The notes beneath the pieces are model-generated. The model did no database searches, was not told the origin of the DNA, and saw only the letters and a list, made by a program, of their open reading frames with translations. Below, in pieces: positions 1 to 64,000 of a DNA stretch of 64,000 nt. Location: NCBI GenBank assembly GCA_964409615.1, contig CAYPDT010000002.1, positions 1,226 to 65,225 on the forward strand, read 5' to 3'. Numbering within the stretch: position 1 is the stretch's first letter; every line of letters starts with the position of its first letter. This DNA is from an uncultured Candidatus Saccharibacteria bacterium (GTDB taxonomy: Bacteria > Patescibacteriota > Saccharimonadia > Saccharimonadales > AWTP1-31). A program made the position numbers and the translations under genes.

Positions 1-2
1 GA

Positions 3-731
3 CAAGCACAGCGACAAGGCATAGATCCGCACCAACGCCTGAGCGAGCTGAAAGAGGCACACCAAGAACTCGAAGATGTTCTTACGGCTGCTAACGGGGA
101 TAGTTTGGTTGAGTCGGCCAGAGGAAGTCGTGGTGAGACAACACTCGAGATACCAGATACGTACATTACCGATGCTCGCCGAAGCATTACATATAAAGAA
201 GCACGTTTCATGCATAGCGTTCCGTTATTCATGGACTTCATCGCCAAGGGAGGAATCCTTCCAAACATGACAGAGGTTGCTGTCTTAAAGGCGGCAAAAT
301 CGGCATTGCAACAGGCTAGTGGTCTAAAACTTACCAAAGAAATGCACGGTCGCTTTCGTCTACTTAATGAAATAATTGCAAGCGTGCAGTATACGCGTAC
401 CGAAGATTATGTCGATAAAAATCCGCTACACAGTAGTCATGTGGCACAAAAAATACGTGCTACCTTGGCTGAAACTCTATCTCCTGCATGGCAATCGCAA
501 GGATTATGTAAAACAACTCCCGGCATTCAACACCTATTTTTCCCTCCAGGACGCTATGAAGCTAAATTCGAACGCGAGAAACAAGCAAAACAAAGTTGCG
601 AAAAATGTCCTGTTCAAAAACAGTGTCTTGAGTCTGCATTGGCGCAAGGCAAGGTGGAAGGTGTTTGGGGCAATACCAATGGGTCAGAGAGAGCCAAAAT
701 ACTTCGTACGCGACAACCTGTTGCTAATTAG
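3..731 (+). CDS. WhiB-like (Wbl) Fe-S transcription factor domain at the C-terminus of a longer protein; the reading frame is open to the left window edge, so the gene may be 5'-partial
   Basis: C-terminal CKTT..(29 aa)..CEKCPVQKQC gives the C-Xn-C-X2-C-X5-C pattern. It is followed by the GVWGNT turn (the Wbl G[VI]WGG motif) and a basic tail. The track's TTG start at 105 is arbitrary because there is no in-frame stop back to position 3. Confidence 0.6.
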   Translation, partial: QAQRQGIDPHQRLSELKEAHQELEDVLTAANGDSLVESARGSRGETTLEIPDTYITDARRSITYKEARFMHSVPLFMDFIAKGGILPNMTEVAVLKAAKSALQQASGLKLTKEMHGRFRLLNEIIASVQYTRTEDYVDKNPLHSSHVAQKIRATLAETLSPAWQSQGLCKTTPGIQHLFFPPGRYEAKFEREKQAKQSCEKCPVQKQCLESALAQGKVEGVWGNTNGSERAKILRTRQPVAN

Positions 732-757
732 TCTCGTCAAGCGAAGCTTGCTATACT

Positions 758-1042
758 GTGGCCATGGTAAAAGCTAAAACAAAAAAATCTAAAAAACCCT
801 CCGCACTAGAAATGGATAGTGTCTTTATCTTAAAGCTAGTCCTCTTTCTTATTTTAGGCTCCCAGTGGTTGCATATAGAAAGTACCAGCGGTGACTTGCC
901 GATTCCGGTTGGAGCAATCGTTGGCATCTTTTTTGCTATGCATGAGCACTTCAAGATAGATCGAAAGATTGAGTACGCTATTCTGCTACTAGCCATGTTT
1001 GTCGGCTTCTGGCTTCCAATGGGCATAACCATAGTTAACTAG
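758..1042 (+). CDS. small hypothetical membrane protein (2-3 predicted TM helices)
   Basis: 94-aa ORF with a Lys-rich N-terminus followed by hydrophobic stretches (FILKLVLFLILG, VGAIVGIFFAM, LLLAMFVGFWLPMG). No recognisable motif. Confidence 0.45.
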   Translation: MAMVKAKTKKSKKPSALEMDSVFILKLVLFLILGSQWLHIESTSGDLPIPVGAIVGIFFAMHEHFKIDRKIEYAILLLAMFVGFWLPMGITIVN

Positions 1043-1252
1043 CTTTGCTGGCAACCGAAATTTAGTGTAGTATATACAACAGCTTGACAGGGGTAATGTA
1101 TTTCTGTTAATCTGTATTGGTATATCAAATATTGTTCTTGGTAATTACGAAGGTTCACCACCAATTAACAGGGGTGAAAACCACGAGTCACCAAGTGTTT
1201 TTATGTCTGAGTCAAGATCATATCAACAATCAATAACTAAACACGGAGAACT

Positions 1253-1891
1253 ATGAAAGCATTCATCACACGCAAGATTGGGATGACCAGCATCGTCAAC
1301 GACGATGGTGTTGTCGTTGCAGTTACGTTGCTTTCCGCTAGCCCGAACACTGTCACACAGGTAAAGAATCTTGAAAAAGATGGTTATGTTGCTGTGCAGG
1401 TCGGAGCCGAGACTTCTAAGAAGTCTGGCAAAGCAATGGCGGGACATCTTAAGGCAGCACAAGCAGTCACAAAAGACGTAAACCCGAAAATTATTCGCGA
1501 ATTCCGCCTCGACAGTGACAAAGAAGTTCCCGAAGACCTCAGCGTTGGATCACAACTCACCGCAGAGGTCTTTTCAGTTGGTGACGTTGTTAAGGTAACC
1601 GGTACCTCAAAAGGTAAAGGTTTTGCTGGAACAATCAAGCGCCACAACTTCCACCGACAGCGCAAAACGCACGGTGGTAAAGGAAACACACGCAAGCCAG
1701 GTTCAATTGGCTCAATGTATCCTCAGCACATCTTTAAAGGCACTCGCATGTCCGGTCAGATGGGACACGAGCAAGTCTCGGTTAAGAACCTAAAAATCGC
1801 CCTTGTAGATCTAGAATTGAATGTTATCGGTGTTACCGGTGCCGTTCCTGGACCACGCAAGGGTATTGTTTATATAGAAGGGGCTAAATAA
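1253..1891 (+). CDS. rplC: 50S ribosomal protein L3 (uL3)
   Basis: MKAFITRKIGMT N-terminus and KGKGFAGTIKRHNF motif. GGAG lies upstream. First gene of the r-protein string. Confidence 0.97.
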   Translation: MKAFITRKIGMTSIVNDDGVVVAVTLLSASPNTVTQVKNLEKDGYVAVQVGAETSKKSGKAMAGHLKAAQAVTKDVNPKIIREFRLDSDKEVPEDLSVGSQLTAEVFSVGDVVKVTGTSKGKGFAGTIKRHNFHRQRKTHGGKGNTRKPGSIGSMYPQHIFKGTRMSGQMGHEQVSVKNLKIALVDLELNVIGVTGAVPGPRKGIVYIEGAK

Positions 1892-2553
1892 TGAGCGTTG
1901 CAACTTATACCAAGACTGGCAACAAAGCCACTGCTGCTGCGAAGCTCGACAAAGCTGTCTTCGAAGTAGAAATCAAGAATCATGAACTTATAAAGCAAGC
2001 CTATGTTGCATACCTTGCTAACGGACGTGAGAACCTTGCTGTTACCAAGACCCGAGGTCTTGTAAGTGGTGGTGGTAAGAAACCATGGAAGCAAAAGGGA
2101 ACTGGCCGAGCACGTTTCGGTTCGTCACGCGTGCCAATTTGGCGCGGTGGTGGTATTACTTTTGGTCCAACAGGTCTCGAAAACTATTCACACAAACTCA
2201 ACGTCAAAGCCAAGCGATCAGCTATTCGCCAAGCTCTAAGCATGGCAAGCCAAGATGGACGCATCAGTGTCATCGAAGCTGTTGTTGCTAAAGATGGCAA
2301 AACTAAAGAAGTACAGGCTCTTCTCAATAAGCTTGGTGCAAAACGCCAAACATTGATTGTGGTCGACACTAAAGATGCCGACATTATCCGTGCAACAAGC
2401 AACATTAGCACAGTTAAATTAGTTACCGCTAAGTACATTAATGTGTATGACATCGTTAACGCACACCACATTGTTATCAGCCAAAAAGCACTTCCTATCA
2501 TTAGTGAATGGCTTGGTGAAAGCAAAACAGACAAGAAAGAGGAGGCTAAATAA
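1891..2553 (+). CDS. rplD: 50S ribosomal protein L4 (uL4)
   Basis: GGGKKPWKQKGTGRARFGS motif. TAATG start/stop coupling with rplC. Synteny. Confidence 0.97.
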   Translation: MSVATYTKTGNKATAAAKLDKAVFEVEIKNHELIKQAYVAYLANGRENLAVTKTRGLVSGGGKKPWKQKGTGRARFGSSRVPIWRGGGITFGPTGLENYSHKLNVKAKRSAIRQALSMASQDGRISVIEAVVAKDGKTKEVQALLNKLGAKRQTLIVVDTKDADIIRATSNISTVKLVTAKYINVYDIVNAHHIVISQKALPIISEWLGESKTDKKEEAK

Positions 2554-2945
2554 TGAAAAGCTTAACTCTTAAACCACGTATGAGCGAAAAGGCTTACGCC
2601 CAAAGCTTAGAACGCAACGTCTACGTCTTTGTAGTACCAACAAATGCCAACAAGCAAACTATTGCTGAAGCAGTCGCTGCACAGTTCGACGTTACCGTAA
2701 CAAATGTTCGTACGGTCAAGCAAAACGGTAAATCAATTACGAGCCGAAGCAAACGAACACGCGGTATTACCGTCACTCGAAAAGACATCAAGAAAGCTTA
2801 TGTAACCGTTAAACAAGGCGACCACATTGCAATCTTTGATGCCCCTGAAGATGTAAAGACTGATTCGAAGGCCGACAAGAAAGCAGACAAAAAGGCTGAT
2901 AAAAAAGCCAAGTCTGCAGCAGCCGACAAGAAGGAGACCAAGTAA
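2553..2945 (+). CDS. rplW: 50S ribosomal protein L23 (uL23) with a Lys-rich C-terminal tail
   Basis: Core YVFVVPTNANKQTIAEAV. Tail KADKKADKKADKKAK. Synteny between rplD and rplB. Confidence 0.95.
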   Translation: MKSLTLKPRMSEKAYAQSLERNVYVFVVPTNANKQTIAEAVAAQFDVTVTNVRTVKQNGKSITSRSKRTRGITVTRKDIKKAYVTVKQGDHIAIFDAPEDVKTDSKADKKADKKADKKAKSAAADKKETK

Positions 2946-3781
2946 TGGCTATCCAACAATATAACCCAACTACACCTGGCCGCCGCGGCATGACCAGCCA
3001 AGACAATAGTGAAATCACCACCAAGAAGCCACTAAAGTCATTGCTCGTCAAGCAGAAGCGTGTTGCTGGTCGAAACAACCAAGGACGTATCACTACCCGA
3101 CACCGTGGTGGTGGCGCTAAGAGTTTTTACCGACTTGTTAACTTCAAGCTAGAAGCTGGTAAATCAGCAACTATCGAAGCTATCGAATATGATCCAAACC
3201 GAAGTGCACGTATCGCTCGTATCAAAGAGTCGAACGGTACATACCACTACATTATTGCTGCGAAAGGCATGAAAGTTGGACAAAACATCGTTAGTGGCGA
3301 AGAAGCTCCTGTCGAAACTGGCAACCGTCTTGCAATCAAGAACATCCCTGTTGGTAGCACTATCTATGGCATCGAACTACAGCCCGGTCGTGGCGCACAA
3401 ATGGTGCGAAGCGCCGGAACGAGCGCACAGCTGATGGCTAAAGAAGGCGACTATGCCCAGGTACGTATGCCGAGTGGCGAAGTACGCATGATTCTTATGG
3501 AGTGCATGGCTAGCATTGGCCGTATCGGTAACGAACAACATCAAAACATCAAGGTTGGTAAAGCTGGTCGTTCACGACACAAAGGCTTCCGCCCAACTGT
3601 TCGTGGTGTTGTCATGAACGCCGCAGACCACCCACACGGTGGTGGTGACGGTGGACGACACGGTACCGCAAAAGATCCTCGAACCCCTTGGGGCCAGAAG
3701 ACTTTGGGCTACAAGACTCGACGTCGTAAGAGTACAACCAAGTTTATCGTAAGAAGCCGACATGCGGCCAAGAGAAAGTAA
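2945..3781 (+). CDS. rplB: 50S ribosomal protein L2 (uL2)
   Basis: RHRGGGAK and HPHGGGDGG motifs; 278 aa; synteny. Confidence 0.98.
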   Translation: MAIQQYNPTTPGRRGMTSQDNSEITTKKPLKSLLVKQKRVAGRNNQGRITTRHRGGGAKSFYRLVNFKLEAGKSATIEAIEYDPNRSARIARIKESNGTYHYIIAAKGMKVGQNIVSGEEAPVETGNRLAIKNIPVGSTIYGIELQPGRGAQMVRSAGTSAQLMAKEGDYAQVRMPSGEVRMILMECMASIGRIGNEQHQNIKVGKAGRSRHKGFRPTVRGVVMNAADHPHGGGDGGRHGTAKDPRTPWGQKTLGYKTRRRKSTTKFIVRSRHAAKRK

Positions 3782-3801
3782 TCAGGAAGTAAGGAAATAG
3801 T

Positions 3802-4077
3802 ATGAGTCGATCGTTAAAAAAAGGACCATTCATCGACCCAAAGCTTGCTAAGAAAGTAAGCGCATTGGGCAATGAAGACCGTACCATTATCAAAACATGG
3901 GCACGTGCTTCAACCATCTCACCAGACTTTGTTGGTAAGACTATTGCTGTACATAACGGCAAAGTTCACGTACCCGTTTTCATTACCGAAAACATGGTTG
4001 GCCACAAGCTTGGCGAATTCTCACCAACCCGTAAATTCCGCTCACACGGCGGTAAACTTGCGAAAGGTAAGAAGTAA
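3802..4077 (+). CDS. rpsS: 30S ribosomal protein S19 (uS19)
   Basis: [10 protein letters not shown] start and GHKLGEF motif; synteny. Confidence 0.98.
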
Positions 4078-4472
4078 TGTCTGTTAAAGCTGTTGCAAAA
4101 GGCGTAAGTATGAGCCCACGTAAAGTTGGCGTTGTTGCTGCATTGGTCCGTGGCCGCACCGTCGAGGATGCCCTTACCATCCTTTCTCATGTACCTCGTG
4201 CTTCTGCCATTCCTGTTCGTAAAGTTATCGAGAGTGCTCGTGCTAACGCCGACCACAACCATAACTACAAGCCTGAAACATTGGTCATCACTGAAATCAG
4301 CGTTACTCCTGGGGTTCGCATCAAGCGTTTCCGCCCAGCAGCCCAAGGTCGCGCGCTTCCATTCATGCGTCGCAGCAGCCACATTCGTGTAGTTGTAGAC
4401 GGTGAAATTCGTGTATCTAAAAAAGCTCCTGCCAAAGCAGAGAAGTCAGCTGACAAGAAGGAGACTAAGTAA
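4077..4472 (+). CDS. rplV: 50S ribosomal protein L22 (uL22) with a short Lys-rich tail
   Basis: SPRKVGVVAALVRG motif; synteny. The stop overlaps the rpsC start. Confidence 0.96.
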   Translation: MSVKAVAKGVSMSPRKVGVVAALVRGRTVEDALTILSHVPRASAIPVRKVIESARANADHNHNYKPETLVITEISVTPGVRIKRFRPAAQGRALPFMRRSSHIRVVVDGEIRVSKKAPAKAEKSADKKETK

Positions 4473-5101
4473 TGGGACAAAAAGTAAATCCAATTTCAAT
4501 GCGTCTCCAGGTCAATAAAGACTGGCGGAGCAAATGGTTCGCAAACAAGCGCGAGTATGCAACCTATCTTGAAAAAGATCTGAACGTGCGCAAGATGATC
4601 CAGAACAAACTAGGTAGCCGCGCGGCTATTAACAAAGTCGACATTGAGCGTTCACCAAACCTCGTAACCGTAACTATCTATACAGCTAAAGCTGGTGTAG
4701 TAATTGGTCGTGGTGGTGCCGGTGCACAAGAGCTAAAAGCAAATATCGAGAAAATCTACCAGGCACAGACTCGCGTTAACATCGAAGAAGTTAAGAAGCC
4801 TGAATTACATGCTAAGCTCGTTGCCGAGAACATCGCTCACCAAATTGAGCGACGTATTTCATTCCGCCGTGCAGTTAAGTCAACTGCTGCCGCTACCATG
4901 CGTGCTGGTGCTAAAGGTATCCGTGTTGAGGTTGCTGGTCGACTAAACGGTGCCGAGATGAGCCGACGTGAAAAAGAAGTACAAGGCAGCGTGCCACTTC
5001 ATACACTTCGTGCCGACATCGACTACGCACACGTTGGTGCGCAAACTCCAGCTGGCATCATTGGTGTTAAGGTTTGGATTTATAAAGGAGAGGTAAGCTA
5101 G
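4472..5101 (+). CDS. rpsC: 30S ribosomal protein S3 (uS3)
   Basis: [12 protein letters not shown] start, KH-domain GVVIGRGG, synteny. Confidence 0.98.
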
Positions 5102-5102
5102 C

Positions 5103-5516
5103 ATGTTACTCCCTAAACGAACTAAGTTCCGCAAGGTCCGCAAAGGACGAATTACCGGTGTAGCTACCAGCGGTAACTACATCGCCTTCGGCGACTTCGC
5201 CCTCCAGAGTCTTGGCTCTGAGCGAATCACCAGCCGACAAATCGAAGCCTCACGTCAGGCTATGACCCGCTACATCAAGCGTGGTGGTAAAATCTGGATC
5301 CGCATCTTCCCACATACACCTGTTACGCGAAAGCCACAGGACGTAAAAATGGGTAGTGGTAAAGGTAACCCAGAATTCTTCGTAGCCAAGGTACGTCCTG
5401 GCACCATCCTGTTCGAAATGCAGGGTGTCAGCGAAGAAGTAGCCCGAGAAGCTATGCGTCTAGCCAGCCACAAGCTGCCAATCAAGACCAAGTTCTTGGT
5501 GAAAGATGAGGCATAA
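5103..5516 (+). CDS. rplP: 50S ribosomal protein L16 (uL16)
   Basis: [11 protein letters not shown] start; 137 aa; synteny. Confidence 0.98.
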
Positions 5517-5719
5517 TGATGAAAATAATTGATATCCGTAAATATTCAACCGCAGAGCTCGCAGCCGAAAGCACCAAGCTTCGGGAAGAGATTGCCGAAC
5601 TTCGTCGACGCGTCCACATGGGCGAATCAACAAATGTTCGTCAGATTCGTGCAAAGCGAAAAGACCTCGCTCGTATGTTAACCGTACTGAGTGAACAATT
5701 AGCAAAGGAGAACGCATAA
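5516..5719 (+). CDS. rpmC: 50S ribosomal protein L29 (uL29)
   Basis: 67 aa with the helical [12 protein letters not shown] pattern; lies between rplP and rpsQ. Confidence 0.93.
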
Positions 5720-6039
5720 TGGCTAAATCACTGACCGGCGTTGTCGTATCTGATAAGACCGACAAGACCATCGTAGTGTCTGTTGCTACTCACAAAAACC
5801 ATCCTTTGTACCGCAAAGCATATGTGACGAGCAAGAAATTCATGGCACACGACGAAAAGAACGAAGCGAAGCCAGGTGATACTGTTATCATCACCGAAAC
5901 TCGCCCACTAAGCGCACGCAAGCACCACACCTTAACAAAGATTGTTGAGCGAGCTGCAATTACTCAGGCCGATTCTGTCGAAGCTGTTGCTGCCCAGCCA
6001 ACACTTGATGAAGAAACCAAAGTCGAGGAGAAGGCATAA
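5719..6039 (+). CDS. rpsQ: 30S ribosomal protein S17 (uS17)
   Basis: [16 protein letters not shown] motif; synteny. Confidence 0.96.
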
Positions 6040-6407
6040 TGATCCAACAAGAATCACGTCTCGCTGTCTGCGACAACTCTGGTGCTAAAGAGATTCTTTG
6101 CATCCGTGTGCTTGGTGGTACTCGCCGCCGATATGCACACGTGGGAGATGTTATTGTCGCAACTGTTAAACAAGCAAACCCACAGGGTAATGTTAAGAAA
6201 AAATCAGTTGTTCGTGCCGTAGTTGTTCGCACCACCAACGCTATCAAGCGTAAAGATGGCTCAACGATTCGTTTCGACGATAATGCAGCTGTTATCATTG
6301 GTGACGATAAGCTACCGAAAGCAACTCGTATCTTTGGCCCGGTTCCTCGTGAACTCCGCGACCAAGGCTACGCTAAAATTATTTCCCTCGCACCGGAGGT
6401 TCTATAA
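6039..6407 (+). CDS. rplN: 50S ribosomal protein L14 (uL14)
   Basis: [17 protein letters not shown] start; 122 aa. Confidence 0.98.
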
Positions 6408-6751
6408 TGAAAAAATCTACTGTAAAAACCGTATTCAAGATTCGCCTCAAAAAGGACGACCTTGTCATGGTGCGAGCTGGTAAGTACAAAGGCAAGACCG
6501 GTAAAGTCGTAGCTACTCATCCAAGCCTTAACAAAGTTACTGTCGAAGGCATTAACATCGTTAAAAAAGCCGTTAAGCCTAACAAGCAATACCCTCAGGG
6601 TGGCATTATCGAAGTTACCAAGCCAATCGATGTATCAAAAGTTGGCATCGTCAATCCTGCTACTAAAAAAGCATCCCGTATCGCCTTCAAGGTAGATAAA
6701 GATGGTAACAAGACTCGCTTATTCGCTGGGTCTGGAAAGGAGATTAAGTAA
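6407..6751 (+). CDS. rplX: 50S ribosomal protein L24 (uL24)
   Basis: KOW motif KKDDLVMVRAGKYKGKTGKV; synteny. Confidence 0.96.
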   Translation: MKKSTVKTVFKIRLKKDDLVMVRAGKYKGKTGKVVATHPSLNKVTVEGINIVKKAVKPNKQYPQGGIIEVTKPIDVSKVGIVNPATKKASRIAFKVDKDGNKTRLFAGSGKEIK

Positions 6752-7347
6752 TGGCTACTGCAACCAAAAAAGAAACAAGCACCTATGTAGCTCGACTCAA
6801 AGCAGAGTACAACAGTAAATATGCTGCTGAACTACAGAAAGAGTTGAACCTTAAGAATCCTAACCAGGTACCACGCCTCGAAAAGATTGTTGTTAATGTT
6901 GGCCTTGGCAAAGCTAAGGACGATAAAAAGATGATTGAAACGGCTAAAAACACTATCCGTAAAATCACTGCTCAAGAACCACTAGAGACCGTGGCCAAGA
7001 ACTCAATTGCTGGCTTCAAACTTCGCGAAGGCAACAAAATCGGCATCAAAGTAACCCTTCGGGGCAACAATATGTACGAATTTGCTGATCGATTAATCAA
7101 CATCGTACTACCTCGACTCCGTGACTTCCACGGTGTTAAAGCTGGAGCTTTTGATAAGTCTGGAAACTACAGCATTGGTCTTGTTGATCAGTCAGTCTTC
7201 CCAGAACTAACCTTCGAAGAAACTACTACCGCTCACGGCCTACAGGTTGTGTTTGTAGTAACAGCGAAGGGTCCTGAAGAATCTAAAGCACTATTAACAA
7301 AATTTGGAATGCCTTTCGAGAAGAAGACCGAAAAGGAGAGCAAGTAA
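6751..7347 (+). CDS. rplE: 50S ribosomal protein L5 (uL5)
   Basis: [13 protein letters not shown] and LRDFHG motifs; synteny. Confidence 0.97.
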
Positions 7348-7616
7348 TGGCACGAAAATCAAATATCGCACGAGATAAGAAGCGCGACCGCATGATTGCA
7401 AAATATGCGGCCAAACGAGCTGAACTCAAGAAGATGGGCGACCTCGAAGGTCTCCACCTGTTGCCACGCAACTCATCTCCTACTCGTCACAAGAATCGTT
7501 GTGTCGAAACCGGACGTCCGCATGCATATATGCGAACCTTTGGTTTGAGTCGTCTATCCTTCCGAGAACATGCAAGCAAGGGCGAAATCCCTGGTGTAAC
7601 GAAAGCGAGCTGGTAA
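7347..7616 (+). CDS. rpsN: 30S ribosomal protein S14 (uS14), long Cys-less form
   Basis: 89 aa with C-terminus [21 protein letters not shown] and no CxxC pairs; synteny. Confidence 0.95.
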
Positions 7617-8017
7617 TGAGCACTACCTCTACTGATCCAATTGCAGACATGCTTAGTCGAATCCGTAACGCTATTGCCGTACGCAAGACTGAAGTATTAC
7701 TCCCACACAGCAAAGTAAAAGAAGCTGTTGCGAGCCTGCTACAAGAGAACAATTTCATCGATCGTGTTAGCGTAACTGATGCAAGCATCGGCAAAACACT
7801 ACACGTCACTATCAACGGCGAAAGCAACAACGCCCGGATTACTGAGATTAAGCGTCTTAGCACTCCAGGTCGACGTTACTACGTCGCAGCAAAAGACATC
7901 CCATCCGTCAAAAGCGGTCGCGGTATCGTCATCGTCAGTACCTCTAAGGGTATGATGACCGGCACCGAGGCAAAGGCTGCTGGCATCGGTGGCGAATTAA
8001 TATGTAAGGTGTATTAA
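7616..8017 (+). CDS. rpsH: 30S ribosomal protein S8 (uS8)
   Basis: [19 protein letters not shown] start at an ATG that overlaps the rpsN stop (TAATG). The track start at 7499 lies inside rpsN and is rejected. Confidence 0.96.
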   Translation: MSTTSTDPIADMLSRIRNAIAVRKTEVLLPHSKVKEAVASLLQENNFIDRVSVTDASIGKTLHVTINGESNNARITEIKRLSTPGRRYYVAAKDIPSVKSGRGIVIVSTSKGMMTGTEAKAAGIGGELICKVY

Positions 8018-8022
8018 ATAAT

Positions 8023-8562
8023 ATGAGTCGCGTAGGTAAATCACCAATCACAGTTCCTTCGGGAGTTTCAGTTACAATTGCAGACGATGCAATTACTGTT
8101 TCCGGCTCCAAGGGTACATTAACCCAGTTCACTATGCCCGACATCACAGTCGCGCAAGAAGGTGAGCAAATCGTTGTCACTCGTGCCAACGACGAACCAA
8201 AAATTCGTGCAAAGCACGGCCTAATGCGGGCGCTTATCAACAACATGGTTGACGGCGTTACAAAAGGCTTCAGCAAAAAACTCGAAATCAACGGTGTTGG
8301 TTATCGTGTTGCGCAACAAGGCACCGACCTCAAGTTCAACCTCGGTTTTTCGCATGATGTTATATATAAGGTTCCTGCAGGTATCACAACTACTATCGAG
8401 CAGAACACTGTTACCGTTAGCGGCATAAGCCGTCAACAAGTAGGACAAGTAGCTGCCGAAATTCGTGCCTTAAAGAAACCTGAACCATACAAGGGTAAGG
8501 GAATTAAGTACGATGACGAACGCATTATCCGTAAGAGCGGAAAGTCAGGTAAGGACAAATAA
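8023..8562 (+). CDS. rplF: 50S ribosomal protein L6 (uL6)
   Basis: MSRVGKSPITVPSGV start; 179 aa; synteny. Confidence 0.97.
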   Translation: MSRVGKSPITVPSGVSVTIADDAITVSGSKGTLTQFTMPDITVAQEGEQIVVTRANDEPKIRAKHGLMRALINNMVDGVTKGFSKKLEINGVGYRVAQQGTDLKFNLGFSHDVIYKVPAGITTTIEQNTVTVSGISRQQVGQVAAEIRALKKPEPYKGKGIKYDDERIIRKSGKSGKDK

Positions 8563-8915
8563 TGAATCGATTAACTAAAAAAATCCAGAACCTCAAGCAA
8601 CGCAAAGGCCGCGTTCGTTCTACCGTTATCGGTACGGCCGAACGACCACGTCTAAGCGTACATATCAGTAACCGTCACATTTCAGCTCAAATCATTGATG
8701 ATAGTGCCCACAAGACCTTAGCTCACGTAACAACGAGTGGCTCTAAGATTACTGGCACTATGACAGAACGAGCCGAAGCTATCGGTGAACAAATCGCTAA
8801 AAAAGCAAAGACCGCCAAAGTACACACCGTGGTGTTCGACCGTAACGGTAAGCTCTATCACGGCCGAGTACAGGCTCTTGCTGATGCAGCTCGTAAGAAT
8901 GGATTGGAATTTTAA
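8562..8915 (+). CDS. rplR: 50S ribosomal protein L18 (uL18)
   Basis: RPRLSVHISNRHISAQIIDD motif; synteny. Confidence 0.96.
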   Translation: MNRLTKKIQNLKQRKGRVRSTVIGTAERPRLSVHISNRHISAQIIDDSAHKTLAHVTTSGSKITGTMTERAEAIGEQIAKKAKTAKVHTVVFDRNGKLYHGRVQALADAARKNGLEF

Positions 8916-8917
8916 TT

Positions 8918-9553
8918 ATGCAGAACGATCAAAAATCAGACCGACGCCGACCAGCACGCGATCAAGTTGAAGTCGAAAAGCAATTCGACGAACGCGTTGT
9001 AAACATCGACCGTGTTGCTCGTGTAGTAAAGGGCGGCCGTCGTTTCCGTTTCCGTGCTCTCGCTGTAGTTGGCGACCGTAAGAACAAAATTGGTATCGGT
9101 TCTGCTAAGGGTGCCGATGTAACAAGCGCTGTAGCCAAAGCTATGGAAGTTGCCAAGAAAAACATGGTTACTGTTCACCTATACAAAGGAACTCTGCCAC
9201 ACGAATCAACTGCAAAAGTTGGCGGTGCTAACATCCTCATTAAGCCTGCAAGTCCAGGTACTGGTCTCATTGCCGGTGGTGTAGTACGAACAGTCCTAGA
9301 AGTCGCTGGTGTAAGCAACGCACTTAGCAAGTCTCTTGGCTCAACCAACAAGACTAACACTGCTTATGCAACACTCGAAGCACTCAAAAGCATGGAGCCA
9401 GCTAAAAACTGGATTACCAACAGTGCTGTTGCAAAATCAGAAGCTAAGAAAAAGGCTAATGCAACTGTCGAGAAGAAAGCAGCTGCTCCTAAAAACGAGA
9501 AGCCTGCAAGCGAAAAAGCTGACAAACCAGCTAAGAAAGCAGGGGCTAAATAA
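8918..9553 (+). CDS. rpsE: 30S ribosomal protein S5 (uS5) with a roughly 50-aa Lys/Ala-rich C-terminal extension
   Basis: VVKGGRRFRFRALAVVGD motif. Tail KSEAKKKANATVEKKAAAPKNEKPASEKADKPAKKAGAK. The stop overlaps the rplO start, leaving no room for rpmD. Confidence 0.96.
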   Translation: MQNDQKSDRRRPARDQVEVEKQFDERVVNIDRVARVVKGGRRFRFRALAVVGDRKNKIGIGSAKGADVTSAVAKAMEVAKKNMVTVHLYKGTLPHESTAKVGGANILIKPASPGTGLIAGGVVRTVLEVAGVSNALSKSLGSTNKTNTAYATLEALKSMEPAKNWITNSAVAKSEAKKKANATVEKKAAAPKNEKPASEKADKPAKKAGAK

Positions 9554-10029
9554 TGAGCTACAACCAATTAAACGTTTCAACCAAGAAGTCTCAGAAGCGT
9601 GTCGGACGCGGTATCGCAGCAGGCCAGGGTAAAACCGCTGGTCGTGGTACTAAAGGTCAGAAATCACGAACTGGTTACAGCGCAAAGGCCGGTTTTGAAG
9701 GTGGTCAAAACCCTCTCATGCAGCGTTTTCCAAAGCTTCGTGGCTTTACTTCACATCGTGTTGCAGCAGAAGTTGTTTACACCGGTCAACTTGACGCACT
9801 CGGCGCAAAAGTCGACAACGCAGCTCTTGCAGAAGCCAAGCTCATTAGCAACGCCTATGTAAAAGTAAAACTCGTTGTTAAAGGTGATGTTGCCAAGAAG
9901 CACACCGTCAGCCTACAAGGCGCAAGCGCAACTGCAATTGCTGCCATCGAAAAAGCCGGCGGTACTTTTAGCAAAGTCGCCCAACTTGGTCGCCCAAAGA
10001 CCAGCTCAAAGAAAACTGATAGCAAATAA
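9553..10029 (+). CDS. rplO: 50S ribosomal protein L15 (uL15)
   Basis: GRGIAAGQGKTAGRGTKGQKSR motif; synteny. Confidence 0.96.
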   Translation: MSYNQLNVSTKKSQKRVGRGIAAGQGKTAGRGTKGQKSRTGYSAKAGFEGGQNPLMQRFPKLRGFTSHRVAAEVVYTGQLDALGAKVDNAALAEAKLISNAYVKVKLVVKGDVAKKHTVSLQGASATAIAAIEKAGGTFSKVAQLGRPKTSSKKTDSK

Positions 10030-10047
10030 TTTCTATTAGTCCTCTTT

Positions 10048-10076
10048 ATACACCCGGTTTTACCGGGTGTATTTTA
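10048..10076 (+). terminator. Rho-independent terminator-like hairpin between rplO and secY
   Basis: ATACACCCGG-TTTTA-CCGGGTGTAT: a perfect 10-bp stem followed by TTTATT. Confidence 0.6.
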
Positions 10077-10176
10077 TTGGTGGCGTATTTTATGCAATAT
10101 GGGGTATAAAACACATCGTCGCGACCTGCATAAACTGTTATAATCTAAGTTGATTATTTGAAAGAGATTACGAAAC

Positions 10177-11655
10177 ATGAGTTGGAAAACAATTTGGAGT
10201 TCATTAAAAAATGCAGATATGCGAAAGCGTATCCTTGCAGTGCTCGGCATGTTGCTGGTATTCCGTATTTTCGCGCACATTCCTGTACCGCTTGCAGACC
10301 CAAAAACCCTACAGCAAATTCTTGAAAACATTTTTACCTCTAAAGACACTCCACAGTTGTTTAGCTTCATTAACGTTCTTTCAGGCGGGGCGTTAGCCAA
10401 CTTCTCAATCATGCTGGTTGGTATGGGGCCATACATCAACGCTTCCATCATCATGCAACTTCTTACCAAGGCTATTCCTTCACTCGAAACCCTGAACAAC
10501 GAAGGTGAATTCGGCCGTAAAAAAATCAACCAATACACTCGACTGTTGGCGTTCCCTCTGGCCATCATCCAATCGATTGGTGCTATTTATCTCGTTCGTC
10601 AATCGGCGGCAAGCATCGGTGGCTTAGGCGACATTACCGCTAACACCTCATTTATACAGTGGGTTCTTATGGTTGCAGCCCTAACAGGTGGTTCTATGAT
10701 TCTCATGTGGTTAGGTGAGTTGATTACCGAAGAAAGCATTGGTAATGGTATTTCACTGATTATTACTGTCGGTATCGTAAGCACTCTTCCAAAATCAATT
10801 GGTAGTCTTATTACCAGTGTTGTCAACAAAGACGAGAAGTGGTCAATCCTTGGCAAACAACTTCCCATAGACAAGAAGGGGCTCGTCTACACTCTTGTGA
10901 TTGTGGCCGTTGTCACTATAGTGACGATACTTATCGTTAAGCTCAATGAAGCATCACGTAAAATTACCGTTAACTATGCAAAACGAATCCAGGGCAATCG
11001 GGCATATGGTGGGGTAACAACTATTCTGCCAGTCAAGCTCATCACCGCAGGTGTTGTGCCTATTATCTTCGCCTCTGCTTTCCTAAGCGTACCGAGTTTC
11101 GCTGGCCAGCTGATGGTAGGGTCAAGTAGTGCGCGCCTACAATCAGTTGGTACTAACTTAGTGCGTTGGTTCCAACAGCCAACATCTACTTCTTTCCAGC
11201 AGCCAGGATGGGAGCCATACCTATATCCAGCAGTCTACTTCGTACTGGTCTTTATGTTCACTTTCTTCTACACCAGTATTGCTTTCAATACCAAAGAAAT
11301 TGCTGAAAACCTACAGAAACAAGGTGGCTTTATAGATAACGTCCGAGCCGGGCTTCAGACTGAGAAATACTTGGGTAAAGTCGTCAACCGACTGACACTC
11401 TTTGGTGCACTGGCACTTGGCCTATTAGCGCTATTACCAATCATTGGGCAAAAGTTCTTAACCAGCAACATTAGCTTGGGCGGTACGAGTATTCTAATCT
11501 TGGTATCAGTTGCCCTAGAAACACTTCGCCAGATAGAATCGCGTGCCCTAATGGCTACCTACGACCAATACACGCAAGAAGATTTCTTTACTGACACTGA
11601 AGAAACCTCTAAAAAACGCCGCTTTGCTTTGTCGCTTCCACGACGTAAAAAGTAA
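10177..11655 (+). CDS. secY: preprotein translocase subunit SecY
   Basis: 492 aa, about 10 TM segments, motifs GMGPYINASIIMQLL and GNGISLII; follows rplO. Confidence 0.97.
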   Translation: MSWKTIWSSLKNADMRKRILAVLGMLLVFRIFAHIPVPLADPKTLQQILENIFTSKDTPQLFSFINVLSGGALANFSIMLVGMGPYINASIIMQLLTKAIPSLETLNNEGEFGRKKINQYTRLLAFPLAIIQSIGAIYLVRQSAASIGGLGDITANTSFIQWVLMVAALTGGSMILMWLGELITEESIGNGISLIITVGIVSTLPKSIGSLITSVVNKDEKWSILGKQLPIDKKGLVYTLVIVAVVTIVTILIVKLNEASRKITVNYAKRIQGNRAYGGVTTILPVKLITAGVVPIIFASAFLSVPSFAGQLMVGSSSARLQSVGTNLVRWFQQPTSTSFQQPGWEPYLYPAVYFVLVFMFTFFYTSIAFNTKEIAENLQKQGGFIDNVRAGLQTEKYLGKVVNRLTLFGALALGLLALLPIIGQKFLTSNISLGGTSILILVSVALETLRQIESRALMATYDQYTQEDFFTDTEETSKKRRFALSLPRRKK

Positions 11656-11755
11656 CAACCCGACAACTCCTGAATAACGAATATAAAGACGAATATAAAG
11701 CAGTCCACAATCATTCATCCAGGATGAGTGCGTAAAACACAATAGAGCACGTATC

Positions 11756-11786
11756 AAAAAGCCACGTATCGCTACGTGGCTTTTTA
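11756..11786. terminator. bidirectional terminator hairpin between the convergent secY and surface-protein genes
   Basis: AAAGCCACGTA-TCGC-TACGTGGCTTT with an A-run on the 5' side and a T-run on the 3' side. Confidence 0.7.
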
Positions 11787-11817
11787 TCACAGATTAAACT
11801 ATTTGCTTGTCTAGCTT

Positions 11818-13113
11818 CTAGTTTGCGAAAACTGTCTTGCGGCGGATGCTTCGTACTCGCATTGCGAGGGCGCCAAGTGCTATCACACCTGCAGCAAATG
11901 CACCAACCTCAGTAGCGTTCACACCAGTCTCGGCTAACGCAGGAGGTAATTCTGGCTTACCAACAATGGTAGTAGTTGTACTTGTCTCTTGAGGAGGCAA
12001 GCGCCAGGTGGTTTCTGGTGGAATCATCGGAAACTCTACAATTGTGTCTGGCACAGTTGTTGCCGGTGGCAACACTGGTGGTTGCGTAGTTGTTGGGGCA
12101 GCCACCGTTGTAGAGGTAGTGGATGTTGTTGATGTTGTGCTAGTAGTTGTGGGAGCGGCAGTCGTAGATGTAGTGGTCGCAGGAATAGTTGTACTAGTGG
12201 TGCAAGGTATGGTCGTACTAGTAGTAGTTGATGTCGACGGGGTTGTCGTAGTGGTTTCGTGTGTCACTTCAATACCTTCGTCAAGCGAGCTCCAGCCAGC
12301 ACTTTCGATATTTAGCCGAAGTTCAAGGTTCTGTAACTGGGCATCGGTTGGGTTTAGACCATATTGTTCTGCAAAGAAGTTTCGTAAGTCACTAACCGTT
12401 ACGTCAGTTATCTGGCCACTGTAGCCTTCGACGTTCATCTTACGTACTATCAGGTATTCTTTGCCGTTTAGAACTGCCTGCAGAGCAGCATCGTTGCCAG
12501 CTAAGTCTAAATCTGCTTGAGTTGAACCAACCGGCAGTAGTTTAGCCTCAATCGCCTTGGCGAGTGCTTGATCTTTGGTAACACCGTCTTCAAGCACACC
12601 GTTCTGGTAGTGTGAAGAGGCCGGCTTGTCACAGTCTACAGCCTGAGCGTTCTGGTTTAAGCCACAGTTTTTGATGACCATACGGACATCACCATCTCGG
12701 GCATCAACATGATATACACGTTGCTTGATTGTCACTTTTGGAAGTGGCTTAAATGTTTCAGCAGATGCTTCAGCAAATGCTGTGCCATCGAATAATGTCT
12801 CTTGCGTATCTGCTACTGCAACTTCTGTTCCGGTATTTGCTGGGCTAGCGGTCTCGGCGGTGATAGACAGGCTGCCGACAGCTTGTACAGATTGCAGCTC
12901 ACCAGTATTTGACTGGGCAAATACCAATTGCTGATCTGCTTCAGCGCCTGCGCGAGAAGCATCTACTTCTGTAATGATACTTGCTGCACTTTGCGCGTCA
13001 GGATTACCCTCGAACTGCGCAGCACCTCCAAGAGCCAAAGACTCCTGCACGGCTGGTGGCATTAGCGCTACAGCGCCTTCGCCACTTTGTAATACAATTA
13101 CTTCATTTGACAT
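11818..13113 (-). CDS. cell-wall-anchored surface protein with an LAETG sortase signal and a Thr/Ser/Pro-rich stalk
   Basis: The C-terminus reads LAETG (11923-11937), then a hydrophobic helix (VGAFAAGVIALGALAM), then RVRSIRRK. The T/S/P-rich tract is at 12079-12258. AAGGAG lies 7 nt upstream of the ATG. Confidence 0.8.
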   Translation of the reverse strand: MSNEVIVLQSGEGAVALMPPAVQESLALGGAAQFEGNPDAQSAASIITEVDASRAGAEADQQLVFAQSNTGELQSVQAVGSLSITAETASPANTGTEVAVADTQETLFDGTAFAEASAETFKPLPKVTIKQRVYHVDARDGDVRMVIKNCGLNQNAQAVDCDKPASSHYQNGVLEDGVTKDQALAKAIEAKLLPVGSTQADLDLAGNDAALQAVLNGKEYLIVRKMNVEGYSGQITDVTVSDLRNFFAEQYGLNPTDAQLQNLELRLNIESAGWSSLDEGIEVTHETTTTTPSTSTTTSTTIPCTTSTTIPATTTSTTAAPTTTSTTSTTSTTSTTVAAPTTTQPPVLPPATTVPDTIVEFPMIPPETTWRLPPQETSTTTTIVGKPELPPALAETGVNATEVGAFAAGVIALGALAMRVRSIRRKTVFAN

Positions 13114-13387
13114 ATACTTCTCCTTGGCACATGTGCGCCATTTATCGTTAGAATATATGGGATATCTCTGAAGGATTTGTATCCTTATAAAAGAGTATCG
13201 TCCCGGTTTCGCTACTTGCTCCCCGTATATCCAAGCGACCAGATACAGATAAACGGATCATTACACGACGGTTTACGTCTATAGCATAATACTACTTTTA
13301 TAACATTTTGTCAATATATGCTGTAGTCTTTCTTGCAGACCCAACAGGGCAAGTCTGGTACCTATTTGATTAGTCCAACATTATATC

Positions 13388-13417
13388 TTTACAACCAGGG
13401 GTGTCTGCTGGTATAAT
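13388..13417 (+). promoter_or_regulatory. sigma70-type promoter candidate for infA
   Basis: TTTACA, 18-nt spacer, TATAAT, with a TGG extended -10. The -10 box ends 18 nt before the infA ATG. Confidence 0.5.
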
Positions 13418-13435
13418 TACACCTTAGTTATATTT

Positions 13436-13657
13436 ATGGCAGGCAATAAGGAAGTAATCGAATTAACAGGAACCATCGTAGAGACTCTACCGGGGACTCA
13501 GTTTCGTGTCGAACTTGAAAATGGCCATAAAATTATAGCTCACGTTGCCGGTAAGATGCGGAAACACTACATCCGAATCGTGCCAGGTGACAGCGTTACG
13601 GTTGAGTTAACCCCTTACGATCTATCTAAGGGCAGAATCACCTACCGCAAGTCCTAG
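13436..13657 (+). CDS. infA: translation initiation factor IF-1
   Basis: 73 aa; [30 protein letters not shown] is the S1-like IF-1 signature. Confidence 0.97.
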
Positions 13658-13855
13658 TCCTTTACATGACGGCACAACACGGGCGAAAAGCTCAGGTTCC
13701 CGCTTACCGTATTACAAATACGGCTCGCTACAATCTTCGCTTGTCATCCCATGCTGTACCATCCTGTAAAGCCTAGGGTTCTGGTGTAAAAACCAGAGAA
13801 CATTATCAAATTTAAGGCAGTGTGTTATGCATTCCAAGAAAGGGGCATGATCCGC

Positions 13856-13972
13856 ATGAAAGTGCGTGCAAGCGTCAAGAAAATTAGTCCTGACGATAAA
13901 ATTGTTCGACGTAAAGGTCGGATATATGTTATCAACAAACTAAAACCAAAGCATAAGCAGAGGCAGGGTTAA
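13856..13972 (+). CDS. rpmJ: 50S ribosomal protein L36 (bL36), Cys-less form; not in the ORF track because it is under 60 aa
   Basis: Translates to [38 protein letters not shown] (38 aa). Sits immediately upstream of rpsM. An alternative in-frame ATG exists at 13847. Confidence 0.9.
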
Positions 13973-13974
13973 GT

Positions 13975-14361
13975 ATGGCTCGTATTTCAGGAGTAACCAT
14001 CCCGAGTGAGAAGCAAGTACAAATTGCTCTTACTTATGTCTACGGCATTGGTCCAAAGACCAGCGTAGATGTACTCACAGCAGCTAAGGTAGAACCTACT
14101 GTGCGAGTAAAAAACCTAACCGACGACGAAGTTTCGCGCATCCAAGAGGTGATTAACGAAACACTAACCGTCGAAGGTGAATTGCAGCGAATTGTAAGCG
14201 GCAACATTAAGCGTCTGAAAGACATTAATGCTTACCGAGGACTTCGTCACAAGATGAGTCTTCCAAGCCGTGGTCAACGCACCAAAACCAACGCCCGAAC
14301 CAGGCGAGGCAAGAAAGTAACTGTCGGTGGTACCGCTAAGAAAGTAGCAAGCAAAACCTAG
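13975..14361 (+). CDS. rpsM: 30S ribosomal protein S13 (uS13)
   Basis: MARISGVTIP start and YRGLRH motif; synteny. Confidence 0.97.
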   Translation: MARISGVTIPSEKQVQIALTYVYGIGPKTSVDVLTAAKVEPTVRVKNLTDDEVSRIQEVINETLTVEGELQRIVSGNIKRLKDINAYRGLRHKMSLPSRGQRTKTNARTRRGKKVTVGGTAKKVASKT

Positions 14362-14369
14362 GAATTAAT

Positions 14370-14780
14370 ATGGCAGACGCAACTACTACAGCAAAGACTT
14401 CTTCAGTTAAGAAGAAAAAAGCAAAGCGAACCGTATCTGCTGGCCAGGTACATATCTACGCTAGCTTTAACAATACAATTATTTCATTCACCGATGCTCA
14501 AGGTGGCGCACTAACCGCCAGCAGCTCAGGGGCTTGCGGATTCCGTGGCTCCAAGAAGGGCACAGCTTACGCAGCACAAGTCGCTTGCGAAAAAGCCGGT
14601 AATGCTGCAAAACAGCAATACGGCTTCAGCAAAGCTGATGTGTTCGTAAAAGGCGTTGGCCTGGGCCGAGATGCTGCTGTTCGTACTATCAGTACACTCG
14701 GTATCGCCGTCGAAAGTATCAAAGATGTAACGGGTGTCCCACATGGTGGCGTGCGACCGAAGAAAGCACGAAGGGTCTAA
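14370..14780 (+). CDS. rpsK: 30S ribosomal protein S11 (uS11)
   Basis: HIYASFNNTIISFTD and GFRGSKKGT motifs. Confidence 0.97.
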   Translation: MADATTTAKTSSVKKKKAKRTVSAGQVHIYASFNNTIISFTDAQGGALTASSSGACGFRGSKKGTAYAAQVACEKAGNAAKQQYGFSKADVFVKGVGLGRDAAVRTISTLGIAVESIKDVTGVPHGGVRPKKARRV

Positions 14781-14782
14781 TA

Positions 14783-15406
14783 ATGGCACGTGATACACAA
14801 TCAATTGTAAAAATGAGCCGACGTGAAGGCTATGCTCTTCACCCCAAAGCTCACAAAGCGCTTCTAAAGCGCAGCACCATGCCTGGCCAATCAGCCAACA
14901 GCCGTGGCATGCGCAACAAGCCAAGCCAATACAACCTCCAACTTCGCGAAAAGCAGAAGGTGAAGCGCTTGTATGGTCTGCTCGAAAAGCAATTTAGCAA
15001 CCTAATGGCAGAGTCGACTCGCAAAGAAGGTCAGTCTGGTGAAATTCTCCTGCAACTTCTCGAACGACGTCTCGACAATGCAGTATATCGAAGTGGTCTA
15101 GCACCAAGTCGTCGTGCTGCTCGTCAGCTCGTAACTCATGGTCACTTCATGCTTAACGACCGTCGAGTTGATATTCCATCTATCCGCCTCAAAGCCGGTG
15201 ACAAGATTGTCTTACGCGATGCAAGTAAAAAGAACGAATACTTCAAGCGAATTGATGATGTCAGTCCTGCTAGCCCAGACAGCGTTCCAGCATGGCTAAA
15301 AGTCGACCGTAAGAAATTTGAAATATCCGTATCGGGTGTGCCGACTCGTGAAGAGGCAGAACCAGATATTAATGAGCAATTAATCGTAGAATACTACTCA
15401 CGCTAG
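14783..15406 (+). CDS. rpsD: 30S ribosomal protein S4 (uS4)
   Basis: LERRLDNAVYRSGLAPSRRAARQLVTHGH (S4 domain); synteny. Confidence 0.97.
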   Translation: MARDTQSIVKMSRREGYALHPKAHKALLKRSTMPGQSANSRGMRNKPSQYNLQLREKQKVKRLYGLLEKQFSNLMAESTRKEGQSGEILLQLLERRLDNAVYRSGLAPSRRAARQLVTHGHFMLNDRRVDIPSIRLKAGDKIVLRDASKKNEYFKRIDDVSPASPDSVPAWLKVDRKKFEISVSGVPTREEAEPDINEQLIVEYYSR

Positions 15407-15431
15407 AGTTACGCTAAGGAGGCGACTAAAC

Positions 15432-16379
15432 ATGTCTAAAACGATTCACACACCAGCTCTCGTCAATATCGACGACCACGGCAGTAGCTCTGCAACCTTT
15501 GCAATTGAGCCACTACACACCGGTTACGGTATGACGTTGGGCAACTCACTTCGTCGAGTACTTCTATCGTCAATTGCTGGTGCAGCTATTACTGCATTCA
15601 AAATTGAAGGTGCTACTCACGAATTCACCACTGTAAAGGGCGTTAAAGAAGATGTTGTTAACATCATGCTTAACCTCCGTGGTGTTCGATTCCGAGTTTT
15701 CAGCGAAGAAGCACAGCATCTCCGCGTTACAAAAACCGGCAAGGGCGCCATTACCGCTAAAGATATCGCTGTAAATGCCGATGTCGAAGTGGCAAACCCA
15801 GACCACGTTATCGCAACAATTGATGATGACAAAGCAAAATTTGTCATGGACATCGTTGTCGAAACTGGTCGTGGCTACCGAACTATTGATGAAGCCGCAA
15901 AGAAAAAGAGTAGCGATATGATTGCACTCGACGCTGTATTCAGCCCAGTACTTCGTGTACGCTACAAGGTTGAAAACACTCGTGTCGGCCAGATGACTGA
16001 TCTCGACCGATTACTCATCACTATCGACACCGACGAGACTATTACTCCGCGCGATGCTTTCGAAGAAGCAGCAGCAATCTTGGTTAACCAATACACTGCG
16101 CTTGCAGGTCAAACTCGCGTAGAAGTTGCGGCACCACTAACTGCTCCTTCAGCAGCTCACGGTGATGATAGCAACCTAAACGACGAGCCAGCCGAGCTTA
16201 TGACTTCAATCGAAGACCTAAACTTATCTGCACGTACTACTAATGCACTCATCAACAACGAAATTCATACCCTAAAAGACCTCTTTAGCTTGAGCGATGC
16301 TGAATTACGAGACCTTAAAGGCTTCGGCAGTAAAGCACTCGACGAAGTTAAAGATAAAATGAGCGAGTTGGAGCTTTAA
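15432..16379 (+). CDS. rpoA: DNA-directed RNA polymerase alpha subunit
   Basis: 315 aa; GNSLRRVLLSSI motif; C-terminal domain LNLSARTTNAL; synteny. Confidence 0.97.
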   Translation: MSKTIHTPALVNIDDHGSSSATFAIEPLHTGYGMTLGNSLRRVLLSSIAGAAITAFKIEGATHEFTTVKGVKEDVVNIMLNLRGVRFRVFSEEAQHLRVTKTGKGAITAKDIAVNADVEVANPDHVIATIDDDKAKFVMDIVVETGRGYRTIDEAAKKKSSDMIALDAVFSPVLRVRYKVENTRVGQMTDLDRLLITIDTDETITPRDAFEEAAAILVNQYTALAGQTRVEVAAPLTAPSAAHGDDSNLNDEPAELMTSIEDLNLSARTTNALINNEIHTLKDLFSLSDAELRDLKGFGSKALDEVKDKMSELEL

Positions 16380-16380
16380 G

Positions 16381-16860
16381 ATGCATCGTCATAGTTACCA
16401 AGGTCGTAAATTCGGACGAGAAACCGATCAGCGTCGTGCGTTAATCCGCAGCCTGGCCGAATCGTTCGTACGCGACGAATCAATTAAAACCACGCTTCAC
16501 AAGGCTAAGGAACTGGTTCCTTACATCGAGAAGCTCATCACTAAAGCAAAGAAGGGCGACCTACATAACCGTCGTCAGGTCATTGCTGGCCTGCAGACCG
16601 TCGAATCAGCGCACAAGCTAGTTGACGATATTGCACCAAAACTCAAGGGTCGTGACAGTGGTCACGTACGCATCACCAAGCTCGATAACCGACGTGGCGA
16701 CAACGCTGCAATGGCTCAAATCAGCTTTGTAGATGACCTTAAAGAAGCACCAGTTGCTAAAGCAGCTGCCAAGGCTCCTGCAAAGGCAGCACCTGCCGCA
16801 AAACCTGCAGCCGCTAAAGCAGCAAAACCTGCCGCCGCACCTGTCAAGGAGAAGAAATAA
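16381..16860 (+). CDS. rplQ: 50S ribosomal protein L17 (bL17) with an Ala/Lys/Pro-rich tail
   Basis: MHRHSYQGRKFGRETDQRRAL start; tail AKAAAKAPAKAAPAAKPAAAKAAKPAAAP. Confidence 0.96.
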   Translation: MHRHSYQGRKFGRETDQRRALIRSLAESFVRDESIKTTLHKAKELVPYIEKLITKAKKGDLHNRRQVIAGLQTVESAHKLVDDIAPKLKGRDSGHVRITKLDNRRGDNAAMAQISFVDDLKEAPVAKAAAKAPAKAAPAAKPAAAKAAKPAAAPVKEKK

Positions 16861-17318
16861 TGAAGACATTTAGCCAAAAGCCTGCAGATGTTACCCGTAA
16901 ATGGTATGTCATTGATGCTTCAACAGCACCAATTGGCCGTATCGCTACCGAAGCAGCAAGCTTGCTAATCGGTAAGGGCAAGCCATCTGTCACTTCACAT
17001 GTCGACGGCGGTGACTTTGTTGTCATCGTTAACACCGACAATCTTGTTGCAACAGGCAACAAAATGGAAGGCAAGATGTACTACAAGCACAGTGGTTTCC
17101 CTGGCGGACTCAAGACATCTGCACTAAAAGATGTCATGGCCAAGGACTCTACAATGCCACTTACTAAAGCAATCCGCGGTATGTTACCAGTCAACAAGCT
17201 TCGCGATGGTCGACTTGCTCGGCTTAAAGTATACGCAGGCCCAGAGCACAATCATGCTGCCCAGGCGCCAGAGGTGTACACCGTGAAAGCTGCTAAGACA
17301 GATAAGGAAGCAAAATAA
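16860..17318 (+). CDS. rplM: 50S ribosomal protein L13 (uL13)
   Basis: RKWYVIDASTAPIGRIAT motif; followed by rpsI. Confidence 0.96.
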   Translation: MKTFSQKPADVTRKWYVIDASTAPIGRIATEAASLLIGKGKPSVTSHVDGGDFVVIVNTDNLVATGNKMEGKMYYKHSGFPGGLKTSALKDVMAKDSTMPLTKAIRGMLPVNKLRDGRLARLKVYAGPEHNHAAQAPEVYTVKAAKTDKEAK

Positions 17319-17746
17319 TGGCAGAAGCTACCAAAACTACCGCTACTACTGCTACCAAGGGCTATTTTTACGCACTTGGTCGCCGAAAGAGTGTCACTGC
17401 CCGTGCTCGACTAATGACCGGCAAGGGTGCAATCACCATCAACAGCAAAACAGCTGAAGATTACTTTGCAAACAGCAAGTCATTGCTCAACGAGCTACAG
17501 AAGCCTTTTAACCTGCTCGAACAGAACGGCAAATTTGATGTTACCGTTATTGTTTCTGGAGGCGGCATGAGTGGTCAAGCAGCAGCTATTCGTTTAGCTA
17601 TCGCTAAGGCCCTCGTTGTCATGAACGAAGACTTCAAGCAAACACTCAAGCGAGCAGATATGCTTGGTCGTGATCCACGAGAAAAAGAACGCAAGAAGTT
17701 CGGTCTCAAGGGCGCACGAAAGCAACGTCAGTTCACAAAACGATAA
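17318..17746 (+). CDS. rpsI: 30S ribosomal protein S9 (uS9)
   Basis: C-terminal GLKGARKQRQFTKR signature; GRRKSVTARARL motif. Confidence 0.96.
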   Translation: MAEATKTTATTATKGYFYALGRRKSVTARARLMTGKGAITINSKTAEDYFANSKSLLNELQKPFNLLEQNGKFDVTVIVSGGGMSGQAAAIRLAIAKALVVMNEDFKQTLKRADMLGRDPREKERKKFGLKGARKQRQFTKR

Positions 17747-17767
17747 AGCAGCTATTTGCAACTTTTC

Positions 17768-17792
17768 AAGAGGGGTTCGCCCCTCTTTTTTA
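17768..17792 (+). terminator. Rho-independent terminator after rpsI
   Basis: AGAGGGG-TTCG-CCCCTCT followed by TTTTTT. Confidence 0.85.
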
Positions 17793-17836
17793 GTATTAAG
17801 GCGAATTATATCGCCGTTTCGTGCATAATAGCTGGC

Positions 17837-18085
17837 ATGTTGTCTTCCCTCATTCATCCTGGTGATTGGTGGTTATTAATCCCGTCCTCATTAGCAATAC
17901 TAACGTTAGGTTTGGGAAGATTACAGATAGTTGGACTGATACTACTGCTGGCAACTACGATTGTCATCGGCAACGGCTACGGCTTGCTCAGGGCAGTAAT
18001 TCATCTTGCACTCTGTCTTGCTTTCGCTAAGTTGATACGAATATTTAGCTTACGGTTTGTGGTCGCATCACCACCAAAGTCCTAA
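17837..18085 (+). CDS. possible small membrane protein (weak call)
   Basis: Hydrophobic ORF (LLIPSSLAILTLGLG, VGLILLLATTIVIG). The track start at 17756 lies across the rpsI terminator, so the internal ATG at 17837 is preferred. Confidence 0.3.
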   Translation: MLSSLIHPGDWWLLIPSSLAILTLGLGRLQIVGLILLLATTIVIGNGYGLLRAVIHLALCLAFAKLIRIFSLRFVVASPPKS

Positions 18086-18335
18086 CCAAACCCTCGTCGG
18101 TAAATTCAGGTACTCGGGCATACGTACCCGCAGCAAGCGTACCGTATGTTGCACAGCCACCCAGGCAGGCTGCTGATTCAGTTGAAACATGTGCCTGGCG
18201 CAACTCATCAGCTACTATTGTGCGGTCAGGGCAGTTAGCACCACATAGCGTCACTGTCCGGTCGTCACCAAAGTAAATACCGCCTGGAATAGCGTCTGCA
18301 ACCTGACCAACCGATACAACTTCGAGTTCTTTCAT
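18045..18335 (-). CDS. hypothetical protein, 96 aa, 4 Cys
   Basis: ORF with the Cys pattern C-X3-C ... C-X3-C (LCGANCP ... ACLGGCA). No family recognised. Confidence 0.45.
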   Translation of the reverse strand: MKELEVVSVGQVADAIPGGIYFGDDRTVTLCGANCPDRTIVADELRQAHVSTESAACLGGCATYGTLAAGTYARVPEFTDEGLVRTLVVMRPQTVS

Positions 18336-18378
18336 AAATAAGATTATATCATATTTTGCTGATTTTTCAATTTTGTGA

Positions 18379-18407
18379 TTGACATTTATTTGCCGCGGGC
18401 GTATGGT
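18379..18407 (+). promoter_or_regulatory. sigma70-type promoter candidate upstream of the aromatic-rich leader ORF
   Basis: TTGACA, 17-nt spacer, TATGGT. The -10 box ends 10 nt before the leader ATG, so the transcript would have a very short leader or none. Confidence 0.5.
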
Positions 18408-18417
18408 AAATAGCGTT

Positions 18418-18501
18418 ATGATACAACAAGCAATTAATCAGTTCTATTATTTCTGGTTTACACCGTCATTCGCATGGCGCTTTGCTTCTATATATCAATA
18501 A
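18418..18501 (+). promoter_or_regulatory. candidate 27-codon leader peptide ORF rich in aromatic codons
   Basis: Translates to MIQQAINQFYYFWFTPSFAWRFASIYQ*. That is 2 Trp, 5 Phe and 3 Tyr in 27 codons. A strong terminator follows. Confidence 0.45.
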
Positions 18502-18522
18502 TCCGTAGAAACCGCACAAGCA

Positions 18523-18546
18523 AACCGCCATTCAGGCGGTTTTTTT
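18523..18546 (+). terminator. Rho-independent terminator (candidate attenuator)
   Basis: AACCGCC-ATTCA-GGCGGTT followed by a 7-T run. It lies 21 nt after the leader ORF stop and 45 nt before the next ATG (18591). Confidence 0.75.
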
Positions 18547-18590
18547 ATATCAATTTACTATCACTAAAGAACTATTTACCGAAGAATACT

Positions 18591-18977
18591 ATGTCAGAAC
18601 TAATACCATCAAAATTACTATCAACGCCCTTACAAATACCAACCCCGTTTCATGCCAAGCATATTGAACGAATTACAGAAAGAAGGAGTGAGTTTCGTCA
18701 TGTCTTACAAGAGGTCTTGCTGACATCTGAACTAAGCCCAACAATCACCGAACTCGCCGTGCCCACATCAGATGCTGAGCACCGTTTCAGGATGGGCGCC
18801 AATATTGCGCTTCGGACTTTGCTTGATATTAGTGAAGGAGTGCCGGCCATCACTCGTCTAGGTGCTGCTGAAGCGTTTGAGAGTACAGACCCTACAGCAA
18901 GTCTAGTGCTGCACATACAACCGGCTACGGTGGTTAGAGATAATTCAGGACGCTACGTATTAGTGCAACCGCTATGA
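18591..18977 (+). CDS. hypothetical protein (128 aa)
   Basis: The ATG at 18591 is downstream of the terminator. The track start at 18474 would read through the leader and hairpin. No motif recognised. Confidence 0.5.
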   Translation: MSELIPSKLLSTPLQIPTPFHAKHIERITERRSEFRHVLQEVLLTSELSPTITELAVPTSDAEHRFRMGANIALRTLLDISEGVPAITRLGAAEAFESTDPTASLVLHIQPATVVRDNSGRYVLVQPL

Positions 18978-19066
18978 CACATGTTAGTCACTACAAATAC
19001 TGGTATTTATACGCTTCACTTGGGAGATTCTGTTGGCATTCATACATGCAACATCAAAAACACTAC

Positions 19067-19090
19067 AACCGCCTCCCGCAGGCGGTTTTT
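19067..19090 (+). terminator. second hairpin with the same stem as 18523-18546 and a weaker T-run
   Basis: AACCGCC-TCCCGCA-GGCGGTT followed by TTT, then AC. Confidence 0.5.
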
Positions 19091-19107
19091 ACATACAAGG
19101 AATAACT

Positions 19108-19356
19108 ATGAATGAAAATATAGAAAACACTAGGTCAGGGATGCAAGACACCGTTTATCGTCTGCAGGCAGAAATTGCCTATCAACTGTACCAAGAGCAA
19201 ATACAAGCAGCTCGAGCAAGACAAAGTCGTCTCGAACAATATCTGGCGAACCTGACACAAAAAGAGGTGATTGTTGGCGAATTTTACATTCCCCGCAATT
19301 TTGATGAAGCCTGTGCGATTCATGATGCAGGAGGAGCTGTATATGGCATTTGTTAA
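19108..19356 (+). CDS. hypothetical protein (82 aa) overlapping the trpB start
   Basis: The ATG at 19108 follows the hairpin. Predicted coiled-coil-like QAEIAYQLYQEQIQAARARQSRLEQYL. The 3' end overlaps trpB by 14 nt. Confidence 0.4.
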   Translation: MNENIENTRSGMQDTVYRLQAEIAYQLYQEQIQAARARQSRLEQYLANLTQKEVIVGEFYIPRNFDEACAIHDAGGAVYGIC

Positions 19357-20563
19357 GTCGAGTACGTACTTCGGTCAGTTTGGTGGGAGGTACGTACCAG
19401 AAATGTTACAACCGACATTAGAGGAGGTAGCAAAAGTCTACGATAAACTTCGGCGTTCGCCAAAATTCATTGCTGAGCTACAAGACTTGCAAACAAGTTT
19501 CAATAATCGCCCGACTCCGCTCGTGGAAGCCCAAAACATCACTCGAAAGTTAGGGGGTGCTCGGATTTTCCTCAAGAACGAAGGGCTCAACCACACAGGA
19601 GCGCACAAGATAAACCACTGTCTTGGGCAAGCTCTTGTTGCAAAACACCTGGGGAAGCGACGCTTGATAGCCGAGACCGGCGCCGGGCAGCATGGCGTAG
19701 CCACCGCGACCGTTGCAGCTAAGTTCGGGTTTGAGTGTACGGTTTACATGGGTAAAAAAGATATCCAGCGACAACGCCCGAACGTAGTCTTAATGGGGCT
19801 ACTAGGCGCTGAAGTTGTTTCTGTAGACACCGGTAGCCAAACCTTGAAAGACGCTGTAAGTGCAGCTCTAAAAGACTTGTTACAACATGCCGACACAAGC
19901 CATTACGTTATCGGGTCTTGCCTGGGGCCAGATCCATATCCACGGATGAACCGAGACTTTCAATCAATCATTGGTAAAGAAGTTGCTCAACAGATACCTG
20001 TAAAGCCAACTCATATAATTGCTTGTGTAGGTGGTGGCAGCAATGCGCTTGGTATATTTACTGAGTTTCTAGCAGATACCTCGATTAGGCTTATCGGAGT
20101 AGAGGCCGGCGGAGTTGGCTCAAAAGCAGGTCAACATGCGTGTCGCTTCCCGCATGCTTCGGTAGGTATAATGGAAGGCTATAAATCGTACTTCTTGCAA
20201 GATGACGATGGTAATCAGGGAAAAACGCACAGCATTGCTGCCGGGCTTGATTACCTCGGTATTGGACCTGAGCTTGCCGAACTTCACGATATCAAGCGGG
20301 TTGAGTTTGTCAGCATCAAGGACGAGGATGCACTTGCCGCTGTTAAAACACTCGCCACATTCGAAGGCATCGTCCCCGCACTAGAGTCTGCACATGCTGT
20401 TGCTTACGCCTTAAAACTCAGTGCCACTCTGGGCAAGAATGACGTGGTGGTTGTTAATATTTCTGGCAGAGGCGACAAAGATATGTTTGCCTTGGCACGA
20501 AATTTCGACGGAGCAAACTTTAAGAGATATCTAATAGAGGAGGTGCAAAGATATGGAAAATAA
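19343..20563 (+). CDS. trpB: tryptophan synthase beta chain
   Basis: FGQFGGRYVPE, HTGAHKINH (PLP Lys) and GGGSNALG motifs. GGAGG lies 8 nt upstream of the ATG at 19343. Confidence 0.93.
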   Translation: MAFVKSSTYFGQFGGRYVPEMLQPTLEEVAKVYDKLRRSPKFIAELQDLQTSFNNRPTPLVEAQNITRKLGGARIFLKNEGLNHTGAHKINHCLGQALVAKHLGKRRLIAETGAGQHGVATATVAAKFGFECTVYMGKKDIQRQRPNVVLMGLLGAEVVSVDTGSQTLKDAVSAALKDLLQHADTSHYVIGSCLGPDPYPRMNRDFQSIIGKEVAQQIPVKPTHIIACVGGGSNALGIFTEFLADTSIRLIGVEAGGVGSKAGQHACRFPHASVGIMEGYKSYFLQDDDGNQGKTHSIAAGLDYLGIGPELAELHDIKRVEFVSIKDEDALAAVKTLATFEGIVPALESAHAVAYALKLSATLGKNDVVVVNISGRGDKDMFALARNFDGANFKRYLIEEVQRYGK

Positions 20564-21299
20564 TGTTTTTGCACACGTTGTGGCTGGCTATCCTAGTCGT
20601 AAAGAATGCCTCGCATTTTTAAAGGGAGCGGCTCAGCTCGGCGTTGCAGCACTAGAAGTTCAAATTCCATTTTCCGACCCCAGTGCAGATGGGCCTGTCA
20701 TTATGAGAGCTAACGACCAGGCACTCGCCAACCGAACAACCATACTCGATAGCATGGCTATCATTAAACAAGTACATCAAGACTATCCGACGTTACCGCT
20801 ATATGTCATGAGTTACAGCAATAAAGTATATGCCTATGGTATCCAAAAATTCTGCATCCTGGCTAAGCAAAGTGGTGCAGCCGGGCTGATTGTGCCAGAC
20901 CTACCAATCGATTCAACGGAATATAGAATCTTGCGTGAATCGACTAAGAAGCATGGGCTACGGTTAGTGCCTGTTTTAACACCTGGAATGGCAATCTCGC
21001 GACATAAGTTATATGCACAAGAAAAGCCCAACCTAGTGTATATAACAAGCACTCGTGGAATCACTGGCAACGTGGCTGACACTCAGCAAAGTCTCAAAAA
21101 ATTTATTGCCGAGCATCGAAAAATGAACCAGTCTAGCATAGTCGTAGGCTTTGGTATCCAATCTGCTTTGCAGGTACGCGACACGTTGAAGTGCAGCGAT
21201 TACGTGGTTATCGGCAGCGCAATCACCCAGGAGCTTGGTCTCCATGGAGTAAACGGCGCGCTGGATCTATTGCAAGAATTATGTACAATAACGAATTAG
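20553..21299 (+). CDS. trpA: tryptophan synthase alpha chain
   Basis: LEVQIPFSDPSADGPVI motif; overlaps trpB by 11 nt; 248 aa. Confidence 0.88.
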   Translation: MENNVFAHVVAGYPSRKECLAFLKGAAQLGVAALEVQIPFSDPSADGPVIMRANDQALANRTTILDSMAIIKQVHQDYPTLPLYVMSYSNKVYAYGIQKFCILAKQSGAAGLIVPDLPIDSTEYRILRESTKKHGLRLVPVLTPGMAISRHKLYAQEKPNLVYITSTRGITGNVADTQQSLKKFIAEHRKMNQSSIVVGFGIQSALQVRDTLKCSDYVVIGSAITQELGLHGVNGALDLLQELCTITN

Positions 21300-21309
21300 G
21301 AGTATTACT

Positions 21310-21990
21310 ATGAAGAACAATAATATACATGGAATCATTGGAGTCGGCGACCTGGGTTCTCAGCTGAAAACATGGCTGACTGCCGTAGGAAAAACCGTCA
21401 TCGCTTTCGATACATCCGACTCATCGCTCAGCAACGTCGTCAGCCAGGCAGAAATTTTTGAGCAGGCAGATGTGGTGCACTGGTGTGCGCCACTGCATAG
21501 TATTAGCGCAGGCCTTCAGGTACGCACAAATCAGCATCTGATACTACACGCCAGCGTTATGCATGAAAGCCTGCAAACTAAGCAGGTCATACAAACGCAT
21601 GACACATCGACCAACAATATCGACATCGCCCATTTGCTCATGAACCATGCTAAACGAGTGGTCGTAGCAGCCGAATCTGATGACCCAAAGATGTGTTCTG
21701 AGATATTGGCCGACTGTGGCTTTAACCCAATTGTTAAAACCGTTCAGCAACATGACCGTATGATGGCAGTCTCTCAGGCTCCGATGGCCATGCTCCATGA
21801 GTTAATCCTGAACGAACTGGTCGAACTAGAACAAAATGAGCTCTTAACCCCATCGGGGGCTGAGCTACTCAGTGCTATTCGAGCCCGCGCAGCTAAGTGG
21901 ACTCCTGCGACCCTTCAGTCTATATTGAGCAACCCCGAAATCAACGGACTCATTAGCCAGATGCAATCGCTTATCAAAAATAAACACTAA
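21310..21990 (+). CDS. NAD(P)-binding Rossmann protein, prephenate/arogenate dehydrogenase-like (tentative)
   Basis: N-terminal GIIGVGDLGS (GxGxxG). The QQHDRMMAVSQAPMAM segment resembles the TyrA HD...SHLPH region. Divergent overall. Confidence 0.35.
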   Translation: MKNNNIHGIIGVGDLGSQLKTWLTAVGKTVIAFDTSDSSLSNVVSQAEIFEQADVVHWCAPLHSISAGLQVRTNQHLILHASVMHESLQTKQVIQTHDTSTNNIDIAHLLMNHAKRVVVAAESDDPKMCSEILADCGFNPIVKTVQQHDRMMAVSQAPMAMLHELILNELVELEQNELLTPSGAELLSAIRARAAKWTPATLQSILSNPEINGLISQMQSLIKNKH

Positions 21991-22030
21991 CACCATAATT
22001 TCGAAAGAATACCGTATAATAAGGAGTAAT

Positions 22031-23053
22031 ATGACAAAACCTGTAATCCTAACTGGCCTTCGTGCCAATAACGACCTGCAACTCGGCAACTACCTTGGTG
22101 CCATGCTACCTATGGTCGAAATGCAAAGGCAACATGCTGGCGAATATCAAATCAACATGTTCGTGCCAGACCTACACAGCTTCACAACACCAATAGATCA
22201 CTCCAAGCTCTATGAGCAGACTATGCATAACCTAAAGTTATTTGTCGCTGCTGGCCTAGATCTTGATAACCCCGACACATTTGTATATCGTCAAAGTCGC
22301 ATTTCGGCACACAGTGAATTGACTGTTATTCTTAACTGTTTCACCTACATGGGTGAACTCGGCCGTATGACGCAATATAAAGAGAAAGGTGGCGACCAAA
22401 CCAGCGTAAGTGTGGGGTTATTCGACTATCCAGTACTTATGGCAGCCGACATCTTACTGTATGGTGCAAAGTATGTCCCAGTTGGTGCCGACCAAACACA
22501 ACATGTAGAGTTAGCTCGCGATATTGCCATTCGGCTTAACAATAAGTTTGGTGAGCTATTTACGTTACCAGAAGCCGAGAAGGCACAGATTGCGTTCGCC
22601 AACAGCCAATCACGGTTACGTGTGCGTGATTTACAAAAGCCTGAAAAGAAAATGAGTAAGTCTGACGAGTCGGGCAAGGGAGTTATTTTCTTGAGCGATA
22701 GCCCAGAAAATGCCCGCAAAAAGATTATGAGTGCCACCACCGATAGTCTCGGCATTGTTGCCTACGATATCGTCAATCAACCAGGCATTACTAACCTCAT
22801 TGATATTCTGGCAGCTCTGACCAATAAGACTCCAGAAGAAGTCACGAAAGAATATGAAGGCCAAACCATGTACGGCCCCCTCAAAGCAGCTACCGCAGAC
22901 GCCGTTGTGGCCTTTCTAACTGATTTCCAGGCAAAACTGGGGGCAGTAGACGAAGCCAAGCTACAAGCTAAACTTGCGGCCTCTGAAGAAGCCATGAACG
23001 ATGTAGCTAGCAAAACTCTGACTGGTGTTCAGAAAGCCGTAGGCCTCCGTTGA
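22031..23053 (+). CDS. trpS: tryptophan--tRNA ligase
   Basis: LQLGNYLGA (TrpRS-type HIGH region), GELGRMTQYKEKG, KMSKS. Confidence 0.92.
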   Translation: MTKPVILTGLRANNDLQLGNYLGAMLPMVEMQRQHAGEYQINMFVPDLHSFTTPIDHSKLYEQTMHNLKLFVAAGLDLDNPDTFVYRQSRISAHSELTVILNCFTYMGELGRMTQYKEKGGDQTSVSVGLFDYPVLMAADILLYGAKYVPVGADQTQHVELARDIAIRLNNKFGELFTLPEAEKAQIAFANSQSRLRVRDLQKPEKKMSKSDESGKGVIFLSDSPENARKKIMSATTDSLGIVAYDIVNQPGITNLIDILAALTNKTPEEVTKEYEGQTMYGPLKAATADAVVAFLTDFQAKLGAVDEAKLQAKLAASEEAMNDVASKTLTGVQKAVGLR

Positions 23054-23117
23054 AATTAACAGATACAGTACATTACACCGCAAACACTAACAGTAAAGTA
23101 CGTCTGAGAGGCACCCT

Positions 23118-23969
23118 ATGATAACCAATACCGTTGAAGAGTCTGGCCGAGTTGACGCTACCGTTGCCAGTCAGCTGAATGTTAGCCGCTCATTCGTGAA
23201 GGTTCTTCTTGATCAAGGAAAAGTATCGGTCAATAACAACTCCGTGTACAAAGCATCGGCAAAAGTACACCCCGGCGATGTACTGCAGATAGATTTTGAA
23301 CCAACTACCTTGGCCGACATCCCTGAGATAGAGCTTGATGTACTGTACAAGGATGATGATTGTCTAGTGGTCTACAAACCTGCAGGCGTCTTGACACATA
23401 GTAAAGGCGCATTTAATCCAGAGGCTACCGTGTCGACTTTCATTCGGCAATTCACTTCTGGCATGGAAGATAACCGTGGCGGCATCGTACATCGGCTCGA
23501 CCGAGTTACATCGGGACTGTTAATTTGCGCGCGCACCGAACCAGCTCTCAAATGGCTCCAAGACCAATTCGCTGAGCGTAAAGCCAAGAAGACCTACATT
23601 GCTGTTGTCGAAGGGCACTTAGATGAACCTGAGGCTGTCATCGACATGCCCATTGAGCGCAATCCTAAAAAACCACAAACCTTCCGGGCTGGATCTAATG
23701 GTAAAGTAGCAATCACCCAATACAAAGTACTCGCAGAAAATGAAGAATATAGCCTGGTGCAACTACAACCAACAACAGGGCGAACCCATCAGCTTCGTGT
23801 TCATCTTAGCCAAATAGGTCACCCGATTGTCGGCGATGAACTCTATGGCGGCAAGCCGGCAAAACGAGTATTTCTGCATGCATTATCACTGGAACTGACT
23901 TTGCCCAACAAAGAACATCACATTTTTACCACCGACACGCCAACAGAATTCACCGACATAGTAAAATAG
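23118..23969 (+). CDS. RluA-family 23S rRNA pseudouridine synthase (RluD-like) with an N-terminal S4 domain
   Basis: HRLDRVTSGLLICART catalytic motif and GRTHQLRVHL motif. Confidence 0.88.
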   Translation: MITNTVEESGRVDATVASQLNVSRSFVKVLLDQGKVSVNNNSVYKASAKVHPGDVLQIDFEPTTLADIPEIELDVLYKDDDCLVVYKPAGVLTHSKGAFNPEATVSTFIRQFTSGMEDNRGGIVHRLDRVTSGLLICARTEPALKWLQDQFAERKAKKTYIAVVEGHLDEPEAVIDMPIERNPKKPQTFRAGSNGKVAITQYKVLAENEEYSLVQLQPTTGRTHQLRVHLSQIGHPIVGDELYGGKPAKRVFLHALSLELTLPNKEHHIFTTDTPTEFTDIVK

Positions 23970-23970
23970 A

Positions 23971-24822
23971 GTGGCTATGCTACTACACTCTGCCACACAA
24001 AAAGCACTCAATGATTTTATTGCACAACCTTCGCATGCGCTATTAATTACTGGCCCAGAGGGAAGCGGTAAGGGAAGTGTGGCCCAATTTGTAGCAAGTG
24101 AATTACTAGGCACTGATGTTTCTAAGCTCGATGCGCACCCGCGGGTATTATGGCTGCACGACCAGGCTATTTCTATAGAAGATATTCGGGCAGCACAAAA
24201 GCTAATGCAACTAAAAGTACCTGGCAGCAAAGCAATTCGGCGTGCAGTTATCGCTGAGCAAGCACAGACCATGAGCAATGAAGCACAAAATGCTTTTCTG
24301 AAATTACTCGAGGAACCTCCGGCCGATACGGTTATCATCCTAACAGCCTCTAGCACCGAGCACTTACTACCGACTATCCGGTCACGCGTTCAACAGTTAC
24401 ATGTCCGCCCCGTCGACAAAGCAAGCACTACGCAGTATTTTGAGAAAGACTACCAACCGGGCGAGATAGACAAAGCGTACTACCTCAGCGAAGGGTATAT
24501 GGGGCTAATGCAAGCCATACTCTCTGGCGATGCATCGCACCCGTTAGTTGAACAAATACAGCGAGCAAAAACCATTTTGGCTGGCAGTACATATGACCGC
24601 CTGTGCCAGATAGATGCAATCGTTAAAGACAAGCAAGTGCCAACTTTCCTGAAAGCCTTGGAGCGTATTTGTCATGCGGCGCTCGTACAGTCTGCTCTTA
24701 AAAATGCGCCCGCCACCAAGGCTTGGAAAGCTCGACTACAAGCAGTCGTCAGCACAGAAGATTTACTTAATCGTAACCCATCCGCCAAGCTACTACTCAC
24801 TGACCTTTTTTTGCACATATAA
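23971..24822 (+). CDS. holB: DNA polymerase III delta' subunit
   Basis: ITGPEGSGKGS P-loop-like segment, AQNAFLKLLEEPP and TIRSR motifs. Confidence 0.8.
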   Translation: MAMLLHSATQKALNDFIAQPSHALLITGPEGSGKGSVAQFVASELLGTDVSKLDAHPRVLWLHDQAISIEDIRAAQKLMQLKVPGSKAIRRAVIAEQAQTMSNEAQNAFLKLLEEPPADTVIILTASSTEHLLPTIRSRVQQLHVRPVDKASTTQYFEKDYQPGEIDKAYYLSEGYMGLMQAILSGDASHPLVEQIQRAKTILAGSTYDRLCQIDAIVKDKQVPTFLKALERICHAALVQSALKNAPATKAWKARLQAVVSTEDLLNRNPSAKLLLTDLFLHI

Positions 24823-24885
24823 TAACCGGTCAGGGAACATACTTAGTGGCAAGAAAGCATAACAAACTGTGAAATAGCTGATTGT

Positions 24886-25557
24886 GTGCTAAAATATAAG
24901 GTAATGCTAGAGTTAATTCTCGTATTGGTGTTTGGAGTGCTTGCACTTCGCGGATCTCATGTCAGCGACGATGAGCTCTCTGTTCTCCCCCGAAAAATAA
25001 GCGACAAAGTTGGTAAACTTTGGGATATAGCCCATCAAGGAATGCGCGAAAACCGCTTCTTACGGGCAGAGAAAGCACTACTAACCATTCTCAAGATAGA
25101 TGAGCGCAACGCGGCTGCATATAACCGTCTAGGTATTTTGTATGCTAAGCAAAAAGAGTACAAAGATGCCATCGACTGTTTCGAAATTGCCAGTAGCATA
25201 GAGTCAACTCCTTCAAGCCTTCACAACCTAGGGCTCATATATTACGAAACCGAAAACTACGAAAAAGCTGCCATAGCCTTCGAGCAGGCATTAAAGCTCG
25301 AGGACAACCTTGCGGCACGACACATCGCGTATGCCAAGGTACAAGAGCAATTAGGTAACGAGAAACTAATGCTTGGGGAGCTAGAAAAAGCTGCCGACCT
25401 GGAACCTAACAAAGAAACTTTTCAACTTCTGCATAAAGCCTACATGGACAAGGGTATGCAGCTAGAGGCAGACGAGGTAGAACAGAAACTCAAAAAACTC
25501 ATTGTTCCATCTGGCCGACCCAAAAAAGTCATTCGGCCACGTCGAGTTGTTATTTAG
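24886..25557 (+). CDS. membrane-anchored TPR-repeat protein
   Basis: N-terminal TM helix (LELILVLVFGVLAL), then 3-4 TPR-like repeats (AAAYNRLGILYAKQKEYKDAIDCFEIA ...). Confidence 0.7.
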   Translation: MLKYKVMLELILVLVFGVLALRGSHVSDDELSVLPRKISDKVGKLWDIAHQGMRENRFLRAEKALLTILKIDERNAAAYNRLGILYAKQKEYKDAIDCFEIASSIESTPSSLHNLGLIYYETENYEKAAIAFEQALKLEDNLAARHIAYAKVQEQLGNEKLMLGELEKAADLEPNKETFQLLHKAYMDKGMQLEADEVEQKLKKLIVPSGRPKKVIRPRRVVI

Positions 25558-25614
25558 TATCTTCTAAGTTGCTATTCAACCCCTGTTTTGGTACACTATT
25601 CAGGTTATTTTCAT

Positions 25615-25691
25615 GCCGCCTTAGCTCAGTTGGTTAGAGCGACGGTTTTGTAAACCGTAGGTCGTCGGTTCGAATCCGACAGGCGGCTCCA
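25615..25691 (+). tRNA. tRNA-Thr (anticodon UGU), CCA encoded
   Basis: The cloverleaf folds by eye: acceptor GCCGCCT/AGGCGGC, anticodon loop TTTGTAA, T-loop GGTTCGAATCC. Confidence 0.93.
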
Positions 25692-25701
25692 TATTTAACA
25701 A

Positions 25702-25787
25702 GCAGGGTTAGTGAAGCGGTCAAACACGGCAGACTGTAAATCTGCTGGCTTATGCCTTCGGGGGTTCGAATCCCTCACCCTGCACCA
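25702..25787 (+). tRNA. tRNA-Tyr (anticodon GUA), class II long variable arm, CCA encoded
   Basis: Acceptor GCAGGGT/ACCCTGC, anticodon loop CTGTAAA, variable arm GGCTTATGCCTTC. Confidence 0.92.
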
Positions 25788-25796
25788 AATAAATAT

Positions 25797-25821
25797 ACTC
25801 ATCTTAAAGATGAGTTTTTTA
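25797..25821 (+). terminator. Rho-independent terminator after the tRNA pair
   Basis: ACTCATC-TTAAA-GATGAGT followed by TTTTTT. Confidence 0.8.
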
Positions 25822-25957
25822 TTTGCCAGGCGACGATTCGGAGACTCGAGCCTTAATACTAAAAGTCTGTAATTTACGTCTTAATATAAACGGACTGTTT
25901 TACAACATATTAGCTATTGTAGGCTGAGCCAACTAAGCTTAAGCTTAGAGTAATACT

Positions 25958-26425
25958 ATGAATTCACTCGTCGTACCACCCGACCAGTTACATTTTATTC
26001 GTGCCGTTTTACCGGAAAGTGCCGCAAGCTTTACTATTGGCCTACCGCCCGAAGAACTAATGATGAATGGTAGTGAAGTTTCTGGTGCAACAAGAAGCAT
26101 TGCCATTGATACTATCGGTGTATTCATCGAGCAAGCTCCAGACCCACAAAGACGACTAAGGTTACCGCCGATAGCCTTTGGCGCAGAAAGGCCATTACCT
26201 GGCTTAAGTGATTTAGAGGTGCAACCCGTTTGCATGGAAGACTACAAACTACTCAGGATTCTAGCCCCATCCTGGCCGGAAATTGAACGCTTGCCAATTC
26301 GTCTCGATGGCTACCGGGAGCGCACCCATCCTGCAGATACCGGTCATCACGGAAGTCGCAGTATACGACCACATAAACCACCCGTCACTCCTGAAGTTAT
26401 ATTACCTCTGACCTTTTTCAACTAA
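25958..26425 (+). CDS. hypothetical protein (155 aa) between tRNA genes
   Basis: Pro/Arg-rich ORF with no recognisable motif. It competes with the antisense ORF 25945-26235. Confidence 0.35.
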   Translation: MNSLVVPPDQLHFIRAVLPESAASFTIGLPPEELMMNGSEVSGATRSIAIDTIGVFIEQAPDPQRRLRLPPIAFGAERPLPGLSDLEVQPVCMEDYKLLRILAPSWPEIERLPIRLDGYRERTHPADTGHHGSRSIRPHKPPVTPEVILPLTFFN

Positions 26426-26470
26426 AGCCCTCCTCAAATTGACTGTAATCTGTTAAAATAGCTCGGTTAA

Positions 26471-26545
<75 letters not shown>

Positions 26546-26555
26546 TTTACATAAA

Positions 26556-26578
26556 ACACCCGTTGCAGGTGTTTTTTT
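26556..26578 (+). terminator. terminator-like hairpin after tRNA-Thr(GGU)
   Basis: ACACC-CGTTGCA-GGTGT followed by a 7-T run. Confidence 0.6.
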
Positions 26579-26627
26579 AGTTAAACACTAGTCAGCATTA
26601 AGATAATCTGTTAAAATACTGTCTTAT

Positions 26628-26825
26628 ATGGCTAAGAAAACTGATAAACGCAAGATTGTTGGACTCGTTTCTGAAGAAACAGGGCACCGACATTACTACA
26701 CCAAGAAAAACACCATGAATACGCCGGACAAGCTGCGTCTACGAAAGTATGACCCTGTTGCTCGCAAGCATGTGTGGTACACCGAGACCAAGAAGAGCCT
26801 CGGACGAAACGAAGTCAAAAAGTAA
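26628..26825 (+). CDS. rpmG: 50S ribosomal protein L33 (bL33), Cys-less form
   Basis: [10 protein letters not shown] ... [18 protein letters not shown] matches the L33 pattern with the Zn-ribbon Cys residues replaced. Confidence 0.9.
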
Positions 26826-26836
26826 TAACTTCAAAA

Positions 26837-26859
26837 AAGCCTCCATCGGGAGGCTTTTT
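26837..26859 (+). terminator. Rho-independent terminator after rpmG
   Basis: AAGCCTCC-ATCG-GGAGGCTT followed by TTT. Confidence 0.85.
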
Positions 26860-26921
26860 AATATTGTTGACCTAATATCTGAAATAGCTTCTAAAAAGTT
26901 CTTTAAAACTTTGTAGCTATT

Positions 26922-28460
26922 TTAATTATGAATGCTACCGTTACGCAGGTCAGCGTCAAGAGGGAAGCCGGAACTAACAATACTAGCAACAGGCGCCAGT
27001 ACTACATTGCCTTCACTGAATCGAAACGCCGAGAGTGGTGAGGGCTGCAGAACAGCCGTAAGCTGAAAGTCTTCTAATTCAACCTCTCGCTCTCCGTCTG
27101 CAGGAGCTGTTTCGGTGTTCACGATAAATCCGAGTAAATTGCATTCCAAGGCATACTCCTCGCCGACTCGAATATCACCTTCGTCCATCCCGAGAAATTC
27201 AATAGCGCCATCTGCGAGAAGACTATCCCCGTCTAGCACTGTAGCTAGTTCGTAGTTCGAATCTCTACTAAGTCGTACAAATATCTGGTTGGCCATGTTG
27301 TACGTGAGATTCACCACTGTATCGGCGTTTAGTTCTTGAATCATTTCACGAGCTTTTTTCATCGCGCCATCGTAGTCGTGAGGATTATTCTGAAGTATTT
27401 CAGCAAGTGGCACACAAAAGCCCTGCAGTTGCATACCAAACAATGACTGATCAGCTTCATGAATGCCATGTTGCTCGATACTACCGTCAAGCACCTTAGA
27501 TACAGGTACGGCCACATACGATTCGCCGTCTGACGTATCTTCATCAGTCATAATCATGGCGAACATCTCTGGTGCCTCTTCACCATCTAAATCTTCATCA
27601 AACTCTACATGGTATCCCATAAACCAGCCTGCAAGGCGTTTAACCCTCGGGATATCGGTAATTTCACAATACTGTTCACTTCCAGTTAGAACACTGCGGA
27701 ATACCCCGTCCGCAATGGCAAGCTGTACGCGGCGGTGGCGGGCCGGGTTTGCCTCGGCTAGTTCTTCGGCCATCTTATCGGCTACATCCCACCGTGCAGC
27801 ATAGGATGTTTCATCATCTTCGTCATCTTCATCATGCTGACGTACTAGGTCGTGAAAAGCTGCAAATGTCTGCGAATCAGCTAAAAACGGTCCGTCGGGG
27901 TCAGTGAACAATACATAGTCGACTGCAGTATGAGGAATTTCTACATAGGCCGTATCTGGATCAAGTTGTGAATCAGGCGGCAACCTAAATGGTCTCATTT
28001 TCAGGCCCACACCAATTTGAACCGGTTTGTCATCAATATGCAGTGGGACTGCCAAACTTTCGGTGCGTATGTCAGAACGCAACACGAGCTCGTCCATTGC
28101 ATCTTCGACACTAAATAGCGTAGGACTAAGGTCAGGGGAATCGAAGTCGGCCGATACATAAACCCCTTCTAGGGTACCTACCAATGAGTTGGGGGCCGAG
28201 ACCATTTCAGCCAGTCCCGAAGCGTCCCTTAGCAATACGACTGCCTCACCGTCTTCAAAAGATGTAAAATCAATTTGCACTACCTGGCCAGCAAGGTGCG
28301 ACTCGGCGAACTCTGCTTCGAGCTGGGCTTGCACTTCGGGGTATGTCCAGCGGTAGTCGTAGCCAGTCTCTACATCTCGTAGTTCAACCCGTTGGGCTGA
28401 CTCTACAGCTAGGCGTTCGTATTCTTCGAATGCCACACAATATACTCGTAAATCATTCAC
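26922..28460 (-). CDS. hypothetical, strongly acidic 512-aa cytoplasmic protein
   Basis: Long uninterrupted ORF rich in Asp/Glu (for example QHDEDDEDDETS). No TM segment, signal peptide or known motif. Confidence 0.6.
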   Translation of the reverse strand: MNDLRVYCVAFEEYERLAVESAQRVELRDVETGYDYRWTYPEVQAQLEAEFAESHLAGQVVQIDFTSFEDGEAVVLLRDASGLAEMVSAPNSLVGTLEGVYVSADFDSPDLSPTLFSVEDAMDELVLRSDIRTESLAVPLHIDDKPVQIGVGLKMRPFRLPPDSQLDPDTAYVEIPHTAVDYVLFTDPDGPFLADSQTFAAFHDLVRQHDEDDEDDETSYAARWDVADKMAEELAEANPARHRRVQLAIADGVFRSVLTGSEQYCEITDIPRVKRLAGWFMGYHVEFDEDLDGEEAPEMFAMIMTDEDTSDGESYVAVPVSKVLDGSIEQHGIHEADQSLFGMQLQGFCVPLAEILQNNPHDYDGAMKKAREMIQELNADTVVNLTYNMANQIFVRLSRDSNYELATVLDGDSLLADGAIEFLGMDEGDIRVGEEYALECNLLGFIVNTETAPADGEREVELEDFQLTAVLQPSPLSAFRFSEGNVVLAPVASIVSSGFPLDADLRNGSIHN

Positions 28461-28563
28461 CGCAAACCTGCTTTCGGGTGGCTACAAGCATCATTTGCTG
28501 TACATTATCTGTTGCTATTGTAAGTTTTGCAAATTATTGTGCTGTACTTTTTACAAAGTCACG

Positions 28564-29880
28564 TTATTGACCAATACCTCGGTAGACTATGCCCGCAGCC
28601 ACTATTGCGTCACGATCCAGGCAATTTCGCCCATCCAGCACGTAACGCACATTATGTTTCTTGAGCTTTTTTGCACTAAAATACTCTAAATATGCAGCAT
28701 GCGCCGAAGCCACGAACAAAACATCTACTTTTTCTAACAATTCTTCAATCCCGGAAGCTATGAGTACATTGGCTACTTCGTCTTGGATGATACTATCTTC
28801 AATATATGGGTCGTGCACCAGTAGAGTTGTTTTGCCATGAAGAATTTTTGCCACTTCAATCGCCGGGCTGCGCCGCATATCGCCAACATTGGGCTTGTAC
28901 GAAAGACCAGCTAGTCCGATTTTCATATCCTGCAAGCTCCGACCGTCTGCTTGTAAAATTTTCTCTAGTGATTCAACGGCATATGCCGGCATACCGTCGT
29001 TGAGTCGGGCAGCACTGGCTAAAAAGTTGGTGTCTACGCCAGCAGAATGAGCTTTTTGAATGACATAGTGTATATCTTCCGGGATGCAATGACCTCCCGG
29101 CCCAATACCTGGCTGCGCCAGGCTCAAGCCAAATTGGTCAACCTTCGATTGTAAACCACGCATTACATTGCTTACATCCATACCCAGCGCATCACAAATG
29201 ATAGCCGCTTCGTTTGCCAGGGCAATCATAACGTTTCGATGACTATTCTCCCACGACTTGGTAAACTCAGCTTCTTCCGAAGAACCAAGCGCAATGATAC
29301 GAGCATCGATTATTGTTTCATAAAACTCAACAGCTTTTGCAGTACAAGCCTCAGTAATACCACCTACAACTCGGTTAAGATTACCGACAAACCACTGACT
29401 GTTACCAGGATCAATTCGCTCCGGACAATGGGCCAAAAATATATCCTCGCCAATAGTTAAGCCGCTCACTCGTTCTAATATTGGTGCAATCAGGTCACGA
29501 GTAACGCCGGGGTTAACGGTACTTTCTAGCACAATCAATTGACCCGACCGAGCATGTACTGCAACCGATTCTACTGCGCTTTGTACCAAACTTAAGTCTG
29601 GAACATTGTTGTTGGTAGGTGTGGGAACACAAATTATCACAACGTCGGCCTGCTGAAGTGAGTCGTAGGAATCGCTAACCGTAAAAGTCTTGGAAGATAT
29701 GTTTTCTAAAGCACTGGCGAAACGTTGGTCATTAACATACGGTGACTGCCGAGCAGAAATTTTGGTTAGCAGTTGTTTATTTTTATCGACTCCATAAACG
29801 CGATAGCCCTTTTCGGCAGCTTGTACTGCGAGTGGTAAACCAACATAACCCAAACCAACAACAGCCAAGTTTTTTGTCAT
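28564..29880 (-). CDS. nucleotide-sugar 6-dehydrogenase (UDP-glucose/GDP-mannose dehydrogenase family)
   Basis: N-terminal VVGLGYVGLPLA Rossmann motif, catalytic-Cys region GPGGHCIPED, 438 aa. Confidence 0.85.
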   Translation of the reverse strand: MTKNLAVVGLGYVGLPLAVQAAEKGYRVYGVDKNKQLLTKISARQSPYVNDQRFASALENISSKTFTVSDSYDSLQQADVVIICVPTPTNNNVPDLSLVQSAVESVAVHARSGQLIVLESTVNPGVTRDLIAPILERVSGLTIGEDIFLAHCPERIDPGNSQWFVGNLNRVVGGITEACTAKAVEFYETIIDARIIALGSSEEAEFTKSWENSHRNVMIALANEAAIICDALGMDVSNVMRGLQSKVDQFGLSLAQPGIGPGGHCIPEDIHYVIQKAHSAGVDTNFLASAARLNDGMPAYAVESLEKILQADGRSLQDMKIGLAGLSYKPNVGDMRRSPAIEVAKILHGKTTLLVHDPYIEDSIIQDEVANVLIASGIEELLEKVDVLFVASAHAAYLEYFSAKKLKKHNVRYVLDGRNCLDRDAIVAAGIVYRGIGQ

Positions 29881-29926
29881 AGAAATATAGTAACCTCTTT
29901 CAGGACTATTACCTACCGAGTAAGCT

Positions 29927-30784
29927 CTACATCAACTGCAAGATAATAATGATAGTAATGCAAAAGCCCACTAATTGATTGATTTTCATAAAGTGCCGCC
30001 AACCACCATTGGTCCGAGCAGAATGCTTGTCGCTGATAGAAAGGTAGGGTGAAACAATCAATGGATATAGCAAGCCAGCAACCGCAACTATTAGCGATGG
30101 CCATCCCTGCCATGCAATCAATACAACTGCTAAAATATACTGCACAAAGCTAATCCTCACGGTTGCCGATGCGCCGAGTGCCGTTGCAATGGAGTGTAAT
30201 CCTGCTTTACGGTCCGGAATAATATCCTGCACTGCACCAAAGGCATGACTAGCCATGCCCCATAAGAAAAATGCAGCGACGTAGGGCCACCAGCCCGCGG
30301 GCCAACCTGTTAAACTCAAAGCAAACAACAGTGGGCTTACAAAATGAAAACTAGACGAAACAGAATCAATAACCGGCCGTTCTTTAAAACGAAGCTTCGG
30401 CACACTATATGCTGCTGCATCAAAAATAGAAAGCGCCAGAACTAGCCAGCTAAAGCCACTCCCCGCAACAAGCAGATACAGCACAAAAGGAACATTACAC
30501 ACAATCACAGCCCAGAACATAAAACGGTGCAGTTCTTTCGGTAACACCGCACCTTCTACGCCACCCTTACGAGGATTTTGCATGTCTGATTCGTAATCAT
30601 AAATGTCGTTAATGACATAAATCAGCATGTTGTAGGGAATCAAAAAATAGAACGTGGCCACCCAAAACAAAACAGGAACGTCCGTTCCATGCGCCAGTAA
30701 ATATCCGGCAGCAAATGGGAAGGCAGTGTTAATCCACGAGACAGGCCTCGATGACCATAGTAGTGTTTTAAGCTTTTTTTTCAT
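29927..30784 (-). CDS. crtEb: UbiA-family prenyltransferase, lycopene elongase (CrtEb-like)
   Basis: VINDIYDYESD (NDxxDxxxD UbiA motif), about 8 TM helices, 17-nt overlap with the upstream cyclase subunit gene. Confidence 0.7.
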   Translation of the reverse strand: MKKKLKTLLWSSRPVSWINTAFPFAAGYLLAHGTDVPVLFWVATFYFLIPYNMLIYVINDIYDYESDMQNPRKGGVEGAVLPKELHRFMFWAVIVCNVPFVLYLLVAGSGFSWLVLALSIFDAAAYSVPKLRFKERPVIDSVSSSFHFVSPLLFALSLTGWPAGWWPYVAAFFLWGMASHAFGAVQDIIPDRKAGLHSIATALGASATVRISFVQYILAVVLIAWQGWPSLIVAVAGLLYPLIVSPYLSISDKHSARTNGGWRHFMKINQLVGFCITIIIILQLM

Positions 30785-31067
30785 ACGATCTCCATAGTAG
30801 CGGAATTAATAAGCCAGCCGCTAATGCATAGGCGAAATCTTCTATGGGTGCCTGGAACACATTTACACGCAAAGTGAATTCTCGGTTGTAAGCGACTATA
30901 CCGGCAGCAATTATTAACGGGTCAAAGATGGCAGTCAGTATACTTACAACCAAAGTCGAATGTAGTGCGTTGTTGGTAAATGTGTCGCGGCTGTATTTTT
31001 TTTGCCAACAAAAAATTACTACTACCGCTAACAAAACTATTCCATTTAGTAATATGTAGCGCATCAT
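30768..31067 (-). CDS. crtYf: carotenoid cyclase small subunit (lycopene cyclase domain, CrtYf-like)
   Basis: About 99-aa 3-TM protein with PIEDFAYALA (the PxE[ED] cyclase-domain motif). ATGA overlap with crtYe at 31064-31067. The track start at 31121 is rejected. Confidence 0.7.
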   Translation of the reverse strand: MMRYILLNGIVLLAVVVIFCWQKKYSRDTFTNNALHSTLVVSILTAIFDPLIIAAGIVAYNREFTLRVNVFQAPIEDFAYALAAGLLIPLLWRSYEKKA

Positions 31068-31375
31068 GATACCCGCTTTCTGGTTTCTAAGAAGCGGAAT
31101 ACAATCAAAACCGAGTAACAAAGCACCGTCAGAAAGAATAGTTCCTCGAGCGGGAATTGTCCTATGCGTATACCCGTCAGAAACCGAGTTTTACCAATGA
31201 AAAATATATTCATTACAATGCCGGCCACGTCCCAGACTACAAAAAACAACAAGCCCGACGATATTGTCTTTATGGCTCGACCCATGTCATAAAAAAATGC
31301 CAACTTGTAACGCCAATCAATCAAAGATAAGCAGCCTATCACTGAAACAAGGGCAATCAAATATGCAAGCCTCAT
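31064..31375 (-). CDS. crtYe: carotenoid cyclase small subunit (lycopene cyclase domain, CrtYe-like)
   Basis: 103-aa 3-TM protein with FPLEELFFL motif; 4-nt overlap with crtI. Confidence 0.7.
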   Translation of the reverse strand: MRLAYLIALVSVIGCLSLIDWRYKLAFFYDMGRAIKTISSGLLFFVVWDVAGIVMNIFFIGKTRFLTGIRIGQFPLEELFFLTVLCYSVLIVFRFLETRKRVS

Positions 31376-32883
31376 AGCAGCTCCGGAAGCGTCTGTAGAG
31401 GCCCAGCAGTTTTGTCACTTGCTAGTGACTTAATAACCAGCTCTGCGCTAATTAAGCACATTGGTACACCTATGCCCGGCTGCGTCATACCACCAACATA
31501 GTACAAATTCGAAACTTTTTTACTGCGAATATTCGGACGCAAAAAAGCGCTCTGAAGTAGTGTGTGATTCAGACCCAAAGCCGAACCTTGCCATGCATTA
31601 AACGCCGACTCAAATTCTGCCGGGCCACGCACTTCTTGTGTCACTATGCGTTGCCTGAAATCGGCTATACCTGACTGTTCAGCCAACTGATCTAGATACC
31701 GGGCAATCAGTTGCTCTTGTGTTTTTGCTGTCATTTTTTTACCCGGGGGTAGGGGTACAAGTACAAAAACATTTTCATGACCTTTTGGCGCAACACTTGC
31801 ATCACTGGCAGATGTCTTGCTCACATACATAGAGGCTTTCTCAGGCCACTGACTATTGTTATAAATGTCATCAAAATTCTGCCGCCATGCATCTACAAAA
31901 AATAAATTATGGTGTTTCAATTCTGGTAAAGCACCGCGTATTCCTAAGTACAGCAACAACCCGGCTGGTGCTGCTTTCTTCTTTTTCCAATAAGCTTCTG
32001 GGTATGTTTGATGCGGTGCACTCAGCAGCTTTGTTTCGGTGAAGGCAAGATCAGCGTTAGAGATAACAATATCGGCAGTGTGTAGTTTTCCGGCAACCAT
32101 CACACCTACTGCTTTACCATCTACCACTTCAATCGATTGGATTGAATTATTCAAACGATATGTAACTTCCAATTTCTTTCCTGCTGATACGAGCGCTTCG
32201 GTAACCTTGTACATACCGCCTTTTGGGAAGAAAACTCCTTGCTCGAAGTCAAGGTAACTCATTAGGCGATACAACGAAGGAGCATCGAAAGGTGATGTGC
32301 CCAAAAAGACCATGGCGTATTCCATGATTTGCTGAAGTTGCTTGGTTGCAAACTTGCGGCGCACATGGCTATGTAGAGACCCTGTTAATCCACCTAGCAA
32401 ACGTTTGGAGTGGCGGGCTATTGCACGATTCGTGACCAGCGGTTTGACCGAGCGGAATGGATTATATAAAAAATTAGCAATCGCTAATTGATAGATTGTG
32501 CGGGCCTCATCTACGTATTCTGTCAGGCGCTGCCCCGCACCAGCCTCGAGACCTTCAAACGTCTTACTGTCTGTCGCAACATCGCCTTTTACGACGATTG
32601 GCTTGGCATAGTCGAAAAATACCTTGTAGGCTGGTGACAGTTTTTGTAGTTTGTAGAAGTCATTTGGCCTATGGCCGAGCAGAGAAAAGTAATGCTCAAA
32701 GACCTCAGGCATTAGGTACCAAGACGGGCCACTGTCGAAGGTAAAACCATCTCGTTTGAGTAGCCCCATACGCCCACCGAGTCGACTATTCTTCTCAAAA
32801 ACTTCAACAGTATACCCAGCTTTAGCTAATAAATTTGCAACCGCCAATCCACCTGCACCGGCTCCAATGACAATAGCTTTCAT
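31372..32883 (-). CDS. crtI: phytoene desaturase
   Basis: MKAIVIGAGAGGLAVANLLAKAGYTVEVFEKNSRLGGR FAD fold; C-terminal YYVGGMTQPGIGVPMCLIS. Confidence 0.9.
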   Translation of the reverse strand: MKAIVIGAGAGGLAVANLLAKAGYTVEVFEKNSRLGGRMGLLKRDGFTFDSGPSWYLMPEVFEHYFSLLGHRPNDFYKLQKLSPAYKVFFDYAKPIVVKGDVATDSKTFEGLEAGAGQRLTEYVDEARTIYQLAIANFLYNPFRSVKPLVTNRAIARHSKRLLGGLTGSLHSHVRRKFATKQLQQIMEYAMVFLGTSPFDAPSLYRLMSYLDFEQGVFFPKGGMYKVTEALVSAGKKLEVTYRLNNSIQSIEVVDGKAVGVMVAGKLHTADIVISNADLAFTETKLLSAPHQTYPEAYWKKKKAAPAGLLLYLGIRGALPELKHHNLFFVDAWRQNFDDIYNNSQWPEKASMYVSKTSASDASVAPKGHENVFVLVPLPPGKKMTAKTQEQLIARYLDQLAEQSGIADFRQRIVTQEVRGPAEFESAFNAWQGSALGLNHTLLQSAFLRPNIRSKKVSNLYYVGGMTQPGIGVPMCLISAELVIKSLASDKTAGPLQTLPELL

Positions 32884-33704
32884 AGTAGCCCCGCTTTAAC
32901 TCGTACTAGTAATAGAACCTTCTGCCAGTCGGCCACTCGAATGCGCTGCTGTTTGATTCGCTCAGCTGGGGTTGCTTTTAGTTTTTGCAGGAGGGCCGAA
33001 TAATATATGTACGATGCCTTGACTGCTTTTTGTGCAGAAGCTGGCAACTGCTCAATGGCTATCTTGGCTGTAGCAAAGTCGGCAGAAATATCTGCAACAA
33101 TGGCTTCTTTGGTTGCTTCATCAAATGCCTTAAATGTACCAACGGGGAAGTAATAGCGACCTAAACGTTCGTGATCATCGTGTATATCACGTAAAAAGTT
33201 CACCTTCTGATAAGCAGCGCCCAACGCCCGGGCTCCTGGTTCAAGCTTTTTATATTCTGCGTTATCACCTTGGCAAAATACTTTCAGACACATAAGGCCC
33301 ACCACTTCGGCGGAGCCATAAATATACTGCTGATACTTATCAACCGTGTAGCGTTTTGCACCGGTGTCCATGCGCATGCTTTCGATAAATGGCGCAATCA
33401 AAGTCTTACTAATACCAAACTGTAAGCACGTGCTGACAAAGGCATGGATAACTAGATTCGTACTATAGCCTCTTGTTAGGTCTTGGTAGGTTTGTTGCTC
33501 GAAAGCGTCAAGCAGCGCCAACCGGTCTTTGCCTGTATAGGTATCGACGATTTCGTCCGCCACTCGAACAAAGCCATAAATATTATAAATATCTTGCCGA
33601 ATTTGTTTAGCAAACAAACGTGAAGCCATCCCAAACGAGGTCGAATAACGCTGTGTCATGAGCCGACTGACTTCCTCGGAAGTTGATAAGTATAAATCTG
33701 CCAT
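32880..33704 (-). CDS. crtB: phytoene synthase
   Basis: YSTSFGMASRLF, YGFVRVADEIVD and NFLRDIHDDHERLGRYYFP motifs. Confidence 0.9.
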   Translation of the reverse strand: MADLYLSTSEEVSRLMTQRYSTSFGMASRLFAKQIRQDIYNIYGFVRVADEIVDTYTGKDRLALLDAFEQQTYQDLTRGYSTNLVIHAFVSTCLQFGISKTLIAPFIESMRMDTGAKRYTVDKYQQYIYGSAEVVGLMCLKVFCQGDNAEYKKLEPGARALGAAYQKVNFLRDIHDDHERLGRYYFPVGTFKAFDEATKEAIVADISADFATAKIAIEQLPASAQKAVKASYIYYSALLQKLKATPAERIKQQRIRVADWQKVLLLVRVKAGLL

Positions 33705-34777
33705 TAGCTGTTCCTACTGAGCATTTTTGTAATCAGGTCGAGTAGTGCTTGTTTAGCATTTTCATGCATACTCAATTCCCTAATCAGCTTTTGGGCTTCT
33801 TCTGATAGCTGCTTTGCTTCATGCATAACGGCATTTTTAGCGCCCGAAATAGTCAATAATTCGAGCGCGCGCATAATATCTTGTTGGCTCATCTCATGAT
33901 GCACATCGTAAAGTGCTATAAGTTCTTGTTGCTGCTCTTTGTTCAGACGATTGCAGGCTTCTTGCACTAGCACAGTGCGCTTGCGCTCCCGTATGTCGGT
34001 AACCGTGGATTTTCCTGTTTGCTGTGCTTGGCCGAATACTCCAAGTACGTCATCGACTAGCTGGAATGCAATGCCGAGTTTTTCGCCTATTTTCCGTAGA
34101 GACCGCAAATCATCTCCATCAACACCAGCCAATACAGCTCCGCTCAGCAAGGGAAGCTGGAAGGTGTAGCCCGCCGTTTTATACAAAGCAATGGTGCGAG
34201 CATTTGTTGCGTCGAGTGGGTACAAAACCGACTCGGCATCGAGCAATTCGCCGCCTCCAACCATAAAAATAGCCTCGTTGAGGAGTTGCAAAATAGCGAC
34301 CTTGGCATCGGCGTCGAGCTTTGCATTCAATACTATTTGCTGAGAGTACGAAATCAGTAAATCACCAGCCAACAAAGCACTCGAAAGGGCGTAATGTTCG
34401 ACATTAATGGATGCTGCCTGGTTATATACTTCGCAGTAGCGACCAAATATATTAAGAGCACCGTGTCGCATATCATCACGATCTATTATGTCATCGTGCA
34501 CAAGCAGTGCAGCATGAAGCAATTCCCAAGCCGATGCTACCGGCAAAATGTCGGGAGTTTTCTGGCCGCCATAGCCCTGGTAAGTAAGAATTGCAAGGTG
34601 AGGTCGTAAATGCTTACCGCCTGCCGCCAGGTACGACTGCATGATTGCTAACATCTGTTGGTACGATGGGTCTACTACAGTTGCTCGTTGCAGTTCTGTT
34701 GCCAAAAATTCGTCAAGAAACACGTCGACCTGTGTTTTGGTCTGCGTTAACGAATACACCTTATCTGCAGTTATCAT
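33704..34777 (-). CDS. crtE: polyprenyl (geranylgeranyl) diphosphate synthase
   Basis: FARM LLVHDDIIDRDDMRHG and SARM FQLVDDVLG motifs. First gene of the crt string. Confidence 0.85.
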   Translation of the reverse strand: MITADKVYSLTQTKTQVDVFLDEFLATELQRATVVDPSYQQMLAIMQSYLAAGGKHLRPHLAILTYQGYGGQKTPDILPVASAWELLHAALLVHDDIIDRDDMRHGALNIFGRYCEVYNQAASINVEHYALSSALLAGDLLISYSQQIVLNAKLDADAKVAILQLLNEAIFMVGGGELLDAESVLYPLDATNARTIALYKTAGYTFQLPLLSGAVLAGVDGDDLRSLRKIGEKLGIAFQLVDDVLGVFGQAQQTGKSTVTDIRERKRTVLVQEACNRLNKEQQQELIALYDVHHEMSQQDIMRALELLTISGAKNAVMHEAKQLSEEAQKLIRELSMHENAKQALLDLITKMLSRNS

Positions 34778-34943
34778 ATTACTTTTACTATACCGGTATA
34801 GGGGTGGTTTTACTATAAAAATAACCTTTGGTCATTATCTAGCTTATTGCATATTTAGAATATGCTTCCGGCGAAGACCATATTGCGGATGCCCTGGCTC
34901 GAAGCAAGCCTCGTACGTAACACACTAGTGATATTCTACGTAT

Positions 34944-35423
34944 ATGGGTATTTATGTTGCACGACATGGAGTTTCTGAAGCAAATGACGCCGGCAATGCC
35001 GCTTTTGGTAGGGCCGAAGCACATCTATTACCAGAGGGCATCGAACAAGCCACTTGTCTTGGTGAGCAACTGATACCAACCTACTGCATCGACCCGAACA
35101 CCGAGCCTGTAGCTGTTTCACAGATGGCACGCACCCAAGAGACCGCTCATCACGCTGGTTTTGTGATAGCAAAACAATATGCGCAACTCGACGAAGTAAG
35201 TCATGGCCTAGACCTAGATGGTTTTATACACATGAAACAAACTCGCCAACTTCCGGCACATGTAATGCGCGCAGCTGAAGATACGCTCAACAACCCACCC
35301 GCTGAGCGATTCTGGATTTCTCACGGTTTACTAATTGCCGCCATGTGCCAGATTCTTGGCGTATACCAAGACGAGGAACGGCTATTTCAGCGATTCTGCG
35401 AGGTTAGATACCTACCAATCTAG
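34944..35423 (+). CDS. histidine phosphatase superfamily protein (phosphoglycerate mutase-like)
   Basis: N-terminal IYVARHGVSEAN (RHG motif); 159 aa. Confidence 0.6.
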   Translation: MGIYVARHGVSEANDAGNAAFGRAEAHLLPEGIEQATCLGEQLIPTYCIDPNTEPVAVSQMARTQETAHHAGFVIAKQYAQLDEVSHGLDLDGFIHMKQTRQLPAHVMRAAEDTLNNPPAERFWISHGLLIAAMCQILGVYQDEERLFQRFCEVRYLPI

Positions 35424-35519
35424 CCTGTTGGGAAGGTTAATTTTCATCTATTGCCGTGTAGGGGAATAAGTACTGGCTTTGGCGTATACTAGGTCTATAA
35501 GCAAGAGCTAAACCACGGT

Positions 35520-36806
35520 ATGAAAAAAAGCACACATAAAATTGGCGCAAAATCGCACCTTCGGAAACGACAGATTATAAGATTCCTGAAGAGCCCGATT
35601 GTCTTTGTTGGTGTGTTTGCAGTAGTTGGAATCGTACTATTAGTCGTTACCCGTGCTAGTACCAGTACAGCTAGCCTTGAAGCCGAGCAGGGTGTGCGAA
35701 CAACCAATGCGGCTCAGGTATCCGATTCTTCGGCCTCTAATCAAAAGGCAATCAAATTTACCCCTGGTGGCAGTACTGCGACGTGGTGGAAGCCTGCCCA
35801 GTTAACCCGCTGGAACTGGGTACTCGAAGGTGGAGTGAACACCACGAACACCACGGAATTAGCCCGTTACGATATGTACGATATCGATATGCAAAGCATG
35901 GTGCCAGCAGCCACGCAACAGACCATTACTTGGCCAGCAAGCGCCAGTGTTCCTGGGGGATATTCAACCACAATCACCTGGCCGAAGGGCGATAATGCAG
36001 GTTTGATTGCCGATTTGCACAACAAAGGCAAGAAAGTTATTTGCTACATAGATACTGGTGCATTCGAAGATTATCGGCCAGACGCTTCAGCATTCCCTGG
36101 TAAATGGGGCGCCGGCAATAATCGAAGCACAAGCGACAATAGCAGTGCTCAAGCCATGTTTGGCCCTAATGTGCCATACGTTGGCCCACCACAACTTGCC
36201 AATCTAGATCCTATCGGTGGGGGCTCTAGCGATGCCAATGGCCAGTCTTTCGACGGTGAGTATTGGCTCGACCAAAACGCTACCAGCACAACAGGCTGGC
36301 AGAATGTTTGGGGGCCAATCATCTGGGCACGCATGGATTTAGCTAAAAAAATTGGTTGCGATGGCGTAGAAGGCGACCAGAATAATGCTTACGACAACGA
36401 CAGCACTTTTGGTGTCACCCAAGCTGTTAGCCTACGCCTATTCCGTGAAGTGTACTACCAGTTACACACCCGCGGACTAACAGCTATAAGCAAAAATGGC
36501 GTCGAGTTAACCTCCCAGCAAGCTACTAACCCCACCGACATTGCCTATTGCACACCCGGCCTGTGCATCGCCGATGGGTTCTTAAACGAAGAGTGTGGTA
36601 TCTACCAAGAATGCTCTAGCTTCGATACCGTTACATCCCGTGGGTTCTGGGTAGGGCAAGCCGAGTACGCCGACGACCGCGATGGAGCAATACCGGCCAC
36701 AAAAGCTAATATCTGCCCAGCTGCCAATAGCGCCGGACGCATGGCCATCATCAAGCCAAAAGTCCAAAACGTCACCGAAACAAACTCAGTCTTGTGCTGG
36801 GAATAA
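35520..36806 (+). CDS. membrane-anchored glycoside hydrolase family 114-like enzyme (endo-alpha-1,4-polygalactosaminidase-like)
   Basis: N-terminal basic segment plus TM helix (VFVGVFAVVGIVLLVV). Motifs RWNWVLEG, DMYDIDM, KVICYIDTGAFEDYRPD, GEYWLD and GCDGVEGDQNNAYDN. Confidence 0.65.
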   Translation: MKKSTHKIGAKSHLRKRQIIRFLKSPIVFVGVFAVVGIVLLVVTRASTSTASLEAEQGVRTTNAAQVSDSSASNQKAIKFTPGGSTATWWKPAQLTRWNWVLEGGVNTTNTTELARYDMYDIDMQSMVPAATQQTITWPASASVPGGYSTTITWPKGDNAGLIADLHNKGKKVICYIDTGAFEDYRPDASAFPGKWGAGNNRSTSDNSSAQAMFGPNVPYVGPPQLANLDPIGGGSSDANGQSFDGEYWLDQNATSTTGWQNVWGPIIWARMDLAKKIGCDGVEGDQNNAYDNDSTFGVTQAVSLRLFREVYYQLHTRGLTAISKNGVELTSQQATNPTDIAYCTPGLCIADGFLNEECGIYQECSSFDTVTSRGFWVGQAEYADDRDGAIPATKANICPAANSAGRMAIIKPKVQNVTETNSVLCWE

Positions 36807-36921
36807 TCAGTAAAACATGATGAATCAAATACATTGATAGGACAGCCCGAGCACCATGTTCAAGCACCTATGCTGTTAATTCAGATTTAGCACCAAACTA
36901 CAAACAGGTACCATGACAAAA

Positions 36922-37500
36922 TTAACCTTCTGTGATACCCAACAATCTTAAGGCTTCCTCATTCTGCTCTTGTGAATCGCATACATGAAAAACATTGTCT
37001 ATCATGGGTAAGCATTTATTGCGATATGCCTCATCGTCCAATAGCAAATCAGAGTCATCAACCGCCATGTATGGTCTACTAAGCAATCCTCTGACTCCTG
37101 CAGCTTGTGATACGGTAAGCCCCTCAGAATTAAATGTTTCAGCAGAACCCTTTAGAGCTTCATAGAATTGTGGCATTTCTTGAGTACTCCCATGAAACAC
37201 ATAAGGTAAAAAAGCGACTCTTCCTAAGTAGCGTTCCATGATGATTGGAAAATATCGTCTATCTTGTTTATCTTCATAAAATACTTTCAGTAAAGTTTCG
37301 CCAACAGTGCAGGTTCGTAAATCTCGAATAACAGCAGGCCTTGTTTCAACCCTTCCAATAAAAATCCTAAGTGGGTCATGTTCATCCAGTCGCTCAGAAG
37401 TTTTTCCGCCATTTATAATATCGGAAACCAGCGGATCCAGTGTCGCGCTAAAGGCGTGGGGCTTCACCATTACTAGACCGGTCTGTTGCTCTCTACTCAT
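36922..37500 (-). CDS. nucleoside diphosphate kinase-fold protein (divergent, with insertions)
   Basis: LVMVKPHAF, FYEDKQDRRYFPIIMERYL and NVFHVCDSQE align by eye with NDK IIKPNAV, FYAEH..FF..LVEFM and NGTHGSDSVE. Confidence 0.5.
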   Translation of the reverse strand: MSREQQTGLVMVKPHAFSATLDPLVSDIINGGKTSERLDEHDPLRIFIGRVETRPAVIRDLRTCTVGETLLKVFYEDKQDRRYFPIIMERYLGRVAFLPYVFHGSTQEMPQFYEALKGSAETFNSEGLTVSQAAGVRGLLSRPYMAVDDSDLLLDDEAYRNKCLPMIDNVFHVCDSQEQNEEALRLLGITEG

Positions 37501-38227
37501 TACCTAAATCCCTAATCATATGGGTGAGTAACTTTCTCTCAGGCTTTAAAAATAGTGCTGTTCGTTGTTGATAGACTTTTAGTAGGTCTTTATGTTGTTT
37601 GAGCAAATCCCCGTAGTCGGTACTAATACCAATTGAAATATCGAAGCCTGCACGCTTAATAATTAGACGTAAAGCTTCCGGCGAATGGCTTTCAAATTCA
37701 ACATATACACCCATATTGTCAGGAAAGTAATCTACAGTAGCATTATCTTTACCAAGACTAAAGTTCTCGCGGTACTTAGCGAGCAAAATGCGCTGTTTTG
37801 TGAACCCTAAAAGCCTGCACGCTCGGCGAACTTCCTCAAGTGTCCTAGCATCAGTGATTGTCTTATCTAAACTCAATCCTACGTGAGATTGTAAAAGCTT
37901 ATTAATCGTTACAATCATCTCCGTATCTGGCTTATGTAGGTCGGTCTCGTATTCACGAAAGTGCAATATTTTGCCATCGTCCTGCTTAACCTTCAATGTC
38001 AGAAGGAGTTCTTGTGAACTAACATTTTCGACCTGCCTAAAGCGCAACAATATCTTTGCGTTCTTGCAAGCATCATCGGAGGTATCGGGCAGATAATCAG
38101 TTTCTATCGCACGAGTGCCCGCATGAAAGCCTACCCGCTGCAGTTTTTCACGCATTGCCGGTATGACACCTCGCTGAGTGCCAATTTTGAATTTTAACTC
38201 GTATTCATGCCTTTGTTTGCTAGACAT
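37493..38227 (-). CDS. CYTH-domain (triphosphate tunnel metalloenzyme) protein
   Basis: HEYELKFKI N-terminal ExExK signature, plus LLRFRQ, LTLKVK and REYETDL beta-strand motifs. The ATG at 38227 overlaps the upstream stop by 8 nt. Confidence 0.6.
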   Translation of the reverse strand: MSSKQRHEYELKFKIGTQRGVIPAMREKLQRVGFHAGTRAIETDYLPDTSDDACKNAKILLRFRQVENVSSQELLLTLKVKQDDGKILHFREYETDLHKPDTEMIVTINKLLQSHVGLSLDKTITDARTLEEVRRACRLLGFTKQRILLAKYRENFSLGKDNATVDYFPDNMGVYVEFESHSPEALRLIIKRAGFDISIGISTDYGDLLKQHKDLLKVYQQRTALFLKPERKLLTHMIRDLGNE

Positions 38228-40376
38228 GCACCCCACCTTTCTTGACTATGAACGGATTATACTCATCAGAATTATCAATAACAATGTCGGCGATATCAAC
38301 TGGACGGACAGCTTCTAGATAACGTTCCTGCGCCGGTATATAACGAGTCAAGTATTTTTTAAGGACATTAAAACCAAAGCGAGGTACGTCCCGTTCAATT
38401 GCCCTTAGGCGCATTTCTGACAAAGGAATATCAACAAATATTTTGGAGTCGAAGTAATCAGCCAGTTCAGGACGAAAAACGAACACCCCTTCGACTATAA
38501 CAACTGAGGGGCCATCACTAAATGCATAACTATGTTCTATTATCTCTGATGGATTGTGCGGACTCTGGTGTTTAAGCGCAACCGCACCAAGCTGATGTGA
38601 AGTTAAAGGTGCGAGTATGGATTTACGTAATGTCTCAATATCAAATGTATTATTGTAGTATCGCTCTACTGGGTCACTTGAAGTATTGCGTAACCAATCC
38701 GGTTGAGTAAAATCATCCACATGTATGACAACCACTGGCAACCCATGAGCCTCTAACTGCCTCTCTAGTCCACTTGAAAACGTCGTTTTGCCAGAACAGT
38801 CCACCCCGTTAATGCCGACCACGAAAGGTCTTTCTGAGTCGAACGCCTGCATTGCAATATTTTGCGCAACTTCTGTAGTAACTAAGTCTGTCTTATTTGG
38901 AGCCTCACTAAGCATTACATGTTGTGTCTCCTGTTCGGACATGAATCCCAGGCCCTGGTAATCAAGTGCGTGCTGATTTTCTCTGTACATGCGCTCGAGT
39001 GCCTGATATCCCCCCAAGTCTTTTGCGGCTGCTACCTTAATTGCCGAAAGTATATCTCTAATTTGACTCTTGAATTGCCGCCGAGCCTCTACAGGCTCCT
39101 CTTGGCTAATAAACCTATCAATAAGCTGGGCAAATGGTACACAAGCTCCAATTCGATAGCCTTTCTGGTCCACAATTCTATCCATATCGAGTTCAAGACC
39201 AAAAGTATCGTGGTATATAGAAAGCCACAACAAAGGTCCAATAAGTGACATGTCTAATTCATCCAGCGATTCTGTTAGATTCTGACTTGACCATTCCGCC
39301 ATCTCAGATTGCCATTCATTGTATCTTGTCCTACTCTGACCTAAATCAACAGTTTGATGCAAGTGCTCCCAATACGCACCCATATCAGTGAAGATGTAAT
39401 GGGTGCCGACATCCTGCCAATATCCCTGTTCAGTTCTTATACTATTTTCAAATGGATATAGCACTCCCCCTCGAAGTACTTCGTGGAATGGTGATTCGAG
39501 GTCAACACTTTTTATATCCGAACTTAGCGTAGTCAGACGCATATTAAGAGGGTTGCCTCCACAGGCAGTCATCAAAATTGCCAAACTATATAAGGTACGC
39601 CCGCGATAGAATAAGTCATCCAAGAAATAGATTGGCTCATCACGTCGTAGTGTCTCGGCTACTGACGTTCCGTGCATGAGTGCAGTAATAGCTCGGCAAT
39701 CAGGGATTGTTAAACCTGTTTCAATACAAGCCACAGCATCAGACAGCTCTGTTTGTAGATTTTCATCAGCTGCAGACGAGCTGAAAGGACCCTCTAGATT
39801 TACGTTACCTACGACCTGTAACAATTCCGCACGTGTCATTGTTGAAGCAGCGTCAATCATATCATTAGATAAAAAGGGAATAACCTCCCTAAGTTGCTCA
39901 ATCTCTACTAACGACAGTCGCTCTTCTGGGGTAAGTATTGTTAATAGCTGTGCGCTAAGGGGCGCCTTTTCGACAGACATGACCTTAATATCAGCGATTT
40001 TACTATCATATACATCTGCGGCATATGCATTCACATAACGATTTCCGCCCTGGATAATAAAGCGCGATTGACTATCTGTATGCGTAAGCCACTCGTCCAC
40101 CGCTCCCATTAACTCGCGACGCGATAGCCTATCACCTGGGCGAGTAGTGTACCTGCCAGGTATCGGGGGTCGTACTAGCAGTGGTCGTTGCGGAGAATAT
40201 TCACCCCGAGCTATCTCAAGTTCCATTTTTGTTGTTTCTACCAAATTTGGGAGACCAAGTTGTGTAATTTCCACTAACAATGCTTCTTCGGGAGCTTCCG
40301 ATATTTCGAGCTCAAAAGAGTCAAGTTCACCCTCTTGAAAAGATGGTAGCGAGCTCTCAAATAACTGGTCGGTCAT
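38220..40376 (-). CDS. 718-aa fusion protein: unknown N-terminal region, PRTase-like segment, and C-terminal uridine-kinase/PRK-type P-loop kinase
   Basis: C-terminal Walker A GINGVDCSGKTTF and VVIVEGVFVFRPEL (Udk/PRK-like). Central IYFLDDLFYRGRTL resembles the type I PRTase PRPP loop. Residues 1-250 are not assignable. Confidence 0.55.
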   Translation of the reverse strand: MTDQLFESSLPSFQEGELDSFELEISEAPEEALLVEITQLGLPNLVETTKMELEIARGEYSPQRPLLVRPPIPGRYTTRPGDRLSRRELMGAVDEWLTHTDSQSRFIIQGGNRYVNAYAADVYDSKIADIKVMSVEKAPLSAQLLTILTPEERLSLVEIEQLREVIPFLSNDMIDAASTMTRAELLQVVGNVNLEGPFSSSAADENLQTELSDAVACIETGLTIPDCRAITALMHGTSVAETLRRDEPIYFLDDLFYRGRTLYSLAILMTACGGNPLNMRLTTLSSDIKSVDLESPFHEVLRGGVLYPFENSIRTEQGYWQDVGTHYIFTDMGAYWEHLHQTVDLGQSRTRYNEWQSEMAEWSSQNLTESLDELDMSLIGPLLWLSIYHDTFGLELDMDRIVDQKGYRIGACVPFAQLIDRFISQEEPVEARRQFKSQIRDILSAIKVAAAKDLGGYQALERMYRENQHALDYQGLGFMSEQETQHVMLSEAPNKTDLVTTEVAQNIAMQAFDSERPFVVGINGVDCSGKTTFSSGLERQLEAHGLPVVVIHVDDFTQPDWLRNTSSDPVERYYNNTFDIETLRKSILAPLTSHQLGAVALKHQSPHNPSEIIEHSYAFSDGPSVVIVEGVFVFRPELADYFDSKIFVDIPLSEMRLRAIERDVPRFGFNVLKKYLTRYIPAQERYLEAVRPVDIADIVIDNSDEYNPFIVKKGGVHV

Positions 40377-41395
40377 GACAGAGCCTCAAGAATTGCATCA
40401 AACATAGCCTTGTTTTCAGCAGGAGAACCAATCGTTATACGCAAGCCTTGACGTGCATTTCCAAGGAGTGGCCGCGGGCGTACCAGAATGTCCTTTTGGC
40501 GCAATGCTTGATGTACGGTATGTATGTCAGGCATATCAAGCACGATGAAATTGCTATCTGTTTGGTGCGCAAGAACACCAGCTTCTATGAACTGATCTAT
40601 TAAATCGCTCTTATACTCTAAAACACGCTTCACCTGAAATCTCAACTCGTCCTGCTGATCGAGCGCAGATAGACCGATTTTGAGTGCTACCGCGTTAACA
40701 CTATATGCATTTCTATACGGTGTCAGGTATCTAATATTATCCTCACAACTAATGACATACCCGAGACGTATACCTGCTAAACCCCAAGCTTTTGAGAAGG
40801 TGCGCAGGATAATTACGTTCGGATACTCCATGGCAAGAAATTGCAACGAGTTCTGTAGCCCGGCAAATTCTATATACGCTTCGTCGATGACTACCATACC
40901 CTTTGAATTTTCAATAACCCTGCGCACTAAATTACCATCCATAAGCTTCCCAGTGGGGTTATTTGGGCTTATGAATACAACCATGCTACCTTTTTTAGCA
41001 TTCTCAATAATCCTATCCACTTGTGGTTGTGAGGATGAATCCAATGGAATCAGTTTACATTCACACCCATGAGCATCAGCTCTTAGCTTATACACATCAT
41101 ATGTGGGAGTATTGAGTATTAGAAGACTGGGGTTATATGCAGTTACAAGTAGGTCTATTGCTTCAATAGATCCAGAAGTAATGAGTATGTTTTCAGCCTG
41201 TACGTTATTGCCGCAATAATGTCCAGCTAACTTCTGGCGTAAAGCTAATGCAGAACTGTCAGGATAACGATTAAGGTCCGCAAGTATAGAATCAGGAACC
41301 TTTACCCACTGTTCATAATGCTCGTTTGCGTCAAGCATTATGCTGTTATTAACAGCCAGCCTCTCAGTCTTGTACAATTCAAGAACAGTGCTCAT
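40373..41395 (-). CDS. class I/II PLP-dependent aminotransferase (histidinol-phosphate aminotransferase-like)
   Basis: FSKAWGLAGIRLGY (PLP-Lys motif), SPNNPTG, 340 aa, GAGGA RBS. Confidence 0.75.
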   Translation of the reverse strand: MSTVLELYKTERLAVNNSIMLDANEHYEQWVKVPDSILADLNRYPDSSALALRQKLAGHYCGNNVQAENILITSGSIEAIDLLVTAYNPSLLILNTPTYDVYKLRADAHGCECKLIPLDSSSQPQVDRIIENAKKGSMVVFISPNNPTGKLMDGNLVRRVIENSKGMVVIDEAYIEFAGLQNSLQFLAMEYPNVIILRTFSKAWGLAGIRLGYVISCEDNIRYLTPYRNAYSVNAVALKIGLSALDQQDELRFQVKRVLEYKSDLIDQFIEAGVLAHQTDSNFIVLDMPDIHTVHQALRQKDILVRPRPLLGNARQGLRITIGSPAENKAMFDAILEALS

Positions 41396-41846
41396 GGTTC
41401 CTCTTCAAGTGACCCGCTCTTCACTAAATATATACTTTGCAGTAACATATATTATACAACTTTTAAATGATTAGTGCTAATTTAAATGTAATGCAATGCT
41501 ACAAACCCTAAAGTACTGGAGCATCACATAAAGATAAGTTGGTATTCTGGGACAAGCTACAATGACACCAAAGGCAATACTCCAACTACGATTTGTCCAC
41601 CTTGATAGCTTTTCGTACTATTACATCGTAACAGTTCTAATCCCTGGCATAAGGGAATTAGTCAATAAAAAGACACAAACTTGTGCTTGTGTCATTTATA
41701 TTGGCAGGAGATACAGTACGATTATATAACTTTAATAGGGGTGGAAGCGGAAAGAAATAATGTAAAAAGCACATTGCTAGACAAAGATAAAAAAGGTCTA
41801 TATTATCCTGTTTCTACACTACCAAATAGGGAGTATAGTTAAATAT

Positions 41847-42416
41847 ATGAAAGTATCCAACAAATCGCTTTGGACGACCGTAACAATTGGTTCATCTGTT
41901 GGACTTATTGCATCATTAATTCAAACAATTGAACGAATAAATAGTGCTCTAAACCCAAAAGTAGCTTTAAGTTGTGACCTGAATTCAATATTCAGCTGCA
42001 CTAATGTCTTTAATGCTTGGCAATCACGTGTTTTTGGTTTTTCCAATTCACTAATATGTATGATCTTCTTTGCGACTACTGCCGGGCTAGCGCTTGCAGC
42101 GCTTACTGGTAGCAAACTTAACTTAAAGTTGCGATACGTCTTCCAATTTTTCTCAGTTTTTTTCCTTGCTTTTGGAGCTTGGTATTTATGGCAAAGCACA
42201 TTCCGTATTGGCTACATTTGTATTTTCTGCATATTTTGCTACAGCGCAGTTATCGCTATGAACTGGGCATGGTTTAGGATTAACTACAAAGATTACAAGT
42301 TAAGTAAGAATATGAAGACAAAAATCCAACAATTTGTAGACAACGGTGGAGATATATTTATCGCCATCATTTGGGCAATAGTCATTGCTGCAATGATTAT
42401 CTTCAAGTTCTGGTAA
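41847..42416 (+). CDS. vitamin K epoxide reductase (VKOR) family membrane protein
   Basis: Four or five TM helices, a loop Cys pair (SCDLNSIFSC) and CIFC (CxxC) in a TM helix. Confidence 0.6.
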   Translation: MKVSNKSLWTTVTIGSSVGLIASLIQTIERINSALNPKVALSCDLNSIFSCTNVFNAWQSRVFGFSNSLICMIFFATTAGLALAALTGSKLNLKLRYVFQFFSVFFLAFGAWYLWQSTFRIGYICIFCIFCYSAVIAMNWAWFRINYKDYKLSKNMKTKIQQFVDNGGDIFIAIIWAIVIAAMIIFKFW

Positions 42417-42551
42417 GTGGCCTCGAATTAGCAGTAATAAAGACTTGGCTGTCTTTTTCGTGATATTTACAGCTATTCAGACAACCTAAACTCGTATCAA
42501 TTATGTAAGAATAATGGGGGACTGGGTGAATGGAATCGAACTTTTTTGTAG

Positions 42552-42582
42552 CAAAAAAGTCTACAACTCAATCTGTAGACTT
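42552..42582 (-). terminator. Rho-independent terminator downstream of tRNA-Trp (minus strand)
   Basis: Minus-strand AAGTCTACA-GATTGAGT-TGTAGACTT followed by TTTTTT. Confidence 0.75.
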
Positions 42583-42595
42583 TGTAAAAATAACG

Positions 42596-42672
42596 TGGCA
42601 GGGGAGACAGGATTCGAACCTGCGACCCTCGGTTTTGGAGACCGATGCTCTGGCCAGCTGAGCTACTCCCCT
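42596..42672 (-). tRNA. tRNA-Trp (anticodon CCA), CCA end encoded
   Basis: The reverse complement folds with acceptor AGGGGAG/CTCCCCT, anticodon loop CTCCAAA and T-loop GGTTCGAATCC. Confidence 0.93.
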
Positions 42673-42786
42673 TTATAGGCCTGAAAACAGTTTTAATAAT
42701 AACGGATACAGGTCGAACTGTCACCCCAGAAGTATTTCGGCGGCTGACTGGTGCTAAATAACGGATGATGTTATACAATATATGGA

Positions 42787-43449
42787 ATGAGTAAGATTAG
42801 TGCCCACAAGCCAGTTCTTATAATGTTGTACGGCTACCCGGGAGCAGGTAAGACGCATTTCGCGCGACAACTTAGCGAAGTCTTCAGTGCGGCTCACGTA
42901 CATGGTGACCGGATTCGGGGTGAGCTATTTTCAGAACCCCGCTACGATAAGCAAGAGAACGAGTTGGTTAATCACCTCATGCTATACATGACCGAAGAAT
43001 TCCTAGCTGCCGACATGAGTGTTATCTTCGATGCCAACGCTTCACGCCTGACTATGCGCCGCGAACTCCGTAATATTGCACGTAAGGCTAAGGCGGAGCC
43101 GCTCCTTATTTGGTTGCAGACCGACCCAGACAGCGCTTTCGCACGCTTGTCTCGCCGTGACCGCCGCCGCAGCGATGATAAATACGCAACCCCATACACT
43201 GCCGAATCTTTCCAGACACATATTCAAAGCATGCAAAACCCTAAGAATGAAGATTATGCTGTCATCAGTGGCAAGCACACCTTCAACACTCAGCGGAGTG
43301 CGGTTATTAAGAAACTCTACGAAATGGGTGTCATCGGCTCAAATCCCACAGCTGCTAACGTAGTTAAGCCCGGCCTGGTCAATCTTGTACCGAATCAGCT
43401 TAACGGTGGCCGAGTCGATAACTCTCGTCGTAACATCTTGATTCGTTAA
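42787..43449 (+). CDS. P-loop kinase/ATPase (AAA_33 / zeta-toxin-like predicted kinase)
   Basis: Walker A MLYGYPGAGKTHFARQL; 220 aa; no other motif recognised. Confidence 0.5.
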   Translation: MSKISAHKPVLIMLYGYPGAGKTHFARQLSEVFSAAHVHGDRIRGELFSEPRYDKQENELVNHLMLYMTEEFLAADMSVIFDANASRLTMRRELRNIARKAKAEPLLIWLQTDPDSAFARLSRRDRRRSDDKYATPYTAESFQTHIQSMQNPKNEDYAVISGKHTFNTQRSAVIKKLYEMGVIGSNPTAANVVKPGLVNLVPNQLNGGRVDNSRRNILIR

Positions 43450-43461
43450 AGTACCCTGGCT

Positions 43462-44151
43462 ATGAAAACTGTCACCGTAGCAGATATCGGCGAGGTGCAA
43501 ATCGTCAAACATGCCACAGCTAAATCGCTGCGCATAACCATTCGGCCAGGTGGCATCGTACGCGTAACCATTCCACGTTGGACTCCATACCAAGCTGGCA
43601 CGGCCTTTGTTCTTTCTCGGAAAGAATGGATACTACAGAATCTACAGCCTCAGTCAGACCTAAAAAATGGCATGGCCATCGGTAAGTTTCATCACCTATA
43701 TTTTGCTGCTAGCCCTACCAATAAAACTATCTCCACTCGCCAAAAGGGTAGTGAGCTTTGGGTGACGTACCCCGATTCGTTCACACAAAGCTCTCCAGCC
43801 GTACAAGAAGCTGCCGTTAAAGTAGCTATCCGAGCGTTACGCACACAGGCCGAAAACCTCTTACCTAATCGTTTGCGTACCTTGGCCGATAAGCACGGCT
43901 TCGATTTTAAAAGTGTTGAAGTTAGGCAACTCAAAGCTCGCTGGGGCAGCTGCAATAGTAAACAAGAGATTACCCTCAACCTATTCCTTATGCAGCTACC
44001 GTGGGATTTAATCGACTATGTTCTGTTGCATGAGTTGACCCACACCAAGGCGCTCCATCACGGGCCGGAGTTTTGGGAAATATTTGAAGCAGCCCTGCCT
44101 GGCGCTAAAAAACAGCGAAAAGCGCTACATTCTCATAAGCCAAACTTCTAA
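43462..44151 (+). CDS. YgjP/DUF45-like zinc metallohydrolase (SprT-like fold)
   Basis: LLHELTHTKALHHGPEFW (HExxH followed by H). Confidence 0.65.
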   Translation: MKTVTVADIGEVQIVKHATAKSLRITIRPGGIVRVTIPRWTPYQAGTAFVLSRKEWILQNLQPQSDLKNGMAIGKFHHLYFAASPTNKTISTRQKGSELWVTYPDSFTQSSPAVQEAAVKVAIRALRTQAENLLPNRLRTLADKHGFDFKSVEVRQLKARWGSCNSKQEITLNLFLMQLPWDLIDYVLLHELTHTKALHHGPEFWEIFEAALPGAKKQRKALHSHKPNF

Positions 44152-44175
44152 CAATCGGCTAGGTTGTGCCATAAT

Positions 44176-45282
44176 ATGGTTATGCCTAAAAAAACAGAAA
44201 CTGGTGTGGCCAACCTAGAACGAGAACGCCTCAAGAGTCTTATCAATAGCATGACCGACGGTGTAGTAGCTGTCGATAAAAACTTTAAAGTAGTGCTCTG
44301 CAATGGTGCCGCACTCAATTTGCTCGATATTAACAACCTTGGCGAAGGTACCAGTTTATCACGCGTGCTTAAGTTGATAGATAAAGATAATAAAGACGTA
44401 ACACTGGCACATTTAGTCGATAAGAAAAATGTGGCCAGTATCTCTCGCGATCACCGAATTAGCTACCAAGATGGTAGTTTGGTGAATCTGTATATCAGTA
44501 TTGCGCCGGTTCACTTAGGCTACGGCAAAACCGGCGACCAAGGCTTTGTAGTAGTTTTGCGCGATATTACGCACGAAAAATCGCTCGAAGAAGAGCGTGA
44601 TGAATTTATCAGCGTCATTAGCCACGAACTGCGCACGCCAGTAGCTATCGCTGAAGGTAACCTCAGTAATGCGCAGCTTATTGCCGAAAAACACATTCAA
44701 GCTCCCGAAATAACTGGTAGCTTGCAGCAAGCCTACGACCAAGTAACCTTTTTGTCTGGCATGATTAACGACCTATCGATGTTATCACGGGCCGAACGTG
44801 GCAAACTAGCCATGGAGACGGCAGATATTAACGTCCATGACCTTCTGGTCGAACTCGAACAACTCTACACGCCACAGGCCAATGAAAAAGGTCTCAAGCT
44901 CCATACCCATATAGACCCCAACTTAGCTCTACTACATACCAGTCGGTTGTACGTCCGTGAGATTCTGCAGAACTTCATAACCAATGCTATTAAATACACT
45001 GACGAAGGCAGCGTAACCGTTGGCGCCAAAGCCACCGAAAAAGGAGTACAATTCACTGTACAAGATAGTGGTATCGGCATTGGCAAGGCCGACCAAGAAA
45101 AAGTCTTTAATAAATTCTTCCGCTCCGAAGACTTCAAAACTCGCCAGCATAATGGCACTGGCCTGGGCTTGTATGTGGTAGCAAAACTGGCACGTTTGCT
45201 TGGTGCGATTATCAGTCTCGAAAGTGAAGTAGGCAAGGGCTCTACCTTTACTATTCTGGTGCCCCAGGCCAAGAAGAAGTAA
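44176..45282 (+). CDS. cytoplasmic sensor histidine kinase (PAS, HisKA, HATPase_c)
   Basis: H-box ISVISHELRTPVA, N-box QNFITNAIKYT, G-boxes DSGIGI and GTGLGL. No TM segment. No response regulator adjacent. Confidence 0.85.
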   Translation: MVMPKKTETGVANLERERLKSLINSMTDGVVAVDKNFKVVLCNGAALNLLDINNLGEGTSLSRVLKLIDKDNKDVTLAHLVDKKNVASISRDHRISYQDGSLVNLYISIAPVHLGYGKTGDQGFVVVLRDITHEKSLEEERDEFISVISHELRTPVAIAEGNLSNAQLIAEKHIQAPEITGSLQQAYDQVTFLSGMINDLSMLSRAERGKLAMETADINVHDLLVELEQLYTPQANEKGLKLHTHIDPNLALLHTSRLYVREILQNFITNAIKYTDEGSVTVGAKATEKGVQFTVQDSGIGIGKADQEKVFNKFFRSEDFKTRQHNGTGLGLYVVAKLARLLGAIISLESEVGKGSTFTILVPQAKKK

Positions 45283-45327
45283 TCCTCCTTGACCTTTGAT
45301 AGATACTCCGGTATGCTTGACATGTCG

Positions 45328-45353
45328 ACCTACTACATATAGTAGGTTTTTTA
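45328..45353 (+). terminator. Rho-independent terminator after the histidine kinase
   Basis: ACCTACTA-CATA-TAGTAGGT followed by TTTTT. Confidence 0.8.
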
Positions 45354-45369
45354 TTTGTAAGGAGTACGG

Positions 45370-45789
45370 ATGGCCAATAAACCAAAGCGCATACTTAAAA
45401 AAGCTTCACCAACCGTTCGTGAGCGGAGCGAACAGACCGCCAACGCTAACCCAAAATCACAGCGCGTACGTAATACCGCTCGCAAAGCCAGCACCCCGTT
45501 CCGTGCAGTCGGCCGTTTTATTGCTAAAATTCTTCGACCATTCCGCTTCTTGCTGTGGCCCTTCAAAACTCGCCCAGTCCGTTTTATTGGCCGTGTGATT
45601 GCAAGCATCTTATTTCTCCGATATTTCCGAGAATCATGGAAAGAACTTCGCCAAGTGAGCTGGCCCGGCCGTCGCGAGACATGGCAGCTAACATTTGCCG
45701 TGTTCATCTTTGCCCTAGTGTTTGGCCTGATGATAACAGTTGTCGACTATGGACTCGACAAATTATTCCAAAAGATATTATTGAAGTAA
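45370..45789 (+). CDS. secE: preprotein translocase subunit SecE with a long basic N-terminal extension
   Basis: C-terminal ELRQVSWPGRRETWQLTFAVFIFALVFGLMITVVD; precedes nusG. Confidence 0.88.
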   Translation: MANKPKRILKKASPTVRERSEQTANANPKSQRVRNTARKASTPFRAVGRFIAKILRPFRFLLWPFKTRPVRFIGRVIASILFLRYFRESWKELRQVSWPGRRETWQLTFAVFIFALVFGLMITVVDYGLDKLFQKILLK

Positions 45790-45817
45790 TCACCGCAAAG
45801 GAAGCAGGAGAAATACA

Positions 45818-46360
45818 ATGAGCAAACGATACGATACAACCAAACAATGGTACGCCATTCATACCTACAGTGGCTACGAAGAAAAAGTAGCAGAAAGCAT
45901 TCGTCAGCGTGCTGAGAGTCTTGATATGAAAGACAAAATCTACCAAGTACTTGTACCAAAAGAAAAAATGATTGAAATCAAGAACGGTAAACGCAAAGTT
46001 GTCGAAAAGCGCATCTTCCAAGGTTACGTTATTGTACAAATGAAACTCAGCGAAGACGCATGGTATATTGTCCGAAACACACCTGGCGTAACCGGCTTCG
46101 TAGGCACCGGCACCGAGCCAACCCCGATTGATGACGACGAGATGGAAAAAATCAACAAGCGCATGGGTCTTGAACAACCTAAGCACAAGATTGACTACAA
46201 AATCGGTGACGTGGTTAACATTACCGACGGACCATTCAAGAGTTTCGATGGTACCATCAACGAAATCGACCCAGCCAAGGGTAAGCTCAAAGTCTTGGTC
46301 AACATGTTTGGTCGTGAAACTCCTGTCGAACTCGACAGCCTCCAAGTTAAACGAGTCTAG
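45818..46360 (+). CDS. nusG: transcription termination/antitermination factor NusG
   Basis: KQWYAIHTYSGYEEKV (NGN domain) and KOW domain GDVVNITDGPFKSFDG. Confidence 0.96.
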   Translation: MSKRYDTTKQWYAIHTYSGYEEKVAESIRQRAESLDMKDKIYQVLVPKEKMIEIKNGKRKVVEKRIFQGYVIVQMKLSEDAWYIVRNTPGVTGFVGTGTEPTPIDDDEMEKINKRMGLEQPKHKIDYKIGDVVNITDGPFKSFDGTINEIDPAKGKLKVLVNMFGRETPVELDSLQVKRV

Positions 46361-46362
46361 AA

Positions 46363-46647
46363 ATGCCCACAGCCTCTCCAGAAAATCCCGGGCTGAACAT
46401 GGCAGCACACCGGTTGTTCATGGCCTGCTCAGCAGATCCCTTCGACGAGGATAATATTAGCGACGTAGCTATTGTTCTGAGTAGACTTGTTGATGAAGTT
46501 GAGCGCGCAGAGGGCACAGCTATTCAAGAGCAAATCGCCGATATTCATAACTGGGCTACCGAACACGCCTGCACGACGCTTATGGGCGAGACGCTTATGA
46601 GTGAACTACTCAAGCTTGCCGGGGTAGAATCTACGGATATAGCCTAG
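46363..46647 (+). CDS. hypothetical acidic protein (94 aa)
   Basis: ORF starting 3 nt after the nusG stop. No motif recognised. Confidence 0.45.
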   Translation: MPTASPENPGLNMAAHRLFMACSADPFDEDNISDVAIVLSRLVDEVERAEGTAIQEQIADIHNWATEHACTTLMGETLMSELLKLAGVESTDIA

Positions 46648-46734
46648 TAGAACTTGGGTTTAGTATATTTATAGAATATTATTGACTTATCTTAAATTTA
46701 GTTTAATATTCATTAAATAAGTTTAAGGAGTTCT

Positions 46735-47076
46735 ATGAACGTTTCTCGAGAAAAATTTCGACCATTTGCCGCTGGCGCCCTGCTTGGCATTAACGCATTA
46801 GCAGTCGGCTTTATGATTGCAAACCACCAAGACGAAGGTGTATTGACCGTACCAGAAGGTGACCGCGTTGTTAACGTAACCAACACCTACATCACCGAAA
46901 CCCGTACATACCAGCAACCTGGTGTTGACGAAAACAATGATGGCGCTACTGATGTGCAAAAACAAGAAGTTGATTTTGCACCAGAAGCCTATGCTGGTCT
47001 TGGTTTACTTGCTCTAGACGCAATGATGCTACCTGCCGTTACGGGTGTTACAATCCGCCTCGGTAAAGGTAACTAG
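46735..47076 (+). CDS. hypothetical membrane protein (113 aa, TM helices at the N- and C-termini)
   Basis: AAGGAG RBS 5 nt upstream. Hydrophobic segments FAAGALLGINALAVGFMIA and AYAGLGLLALDAMMLPAV. Confidence 0.55.
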   Translation: MNVSREKFRPFAAGALLGINALAVGFMIANHQDEGVLTVPEGDRVVNVTNTYITETRTYQQPGVDENNDGATDVQKQEVDFAPEAYAGLGLLALDAMMLPAVTGVTIRLGKGN

Positions 47077-47098
47077 TTTTTAGCTATTCTCCACAATA

Positions 47099-47126
47099 AA
47101 AGCCCTACTTCCGATAGGGCTTTTAT
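47099..47126 (+). terminator. Rho-independent terminator
   Basis: AAAGCCCTA-CTTCCGA-TAGGGCTTT followed by T and then ATG. Confidence 0.7.
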
Positions 47127-47143
47127 GTATTGAGGATACACAG

Positions 47144-47173
47144 TAGACAACAGGGGTAGACATGTAGTATAAT
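47144..47173 (+). promoter_or_regulatory. promoter candidate for rplK-rplA
   Basis: TAGACA, 18-nt spacer, TATAAT, about 95 nt upstream of rplK. Confidence 0.4.
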
Positions 47174-47269
47174 GCTTAGGTTACGCACAAGCCAGATGCT
47201 TCACTGGCACGCTGAGTTCAGATATGAACAAAGCGAGATGCATTTCTAATAACATAACGGAGAACTTCC

Positions 47270-47704
47270 ATGGCTAGTAAGAAACAGGTTAAAGCTAACC
47301 TGAAAATGAAAATTCCTGCCGGACGAGCAAGCGCAGCACCACCAGTTGGTAGCACACTCGGCCAGTACGGTGTGAACATGATGGATTTTATCAATCCATT
47401 TAACGACGCAACTAAAGATATGCAGGGTGCAACCGTCACTGCTCATATCACCATCTACGATGACCGTTCGATGGACTTTCGTGTAGTTGGCGCACCTACC
47501 GACGACCTTATCCGTGCTAAGCTCGGTATCAAAAAGGGTTCAGGCAAACCAAACAGCGAAAAAATTCCAAAGAAGCTCAGCGACCAAGCATTGACCGAAA
47601 TCGCAGAAGCTAAAGCACACGACATGAACACCGACGATATCCCAGCCGTCAAAAAGATGGTTGCCGGCACCGCACGTTCAATGGGCGTCGAAATCGAAGC
47701 GTAA
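47270..47704 (+). CDS. rplK: 50S ribosomal protein L11 (uL11)
   Basis: KMKIPAGRASAAPPVGSTLGQYGVNMMDF motif. Confidence 0.97.
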   Translation: MASKKQVKANLKMKIPAGRASAAPPVGSTLGQYGVNMMDFINPFNDATKDMQGATVTAHITIYDDRSMDFRVVGAPTDDLIRAKLGIKKGSGKPNSEKIPKKLSDQALTEIAEAKAHDMNTDDIPAVKKMVAGTARSMGVEIEA

Positions 47705-47759
47705 TTTTAAATAACTTGTGGGAGGCTTAACAGCCGCTTGCACCACGAAAGGATACACA

Positions 47760-48737
47760 ATGGCAGAAGCTAAGAAAGAAACCACCAAAAAGAAAACTAC
47801 CAAGGCCGAAGAGCCTGCAGTAGAAGTAGTGGAAGTGGCAGAAGTGGTCGAAACAACTCCTGAAGTTGCAGCAGAAAAAACGCCAGCGGAAACCAAGCCA
47901 AAGGCCACCGCCAAAGCTGGTAAGCGCAGCGAAAAGGCTATCAAAGAAGCTGAAGAAAAAGAAGCCAAAGAAGAGCGCAAAGCTGCCGCAAAAGCAGATG
48001 AAGAAGCTCCGAAAGCTAAGCCTGCTCCAAAGACTCGAAGCATCCTAGAGCGAAAAGGCAAGAAGTTCCGTGAAGTCGCCAAGCTTGTTGAAGCTGAAAA
48101 AGACTACACTCTCAGCGAAGCTCTCAAGCTCGCTGCTAAAACTAACCCGAGCAAATTCGATGCAACCGTGGAGTTGCACATTCGCTTGAATGTTGATCCA
48201 CGCCACGCTGACCAAAACATCCGTGGCAACCTTGTACTGCCTGCTGGTACTGGTAAGAGCGTACGTGTTGCTGTGTTTGCAGAAGCAGAAGACGCTGCAA
48301 AAGCTAAGAAAGCTGGCGCAGAGATTTCGGGGATCGAAGAAGTCACTAAAGACCTGGACAAAGGGATCATTAACTTTGACGTTCTTGTTGCTGTTCCAAC
48401 TCAAATGGCTAAGCTCGGTAAGTACGCTCGTTTGCTTGGTCCACGTGGCCTTATGCCAAACCCAAAGAGTGGTACTGTTACGCCAAACGTAGTCAAAGCC
48501 GTTGAAGAAGCTAAAGCTGGTCGTATTGAATTCCGTGTCGACAGCACTGGTATCGTACACCTCGGTATTGGTAAAGTTAGCTTTGGTGATGGTAAACTTG
48601 GCGACAACGCTAAAGCAGTTATCGCTAGCATCAAGGGCGCAAAGCCTGCGAGCGTAAAAGGTAACTACGTAAAGTCTGTATTCGTTAGCTCTAGCATGGG
48701 TCCAAGTATCCGTGTTGCAGTTTCTGAGCTGAACTAA
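47760..48737 (+). CDS. rplA: 50S ribosomal protein L1 (uL1) with a roughly 95-aa Lys/Glu/Ala-rich N-terminal extension
   Basis: The L1 core starts near [10 protein letters not shown] and includes [24 protein letters not shown]. The ATG at 47760 has an AAAGGA RBS. The track's GTG at 47718 is less likely. Confidence 0.93.
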
Positions 48738-48757
48738 AGCTAGTCACTTTCATCAAG

Positions 48758-48790
48758 AGACCGCTCATCACTACTGAGCGGTCTTTTTTG
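48758..48790 (+). terminator. Rho-independent terminator after rplA
   Basis: AGACCGCTCA-TCACTAC-TGAGCGGTCT followed by TTTTT. Confidence 0.9.
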
Positions 48791-48797
48791 TTGGTCG

Positions 48798-48862
48798 TGT
48801 CCAAGGTCCGACCTTGGAAATTCCATACCATAACTCTTGTTTCCAAGGTCGGACCTTGGACA
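48798..48862. repeat. pair of 23-bp inverted repeats in which each arm is itself a 19-bp palindrome
   Basis: TGTCCAAGGTCCGACCTTGGAAA (48798-48820) and its exact reverse complement TTTCCAAGGTCGGACCTTGGACA (48840-48862), with a 19-nt spacer. Confidence 0.9.
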
Positions 48863-48900
48863 AACAGCGATAGGTGGGTGGATGTCGTATAATAAGACTA

Positions 48901-49707
48901 ATGATAATTATTGGCATCACAGGGTCTATCGGGCATGGCAAAACAAGTTTGGCTAAAGCATTCTTACGTCAAGTCTCTCCAGCTCAACATACTGAATCAA
49001 GTATCTTAATAAGCCGTGTTGCCGACGAGCTCAATAAAAGTTTTCCTATCGCCAACCCTACTTCGGGTGATATCGCATCAATTAATGCCTGGCTAAGTGG
49101 CCTGCCTGAAATTCTTCGGCAGGTTGCTCATTTCGCTGGAACCATTAATCCAATTCGTCTGAGCGCTGAGCCGGTTGTAGTTGCTGATCAAGATTTCCAA
49201 AAACTCCATGAATACCTAGAGCTCGTTGAAAAAAATCACTCATTAATCACACAAATTATTACGCCAGATAATAAAGATGAATACCGGCCGATACTGCAAT
49301 GGTTGGGTGCCTACATTACAAAACACGTTAGTCCTACACTTTGGTACGATGAACTTATTCGACAGGCCGCAACGGCCGAAGCTAGTGGTTGTGAATTATT
49401 CGTTATCGGCGGTATCCGATTTCCTAGCGACGGCCAGGTAATTCACCAAGCGGGAGGGCTTATCGTTGCTATCGAAAGGCCAAACATCACACAACAAGAT
49501 GCCGAAGATGCCACTGAAGCGTTTCGTTCTATGGTACCTGTCGATACAACTGTTATAAATGATGGCGCTCTGGGAGCACTCGACCATGCCGTCTATACCA
49601 TTTGGCAGGATATAAAGAACGACAATCTGCAAACACGCTATCAAGTATCACGTTTGGCATTTGATGCTACGCAATCGCCCACTATACAGGGCCGCGATAT
49701 TTTATAA
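48901..49707 (+). CDS. P-loop kinase, dephospho-CoA kinase (CoaE)-like N-terminus with a long C-terminal region
   Basis: MIIIGITGSIGHGKTSLA matches the CoaE-type GxTGxxGxGKT(S) motif. At 268 aa it is longer than a typical CoaE. Confidence 0.5.
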   Translation: MIIIGITGSIGHGKTSLAKAFLRQVSPAQHTESSILISRVADELNKSFPIANPTSGDIASINAWLSGLPEILRQVAHFAGTINPIRLSAEPVVVADQDFQKLHEYLELVEKNHSLITQIITPDNKDEYRPILQWLGAYITKHVSPTLWYDELIRQAATAEASGCELFVIGGIRFPSDGQVIHQAGGLIVAIERPNITQQDAEDATEAFRSMVPVDTTVINDGALGALDHAVYTIWQDIKNDNLQTRYQVSRLAFDATQSPTIQGRDIL

Positions 49708-49713
49708 AAACCT

Positions 49714-50367
49714 TTATTCTTTGGTTGCAGGGAAGTCGGCTTTGAGCTTTTTGATGTCACCTGACGTAATGCACTCAATTTCGGTTTCTCGTTCGTTGCC
49801 CACGCTCGCCACATCCACTCCTTCGATGATATCGCGCTGGTGGTATCGGCTCTTGCGTGCAGTCACTTTGTCGCCTAAGGCTTCAAAAACGAGCTGACAG
49901 AATCGTTCGCCAGGATATAATCGGACTGTCTGTTGCTGGGTGTTATTGCGAATAGGGATAACTAACTGACCTTCATAGCCACTATCGACAATGCCTGTTT
50001 GGTCAACTGAAATTCCTTTGCGGTTAGTAGACGAACGAGGGTACATAACGGCCATAAGGTCATCGGGCACCTTAATACTCTCGAGTGAAGAAACTAAGAT
50101 ATGTTCGCCGGGCAATAAGTCAAAAAACTGACCTTTTTCTAACTCAATAATGTCGAAGTATTCTGGTTGAGTTTCGGCAAAAAAGTCTAGATGAATCTGC
50201 TCGCGCCCGCCAGCCGTAACATGCCACGACTTTGGGACTAAAAAGGTAAAACCGAGTCGTAAATCTACCGCATGAGCTTGAAGCTGAAAACTATCGAGTC
50301 CCGGCTTAAAACCTAGCGTGCCAGCCGAAACATACTCTAAAATTTGTTGTTTGGTTAGAACCGCCAT
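49714..50367 (-). CDS. dCTP deaminase/dUTPase superfamily protein (Dcd-like length, dUTPase-like motif 3)
   Basis: VDLRLG, YPRSSTNRKGI and GIVDSGYEGQLVIPIRN..YPGERFCQLVF motifs. Confidence 0.7.
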   Translation of the reverse strand: MAVLTKQQILEYVSAGTLGFKPGLDSFQLQAHAVDLRLGFTFLVPKSWHVTAGGREQIHLDFFAETQPEYFDIIELEKGQFFDLLPGEHILVSSLESIKVPDDLMAVMYPRSSTNRKGISVDQTGIVDSGYEGQLVIPIRNNTQQQTVRLYPGERFCQLVFEALGDKVTARKSRYHQRDIIEGVDVASVGNERETEIECITSGDIKKLKADFPATKE

Positions 50368-50859
50368 TTACAGTACCTCATATTCAAGCAACAGTGTATC
50401 ACGGTTAAGTTGCCGACTATTAGCAAGTTGAAGGGTGCAATCCAGAGCATCATTGAATAATGTCATGCCCGCTCCAAACAGCTTGGGCTCGAGCGTTAGG
50501 TATAATCGGTCTACTAAACCAGCTTTCATAAACAATGTATAAATTTGTTGCCCGCCACAGATTGCGATGTCTTTAAACCCGTCGCTGTGTAGCCGTGCGA
50601 TTAAAGCACCGGGTTCTTCTGTAGTTGCCTCCAGGTCCGGCAGCTGCAGTTGTTGCCGGGTCATAACAACGGTACGTCGACCTGGCAATGCTCGTCCTAT
50701 AGTCTTAAAGGTTGTGTGACCCATAATCATAACGCCCGCCTTTTTTGTAAGTTCCACAAAAACTTTCTTGTCTTCGGCGCTTGTCCAATCAGCCAGGTGC
50801 TCAGCGTCTTGTGCGATAAAACCATCGGCAGTAACGGCAGCAATAATAAATACGCTCAT
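50368..50859 (-). CDS. folA: dihydrofolate reductase (FolA/RibD_C-like)
   Basis: IIAAVTADGFIA, MIMGHTTFKTIGRALPGRRTVVMTR and ICGGQQIY align with the FolA pattern. Overlaps the ThyA-family gene by 4 nt. Confidence 0.7.
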   Translation of the reverse strand: MSVFIIAAVTADGFIAQDAEHLADWTSAEDKKVFVELTKKAGVMIMGHTTFKTIGRALPGRRTVVMTRQQLQLPDLEATTEEPGALIARLHSDGFKDIAICGGQQIYTLFMKAGLVDRLYLTLEPKLFGAGMTLFNDALDCTLQLANSRQLNRDTLLLEYEVL

Positions 50860-51692
50860 AGTACTATTTTCAACCCTTTAATTCGCTCAGCGGGTTCATA
50901 TTGAGCCACTAGCGCATCATTAATCTCTTCTACCAAACTAGTATCCCGAGCTTCTGCTCTTTGATACGAATTGGCCGGAAGTTGTATTGTGATTTTTGGC
51001 ACATCAAGTTTGCGAGATATCATTTCTTTTGCTGCCTCATAGTGGATGTCATACACATGCGCATTAGCAATAATATGAGTGTAGACGCCCGGCTCAACAC
51101 CTAGTTCTTGCGCCAAAATACATTGCAACAGTGCGAAACCTGCTACATCGTGCGGGAAGCCAAGAATCATATCATTAGATCGCACCACGTTCATCATATT
51201 CAACCGTCCGCCAATAATGTTGACGGTAAATGTATAGGGGCAAGGAACATTACCTTTACTTGTTCCGCCAAGACCATCGCTTGACGGGTCCCAGGTTACA
51301 ACCACTCCATGTCGCGAAGAAGGGTCTTTTTTAAGAAGAGCGACTAACTTGCCGAGCTGGTCACGACCGAAATGCTTGCGCCAACGATAGCCATAGGCCA
51401 CAGTAACTACATCACCAGGGTTTGTGAAGTCATCCCAAATCTTAGTGAAATCTCGAAGAAATATTTCTGGCTTGCGGGCCCCAGAAATAAACCACACTTG
51501 CTCGGCAATAAAAATTTTGGTTGGAATTTTGCGAATCGACAAGATTGGGAAGCCGTCTTTCTGCAAATCAATAGAGAACGATAGTCCTGGCAAAGCCTTT
51601 GTTTCGTGGCCGGTACGCTCATTAACTTCAGCAATACCGCGCGTCATTATGTCTTTCAGTAGACCTTGGTATATCTTGTCAAACTTCGCCAT
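50856..51692 (-). CDS. thymidylate synthase (ThyA)/dCMP hydroxymethylase superfamily enzyme with Asp at the ThyA Asn177-equivalent position
   Basis: ERTGHET, YGYRWR, DQLGKLVALLKKDPSSRH, VPCPY (catalytic Cys), VRSNDMILGFPHDVAGF and AHVYDIH motifs. Confidence 0.8.
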   Translation of the reverse strand: MAKFDKIYQGLLKDIMTRGIAEVNERTGHETKALPGLSFSIDLQKDGFPILSIRKIPTKIFIAEQVWFISGARKPEIFLRDFTKIWDDFTNPGDVVTVAYGYRWRKHFGRDQLGKLVALLKKDPSSRHGVVVTWDPSSDGLGGTSKGNVPCPYTFTVNIIGGRLNMMNVVRSNDMILGFPHDVAGFALLQCILAQELGVEPGVYTHIIANAHVYDIHYEAAKEMISRKLDVPKITIQLPANSYQRAEARDTSLVEEINDALVAQYEPAERIKGLKIVL

Positions 51693-51730
51693 TGTATTCA
51701 GATTATAAATAACTTACCCTTGAATTGACA

Positions 51731-52240
51731 ATGAATAAAGAACAAAGCCCCTCAATCGTCTACCCATACATACATCCTGAAGGCACTTTTAGGTACGTCG
51801 ATAGCACCGACGAGTTCATGCTTGCAGCCAAAGAATTTGCCCACCAGAACTCCTTAGACGACACTATGCCGACCGGAACTGTTTTGGTTAAAGACGGCGA
51901 GATTATTGGTCGTGGAGCAAATGGTAGTAATTATCACAAAGAACATGGTTGCGAGCGAGTACGACTGAACATTCCAACTGGCCAAGGCTACGATTTGTGT
52001 GAAGGTTGTAGCCCTAAAAATCATAGTGAACCCAAAGCAATCGCCGACGCCCAAGCCCACGACAAGGCGACCGATGGTGCTGAAGCATATCTGTGGGGCC
52101 ATTGGTGGTGCTGCGAGCCATGCTGGAAGGCACTTATCGGTAATGGTATTCAGGTGGTCTATCTGCAGACAGGCTCCGAAGTGTTGTTCAACAAAGAAGC
52201 CGCAGGCAATATTATTGGTCATCAGTTCGATGTACAGTAA
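51731..52240 (+). CDS. dCMP deaminase (ComEB/CDA-fold zinc deaminase)
   Basis: HSEPKAI (H[AS]E) and CCEPCWKAL (PCxxC) zinc motifs. The ATG at 51731 is preferred over the track's TTG at 51725. Confidence 0.8.
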   Translation: MNKEQSPSIVYPYIHPEGTFRYVDSTDEFMLAAKEFAHQNSLDDTMPTGTVLVKDGEIIGRGANGSNYHKEHGCERVRLNIPTGQGYDLCEGCSPKNHSEPKAIADAQAHDKATDGAEAYLWGHWWCCEPCWKALIGNGIQVVYLQTGSEVLFNKEAAGNIIGHQFDVQ

Positions 52241-52307
52241 CGAGTAATCCGGGTACAATACAAGTAACAATGTGGGGCTTAATCTTGGTTTACAGGAGGG
52301 AGTACAC

Positions 52308-54644
52308 ATGGGACAAGATGAGGAACGTACAGGCGTCTTTATAGTCATCGAGGGGACGGACGGCTCGGGCAAAGGCACTCAGTTTGCATTGCTTGCAAAA
52401 AGACTACAAGAACAGGGCTACGATGTGGCCACCTTTGATTTTCCACAGTACGATAAAGAATCCAGTTATTTTGTACGGCAATACTTAAACGGACACTACG
52501 GCACAGCTGAAGAGGTCGGACCCTACACTGGCTCACTGTTTTACGCACTCGACCGCTATGAGGCAGCGGCCAGCATCCGGCAAGCGCTTAGCGAAGGGAA
52601 GGTGGTTTTAGCCAATCGTTTTACCGGATCGAACATGGCCCATCAAGGAACAAAATTTAACAATCACGAAGAACGTCGTGGTTATTTTATATGGCTAGAT
52701 AACCTAGAGTTTGTCATGCTCAAAGTTCCACGGCCCGACAAAAGTTTCGTATTACGAGTACCGGCCGACATTGCCCAGCAGCTGGTCGACCAGAAAGAAG
52801 CACGTAGTTATACCGACAAAAAGCGAGACCTCCACGAAGCAGACTTATCCCACCTCCAACGTGCCGTAGAAGTCTACGACGACATGTGCCAGCTATTCCC
52901 ACGTGACTTTCAGCGTATCGATTGCGTACGGAGCGGTTCATTCCTCAGTATCGAAGCGGTCAGTGACCTGCTGTGGGAAACCGTTGTTCCGTTCTTACCA
53001 ACTAAACCAGGCCACTCATCCAGCAGCGCAATAGGCACAACACCCAACCCTTACATACAAAAAGATGCCTTAGGCCAGAGCAAGATTACTCAAGCAGGTA
53101 ACGACTTTCTAAACAACGCAGTAACTGATGTCAGCGGTAATATCTACGCCTTTACCAATACACTCAGTCCAACTTTAGTTGCTGCCGCCATGGCCCGACT
53201 CAGTCGACGAGGCGATGATTTACGACATATAATTTTAGAAGAGTTTGCTCAAGCTAACAACAAAGACAATGCGCTACTGCATCGTGTTATCACTGAATAT
53301 GGAGATGATTCGGTTCAGCAATTAGTCAGCTTACATTTGGTCGTCGAAAAGGCCTCGAATCTTCTGACAAAAAAATTAGAATGGGGCAGGCTAGCTGCCT
53401 ATTTGGAACAATCCACTCGCTATATTTACTTTGACCAGAAGGATGCCAGCGGAGAGTACCAATACCACACGCCAAGCACTTTCGGTCATGAACTACGTGG
53501 AGCTTATCAACTAGGAATGAACACCATTTTTGATAAATACTCTGAGTTGGTTAGTGGTCTTGTAACCTATCTGCAACAAAACTCTGCAACCCCAGAAGCT
53601 GAACGCGATACGGCATGGCGTAACGCAATCCGCGCTCAAGCCTGCGACGCAGCACGGCCAGTTTTGCCGGTTGCAACAACAGCAACAGTTGGCATCCATG
53701 CATCTGGTCAAGCTGTCGAAAACCTCATCATGAACTTACTTGGCGATGCACTTCCTGAAGCTCAGCAAGCTGGCAAAGAACTGCTTGCACAGGCTAGAAA
53801 AGTCATACCCACATTCCTCGAGCGTGCTGACGTACCCGAGCGTGGAGGGGCGACAAGTGCCTATCGAGCCACCACCCGTAATAATCTCAAACAATTAGCC
53901 AACGACCTACTGCCCGGGCAGTTTGGACAATACGAAGAACCTGTACGCCTGACAGGCGTGTGGCCGCGCAACGAGCTAGATCTTGTAGCAGACATGCTTT
54001 ATGAGCACAGTCACTTATCGCTCAAAGAAATTGAAGAACAGGTTGCTAACTGGCCCTACGATACAAAAGTTTCAGTACTAAACGCATATATGGGCGAGCG
54101 TCTTAATCGTCGCCAGCGGCCAGGTCGAGCTCTCGAAAAAGCACATTACAGTTGGGATATCGTCTGCGACTACGGTATTTTCCGCGACCTTCAACGGCAC
54201 CGCATGGTAGATGATTTACAGTGGCAACAACTTACTCCACGATATGGCTACGAAATGCCAAAACTCGTTGAAGATGCTGGCCTGAGTGAATTATTCGAAG
54301 ATTGCTTTGATATTAGCCTACGATTACACAGTGAGCTACAGGCTGCAGGCTATGACGACGAGGCACAATATGCCACACTTCTCGGCCACCGCATGCGCTG
54401 GAAAGTGACATACAACGCCCGCCAGGCATTTCATATACACGAGCTTCGCACCAGTCCACAAGGTCACCCGGGATACCGTAAACTAGTAAAAGAAATGCAT
54501 AATAAGCTTGCGGAAGCGCACCCGCTTATTGCCGAAGCAATGCGGTTTGTTAACCACGGGGACGACCCCGAACTAACCCGCTTAGCAGCAGAACGCTACA
54601 ACCAATTCAAGCAACTTCAGGCTAAACAGACTCCTCCGCAGTAA
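52308..54644 (+). CDS. fusion protein: thymidylate kinase (N-terminal) plus two tandem ThyX-like (Thy1 fold) domains with degenerate motifs
   Basis: Tmk part: VIEGTDGSGKGTQ and YALDRYEA. ThyX-like copy 1: WGRLAAYLEQSTRY and ARPVLPVATT. ThyX-like copy 2: RHRMVDDLQWQQLTPRY and HIHELRTSPQGHPGYR. GGAGGG RBS before the ATG at 52308. Confidence 0.7.
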   Translation: MGQDEERTGVFIVIEGTDGSGKGTQFALLAKRLQEQGYDVATFDFPQYDKESSYFVRQYLNGHYGTAEEVGPYTGSLFYALDRYEAAASIRQALSEGKVVLANRFTGSNMAHQGTKFNNHEERRGYFIWLDNLEFVMLKVPRPDKSFVLRVPADIAQQLVDQKEARSYTDKKRDLHEADLSHLQRAVEVYDDMCQLFPRDFQRIDCVRSGSFLSIEAVSDLLWETVVPFLPTKPGHSSSSAIGTTPNPYIQKDALGQSKITQAGNDFLNNAVTDVSGNIYAFTNTLSPTLVAAAMARLSRRGDDLRHIILEEFAQANNKDNALLHRVITEYGDDSVQQLVSLHLVVEKASNLLTKKLEWGRLAAYLEQSTRYIYFDQKDASGEYQYHTPSTFGHELRGAYQLGMNTIFDKYSELVSGLVTYLQQNSATPEAERDTAWRNAIRAQACDAARPVLPVATTATVGIHASGQAVENLIMNLLGDALPEAQQAGKELLAQARKVIPTFLERADVPERGGATSAYRATTRNNLKQLANDLLPGQFGQYEEPVRLTGVWPRNELDLVADMLYEHSHLSLKEIEEQVANWPYDTKVSVLNAYMGERLNRRQRPGRALEKAHYSWDIVCDYGIFRDLQRHRMVDDLQWQQLTPRYGYEMPKLVEDAGLSELFEDCFDISLRLHSELQAAGYDDEAQYATLLGHRMRWKVTYNARQAFHIHELRTSPQGHPGYRKLVKEMHNKLAEAHPLIAEAMRFVNHGDDPELTRLAAERYNQFKQLQAKQTPPQ

Positions 54645-54739
54645 CTAACCAATGATCGGCAATGGCTCTTTTGTGGTAATTGTTATATAATTTACTATGA
54701 TTTATCAGGTTAATTTACAAGGCTGAAGAGAGGATCATT

Positions 54740-55648
54740 ATGGCCAATCACCAAGATTACTTAGAGTTCGCATTCTTACAAGGCAAGATTATCCCATTCA
54801 AGGACGCCAATATTTCGGTGGCGACCAACGGCTTGCAATATGGTATGGGTATTTTCGGTGGCATTAAAGGCTACAAGCAAGCTGATGGTTCAATCGGTAT
54901 CTTTAGACTAGACGACCACATCGAGCGACTTCGTAAAAGTGCAAAAATTTTACGTATGCCTTTTGATTTTGATGCCGAAAAAATTAAGTCAACTTTTATT
55001 GAATTAACAAAAAAGAATGCTCCAAAAGGCAATGTCTACTACCGCCCCTTTATCTACCGAAGTGACATTGCTCTCAGCCCTGCTGTTAGTGGCGATTACG
55101 ATATGACCCTCTACATGCTAAATATGGCTGATTATTTCGATAAGTCACGCGGGCTCAAAGTTTGCGTGTCTGCCTGGACTCGTAACAGCGATAATGCACT
55201 TCCACCCCGCACAAAAGCAAGCGGTGGATATGTTAATGCCGCCCTAGCAATGCATGATGCCACTACGGCTGGCTTTGATGCCGCTGTCATGCTAGATAGC
55301 TCTGGTCATGTTGGTGAAGGTGCAGTTATGAATATCTACGTCGTTCGTGACGGCAAGATTATCACACCAAATGTCACAGCCGACATCCTAGAAGGCATAA
55401 CGCGTCGCACTGTCACTGAGCTTGCCGAGAAACTCAACATTCCAGTTGTCGAACGCGCTATAGATCGAACCGAACTATACATTGCCGATGAAATTTTCTT
55501 CTCAGGCACCGCCACTGAACTCAGTTGGGCAGAGTCAGTCGATAATGTGGCTATCTGTAGCAAACCGGGCCCGATTTTTAGCCAGCTCAACAAAGCGTTC
55601 GATGAGCTTGTTCATGACAGCAAAAATCCACACTTAACCATTGTTTAG
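54740..55648 (+). CDS. class IV (fold type IV) PLP aminotransferase (branched-chain amino acid or D-amino acid aminotransferase)
   Basis: FRLDDHIERLRKSA, TKASGGYVN and LEGITRRTV motifs; 302 aa. Confidence 0.8.
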   Translation: MANHQDYLEFAFLQGKIIPFKDANISVATNGLQYGMGIFGGIKGYKQADGSIGIFRLDDHIERLRKSAKILRMPFDFDAEKIKSTFIELTKKNAPKGNVYYRPFIYRSDIALSPAVSGDYDMTLYMLNMADYFDKSRGLKVCVSAWTRNSDNALPPRTKASGGYVNAALAMHDATTAGFDAAVMLDSSGHVGEGAVMNIYVVRDGKIITPNVTADILEGITRRTVTELAEKLNIPVVERAIDRTELYIADEIFFSGTATELSWAESVDNVAICSKPGPIFSQLNKAFDELVHDSKNPHLTIV

Positions 55649-55729
55649 TTCGGTCTTTAGCAACTCACAAGAAAAGCACGAAGCAAAGGACCTATACTAA
55701 GTTATATTTTAGTTGTATAATATACTTTT

Positions 55730-56323
55730 ATGGCACGTCCTCATTTTCCTTGCTCCAACCCAGCAGACTTACAAGCTCCAGAAGAATTCCTGGAGCAGGA
55801 GTTACAGCACGGCAATCGATTCCCAGTTTGCAACATATCTGGGCCGATTTTTGACGCTCTGTTAGCCGAGGCAATTGCTGTAAATGACTCCGCGTTCGCA
55901 CGTAATGTAGGCTTTCTTGAAGTTAATTACCAACCACAAAGTGACGAAACGATTGCGTTGACCCAGATGATGCACCGTGTTGCGCTAATGGGATTAGTCG
56001 TCAGTGCTCGTGAGCCGCGTCGTGAAATTACTCGCTTGTTTAAAAGTGGTGATGCCGGAATTCATGTCGACTACGGCTTTGGGAATTTAGTCAACCTAAC
56101 CGCAGAAGGCCAAAGAGTTACGACGCATTTTGATAATGAGGTTAGAGACTCCCAGGCAAAACTCCTCCGAGTGGGTGACATCTCGGTAATCCCAAGTCTT
56201 ACGGCGCCGTACTATTTACAATCCGTACCACACGAGGTAGCCAGTTCTACCGAAGGCGGCCTAGTCTTGCAGTGCACCGCAATCTTTCCGCTGCGTGATC
56301 AGCGAGCTGGCTTACTAGCTTGA
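55730..56323 (+). CDS. hypothetical protein (197 aa)
   Basis: ORF with a possible HxD...H arrangement (GIHVDYG ... VPHEV). The family assignment is not secure. Confidence 0.45.
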   Translation: MARPHFPCSNPADLQAPEEFLEQELQHGNRFPVCNISGPIFDALLAEAIAVNDSAFARNVGFLEVNYQPQSDETIALTQMMHRVALMGLVVSAREPRREITRLFKSGDAGIHVDYGFGNLVNLTAEGQRVTTHFDNEVRDSQAKLLRVGDISVIPSLTAPYYLQSVPHEVASSTEGGLVLQCTAIFPLRDQRAGLLA

Positions 56324-56503
56324 CGCCGTGCACCCTAAGGTTTACCATCGAAGCTATGATTATCACACAACAAGCACAACTCCTCCTCAGACTTCCACGG
56401 CTGTGCTTCAGTGTGATTGAAGCCTGAGCGAGAGCTTCAAGTACAGCTAACCAGTCAGGCTTCAGCGCCTGATTTTAACTTTACAAAAAATGAAAGAGGA
56501 GCA

Positions 56504-56728
56504 ATGGGAATTGAAGATAGCCGATTCAGGGGCTTTACAGAATCAAACCGCGCAACCGACCGACTTGAAGCAGTACGGAGCGCCGAAATCGAACGAATAC
56601 GTCGCGACGGCAGCCTGCACGGGCAATCAGGCCGGTTAGCGGTTGCGCAGCATGTCACAGAAGTGCCAGAAGCCTGCGAACAAGTACGACCCGTCGAAGT
56701 GGTAGACGTGCAAGGCGAGATATTGTAA
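56504..56728 (+). CDS. hypothetical small protein (weak call; the track start at 56417 is a TTG)
   Basis: The ATG at 56504 is preceded by AGAGGAG. No motif recognised. Confidence 0.3.
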   Translation: MGIEDSRFRGFTESNRATDRLEAVRSAEIERIRRDGSLHGQSGRLAVAQHVTEVPEACEQVRPVEVVDVQGEIL

Positions 56729-56758
56729 TCAACACTCTAAAAATGTATCACTAACAGA

Positions 56759-56788
56759 TTGACTTGTGGCCTATGTAGTTGCTATAAT
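56759..56788 (+). promoter_or_regulatory. promoter candidate for rplJ-rplL
   Basis: TTGACT, 18-nt spacer, TATAAT. Confidence 0.55.
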
Positions 56789-56978
56789 GTACTCATCGTT
56801 ACCAAAGACAGTAGCTGACAATGAGTAATCAACGTCTTAATTTGCTACCGAGGTAGAAACATTATGTTTCAGCACTCTCATTAAGTCCTTGGCACGCTCA
56901 AGGACTTTTTAGTTTAGCGGTAACGTGAAAAACAATATAGGTCGATAGTTTTTCAAAATATACAAAGGAGAATTATCC
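56789..56978 (+). promoter_or_regulatory. structured rplJ 5' leader with an internal terminator hairpin (L10-leader-type autoregulatory element, candidate)
   Basis: 190-nt untranslated leader containing AAGTCCTTG-GCACGCT-CAAGGACTT followed by TTT (56883-56910), 68 nt before the rplJ ATG. Confidence 0.45.
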
Positions 56979-57503
56979 ATGGCATTGACTAAGGATAAAA
57001 AGCAACAAGTTGTCGAAGAAGTAGCTGATTTACTCAGTGATTCTAAGCTGACTGTTGTTGCAGCCTACCAAGGTACAACCGTTAAAGCACTACAGCAATT
57101 GCGCCGTGATGCTCGTAACGACTCTACTGCGGTTAAGGTTGTAAAAAACCGCCTCGTTATCAAGGCTATCGAGAAGAACGAAGCCCTAAAAGACGTTGAT
57201 ACCAGCGCTCTTAAAGGTCAGTTGCTCTACGCTTTTAACGCAACCGATGAAGTAGCTCCTGCTAAGGTATTGGCTGAGTTTGCAAAAACCAACCCGACAC
57301 TCCAATTTGTTGGCGCAATTAGCGTTGATGGCAAATTTATGAGCGCCGAAGAAGTTACTGCACTCGCAACCCTACCAAGCAAGACACAGCTTATCGCTGG
57401 CATCATCAATACCCTTAATGGCCCAGTCAATGGCGTCATGAGTGGTCTTGGTGGCAATTTACATGGTTTGCTCAAGGCTATTGAAGCCAAGGCAGCCAAC
57501 TAA
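56979..57503 (+). CDS. rplJ: 50S ribosomal protein L10 (uL10)
   Basis: 174 aa; [20 protein letters not shown] motif; followed by rplL. Confidence 0.95.
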
Positions 57504-57519
57504 CGAAAGGAATAATCCC

Positions 57520-57894
57520 ATGGCAGATTTAAAGAAATTTGCAGAACAGCTCGTAGGTTTGACTGTTCTTGAAGTAAACGAACTCGCAACCATCCTTAAG
57601 GATGAATACGGCATCGAGCCAGCTGCTGCAGCTGTTGCTGTTGCTGGTCCTGCTGCTGACGCTGCTCCTGCAGAAGAAGCTAAGAGCGAATACGATGTTG
57701 TCCTCAAGGACGCTGGCGCTCAAAAAGTGGCTGTTATCAAGGCTGTTAAAGACGCAACTGGTCTTGGTCTTGGTGAAGCTAAAGCTCTTGTAGATGGTGC
57801 TCCAAAGACCATCCTTGAAGCTGCTAAGAAAGAAGACGCCGAAACTGCTAAGAAAGCACTCGAAGCTGCTGGCGCAACTGTAGAACTAGTCTAA
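57520..57894 (+). CDS. rplL: 50S ribosomal protein L7/L12 (bL12)
   Basis: [18 protein letters not shown] start, Ala-rich hinge, and C-terminal domain [27 protein letters not shown]. The track start at 57442 lies inside rplJ. Confidence 0.96.
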
Positions 57895-57913
57895 TCTATT
57901 TCTCAAACTTAAA

Positions 57914-57940
57914 AGAGACCTCTCGGGGTCTCTTTTTTTT
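57914..57940 (+). terminator. Rho-independent terminator after rplL
   Basis: AGAGACC-TCTCGG-GGTCTCT followed by an 8-T run. Confidence 0.9.
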
Positions 57941-57960
57941 ATTCAGAATTCAGTTTATAA

Positions 57961-58506
57961 CTACGATTCTGGAGGTGCTACTGCTGGCAAGCTGACGGCC
58001 GTCTCCGCCGACGCCTTCATGCATGCATTATGAGCGCCGTCATAACCTTCTACCGTAAAGCCACAATTGAAGTTACAGCCAATATGTGGGCAAATAAATC
58101 CTATTTGTTCGTCACTGCGCCGAACGAGCGACTCGTCGAGAAGCTCAGCTATTGCCTCAGGTTCTTCTTTTCGGCGGTCCCAAATATCGTTTACGCACAC
58201 CTCTTGCAGAGCACAGACGCCCACTAAAGAAGTTGTATCATCGCTAACATGTATCCGCGCCTCGGCAGAACACCCTTTTCGGACGCATTCTACCAAGCTT
58301 GGTACTCTAGTGTTTGAACGTTGAAATACTTCACCGTAAGAAGATAGTGCTTCCAAGGAAGCCACTCGAGGGTCCTCAAAGCCAGAAAAGCTTGTGTCGA
58401 CTGCACGAGCAGCCAATTCTGCCACACACGGAAATTCATTATTGTGCCGATTAAAGCCATCTTTAATTTTTTTACGCTCTGCTTCTGCTTCGGGTGATAT
58501 AGCCAT
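57961..58506 (-). CDS. hypothetical Cys-rich protein (about 181 aa)
   Basis: The start at MAISPEAEAERKK is preferred. The upstream 67 codons in the track ORF overlap the divergent gene's promoter region and start. Confidence 0.45.
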   Translation of the reverse strand: MAISPEAEAERKKIKDGFNRHNNEFPCVAELAARAVDTSFSGFEDPRVASLEALSSYGEVFQRSNTRVPSLVECVRKGCSAEARIHVSDDTTSLVGVCALQEVCVNDIWDRRKEEPEAIAELLDESLVRRSDEQIGFICPHIGCNFNCGFTVEGYDGAHNACMKASAETAVSLPAVAPPES

Positions 58507-58656
58507 AGCGCATAATGTATCATGCTGTCGTACATTTATCCACAGGTCATGGGTATTTTGCTTTGACACAAAATGCTGTGCATGGTACGTTTGGGGTAAG
58601 TGTAGAGAGAGACACTGGGGACAAAAAGGGCAATAGAGAAACAAAGCGAGACAAAA

Positions 58657-59166
58657 ATGGCAGATGTACCAGACAAACAAATCAAACGAATGCGGAGCCT
58701 TATTCAAGAGGCCGAAACCAGCCTAGCGGCCGCTAAAGAATTACTAATCAGCCTTGTGGGTGATGATTCCGTGGTAACGGCGACTGCAAAAGACGATAAC
58801 CTTGGCAAAATTATCGAAGGCGTCTTTGATGGTCAAAACATGGTTGGATCTGATGGCAAAATTTATCCTGTGCCAGCAAACTACGCTAGCAAGTCTAAGC
58901 TTGTACAAGGCGACATCCTAAAGCTAACTATTGCTGACGACGGCACCTTCTTATACAAACAAATCGGACCAATTCCGCGAAGACAAGTTGTCGGGACCCT
59001 CGAACTAAAAGATGGTCACTATCTTGTAACCGTCGGTGACCACTCTTACCGCGTACTCCTTGCTAGCGTTACCTACTTTAAGGCTAAGCCTGGCGACCAA
59101 GTTAGCGTCAACGTACCAGAAGAAGACCCGCAAGCAGAGTGGGCTGCCCTCGAAGCCGCTCTCTAA
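58657..59166 (+). CDS. hypothetical protein (169 aa)
   Basis: N-terminal helical segment followed by a beta-rich region (GDILKLTIADDGTFLYKQIGP). No motif recognised. Confidence 0.5.
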   Translation: MADVPDKQIKRMRSLIQEAETSLAAAKELLISLVGDDSVVTATAKDDNLGKIIEGVFDGQNMVGSDGKIYPVPANYASKSKLVQGDILKLTIADDGTFLYKQIGPIPRRQVVGTLELKDGHYLVTVGDHSYRVLLASVTYFKAKPGDQVSVNVPEEDPQAEWAALEAAL

Positions 59167-59188
59167 TACAAGCCTGAATATATTCGTT

Positions 59189-59923
59189 ATGTTCAAGCGC
59201 TCCGAAGAAAAACTACATCGATTGCAGAATAACCAGAACGACTGGGATGGCATAGCAGACGAAGATTTAAATGTTTTTCAACGTGTCGCTAAAAAGACTA
59301 AGGGTATAATCACGGTTGGTAATACCATTACCACAGTTGGAGCGGGGCTTTTTACCATGGCAATGATTGATATAGCCAATGGCCAAAAAGAAAAGGCTGC
59401 CATCGGGCTCATAGGATCACGGGTTTGTGATTTAGGTGACGGGTACGGTGCCGACATAACCGGAACCAAAGGAAAGATTGGCCGCGATTACGATCCGACT
59501 GTGGACGCCGCCGAACTGATGATTGGAGCGCCAATCTTAACAGCCTATGGAGCGATGCCGCTCATACCTACCATTGCTATGACCGTACCAAAAGTTATTG
59601 AAAGTGCAGCTTCAATCAATGCGCGAAAGCGCGGAATCGAAGTCAATCCTACCGACGAGGGCAAATTAGGCGCTGGCCTGATGTGGTTTGGCATCGGCTC
59701 ATTTATAGCGAGATTCGCTTTCGAACGTCACCTACCGGGATATATTGATACTGGCTTAGAGGGCATCGGTTGGGCAGGCACCATAGGAGGCGTTGTCATT
59801 AAGGCTCCTGCCACTATGGAATATTGGGAGGCCGGTTTTGGCCCGATGCCACAACAGATTGAGGAGTCTGGTGGTGCATTACCTCAAACGCAGCATGAAC
59901 AGATAGTCGACGAACAGGCATAA
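59189..59923 (+). CDS. CDP-alcohol phosphatidyltransferase family membrane protein (signature variant)
   Basis: CDLGDGYGADITGTKGKIGRDYDPTVD fits D-x2-DG-x2-A-[R>D]-x8-G-x3-D-x3-D. Several TM helices. The ATG at 59189 avoids overlap with the previous gene. Confidence 0.6.
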   Translation: MFKRSEEKLHRLQNNQNDWDGIADEDLNVFQRVAKKTKGIITVGNTITTVGAGLFTMAMIDIANGQKEKAAIGLIGSRVCDLGDGYGADITGTKGKIGRDYDPTVDAAELMIGAPILTAYGAMPLIPTIAMTVPKVIESAASINARKRGIEVNPTDEGKLGAGLMWFGIGSFIARFAFERHLPGYIDTGLEGIGWAGTIGGVVIKAPATMEYWEAGFGPMPQQIEESGGALPQTQHEQIVDEQA

Positions 59924-59962
59924 TCAACAACAGACGATTCGCCACGAAATAGCTATAATAGT

Positions 59963-61516
59963 ATGTCTATGGGGAAGGCACTATACCGGAAATACCGGCC
60001 GACATCACTTGCGGAAGTTGTTGGTCAAGAACACATCACCAAGACGCTTGCTAATGCAATCAAGTCTGGCAAGATTAGTCATGCGTATCTTTTAACTGGC
60101 CCTCGCGGTGTAGGCAAGACAAGCATCGCACGCATCCTGGCTCACCAGCTTAACGATTTGGCATATGATGAGACACAAGCGCATCTGGATATTATTGAAA
60201 TAGATGCTGCTAGTAATCGCCGCATCGATGAAATTCGCGACCTGCGCGATAAAGTACATGTATTACCGGCCGTTGCTAAATATAAAGTCTACATCATTGA
60301 CGAAGTTCACATGCTCACCCGTGAAGCGTTTAACGCCTTACTAAAAACACTCGAGGAACCACCGGCTCACGTCATCTTTGTACTAGCCACCACCGAAGCG
60401 CACAAACTACCAGAAACCATTGTCAGTCGTACCCAGCACTTTTCGTTCAAGCCTATCGAAATCAGTACCCTGGTTAATCATCTTAAAACCATCGCTATAT
60501 CAGAAAAAATGAATATTGATGACGATGCAATAGAGTTAGTGGCTGTGCATGGCGACGGTAGCTTCCGCGACAGTATAAGCTTGCTTGACCAAGTGCGAGG
60601 TATCAACGACCACATAACCAAGCTCGAGGTACAACAGTTGCTCGGCATCGCCCCAGCCGAAGCCCTGGAAAAACTTATTTCTCTGTTACAAGCCGGTACA
60701 GCAAGCGACTTATTTACGCTGCTATCAGAGTTACGTAGCCAAGGGCTGCAAGCAGGGTCTGTTGCAAGTCAACTCAGTGAACGACTCCGCGAGCTTATAA
60801 TTAGCGACAAGGCCTATCAAAATACACAAACAACAAAACTACTGCACGACTTACTCAGCGTTGGTAGCAGCAACCAACCCGACCGAGTACTCGAATTGGT
60901 CTTGTTAGACTTTCTGTTTGCCAACACCCCTCAGCACCAAGTCCAGGTAGCGGTACCGGCAGGGCAGCCAGTAGCGGCAAAATCGGCCTCAATTACTACT
61001 ACATCCACTTTACCTGAAACAGTAGCTGTCTCAGCTAGACAGCCAGAGGTATCTGTAGAAAAGTCACCTAAGCCAAAATCCGAAAAACCAGTCGATACCA
61101 AAGAAGCTCCTCCAAAAGTAGTCGAGAAAAAAGGTCCAGAAGCTACCTCCACCGAACCAAAAACTGCAGCACAACCAGTGGCCACGGGTACCTTTGACGT
61201 GGCAGCTTGGCCCGTTGTTTTAGCCGCGATAAAAAAGAAGTACAACACGCTATACGGAATATTACGCATGGCTATCCCAAGTTCCGAGGGCAGTACTCTT
61301 ACCTTGGCTTGTAAGTTTGCTTTTCATCAGAAGCAAATTAATGAAAGTAAAAATCGTAAAATTATTAGTGATATTATTACCGAACAAACAGGCGAAACAG
61401 TAGAAATTGTGTGCGTAATTAACAAAGACGATGCCGCTCCTGCCAAAAGCACTAATAACAACGATATTTCAAACGTAAGCGATATTTTTGGTGGCGCCGA
61501 AGTGCTAGAATCCTGA
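59963..61516 (+). CDS. dnaX: DNA polymerase III gamma/tau subunit
   Basis: YRKYRPTSLAEVVGQEH, GPRGVGKTS, IIDEVHMLT, FNALLKTLEEPP and SRTQHF motifs. Confidence 0.95.
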   Translation: MSMGKALYRKYRPTSLAEVVGQEHITKTLANAIKSGKISHAYLLTGPRGVGKTSIARILAHQLNDLAYDETQAHLDIIEIDAASNRRIDEIRDLRDKVHVLPAVAKYKVYIIDEVHMLTREAFNALLKTLEEPPAHVIFVLATTEAHKLPETIVSRTQHFSFKPIEISTLVNHLKTIAISEKMNIDDDAIELVAVHGDGSFRDSISLLDQVRGINDHITKLEVQQLLGIAPAEALEKLISLLQAGTASDLFTLLSELRSQGLQAGSVASQLSERLRELIISDKAYQNTQTTKLLHDLLSVGSSNQPDRVLELVLLDFLFANTPQHQVQVAVPAGQPVAAKSASITTTSTLPETVAVSARQPEVSVEKSPKPKSEKPVDTKEAPPKVVEKKGPEATSTEPKTAAQPVATGTFDVAAWPVVLAAIKKKYNTLYGILRMAIPSSEGSTLTLACKFAFHQKQINESKNRKIISDIITEQTGETVEIVCVINKDDAAPAKSTNNNDISNVSDIFGGAEVLES

Positions 61517-61524
61517 TAAGAACT

Positions 61525-62895
61525 ATGGACAACGGGGCACAATACAACAATAAACCAATTATCCCACCTCAAAATACCGAGGCTGAGGCGAGCTTGCTTG
61601 GCGCCATCCTTATCGACAGTGACGCCATCGTCAAAATTGCCGACTTAATTTCTGGTGAAGATTTTTATGATCCCCGGCATCAGCGTATATATGAAGCGGT
61701 CACTCAGCTGTACGAAAAGCACAGTCCTATCGATATTCTCACCTTATCCGACCAATTAAAGAGTACTGGCTTTATTGATTTTGTTGGTGGCGCATCTTAC
61801 CTAACAGAGCTTACCAACTTCGTACCAACCGCCGCTCATGCCGAACAATATGCTTCAATTATTGCCGAGAAGGCAATGCGTCGACGGCTCATTAAAGCTT
61901 CACAAGATACTGTGGAGATGGCTTACAACGAAGAACGCCCGTTGCAAGAACTTGTTGAAGATGCCGAGTCTAAACTATTCGAAGTCAGCCAGCAGCACGT
62001 TAAGCAAGACATCACCAGTATCGAAACCATCCTAGGTGAAAGCTTCGACCGCCTCGATGAGCTACACAAAGATAAAGGCACGCTTCGCGGTATTCCGACC
62101 GGTTTTAAAGATCTCGATAATATCCTGGCCGGCCTGCAACGCTCAGACCTTTTCATCCTAGCGGCTCGTCCATCTATGGGTAAGACGGCTTTCTCGCTGG
62201 GCCTGGCTCACAGTATCGCGCTGAAGGCACAAGAACCAGTACTTATTTTTAGCCTCGAAATGAGCAAAGAACAGCTGGTCGACCGTATGCTGGCAACAGA
62301 ATCCGGCGTCGATGCCTGGGCACTTCGTACCGGCAACCTCAACGACTCTGACTTTGAGAAAATTGGTCATGCCATGGGCGCCTTATCCGAAGCCCAAATT
62401 TTTATTGACGATAGCCCGGGTATCACCGTTAGCGACCTGCGTACCAAAGCCCGCCGCGAATCACATATCCGCCCACTCGGTTTAATTATCGTTGACTACT
62501 TGCAGCTTATGAGTGGTGGTTCTCGATTTGCCGGGCAGAGTAACCGCGTGCAAGAAATTTCAGAAATTTCTCGTGGGCTAAAGGGAATAGCTCGAGAACT
62601 TAACGTTCCGCTCATTGCCCTGAGTCAGTTGAGTCGTTCGGTCGAAAGTCGAACACCACAAATTCCACAGCTACAAGACTTGCGTGAATCTGGATCAATC
62701 GAGCAAGATGCCGACGTGGTAGCCTTCTTATACCGAGAAGATTACTACAACCCCGACAGTGAACGTAAGAACATTATGGATGTCTTTATCCGTAAGCATC
62801 GTAACGGTCCAACCGGTGCTGTTGAGTTGTACTTCGACCGAGAAAAACAGCGTTTCCGCAGCGTCGATACTCGTCACTCCGACCCATTTAGCTAG
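61525..62895 (+). CDS. dnaB: replicative DNA helicase DnaB
   Basis: PPQNTEAEASLLGAIL, ARPSMGKTAF (Walker A), IIVDYLQLM and LSQLSR motifs. Confidence 0.96.
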   Translation: MDNGAQYNNKPIIPPQNTEAEASLLGAILIDSDAIVKIADLISGEDFYDPRHQRIYEAVTQLYEKHSPIDILTLSDQLKSTGFIDFVGGASYLTELTNFVPTAAHAEQYASIIAEKAMRRRLIKASQDTVEMAYNEERPLQELVEDAESKLFEVSQQHVKQDITSIETILGESFDRLDELHKDKGTLRGIPTGFKDLDNILAGLQRSDLFILAARPSMGKTAFSLGLAHSIALKAQEPVLIFSLEMSKEQLVDRMLATESGVDAWALRTGNLNDSDFEKIGHAMGALSEAQIFIDDSPGITVSDLRTKARRESHIRPLGLIIVDYLQLMSGGSRFAGQSNRVQEISEISRGLKGIARELNVPLIALSQLSRSVESRTPQIPQLQDLRESGSIEQDADVVAFLYREDYYNPDSERKNIMDVFIRKHRNGPTGAVELYFDREKQRFRSVDTRHSDPFS

Positions 62896-63604
62896 CCTGC
62901 AAAATAGGTCTATCTGCATTTACAATTGTATTGCCATAGTCTGTGGAGTTCTGACCCGTTCTATATTGAATTGTAAATCGATCTTCACCAGGGTCCACCC
63001 ACGTCACAGCGTGTGGCATCCGAATATCTGACCCATCCTCACGCACGAACAATCCGTTAGCTCTAAAGACCAGTGCGCTTAAAGGCTGCATGACAATACG
63101 GGCTACGATATCTTCTGGCCGTACATCTTGGGTATTAATTTTTTCTGTAAAGGCCAGTTCGCCCGTGCCAGTAACTGCAAGTGAAATAATCAAGAAGTCG
63201 TCATTAATATTATCCCTATGCCATCCTAGTGCCTGGTGCGTACAGGCAGGATATATTTGCACAGCAGCCTCTTCTGGAACAAAATCTGCGGCCGCAGGGA
63301 AGAATGGAGCCACTTGTTTTACGACTGTAGCGCCCAAGGCTCGGCCCGTTTCAGCGACAGCTGGAAACTGGTGCTCTCTGCGTAAATCTAAATACATCCG
63401 CTCAAAAACCTGCGGTACGACCAGCTCAGTCTGGTCCCAGATAGGCTCGATTAGTCCGGAACTTCGTACTTCTTGTACAATCAGTGCTGCTTGCTCTGCC
63501 GTGATAGCATCCGGTATATACCATGCGCCTACATAAGGGTCTCCGAGGTGCTCTACACTGGTATGGCCAGGCATAATCATATTTGTAGTATAGCGTACTA
63601 CCAC
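62888..63604 (-). CDS. 2-oxoglutarate/Fe(II)-dependent dioxygenase (AlkB-like, tentative)
   Basis: GWHRDN (HxD), a later MPHAV (His), and RFTIQYR (compare AlkB RxNxTxR). The 3' end overlaps the dnaB 3' end by 8 nt (convergent). Confidence 0.5.
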   Translation of the reverse strand: MVVRYTTNMIMPGHTSVEHLGDPYVGAWYIPDAITAEQAALIVQEVRSSGLIEPIWDQTELVVPQVFERMYLDLRREHQFPAVAETGRALGATVVKQVAPFFPAAADFVPEEAAVQIYPACTHQALGWHRDNINDDFLIISLAVTGTGELAFTEKINTQDVRPEDIVARIVMQPLSALVFRANGLFVREDGSDIRMPHAVTWVDPGEDRFTIQYRTGQNSTDYGNTIVNADRPILQAS

Positions 63605-63646
63605 TGTTCAAGCATGGCCCATGGTATACTGGGCGTAAGCACTATT

Positions 63647-64000
63647 ATGGAAATTAAAAATCCTCTCCAACGCATAAATTTGCACCTTTGGCGCTTTGTA
63701 GCCGAGTGGTTAGCCGCACTGGCTGTGTGTGCTGCTATTTTTAGTTTTCGCTTACACACGCTCGTTCCTGGCTTCAGCGCCACCGAGAAAACTGCAATTC
63801 AAGCCGCTTCGAGCTTAAAGGCAATTGGCCACGACCCCTCGTTTTTACCACATAAGTTTCTACAATATCTGGGCTTAAAACTCGATCATAGCGGTTTTAT
63901 TGCCATGCGCGTGCCTTCTGTTCTTGCTGGCCTAGTCGCTGCTGCGCTGTTCTTCTATATTCTAAACAAGTGGTTCAACTTGCGCATTGCCGCAATCACA
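63647..64000 (+). CDS. integral membrane protein, 3'-truncated by the window edge (possibly a GT-C/ArnT-like glycosyltransferase)
   Basis: Open frame of 118 codons from the ATG at 63647 to the window end with no stop (my own translation: MEIKNPLQRINLHLWRFVAEWLAALAVCAAIF...). It contains hydrophobic helices. It is not in the track because no stop is present. Confidence 0.5.
   Translation, partial: MEIKNPLQRINLHLWRFVAEWLAALAVCAAIFSFRLHTLVPGFSATEKTAIQAASSLKAIGHDPSFLPHKFLQYLGLKLDHSGFIAMRVPSVLAGLVAAALFFYILNKWFNLRIAAIT

Follow-up and report, generated by a model that had tools for sequence, protein, structure and literature searches.

Genes and setting of the cluster

The DNA analysed here (the window) is a stretch of 64,000 nucleotides from an ultra-small, uncultured Candidatus Saccharibacteria bacterium (GenBank assembly GCA_964409615.1, contig CAYPDT010000002.1), and it contains a cluster of genes arranged around a homologue of thymidylate synthase (ThyA). 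The homologue, a protein of 278 aa annotated as thymidylate synthase and encoded on the reverse strand (50856..51692), is followed by a gene for dihydrofolate reductase (DHFR, 163 aa; 50368..50859, reverse strand; Pfam DHFR_1, 1.8e-18, and RibD_C, 7.2e-17), and the stop codon of the first overlaps the start codon of the second by 4 nt (ATGA, 50856-50859). The DHFR stop codon, TAA, is followed immediately by the ATG of a third reverse-strand gene (49714..50367), which encodes a 217-aa protein with the dCTP deaminase (Dcd) fold. On the other side of the thyA homologue, which starts at 51692, an AT-rich spacer of 38 bp (51693..51730) leads to a divergent forward-strand gene for a CDA-fold zinc deaminase (169 aa from the ATG at 51731; 51731..52240). 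Both the overlap and the 38-bp spacing had been reported in an earlier note on this DNA and are exact in the sequence. Further along the forward strand (52272..54644), a 790-aa fusion protein joins a dTMP kinase (Tmk; about aa 1-250; Pfam Thymidylate_kin, 9.4e-20) to a tandem, divergent ThyX-like module (aa 299-790; Pfam Thy1, 2.4e-33, in two stretches). The motifs RHR, PRY and NAR are found in the ThyX-like part, the scores of the fusion protein against NF005923 and TIGR02170 lie under their cut-offs, and a PDB sequence search with the ThyX-like part gave no match. The fusion protein is predicted to take dTMP to dTDP, and it may add a flavin-dependent route from dUMP. The folA genes of other CPR bacteria are able to complement E. 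coli delta-folA (PMC11974145).

The Dcd-like protein scores 108 bits against TIGR02274, which is above the cut-off, and is distinguished by the loss of the catalytic glutamate. The active-site residues of Dcd are S, R, A and E (PMC10733785, supplement); in E. coli numbering the window protein keeps Ser111 and Arg115, has Gly for Ala124 and has Pro (Pro138, codon 49954-49956) for Glu138, and an alignment to M. tuberculosis Dcd (2QLP) puts the same Pro at Glu129. Pro replaces the catalytic Glu in all 74 of the Dcd-like sequences that have a residue there (78 aligned, including that of the window), and other CPR Dcd homologues retain the Glu (PMC10733785, supplement). A literature search by the PDB codes of Glu-less "dCTP deaminase" entries returned unrelated papers only. 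The function that we infer for this protein, as a candidate, is that of a dNTP pyrophosphatase. The deaminase (Pfam dCMP_cyt_deam_1, 5.8e-10) has the motifs H98-x-E100 and C128-x-x-C131, an extra conserved Cys cluster and the motif YLWGHWW, all of them conserved among its relatives. The best PDB fold match to its AF2 model (pLDDT 90.5) is T4 dCMP deaminase, 1VQ2, at a weak TM of 0.45, so that the fold search provides a generic placement only, near the folds of dCMP deaminase and TadA; no genuine match came from searching PDB by sequence. Kinship with the deaminases of Xp12, DoCa10 and PaMx28 was considered and set aside, BLAST having found nothing significant beyond the zinc motifs.

Close relatives of the ThyA homologue, 65-78% identical to it, are encoded by no fewer than 230 species genomes of the Patescibacteria. 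Neighbourhoods of 6-10 kb around each match were counted for 84 related loci. A CDA-fold deaminase adjoins the thyA homologue in 82 of the 84 (80 from bacterial species genomes), and in 76 it is divergently oriented and within 250 bp. A dCTP-deaminase-like protein adjoins it in 78/84, DHFR is present in 48/84 and Tmk lies nearby in 42 to about 55. ThyX is near the thyA homologue in only 7 of the 84, and in loci other than those of the closest Saccharimonadales relatives of the window none was found within 6 kb. In the window the cluster sits between rplA and the L10 leader/rplJ, with nusG, secY, dnaX and dnaB, and it has the same position, between rplA and rplJ, on contigs of 0.8-1.18 Mb; no phage structural genes were found in the flanks of the related loci. 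Two other candidate members of the module were rejected. A P-loop/T4 gp1-like protein of the window (48874-49707) is conserved in no other locus examined among the 84, and a HAD hydrolase, considered because one lies beside the Xp12 thymidylate synthase homologue (and in loci L003/L004), proved to be an unrelated HAD in 3 loci only, none of Xp12 type.

Active-site residues and subfamily of the ThyA homologue

The window protein aligns to Pfam PF00303 (Thymidylat_synt) at profile positions 2-261 of 266 (176 bits, E 1.1e-51), and its AF2 model (pLDDT 81, pTM 0.85) has the fold of the ThyA enzymes of E. faecalis, L. casei and E. coli (Foldseek, E 1e-21, TM 0.7-0.77). Its residues were mapped by HMMER alignments to solved ThyA structures and by MAFFT, with an E. 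coli ThyA reference that is 100% identical to PDB 1AOB, and the two mappings agree. In canonical ThyA, Asn177 pairs with N3-H and O4 of uracil, and positions 177, 147, 143, 83 and 127 read the 3/4 edge of the pyrimidine and line the active-site entrance. HMMER pairs the window stretch 'rsndmilgfphdvagfall' with 'rsadiflgvpfniasyall' of the ThyA structures without a gap. The Arg, Ser and Asp of the RSxD motif (Arg171, Ser172 and Asp174; E. coli R166, S167 and D169) and the catalytic Cys (Cys151; C146) are conserved, as are Glu58, Tyr94, His207/Tyr209 and a ThyA-like C-terminal tail. Asp182 (codon 51147..51149, reverse strand) takes the place of Asn177, the residue of pyrimidine specificity, and Pro152 that of His147. 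The earlier note had read these conserved and altered residues from an alignment made by eye, which the computed alignments bear out: Asp, not Asn, is at the specificity position and the eye alignment was not shifted. Three further changes, absent from that note, are Asn148 for Leu143, Phe89 for Trp83 and His128 for Arg127, and the residues expected of a canonical ThyA at 177, 147, 143 and 83 are thus replaced by Asp, Pro, Asn and Phe. Two of the changes flank the catalytic Cys in N148-V-P-C151-P152 (codons 51237..51251, reverse strand), which corresponds to L143-A-P-C146-H147 of E. coli. Among 85 related Patescibacteria sequences, Asp177, Asn143 and Phe83 (E. coli numbering) are present in 85/85 and Pro147 in 82/85, and it follows that the signature did not arise by chance. 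Cys146, R21, R126, R166, S167, H207 and Y209 are invariant in the same 85 sequences, and position 127 is His or Gln.

Judged by its residues, the window protein is a member of a large F83/N143/P147/D177 subfamily that includes the enzyme of phage Xp12. Alignments place this four-residue signature in Xp12, DoCa10 and PaMx28, and the residues of the window protein at 143, 147, 169 and 177 (N148, P152, D174 and D182) are identical to those of the three phage enzymes. Its profile scores are 262 bits for the Xp12-type phage enzymes, 211 for canonical ThyA, which is 51 bits behind, and 131 for the dUMP-hydroxymethylase type. By BLAST it is 37% identical to the Xp12 enzyme (172 bits), 28% to E. coli ThyA (102 bits) and 22.5% to T4 gp42 (41 bits). 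In a neighbour-joining tree, drawn without support values, the Patescibacteria clade falls within the D177/N143 family and separate from the canonical clade. Among the NCBIfam models, TIGR03284, "thymidylate synthase", gives 122.4 bits against a cut-off of 108.35, and for NF002497, NF002496, NF002495 and NF002499 the protein is far under the cut-offs (e.g., 140.6 vs 327).

Signature residues of this kind set functional classes apart in viral contigs, and in viromes no other two residues are as strongly associated with cytosine-modified DNA as those at positions 177 and 147. According to a 2024 preprint, 5-methyl-dC was formed in an in vivo assay by the Xp12 enzyme and by five relatives from metagenomes, with five of seven D177 relatives giving this product and two giving none, and the C of phages Xp12 and PaMx74 is replaced by 5mC (bioRxiv 10.1101/2024.12.05.627091). 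In two ThyA backgrounds, replacement of Asn177 by Asp is an established way of switching specificity to dCMP, and the opposite replacement switches T4 gp42 (Hardy & Nalivaika 1992 and Liu & Santi 1992, cited by PMC8670742). The earlier note's mention of engineered ThyA mutants agrees with this citation, and the very similar string that it gave for T4 gp42, RSNDVVFGFRND, was confirmed against GenBank M37159. For the window enzyme, methylation is favoured over hydroxymethylation because Asn143 is as in Xp12, the ThyA-like C-terminal tail is kept and the DHFR gene is translationally coupled; the note's argument that the DHFR overlap speaks for a DHF-producing methylation holds to this extent.

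A proposed route through 5-methyl-dCMP and its alternatives

Synthesis of thymidylate from dUMP, by ThyA or ThyX, is to our knowledge regarded as universal in cells, and genome annotation, metabolic models and the pharmacology of antifolates and 5-FU all rest on this assumption. From the signature residues, the subfamily membership and the gene linkage observed here we infer a different route, including what each enzyme acts on and which way the flux runs. We consider it probable, by a modest measure, that the product of the window gene is a dCMP C5-methylase (5-methyl-dCMP synthase) of the Xp12 type, which depends on CH2-THF and produces DHF, rather than a dUMP-specific synthase, and that the gene belongs to a conserved housekeeping module of the Patescibacteria. 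In such an enzyme Cys151 would attack C6 of dCMP, Asp182 would pair with N3/N4 of the cytosine, and the methylene group would be transferred and then reduced by a hydride from the folate; the coupled DHFR and the ThyA-like tail point to hydride transfer, and the DHFR would recycle the dihydrofolate. The divergent deaminase is predicted to turn the 5-methyl-dC nucleotide into the dT nucleotide, Tmk would convert dTMP to dTDP, and the Glu-less Dcd-like protein may supply the pathway by taking dCTP to dCMP, or may rid the dNTP pool of unwanted nucleotides. Given the Xp12 signature and a deaminase in 82 of the 84 loci, these bacteria may therefore make thymidine via 5-methyl-dCMP. A route of this kind, with the neighbouring deaminase, had been suggested in the earlier note, and it has been proposed for Xp12-type phages; of the deaminase genes that viromes carry on cytosine-modified contigs, 70% have a thymidylate synthase gene within 3 kb, as compared to 6% of those on unmodified contigs (bioRxiv 10.1101/2024.12.05.627091).

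If this reading is correct, a major branch of the bacteria makes dTMP by a third route, independent of dUMP, and a pathway so far put forward only for Xp12-type phages, in 2024, serves as housekeeping in cellular organisms. Metabolic reconstructions of CPR bacteria would then need correction, and the question would arise of how 5-methyl-dCTP is excluded from, or admitted to, the DNA of these cells. Biotechnology with 5mC would gain two candidates, the Glu-less Dcd-like protein and the new subfamily of deaminases, and an exchange of genes between CPR bacteria and the phages that infect them would be indicated. Our search of the literature on Saccharibacteria, Patescibacteria or CPR together with dCMP methylation, 5-methyl-dCMP or unusual thyA found nothing relevant. 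Genetically tractable Saccharibacteria now exist (PMC10633639).

Several observations count against a dCMP methylase and lend weight to its main rival, an ordinary dUMP-methylating synthase in which a protonated Asp, for example, mimics Asn; the genes around it would then form a dTMP operon of the classical kind. No validated enzyme is closer to the window protein than 37% identity, the published assay detected no 5-methyl-dC for two of its seven D177 enzymes, the deaminase has no specific kinship with those of Xp12 type (selectivity for 5mC is polyphyletic among deaminases, and sequence does not reveal it), and the TIGR03284 equivalog cut-off is passed (122 vs 108 bits). The catalytic residues and the C-terminal tail are all canonical. 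The gene set (dNTP-fold protein, deaminase, ThyA, DHFR and Tmk) would fit the textbook pathway from dUMP equally well, the dUTPase-like protein and a dCMP deaminase supplying dUMP and ThyA, DHFR and Tmk completing the route. In other CPR Dcd homologues the catalytic Glu is intact, so that dUTP/dUMP may be made and would need a synthase that uses it, and ThyX is rarely near the cluster. The ThyX-like module of the window genome cuts both ways: with it a 5-methyl-dC pathway is not obviously needed here, but the genome also has, by the same token, a module for dUMP already. We nevertheless find a dUMP-methylating enzyme doubtful. Asn177-to-Asp is the experimental switch to dCMP in two ThyA backgrounds, with the reverse change switching T4 gp42; four co-varying active-site changes, invariant across 85 sequences but for Pro147 (82/85), are shared with the validated Xp12 enzyme, whose type of profile is well ahead of the canonical one; and a deaminase linked to the gene almost without exception is what cytosine-modifying systems, unlike canonical thyA, typically show.

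Granting a dCMP methylase, its product could be carried on to 5-methyl-dCTP and enter the chromosome, giving pre-replicative 5mC in much or all of the DNA as in Xp12, with the deaminase diverting only part of it to dT. Phages in which 5mC fully replaces C have this enzyme family and this module, extra nucleotide kinases lie in or beside the cluster (copies of Tmk and the weak T4 gp1-type match), and a protein of the Dcd fold that does not deaminate could deplete dCTP as a dCTPase. We judge this to be improbable, since no report of bulk 5mC in Patescibacteria DNA was found in the literature searched, many of the genomes assemble normally, including long single contigs and some of 55-58% GC by isolate names, and the loci have no sign of a 5mC-dedicated polymerase or exclusion system; the cell would also need unmodified dCTP-independent repair and a transcription compatible with such DNA. 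That the Patescibacteria might both use 5-methyl-dCMP as a thymidylate intermediate and incorporate 5-methyl-dCTP at replication, with bulk pre-replicative 5mC, we hold to be quite improbable; were it so, a large bacterial radiation would possess a trait of which phages such as Xp12 are the only examples known to date.

A dCMP hydroxymethylase like T4 gp42, or an enzyme that modifies C5 in some other way, for instance a 5-hydroxy-dCMP synthase, would account for Asp at 177 and for a polar residue at 143 (Asn) in place of the bulky Leu that is thought to exclude water. Hydroxymethylases, however, have Asp or Glu at 143, an acidic residue that lets water in, and D169N is a mark of the 5-hydroxy-dCMP synthases (PMC13326640). 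In the window protein residue 143 is the non-acidic Asn148, shared with the methylase of Xp12, whereas T4 gp42 and the viral dUMP-hydroxymethylase type have D143, and Asp174 is kept at 169 (Asp in 85/85 sequences), which together argue against either activity. With the coupled DHFR and the tail on the side of hydride transfer, and a similarity to T4 gp42 of just 22.5% identity and 41 bits, such an enzyme appears to be very improbable. The earlier note had allowed for a dCMP methylase or hydroxymethylase; the family-level evidence supports a dCMP-acting homologue, and the hydroxymethylase half of that proposal is disfavoured by the Asn at 143. A recent prophage or phage-derived island with no housekeeping role is rejected as hardly credible: phage enzymes are among the closest relatives outside the Patescibacteria and a viral contig (L088, 37 kb) has a 60%-identical copy beside a related deaminase, but the cluster has an ordinary and conserved chromosomal position in the many species genomes described above, with flanks clear of phage structural genes.

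Comparison with known systems

The closest known counterpart of the proposed dCMP methylase is the Xp12 enzyme (QNN97214.1), encoded in a module of HAD hydrolase, thymidylate synthase homologue, dCMP deaminase and DHFR. The two proteins have in common the ThyA fold, F83/N143/P147/D169/D177, the ThyA-like C-terminal tail and an adjoining DHFR and CDA-family deaminase (in the window, by the 4-nt overlap and 38 bp away, respectively), and the Xp12-type profile is the best-scoring one among the classes tested. At just 37% identity to this nearest validated enzyme, the activity of the window protein is a prediction from sequence, and the two differ at 176 (His in the window, Tyr in Xp12) and at 127 (His and Arg). 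The window gene is on a bacterial chromosome and is kept across a bacterial radiation, whereas Xp12 is a lytic phage; the partner deaminase comes from another CDA subfamily, and the HAD or MazG-type pyrophosphohydrolase neighbour is missing from the window and the Patescibacteria loci, which have the Glu-less Dcd-fold protein in the operon instead.

With canonical E. coli ThyA (EC 2.1.1.45) the window protein shares the fold, Cys146, R21, R126, R166, S167, D169, E58, Y94, H207 and Y209, the C-terminal tail and the coupling of thyA to folA; it differs by N177D, H147P, L143N, W83F and R127H, at an identity of 28%. The engineered N177D (E. coli) and N229D (L. casei) enzymes, which are reported to be dCMP methylases (cited in PMC8670742), have the same Asn-to-Asp change, whereas the window protein is natural and has extra, co-adapted changes at 143, 147 and 83. 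T4 gp42, the dCMP hydroxymethylase, likewise has Asp at the specificity position, within RSND...F/GF..D, and differs in having Asp143 and Thr147, in lacking a ThyA-like C-terminal tail and folate oxidation and in its low identity (22.5%). The 5-hydroxy-dCMP synthases of RB69 and DLP3 are ThyA homologues that share N177D with the window protein but carry D169N and L143E (PMC13326640), where the window protein keeps D169 and has N143. The arrangement in the window resembles, finally, that of phage deaminases beside D177 ThyA homologues, which are of the CDA fold and have been proposed to convert 5-methyl-dC to thymidine nucleotides; compared to these, the Patescibacteria deaminase forms a separate subfamily, with its extra Cys cluster and YLWGHWW motif.

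The thymidylate cluster in its chromosomal setting

The window encodes tRNAs, an L10 leader, secY, nusG, rplA, dnaX and dnaB and is bacterial chromosome; proteins identical or nearly identical to those in the window originate from Candidatus Saccharimonadales MAGs. A nucleotide-metabolism insert (48738-56783) lies between rplA (ribosomal protein L1; 47718-48737, +) on its left and the L10 leader/rplJ (56784-57503) on its right. The thymidylate cluster interrupts the rplKA-rplJL ribosomal protein region, which is contiguous as a rule, and the rplA-rplJ gap is also its site on two Saccharimonadales contigs of 0.8-1.18 Mb. L1 itself carries an N-terminal extension of ~120 aa that is high in Lys, Ala and Glu.

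The insert includes genes for a P-loop protein (48874-49707, +), a dCTP-deaminase-fold protein (49714-50367, -), DHFR (50368-50859, -), the ThyA homologue (50856-51692, -), a CDA-fold deaminase on the opposite strand (51731-52240, +) and a 790-aa Tmk-ThyX-like fusion (52272-54644, +). The 4-nt overlap with the DHFR gene and the 38-bp divergent spacer before the deaminase gene, both claimed in the earlier note, are exact (the former reads ATGA), and the gene after DHFR abuts it directly. The P-loop protein matches the T4 gp1-type dNMP kinase family PF21448 weakly (32.5 bits) and turned up in none of the 84 related loci described below. Elsewhere in the window, an Rfam c-di-GMP-II-GAG riboswitch match (13192-13277, -), barely above threshold at 42.1 bits versus a gathering score of 40, precedes a 431-aa ORF (11818-13113, -) that matches no Pfam family.

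Active-site residues and Xp12-type relatives

HMMER alignments to solved ThyAs and MAFFT alignments with an E. coli ThyA reference (100% identical to PDB 1AOB) gave the same residue mapping that had been made by eye: R171/S172/D174 correspond to R166/S167/D169 of the RSxD motif, C151 to the catalytic C146, D182 to N177, where no Asn is found, and P152 to H147. Also conserved are E58, W80, Y94, R21, R126, H207 and Y209 (E. coli numbering), and three further substitutions were absent from the earlier note, namely N148 for L143, F89 for W83 and H128 for R127. The codon positions of the key residues were confirmed on the sequence, and an AF2 model (pLDDT 81) has TM scores of 0.7-0.77 to ThyA structures. 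In viromes, the strongest residue association with cytosine-modified DNA is at positions 177 and 147. Papers cited in PMC8670742 establish Asn177-to-Asp as the change that turns dUMP specificity into dCMP specificity, and show that the opposite change, Asp-to-Asn, switches T4 gp42.

An exhaustive search with the window protein against 50%-identity representatives gave 13,942 matches, and about 110 of the top 150 have F83/N143/P147/D177, while canonical W83/L143/H147/N177 proteins appear only lower in the ranking. Among phages, the highest-ranking matches come from the Xp12 group (Bosavirus and Pamexvirus phages, for example DoCa10, Bosa, AXL1, PaMx28 and PaMx74), whose enzymes, Xp12's included, share this signature. 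By BLAST, the window protein scores 172 bits (37% identity) against Xp12 TS, 102 bits (28%) against E. coli ThyA and 41 bits (22.5%) against T4 gp42; an Xp12-type phage profile built with Patescibacteria sequences left out gives 262 bits, compared with 211 for a canonical N177 profile and 131 for a dUMP-hydroxymethylase-type profile. An NJ tree without support values sets the canonical clade, with E. coli, apart from a D177/N143 family, in which Xp12 and a tight Patescibacteria clade occupy opposite ends. In IMG/VR, the signature cleanly separates contigs with Xp12-type modules (HAD-TS-cd-DHFR) from those of the D143/N147/N177 dUMP-hydroxymethylase type.

The Xp12 enzyme and 5/7 metagenomic relatives yielded 5-methyl-dC in E. 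coli, and the adjacent "dCMP deaminases" were often 5mC-selective, with a proposed role in converting 5-methyl-dC nucleotides to dT nucleotides (preprint of the Weigele and Ettwiller groups, bioRxiv 10.1101/2024.12.05.627091). All AXL1-type phages have DHFR, deaminase, TS and pyrophosphohydrolase, and restriction enzymes with G/C sites meet resistance in the DNA of these phages (PMC9206674). Three homologues (P0263, P0265, P0267) have Asp177 and Pro/Cys147 though they lie inside the canonical ThyA clade (W83, R127, L143), which suggests independent switches to cytosine specificity; four D177-type homologues (P0126, P0140, P0148, P0186) measure 420-470 aa and carry an additional N-terminal domain of ~150-190 aa.

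Partner genes and their distribution across Patescibacteria

The annotated "dCTP deaminase" (49714-50367, -) scores above the TIGR02274 cut-off, and its Pro138 (codon 49954-49956) occupies the place of the catalytic Glu138 of E. coli (Glu129 of M. tuberculosis), as does Pro in 74/74 Patescibacteria Dcd-fold sequences with a residue there; Asp stands at His121 and Gly at the dUTPase catalytic Asp position. According to the PMC10733785 supplement, other CPR Dcd homologues retain S, R, A and E, so this is a distinct type that could not carry out deamination through the known mechanism. It is probably mis-annotated and has another activity; we infer a candidate dNTP pyrophosphatase that might convert dCTP to dCMP for the predicted methylase, or clean the pool.

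The deaminase (51731-52240) retains the HxE and CxxC zinc motifs, carries a further cluster of conserved Cys residues and the motif YLWGHWW, and has no significant sequence similarity to Xp12-type deaminases or to PDB chains. The best match to its AF2 model (pLDDT 90.5) is T4 dCMP deaminase (E 1.8e-6, TM 0.45); TadA, further dCMP deaminases and the PBCV-1 dCMP/dCTP deaminase rank next. As for DHFR, folA genes from CPR bacteria rescue E. coli delta-folA by complementation (PMC11974145). The fusion (52272-54644) joins a dTMP kinase to two tandem, very divergent ThyX-like halves, only the second with visible RHR, RY and NAR motifs; this part matches Pfam Thy1 (2.4e-33), yet does not reach the cut-off of TIGR02170, and its sequence finds no match in the PDB. 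The fusion is confined to close Saccharimonadales relatives.

With one genome per species scanned, at least 230 species genomes encode close relatives of the ThyA homologue (65-78% identity among the best 80), under record titles that include Saccharibacteria/Saccharimonadales, Parcubacteria, Paceibacteria, Minisyncoccia and Kaiser-, Taylor-, Adler-, Vogel-, Colwell-, Doudna- and Moraniibacteria. D177, N143 and F83 occur in 85/85 aligned related sequences. Of 84 loci (80 taken from the species scan plus four reached by contig look-up), 82 have the CDA-fold deaminase, which is divergent and within 250 bp of the thyA homologue in 76. The Dcd-fold gene is present in 78 loci, DHFR in 48 and Tmk in 42 to about 55, whereas ThyX occurs in only seven, every one a close Saccharimonadales relative. 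In Patescibacteria the cluster is a conserved module with a housekeeping role. A 37-kb viral contig (IMGVR_UViG_3300025858_000007), which may be from a phage of Patescibacteria, has three genes in a row (4616-6250): for a related deaminase, for a ThyA homologue with signature FHNPDFD that shares 60% identity with the one in the window, and for a HAD_SAK_2 hydrolase. Close by it encodes a canonical dUTPase, a YqaJ recombinase and a protein with a dATP/dGTP diphosphohydrolase N-domain; this contig hints at exchange with phages.

A proposed route to thymidylate

We lean towards a reading in which dCMP would be methylated by the Xp12-type enzyme encoded at 50856-51692, the methylated product would become thymidylate through deamination, and DHFR and Tmk would complete the route. 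The main rival, an ordinary dUMP synthase, is unlikely but has appreciable weight: the classical pathway matches the gene set just as well and, in most lineages, no ThyX that could use dUMP is seen near the cluster, while Asp at position 177 speaks for dCMP. Bulk incorporation of 5mC into DNA, as in Xp12 and PaMx74, where it fully replaces C (bioRxiv 10.1101/2024.12.05.627091), seems improbable here. A hydroxymethylase is more doubtful still on residue data. In a 2026 paper (PMC13326640), hydroxymethylases are marked by Asp/Glu in place of Leu143 and 5-hydroxy-dCMP synthases by Asn in place of Asp169; the window protein has Asn143 and retains Asp169. Least credible is a prophage, given the conservation across genomes and the shared rplA-rplJ site.

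In ThyA, the C-terminal tail closes over folate for hydride transfer. The C-terminus of the window protein, QY.P...IKGLKIVL, is similar to that of E. coli ThyA, GYDPHPGIKAPVAI, and unlike that of T4 gp42; reductive methylation is therefore predicted from the tail, in keeping with the coupled DHFR. CPR papers have taken the gene as plain thyA, and our literature search found no paper tying Patescibacteria to the F83/N143/P147/D177 signature. The main new point is the distribution of the D177-type homologue across Patescibacteria genomes. The enzyme extends a kind known from phages by a new branch, found in cells, and the pathway, if real, would be a variant way for cells to make thymidylate that is new.
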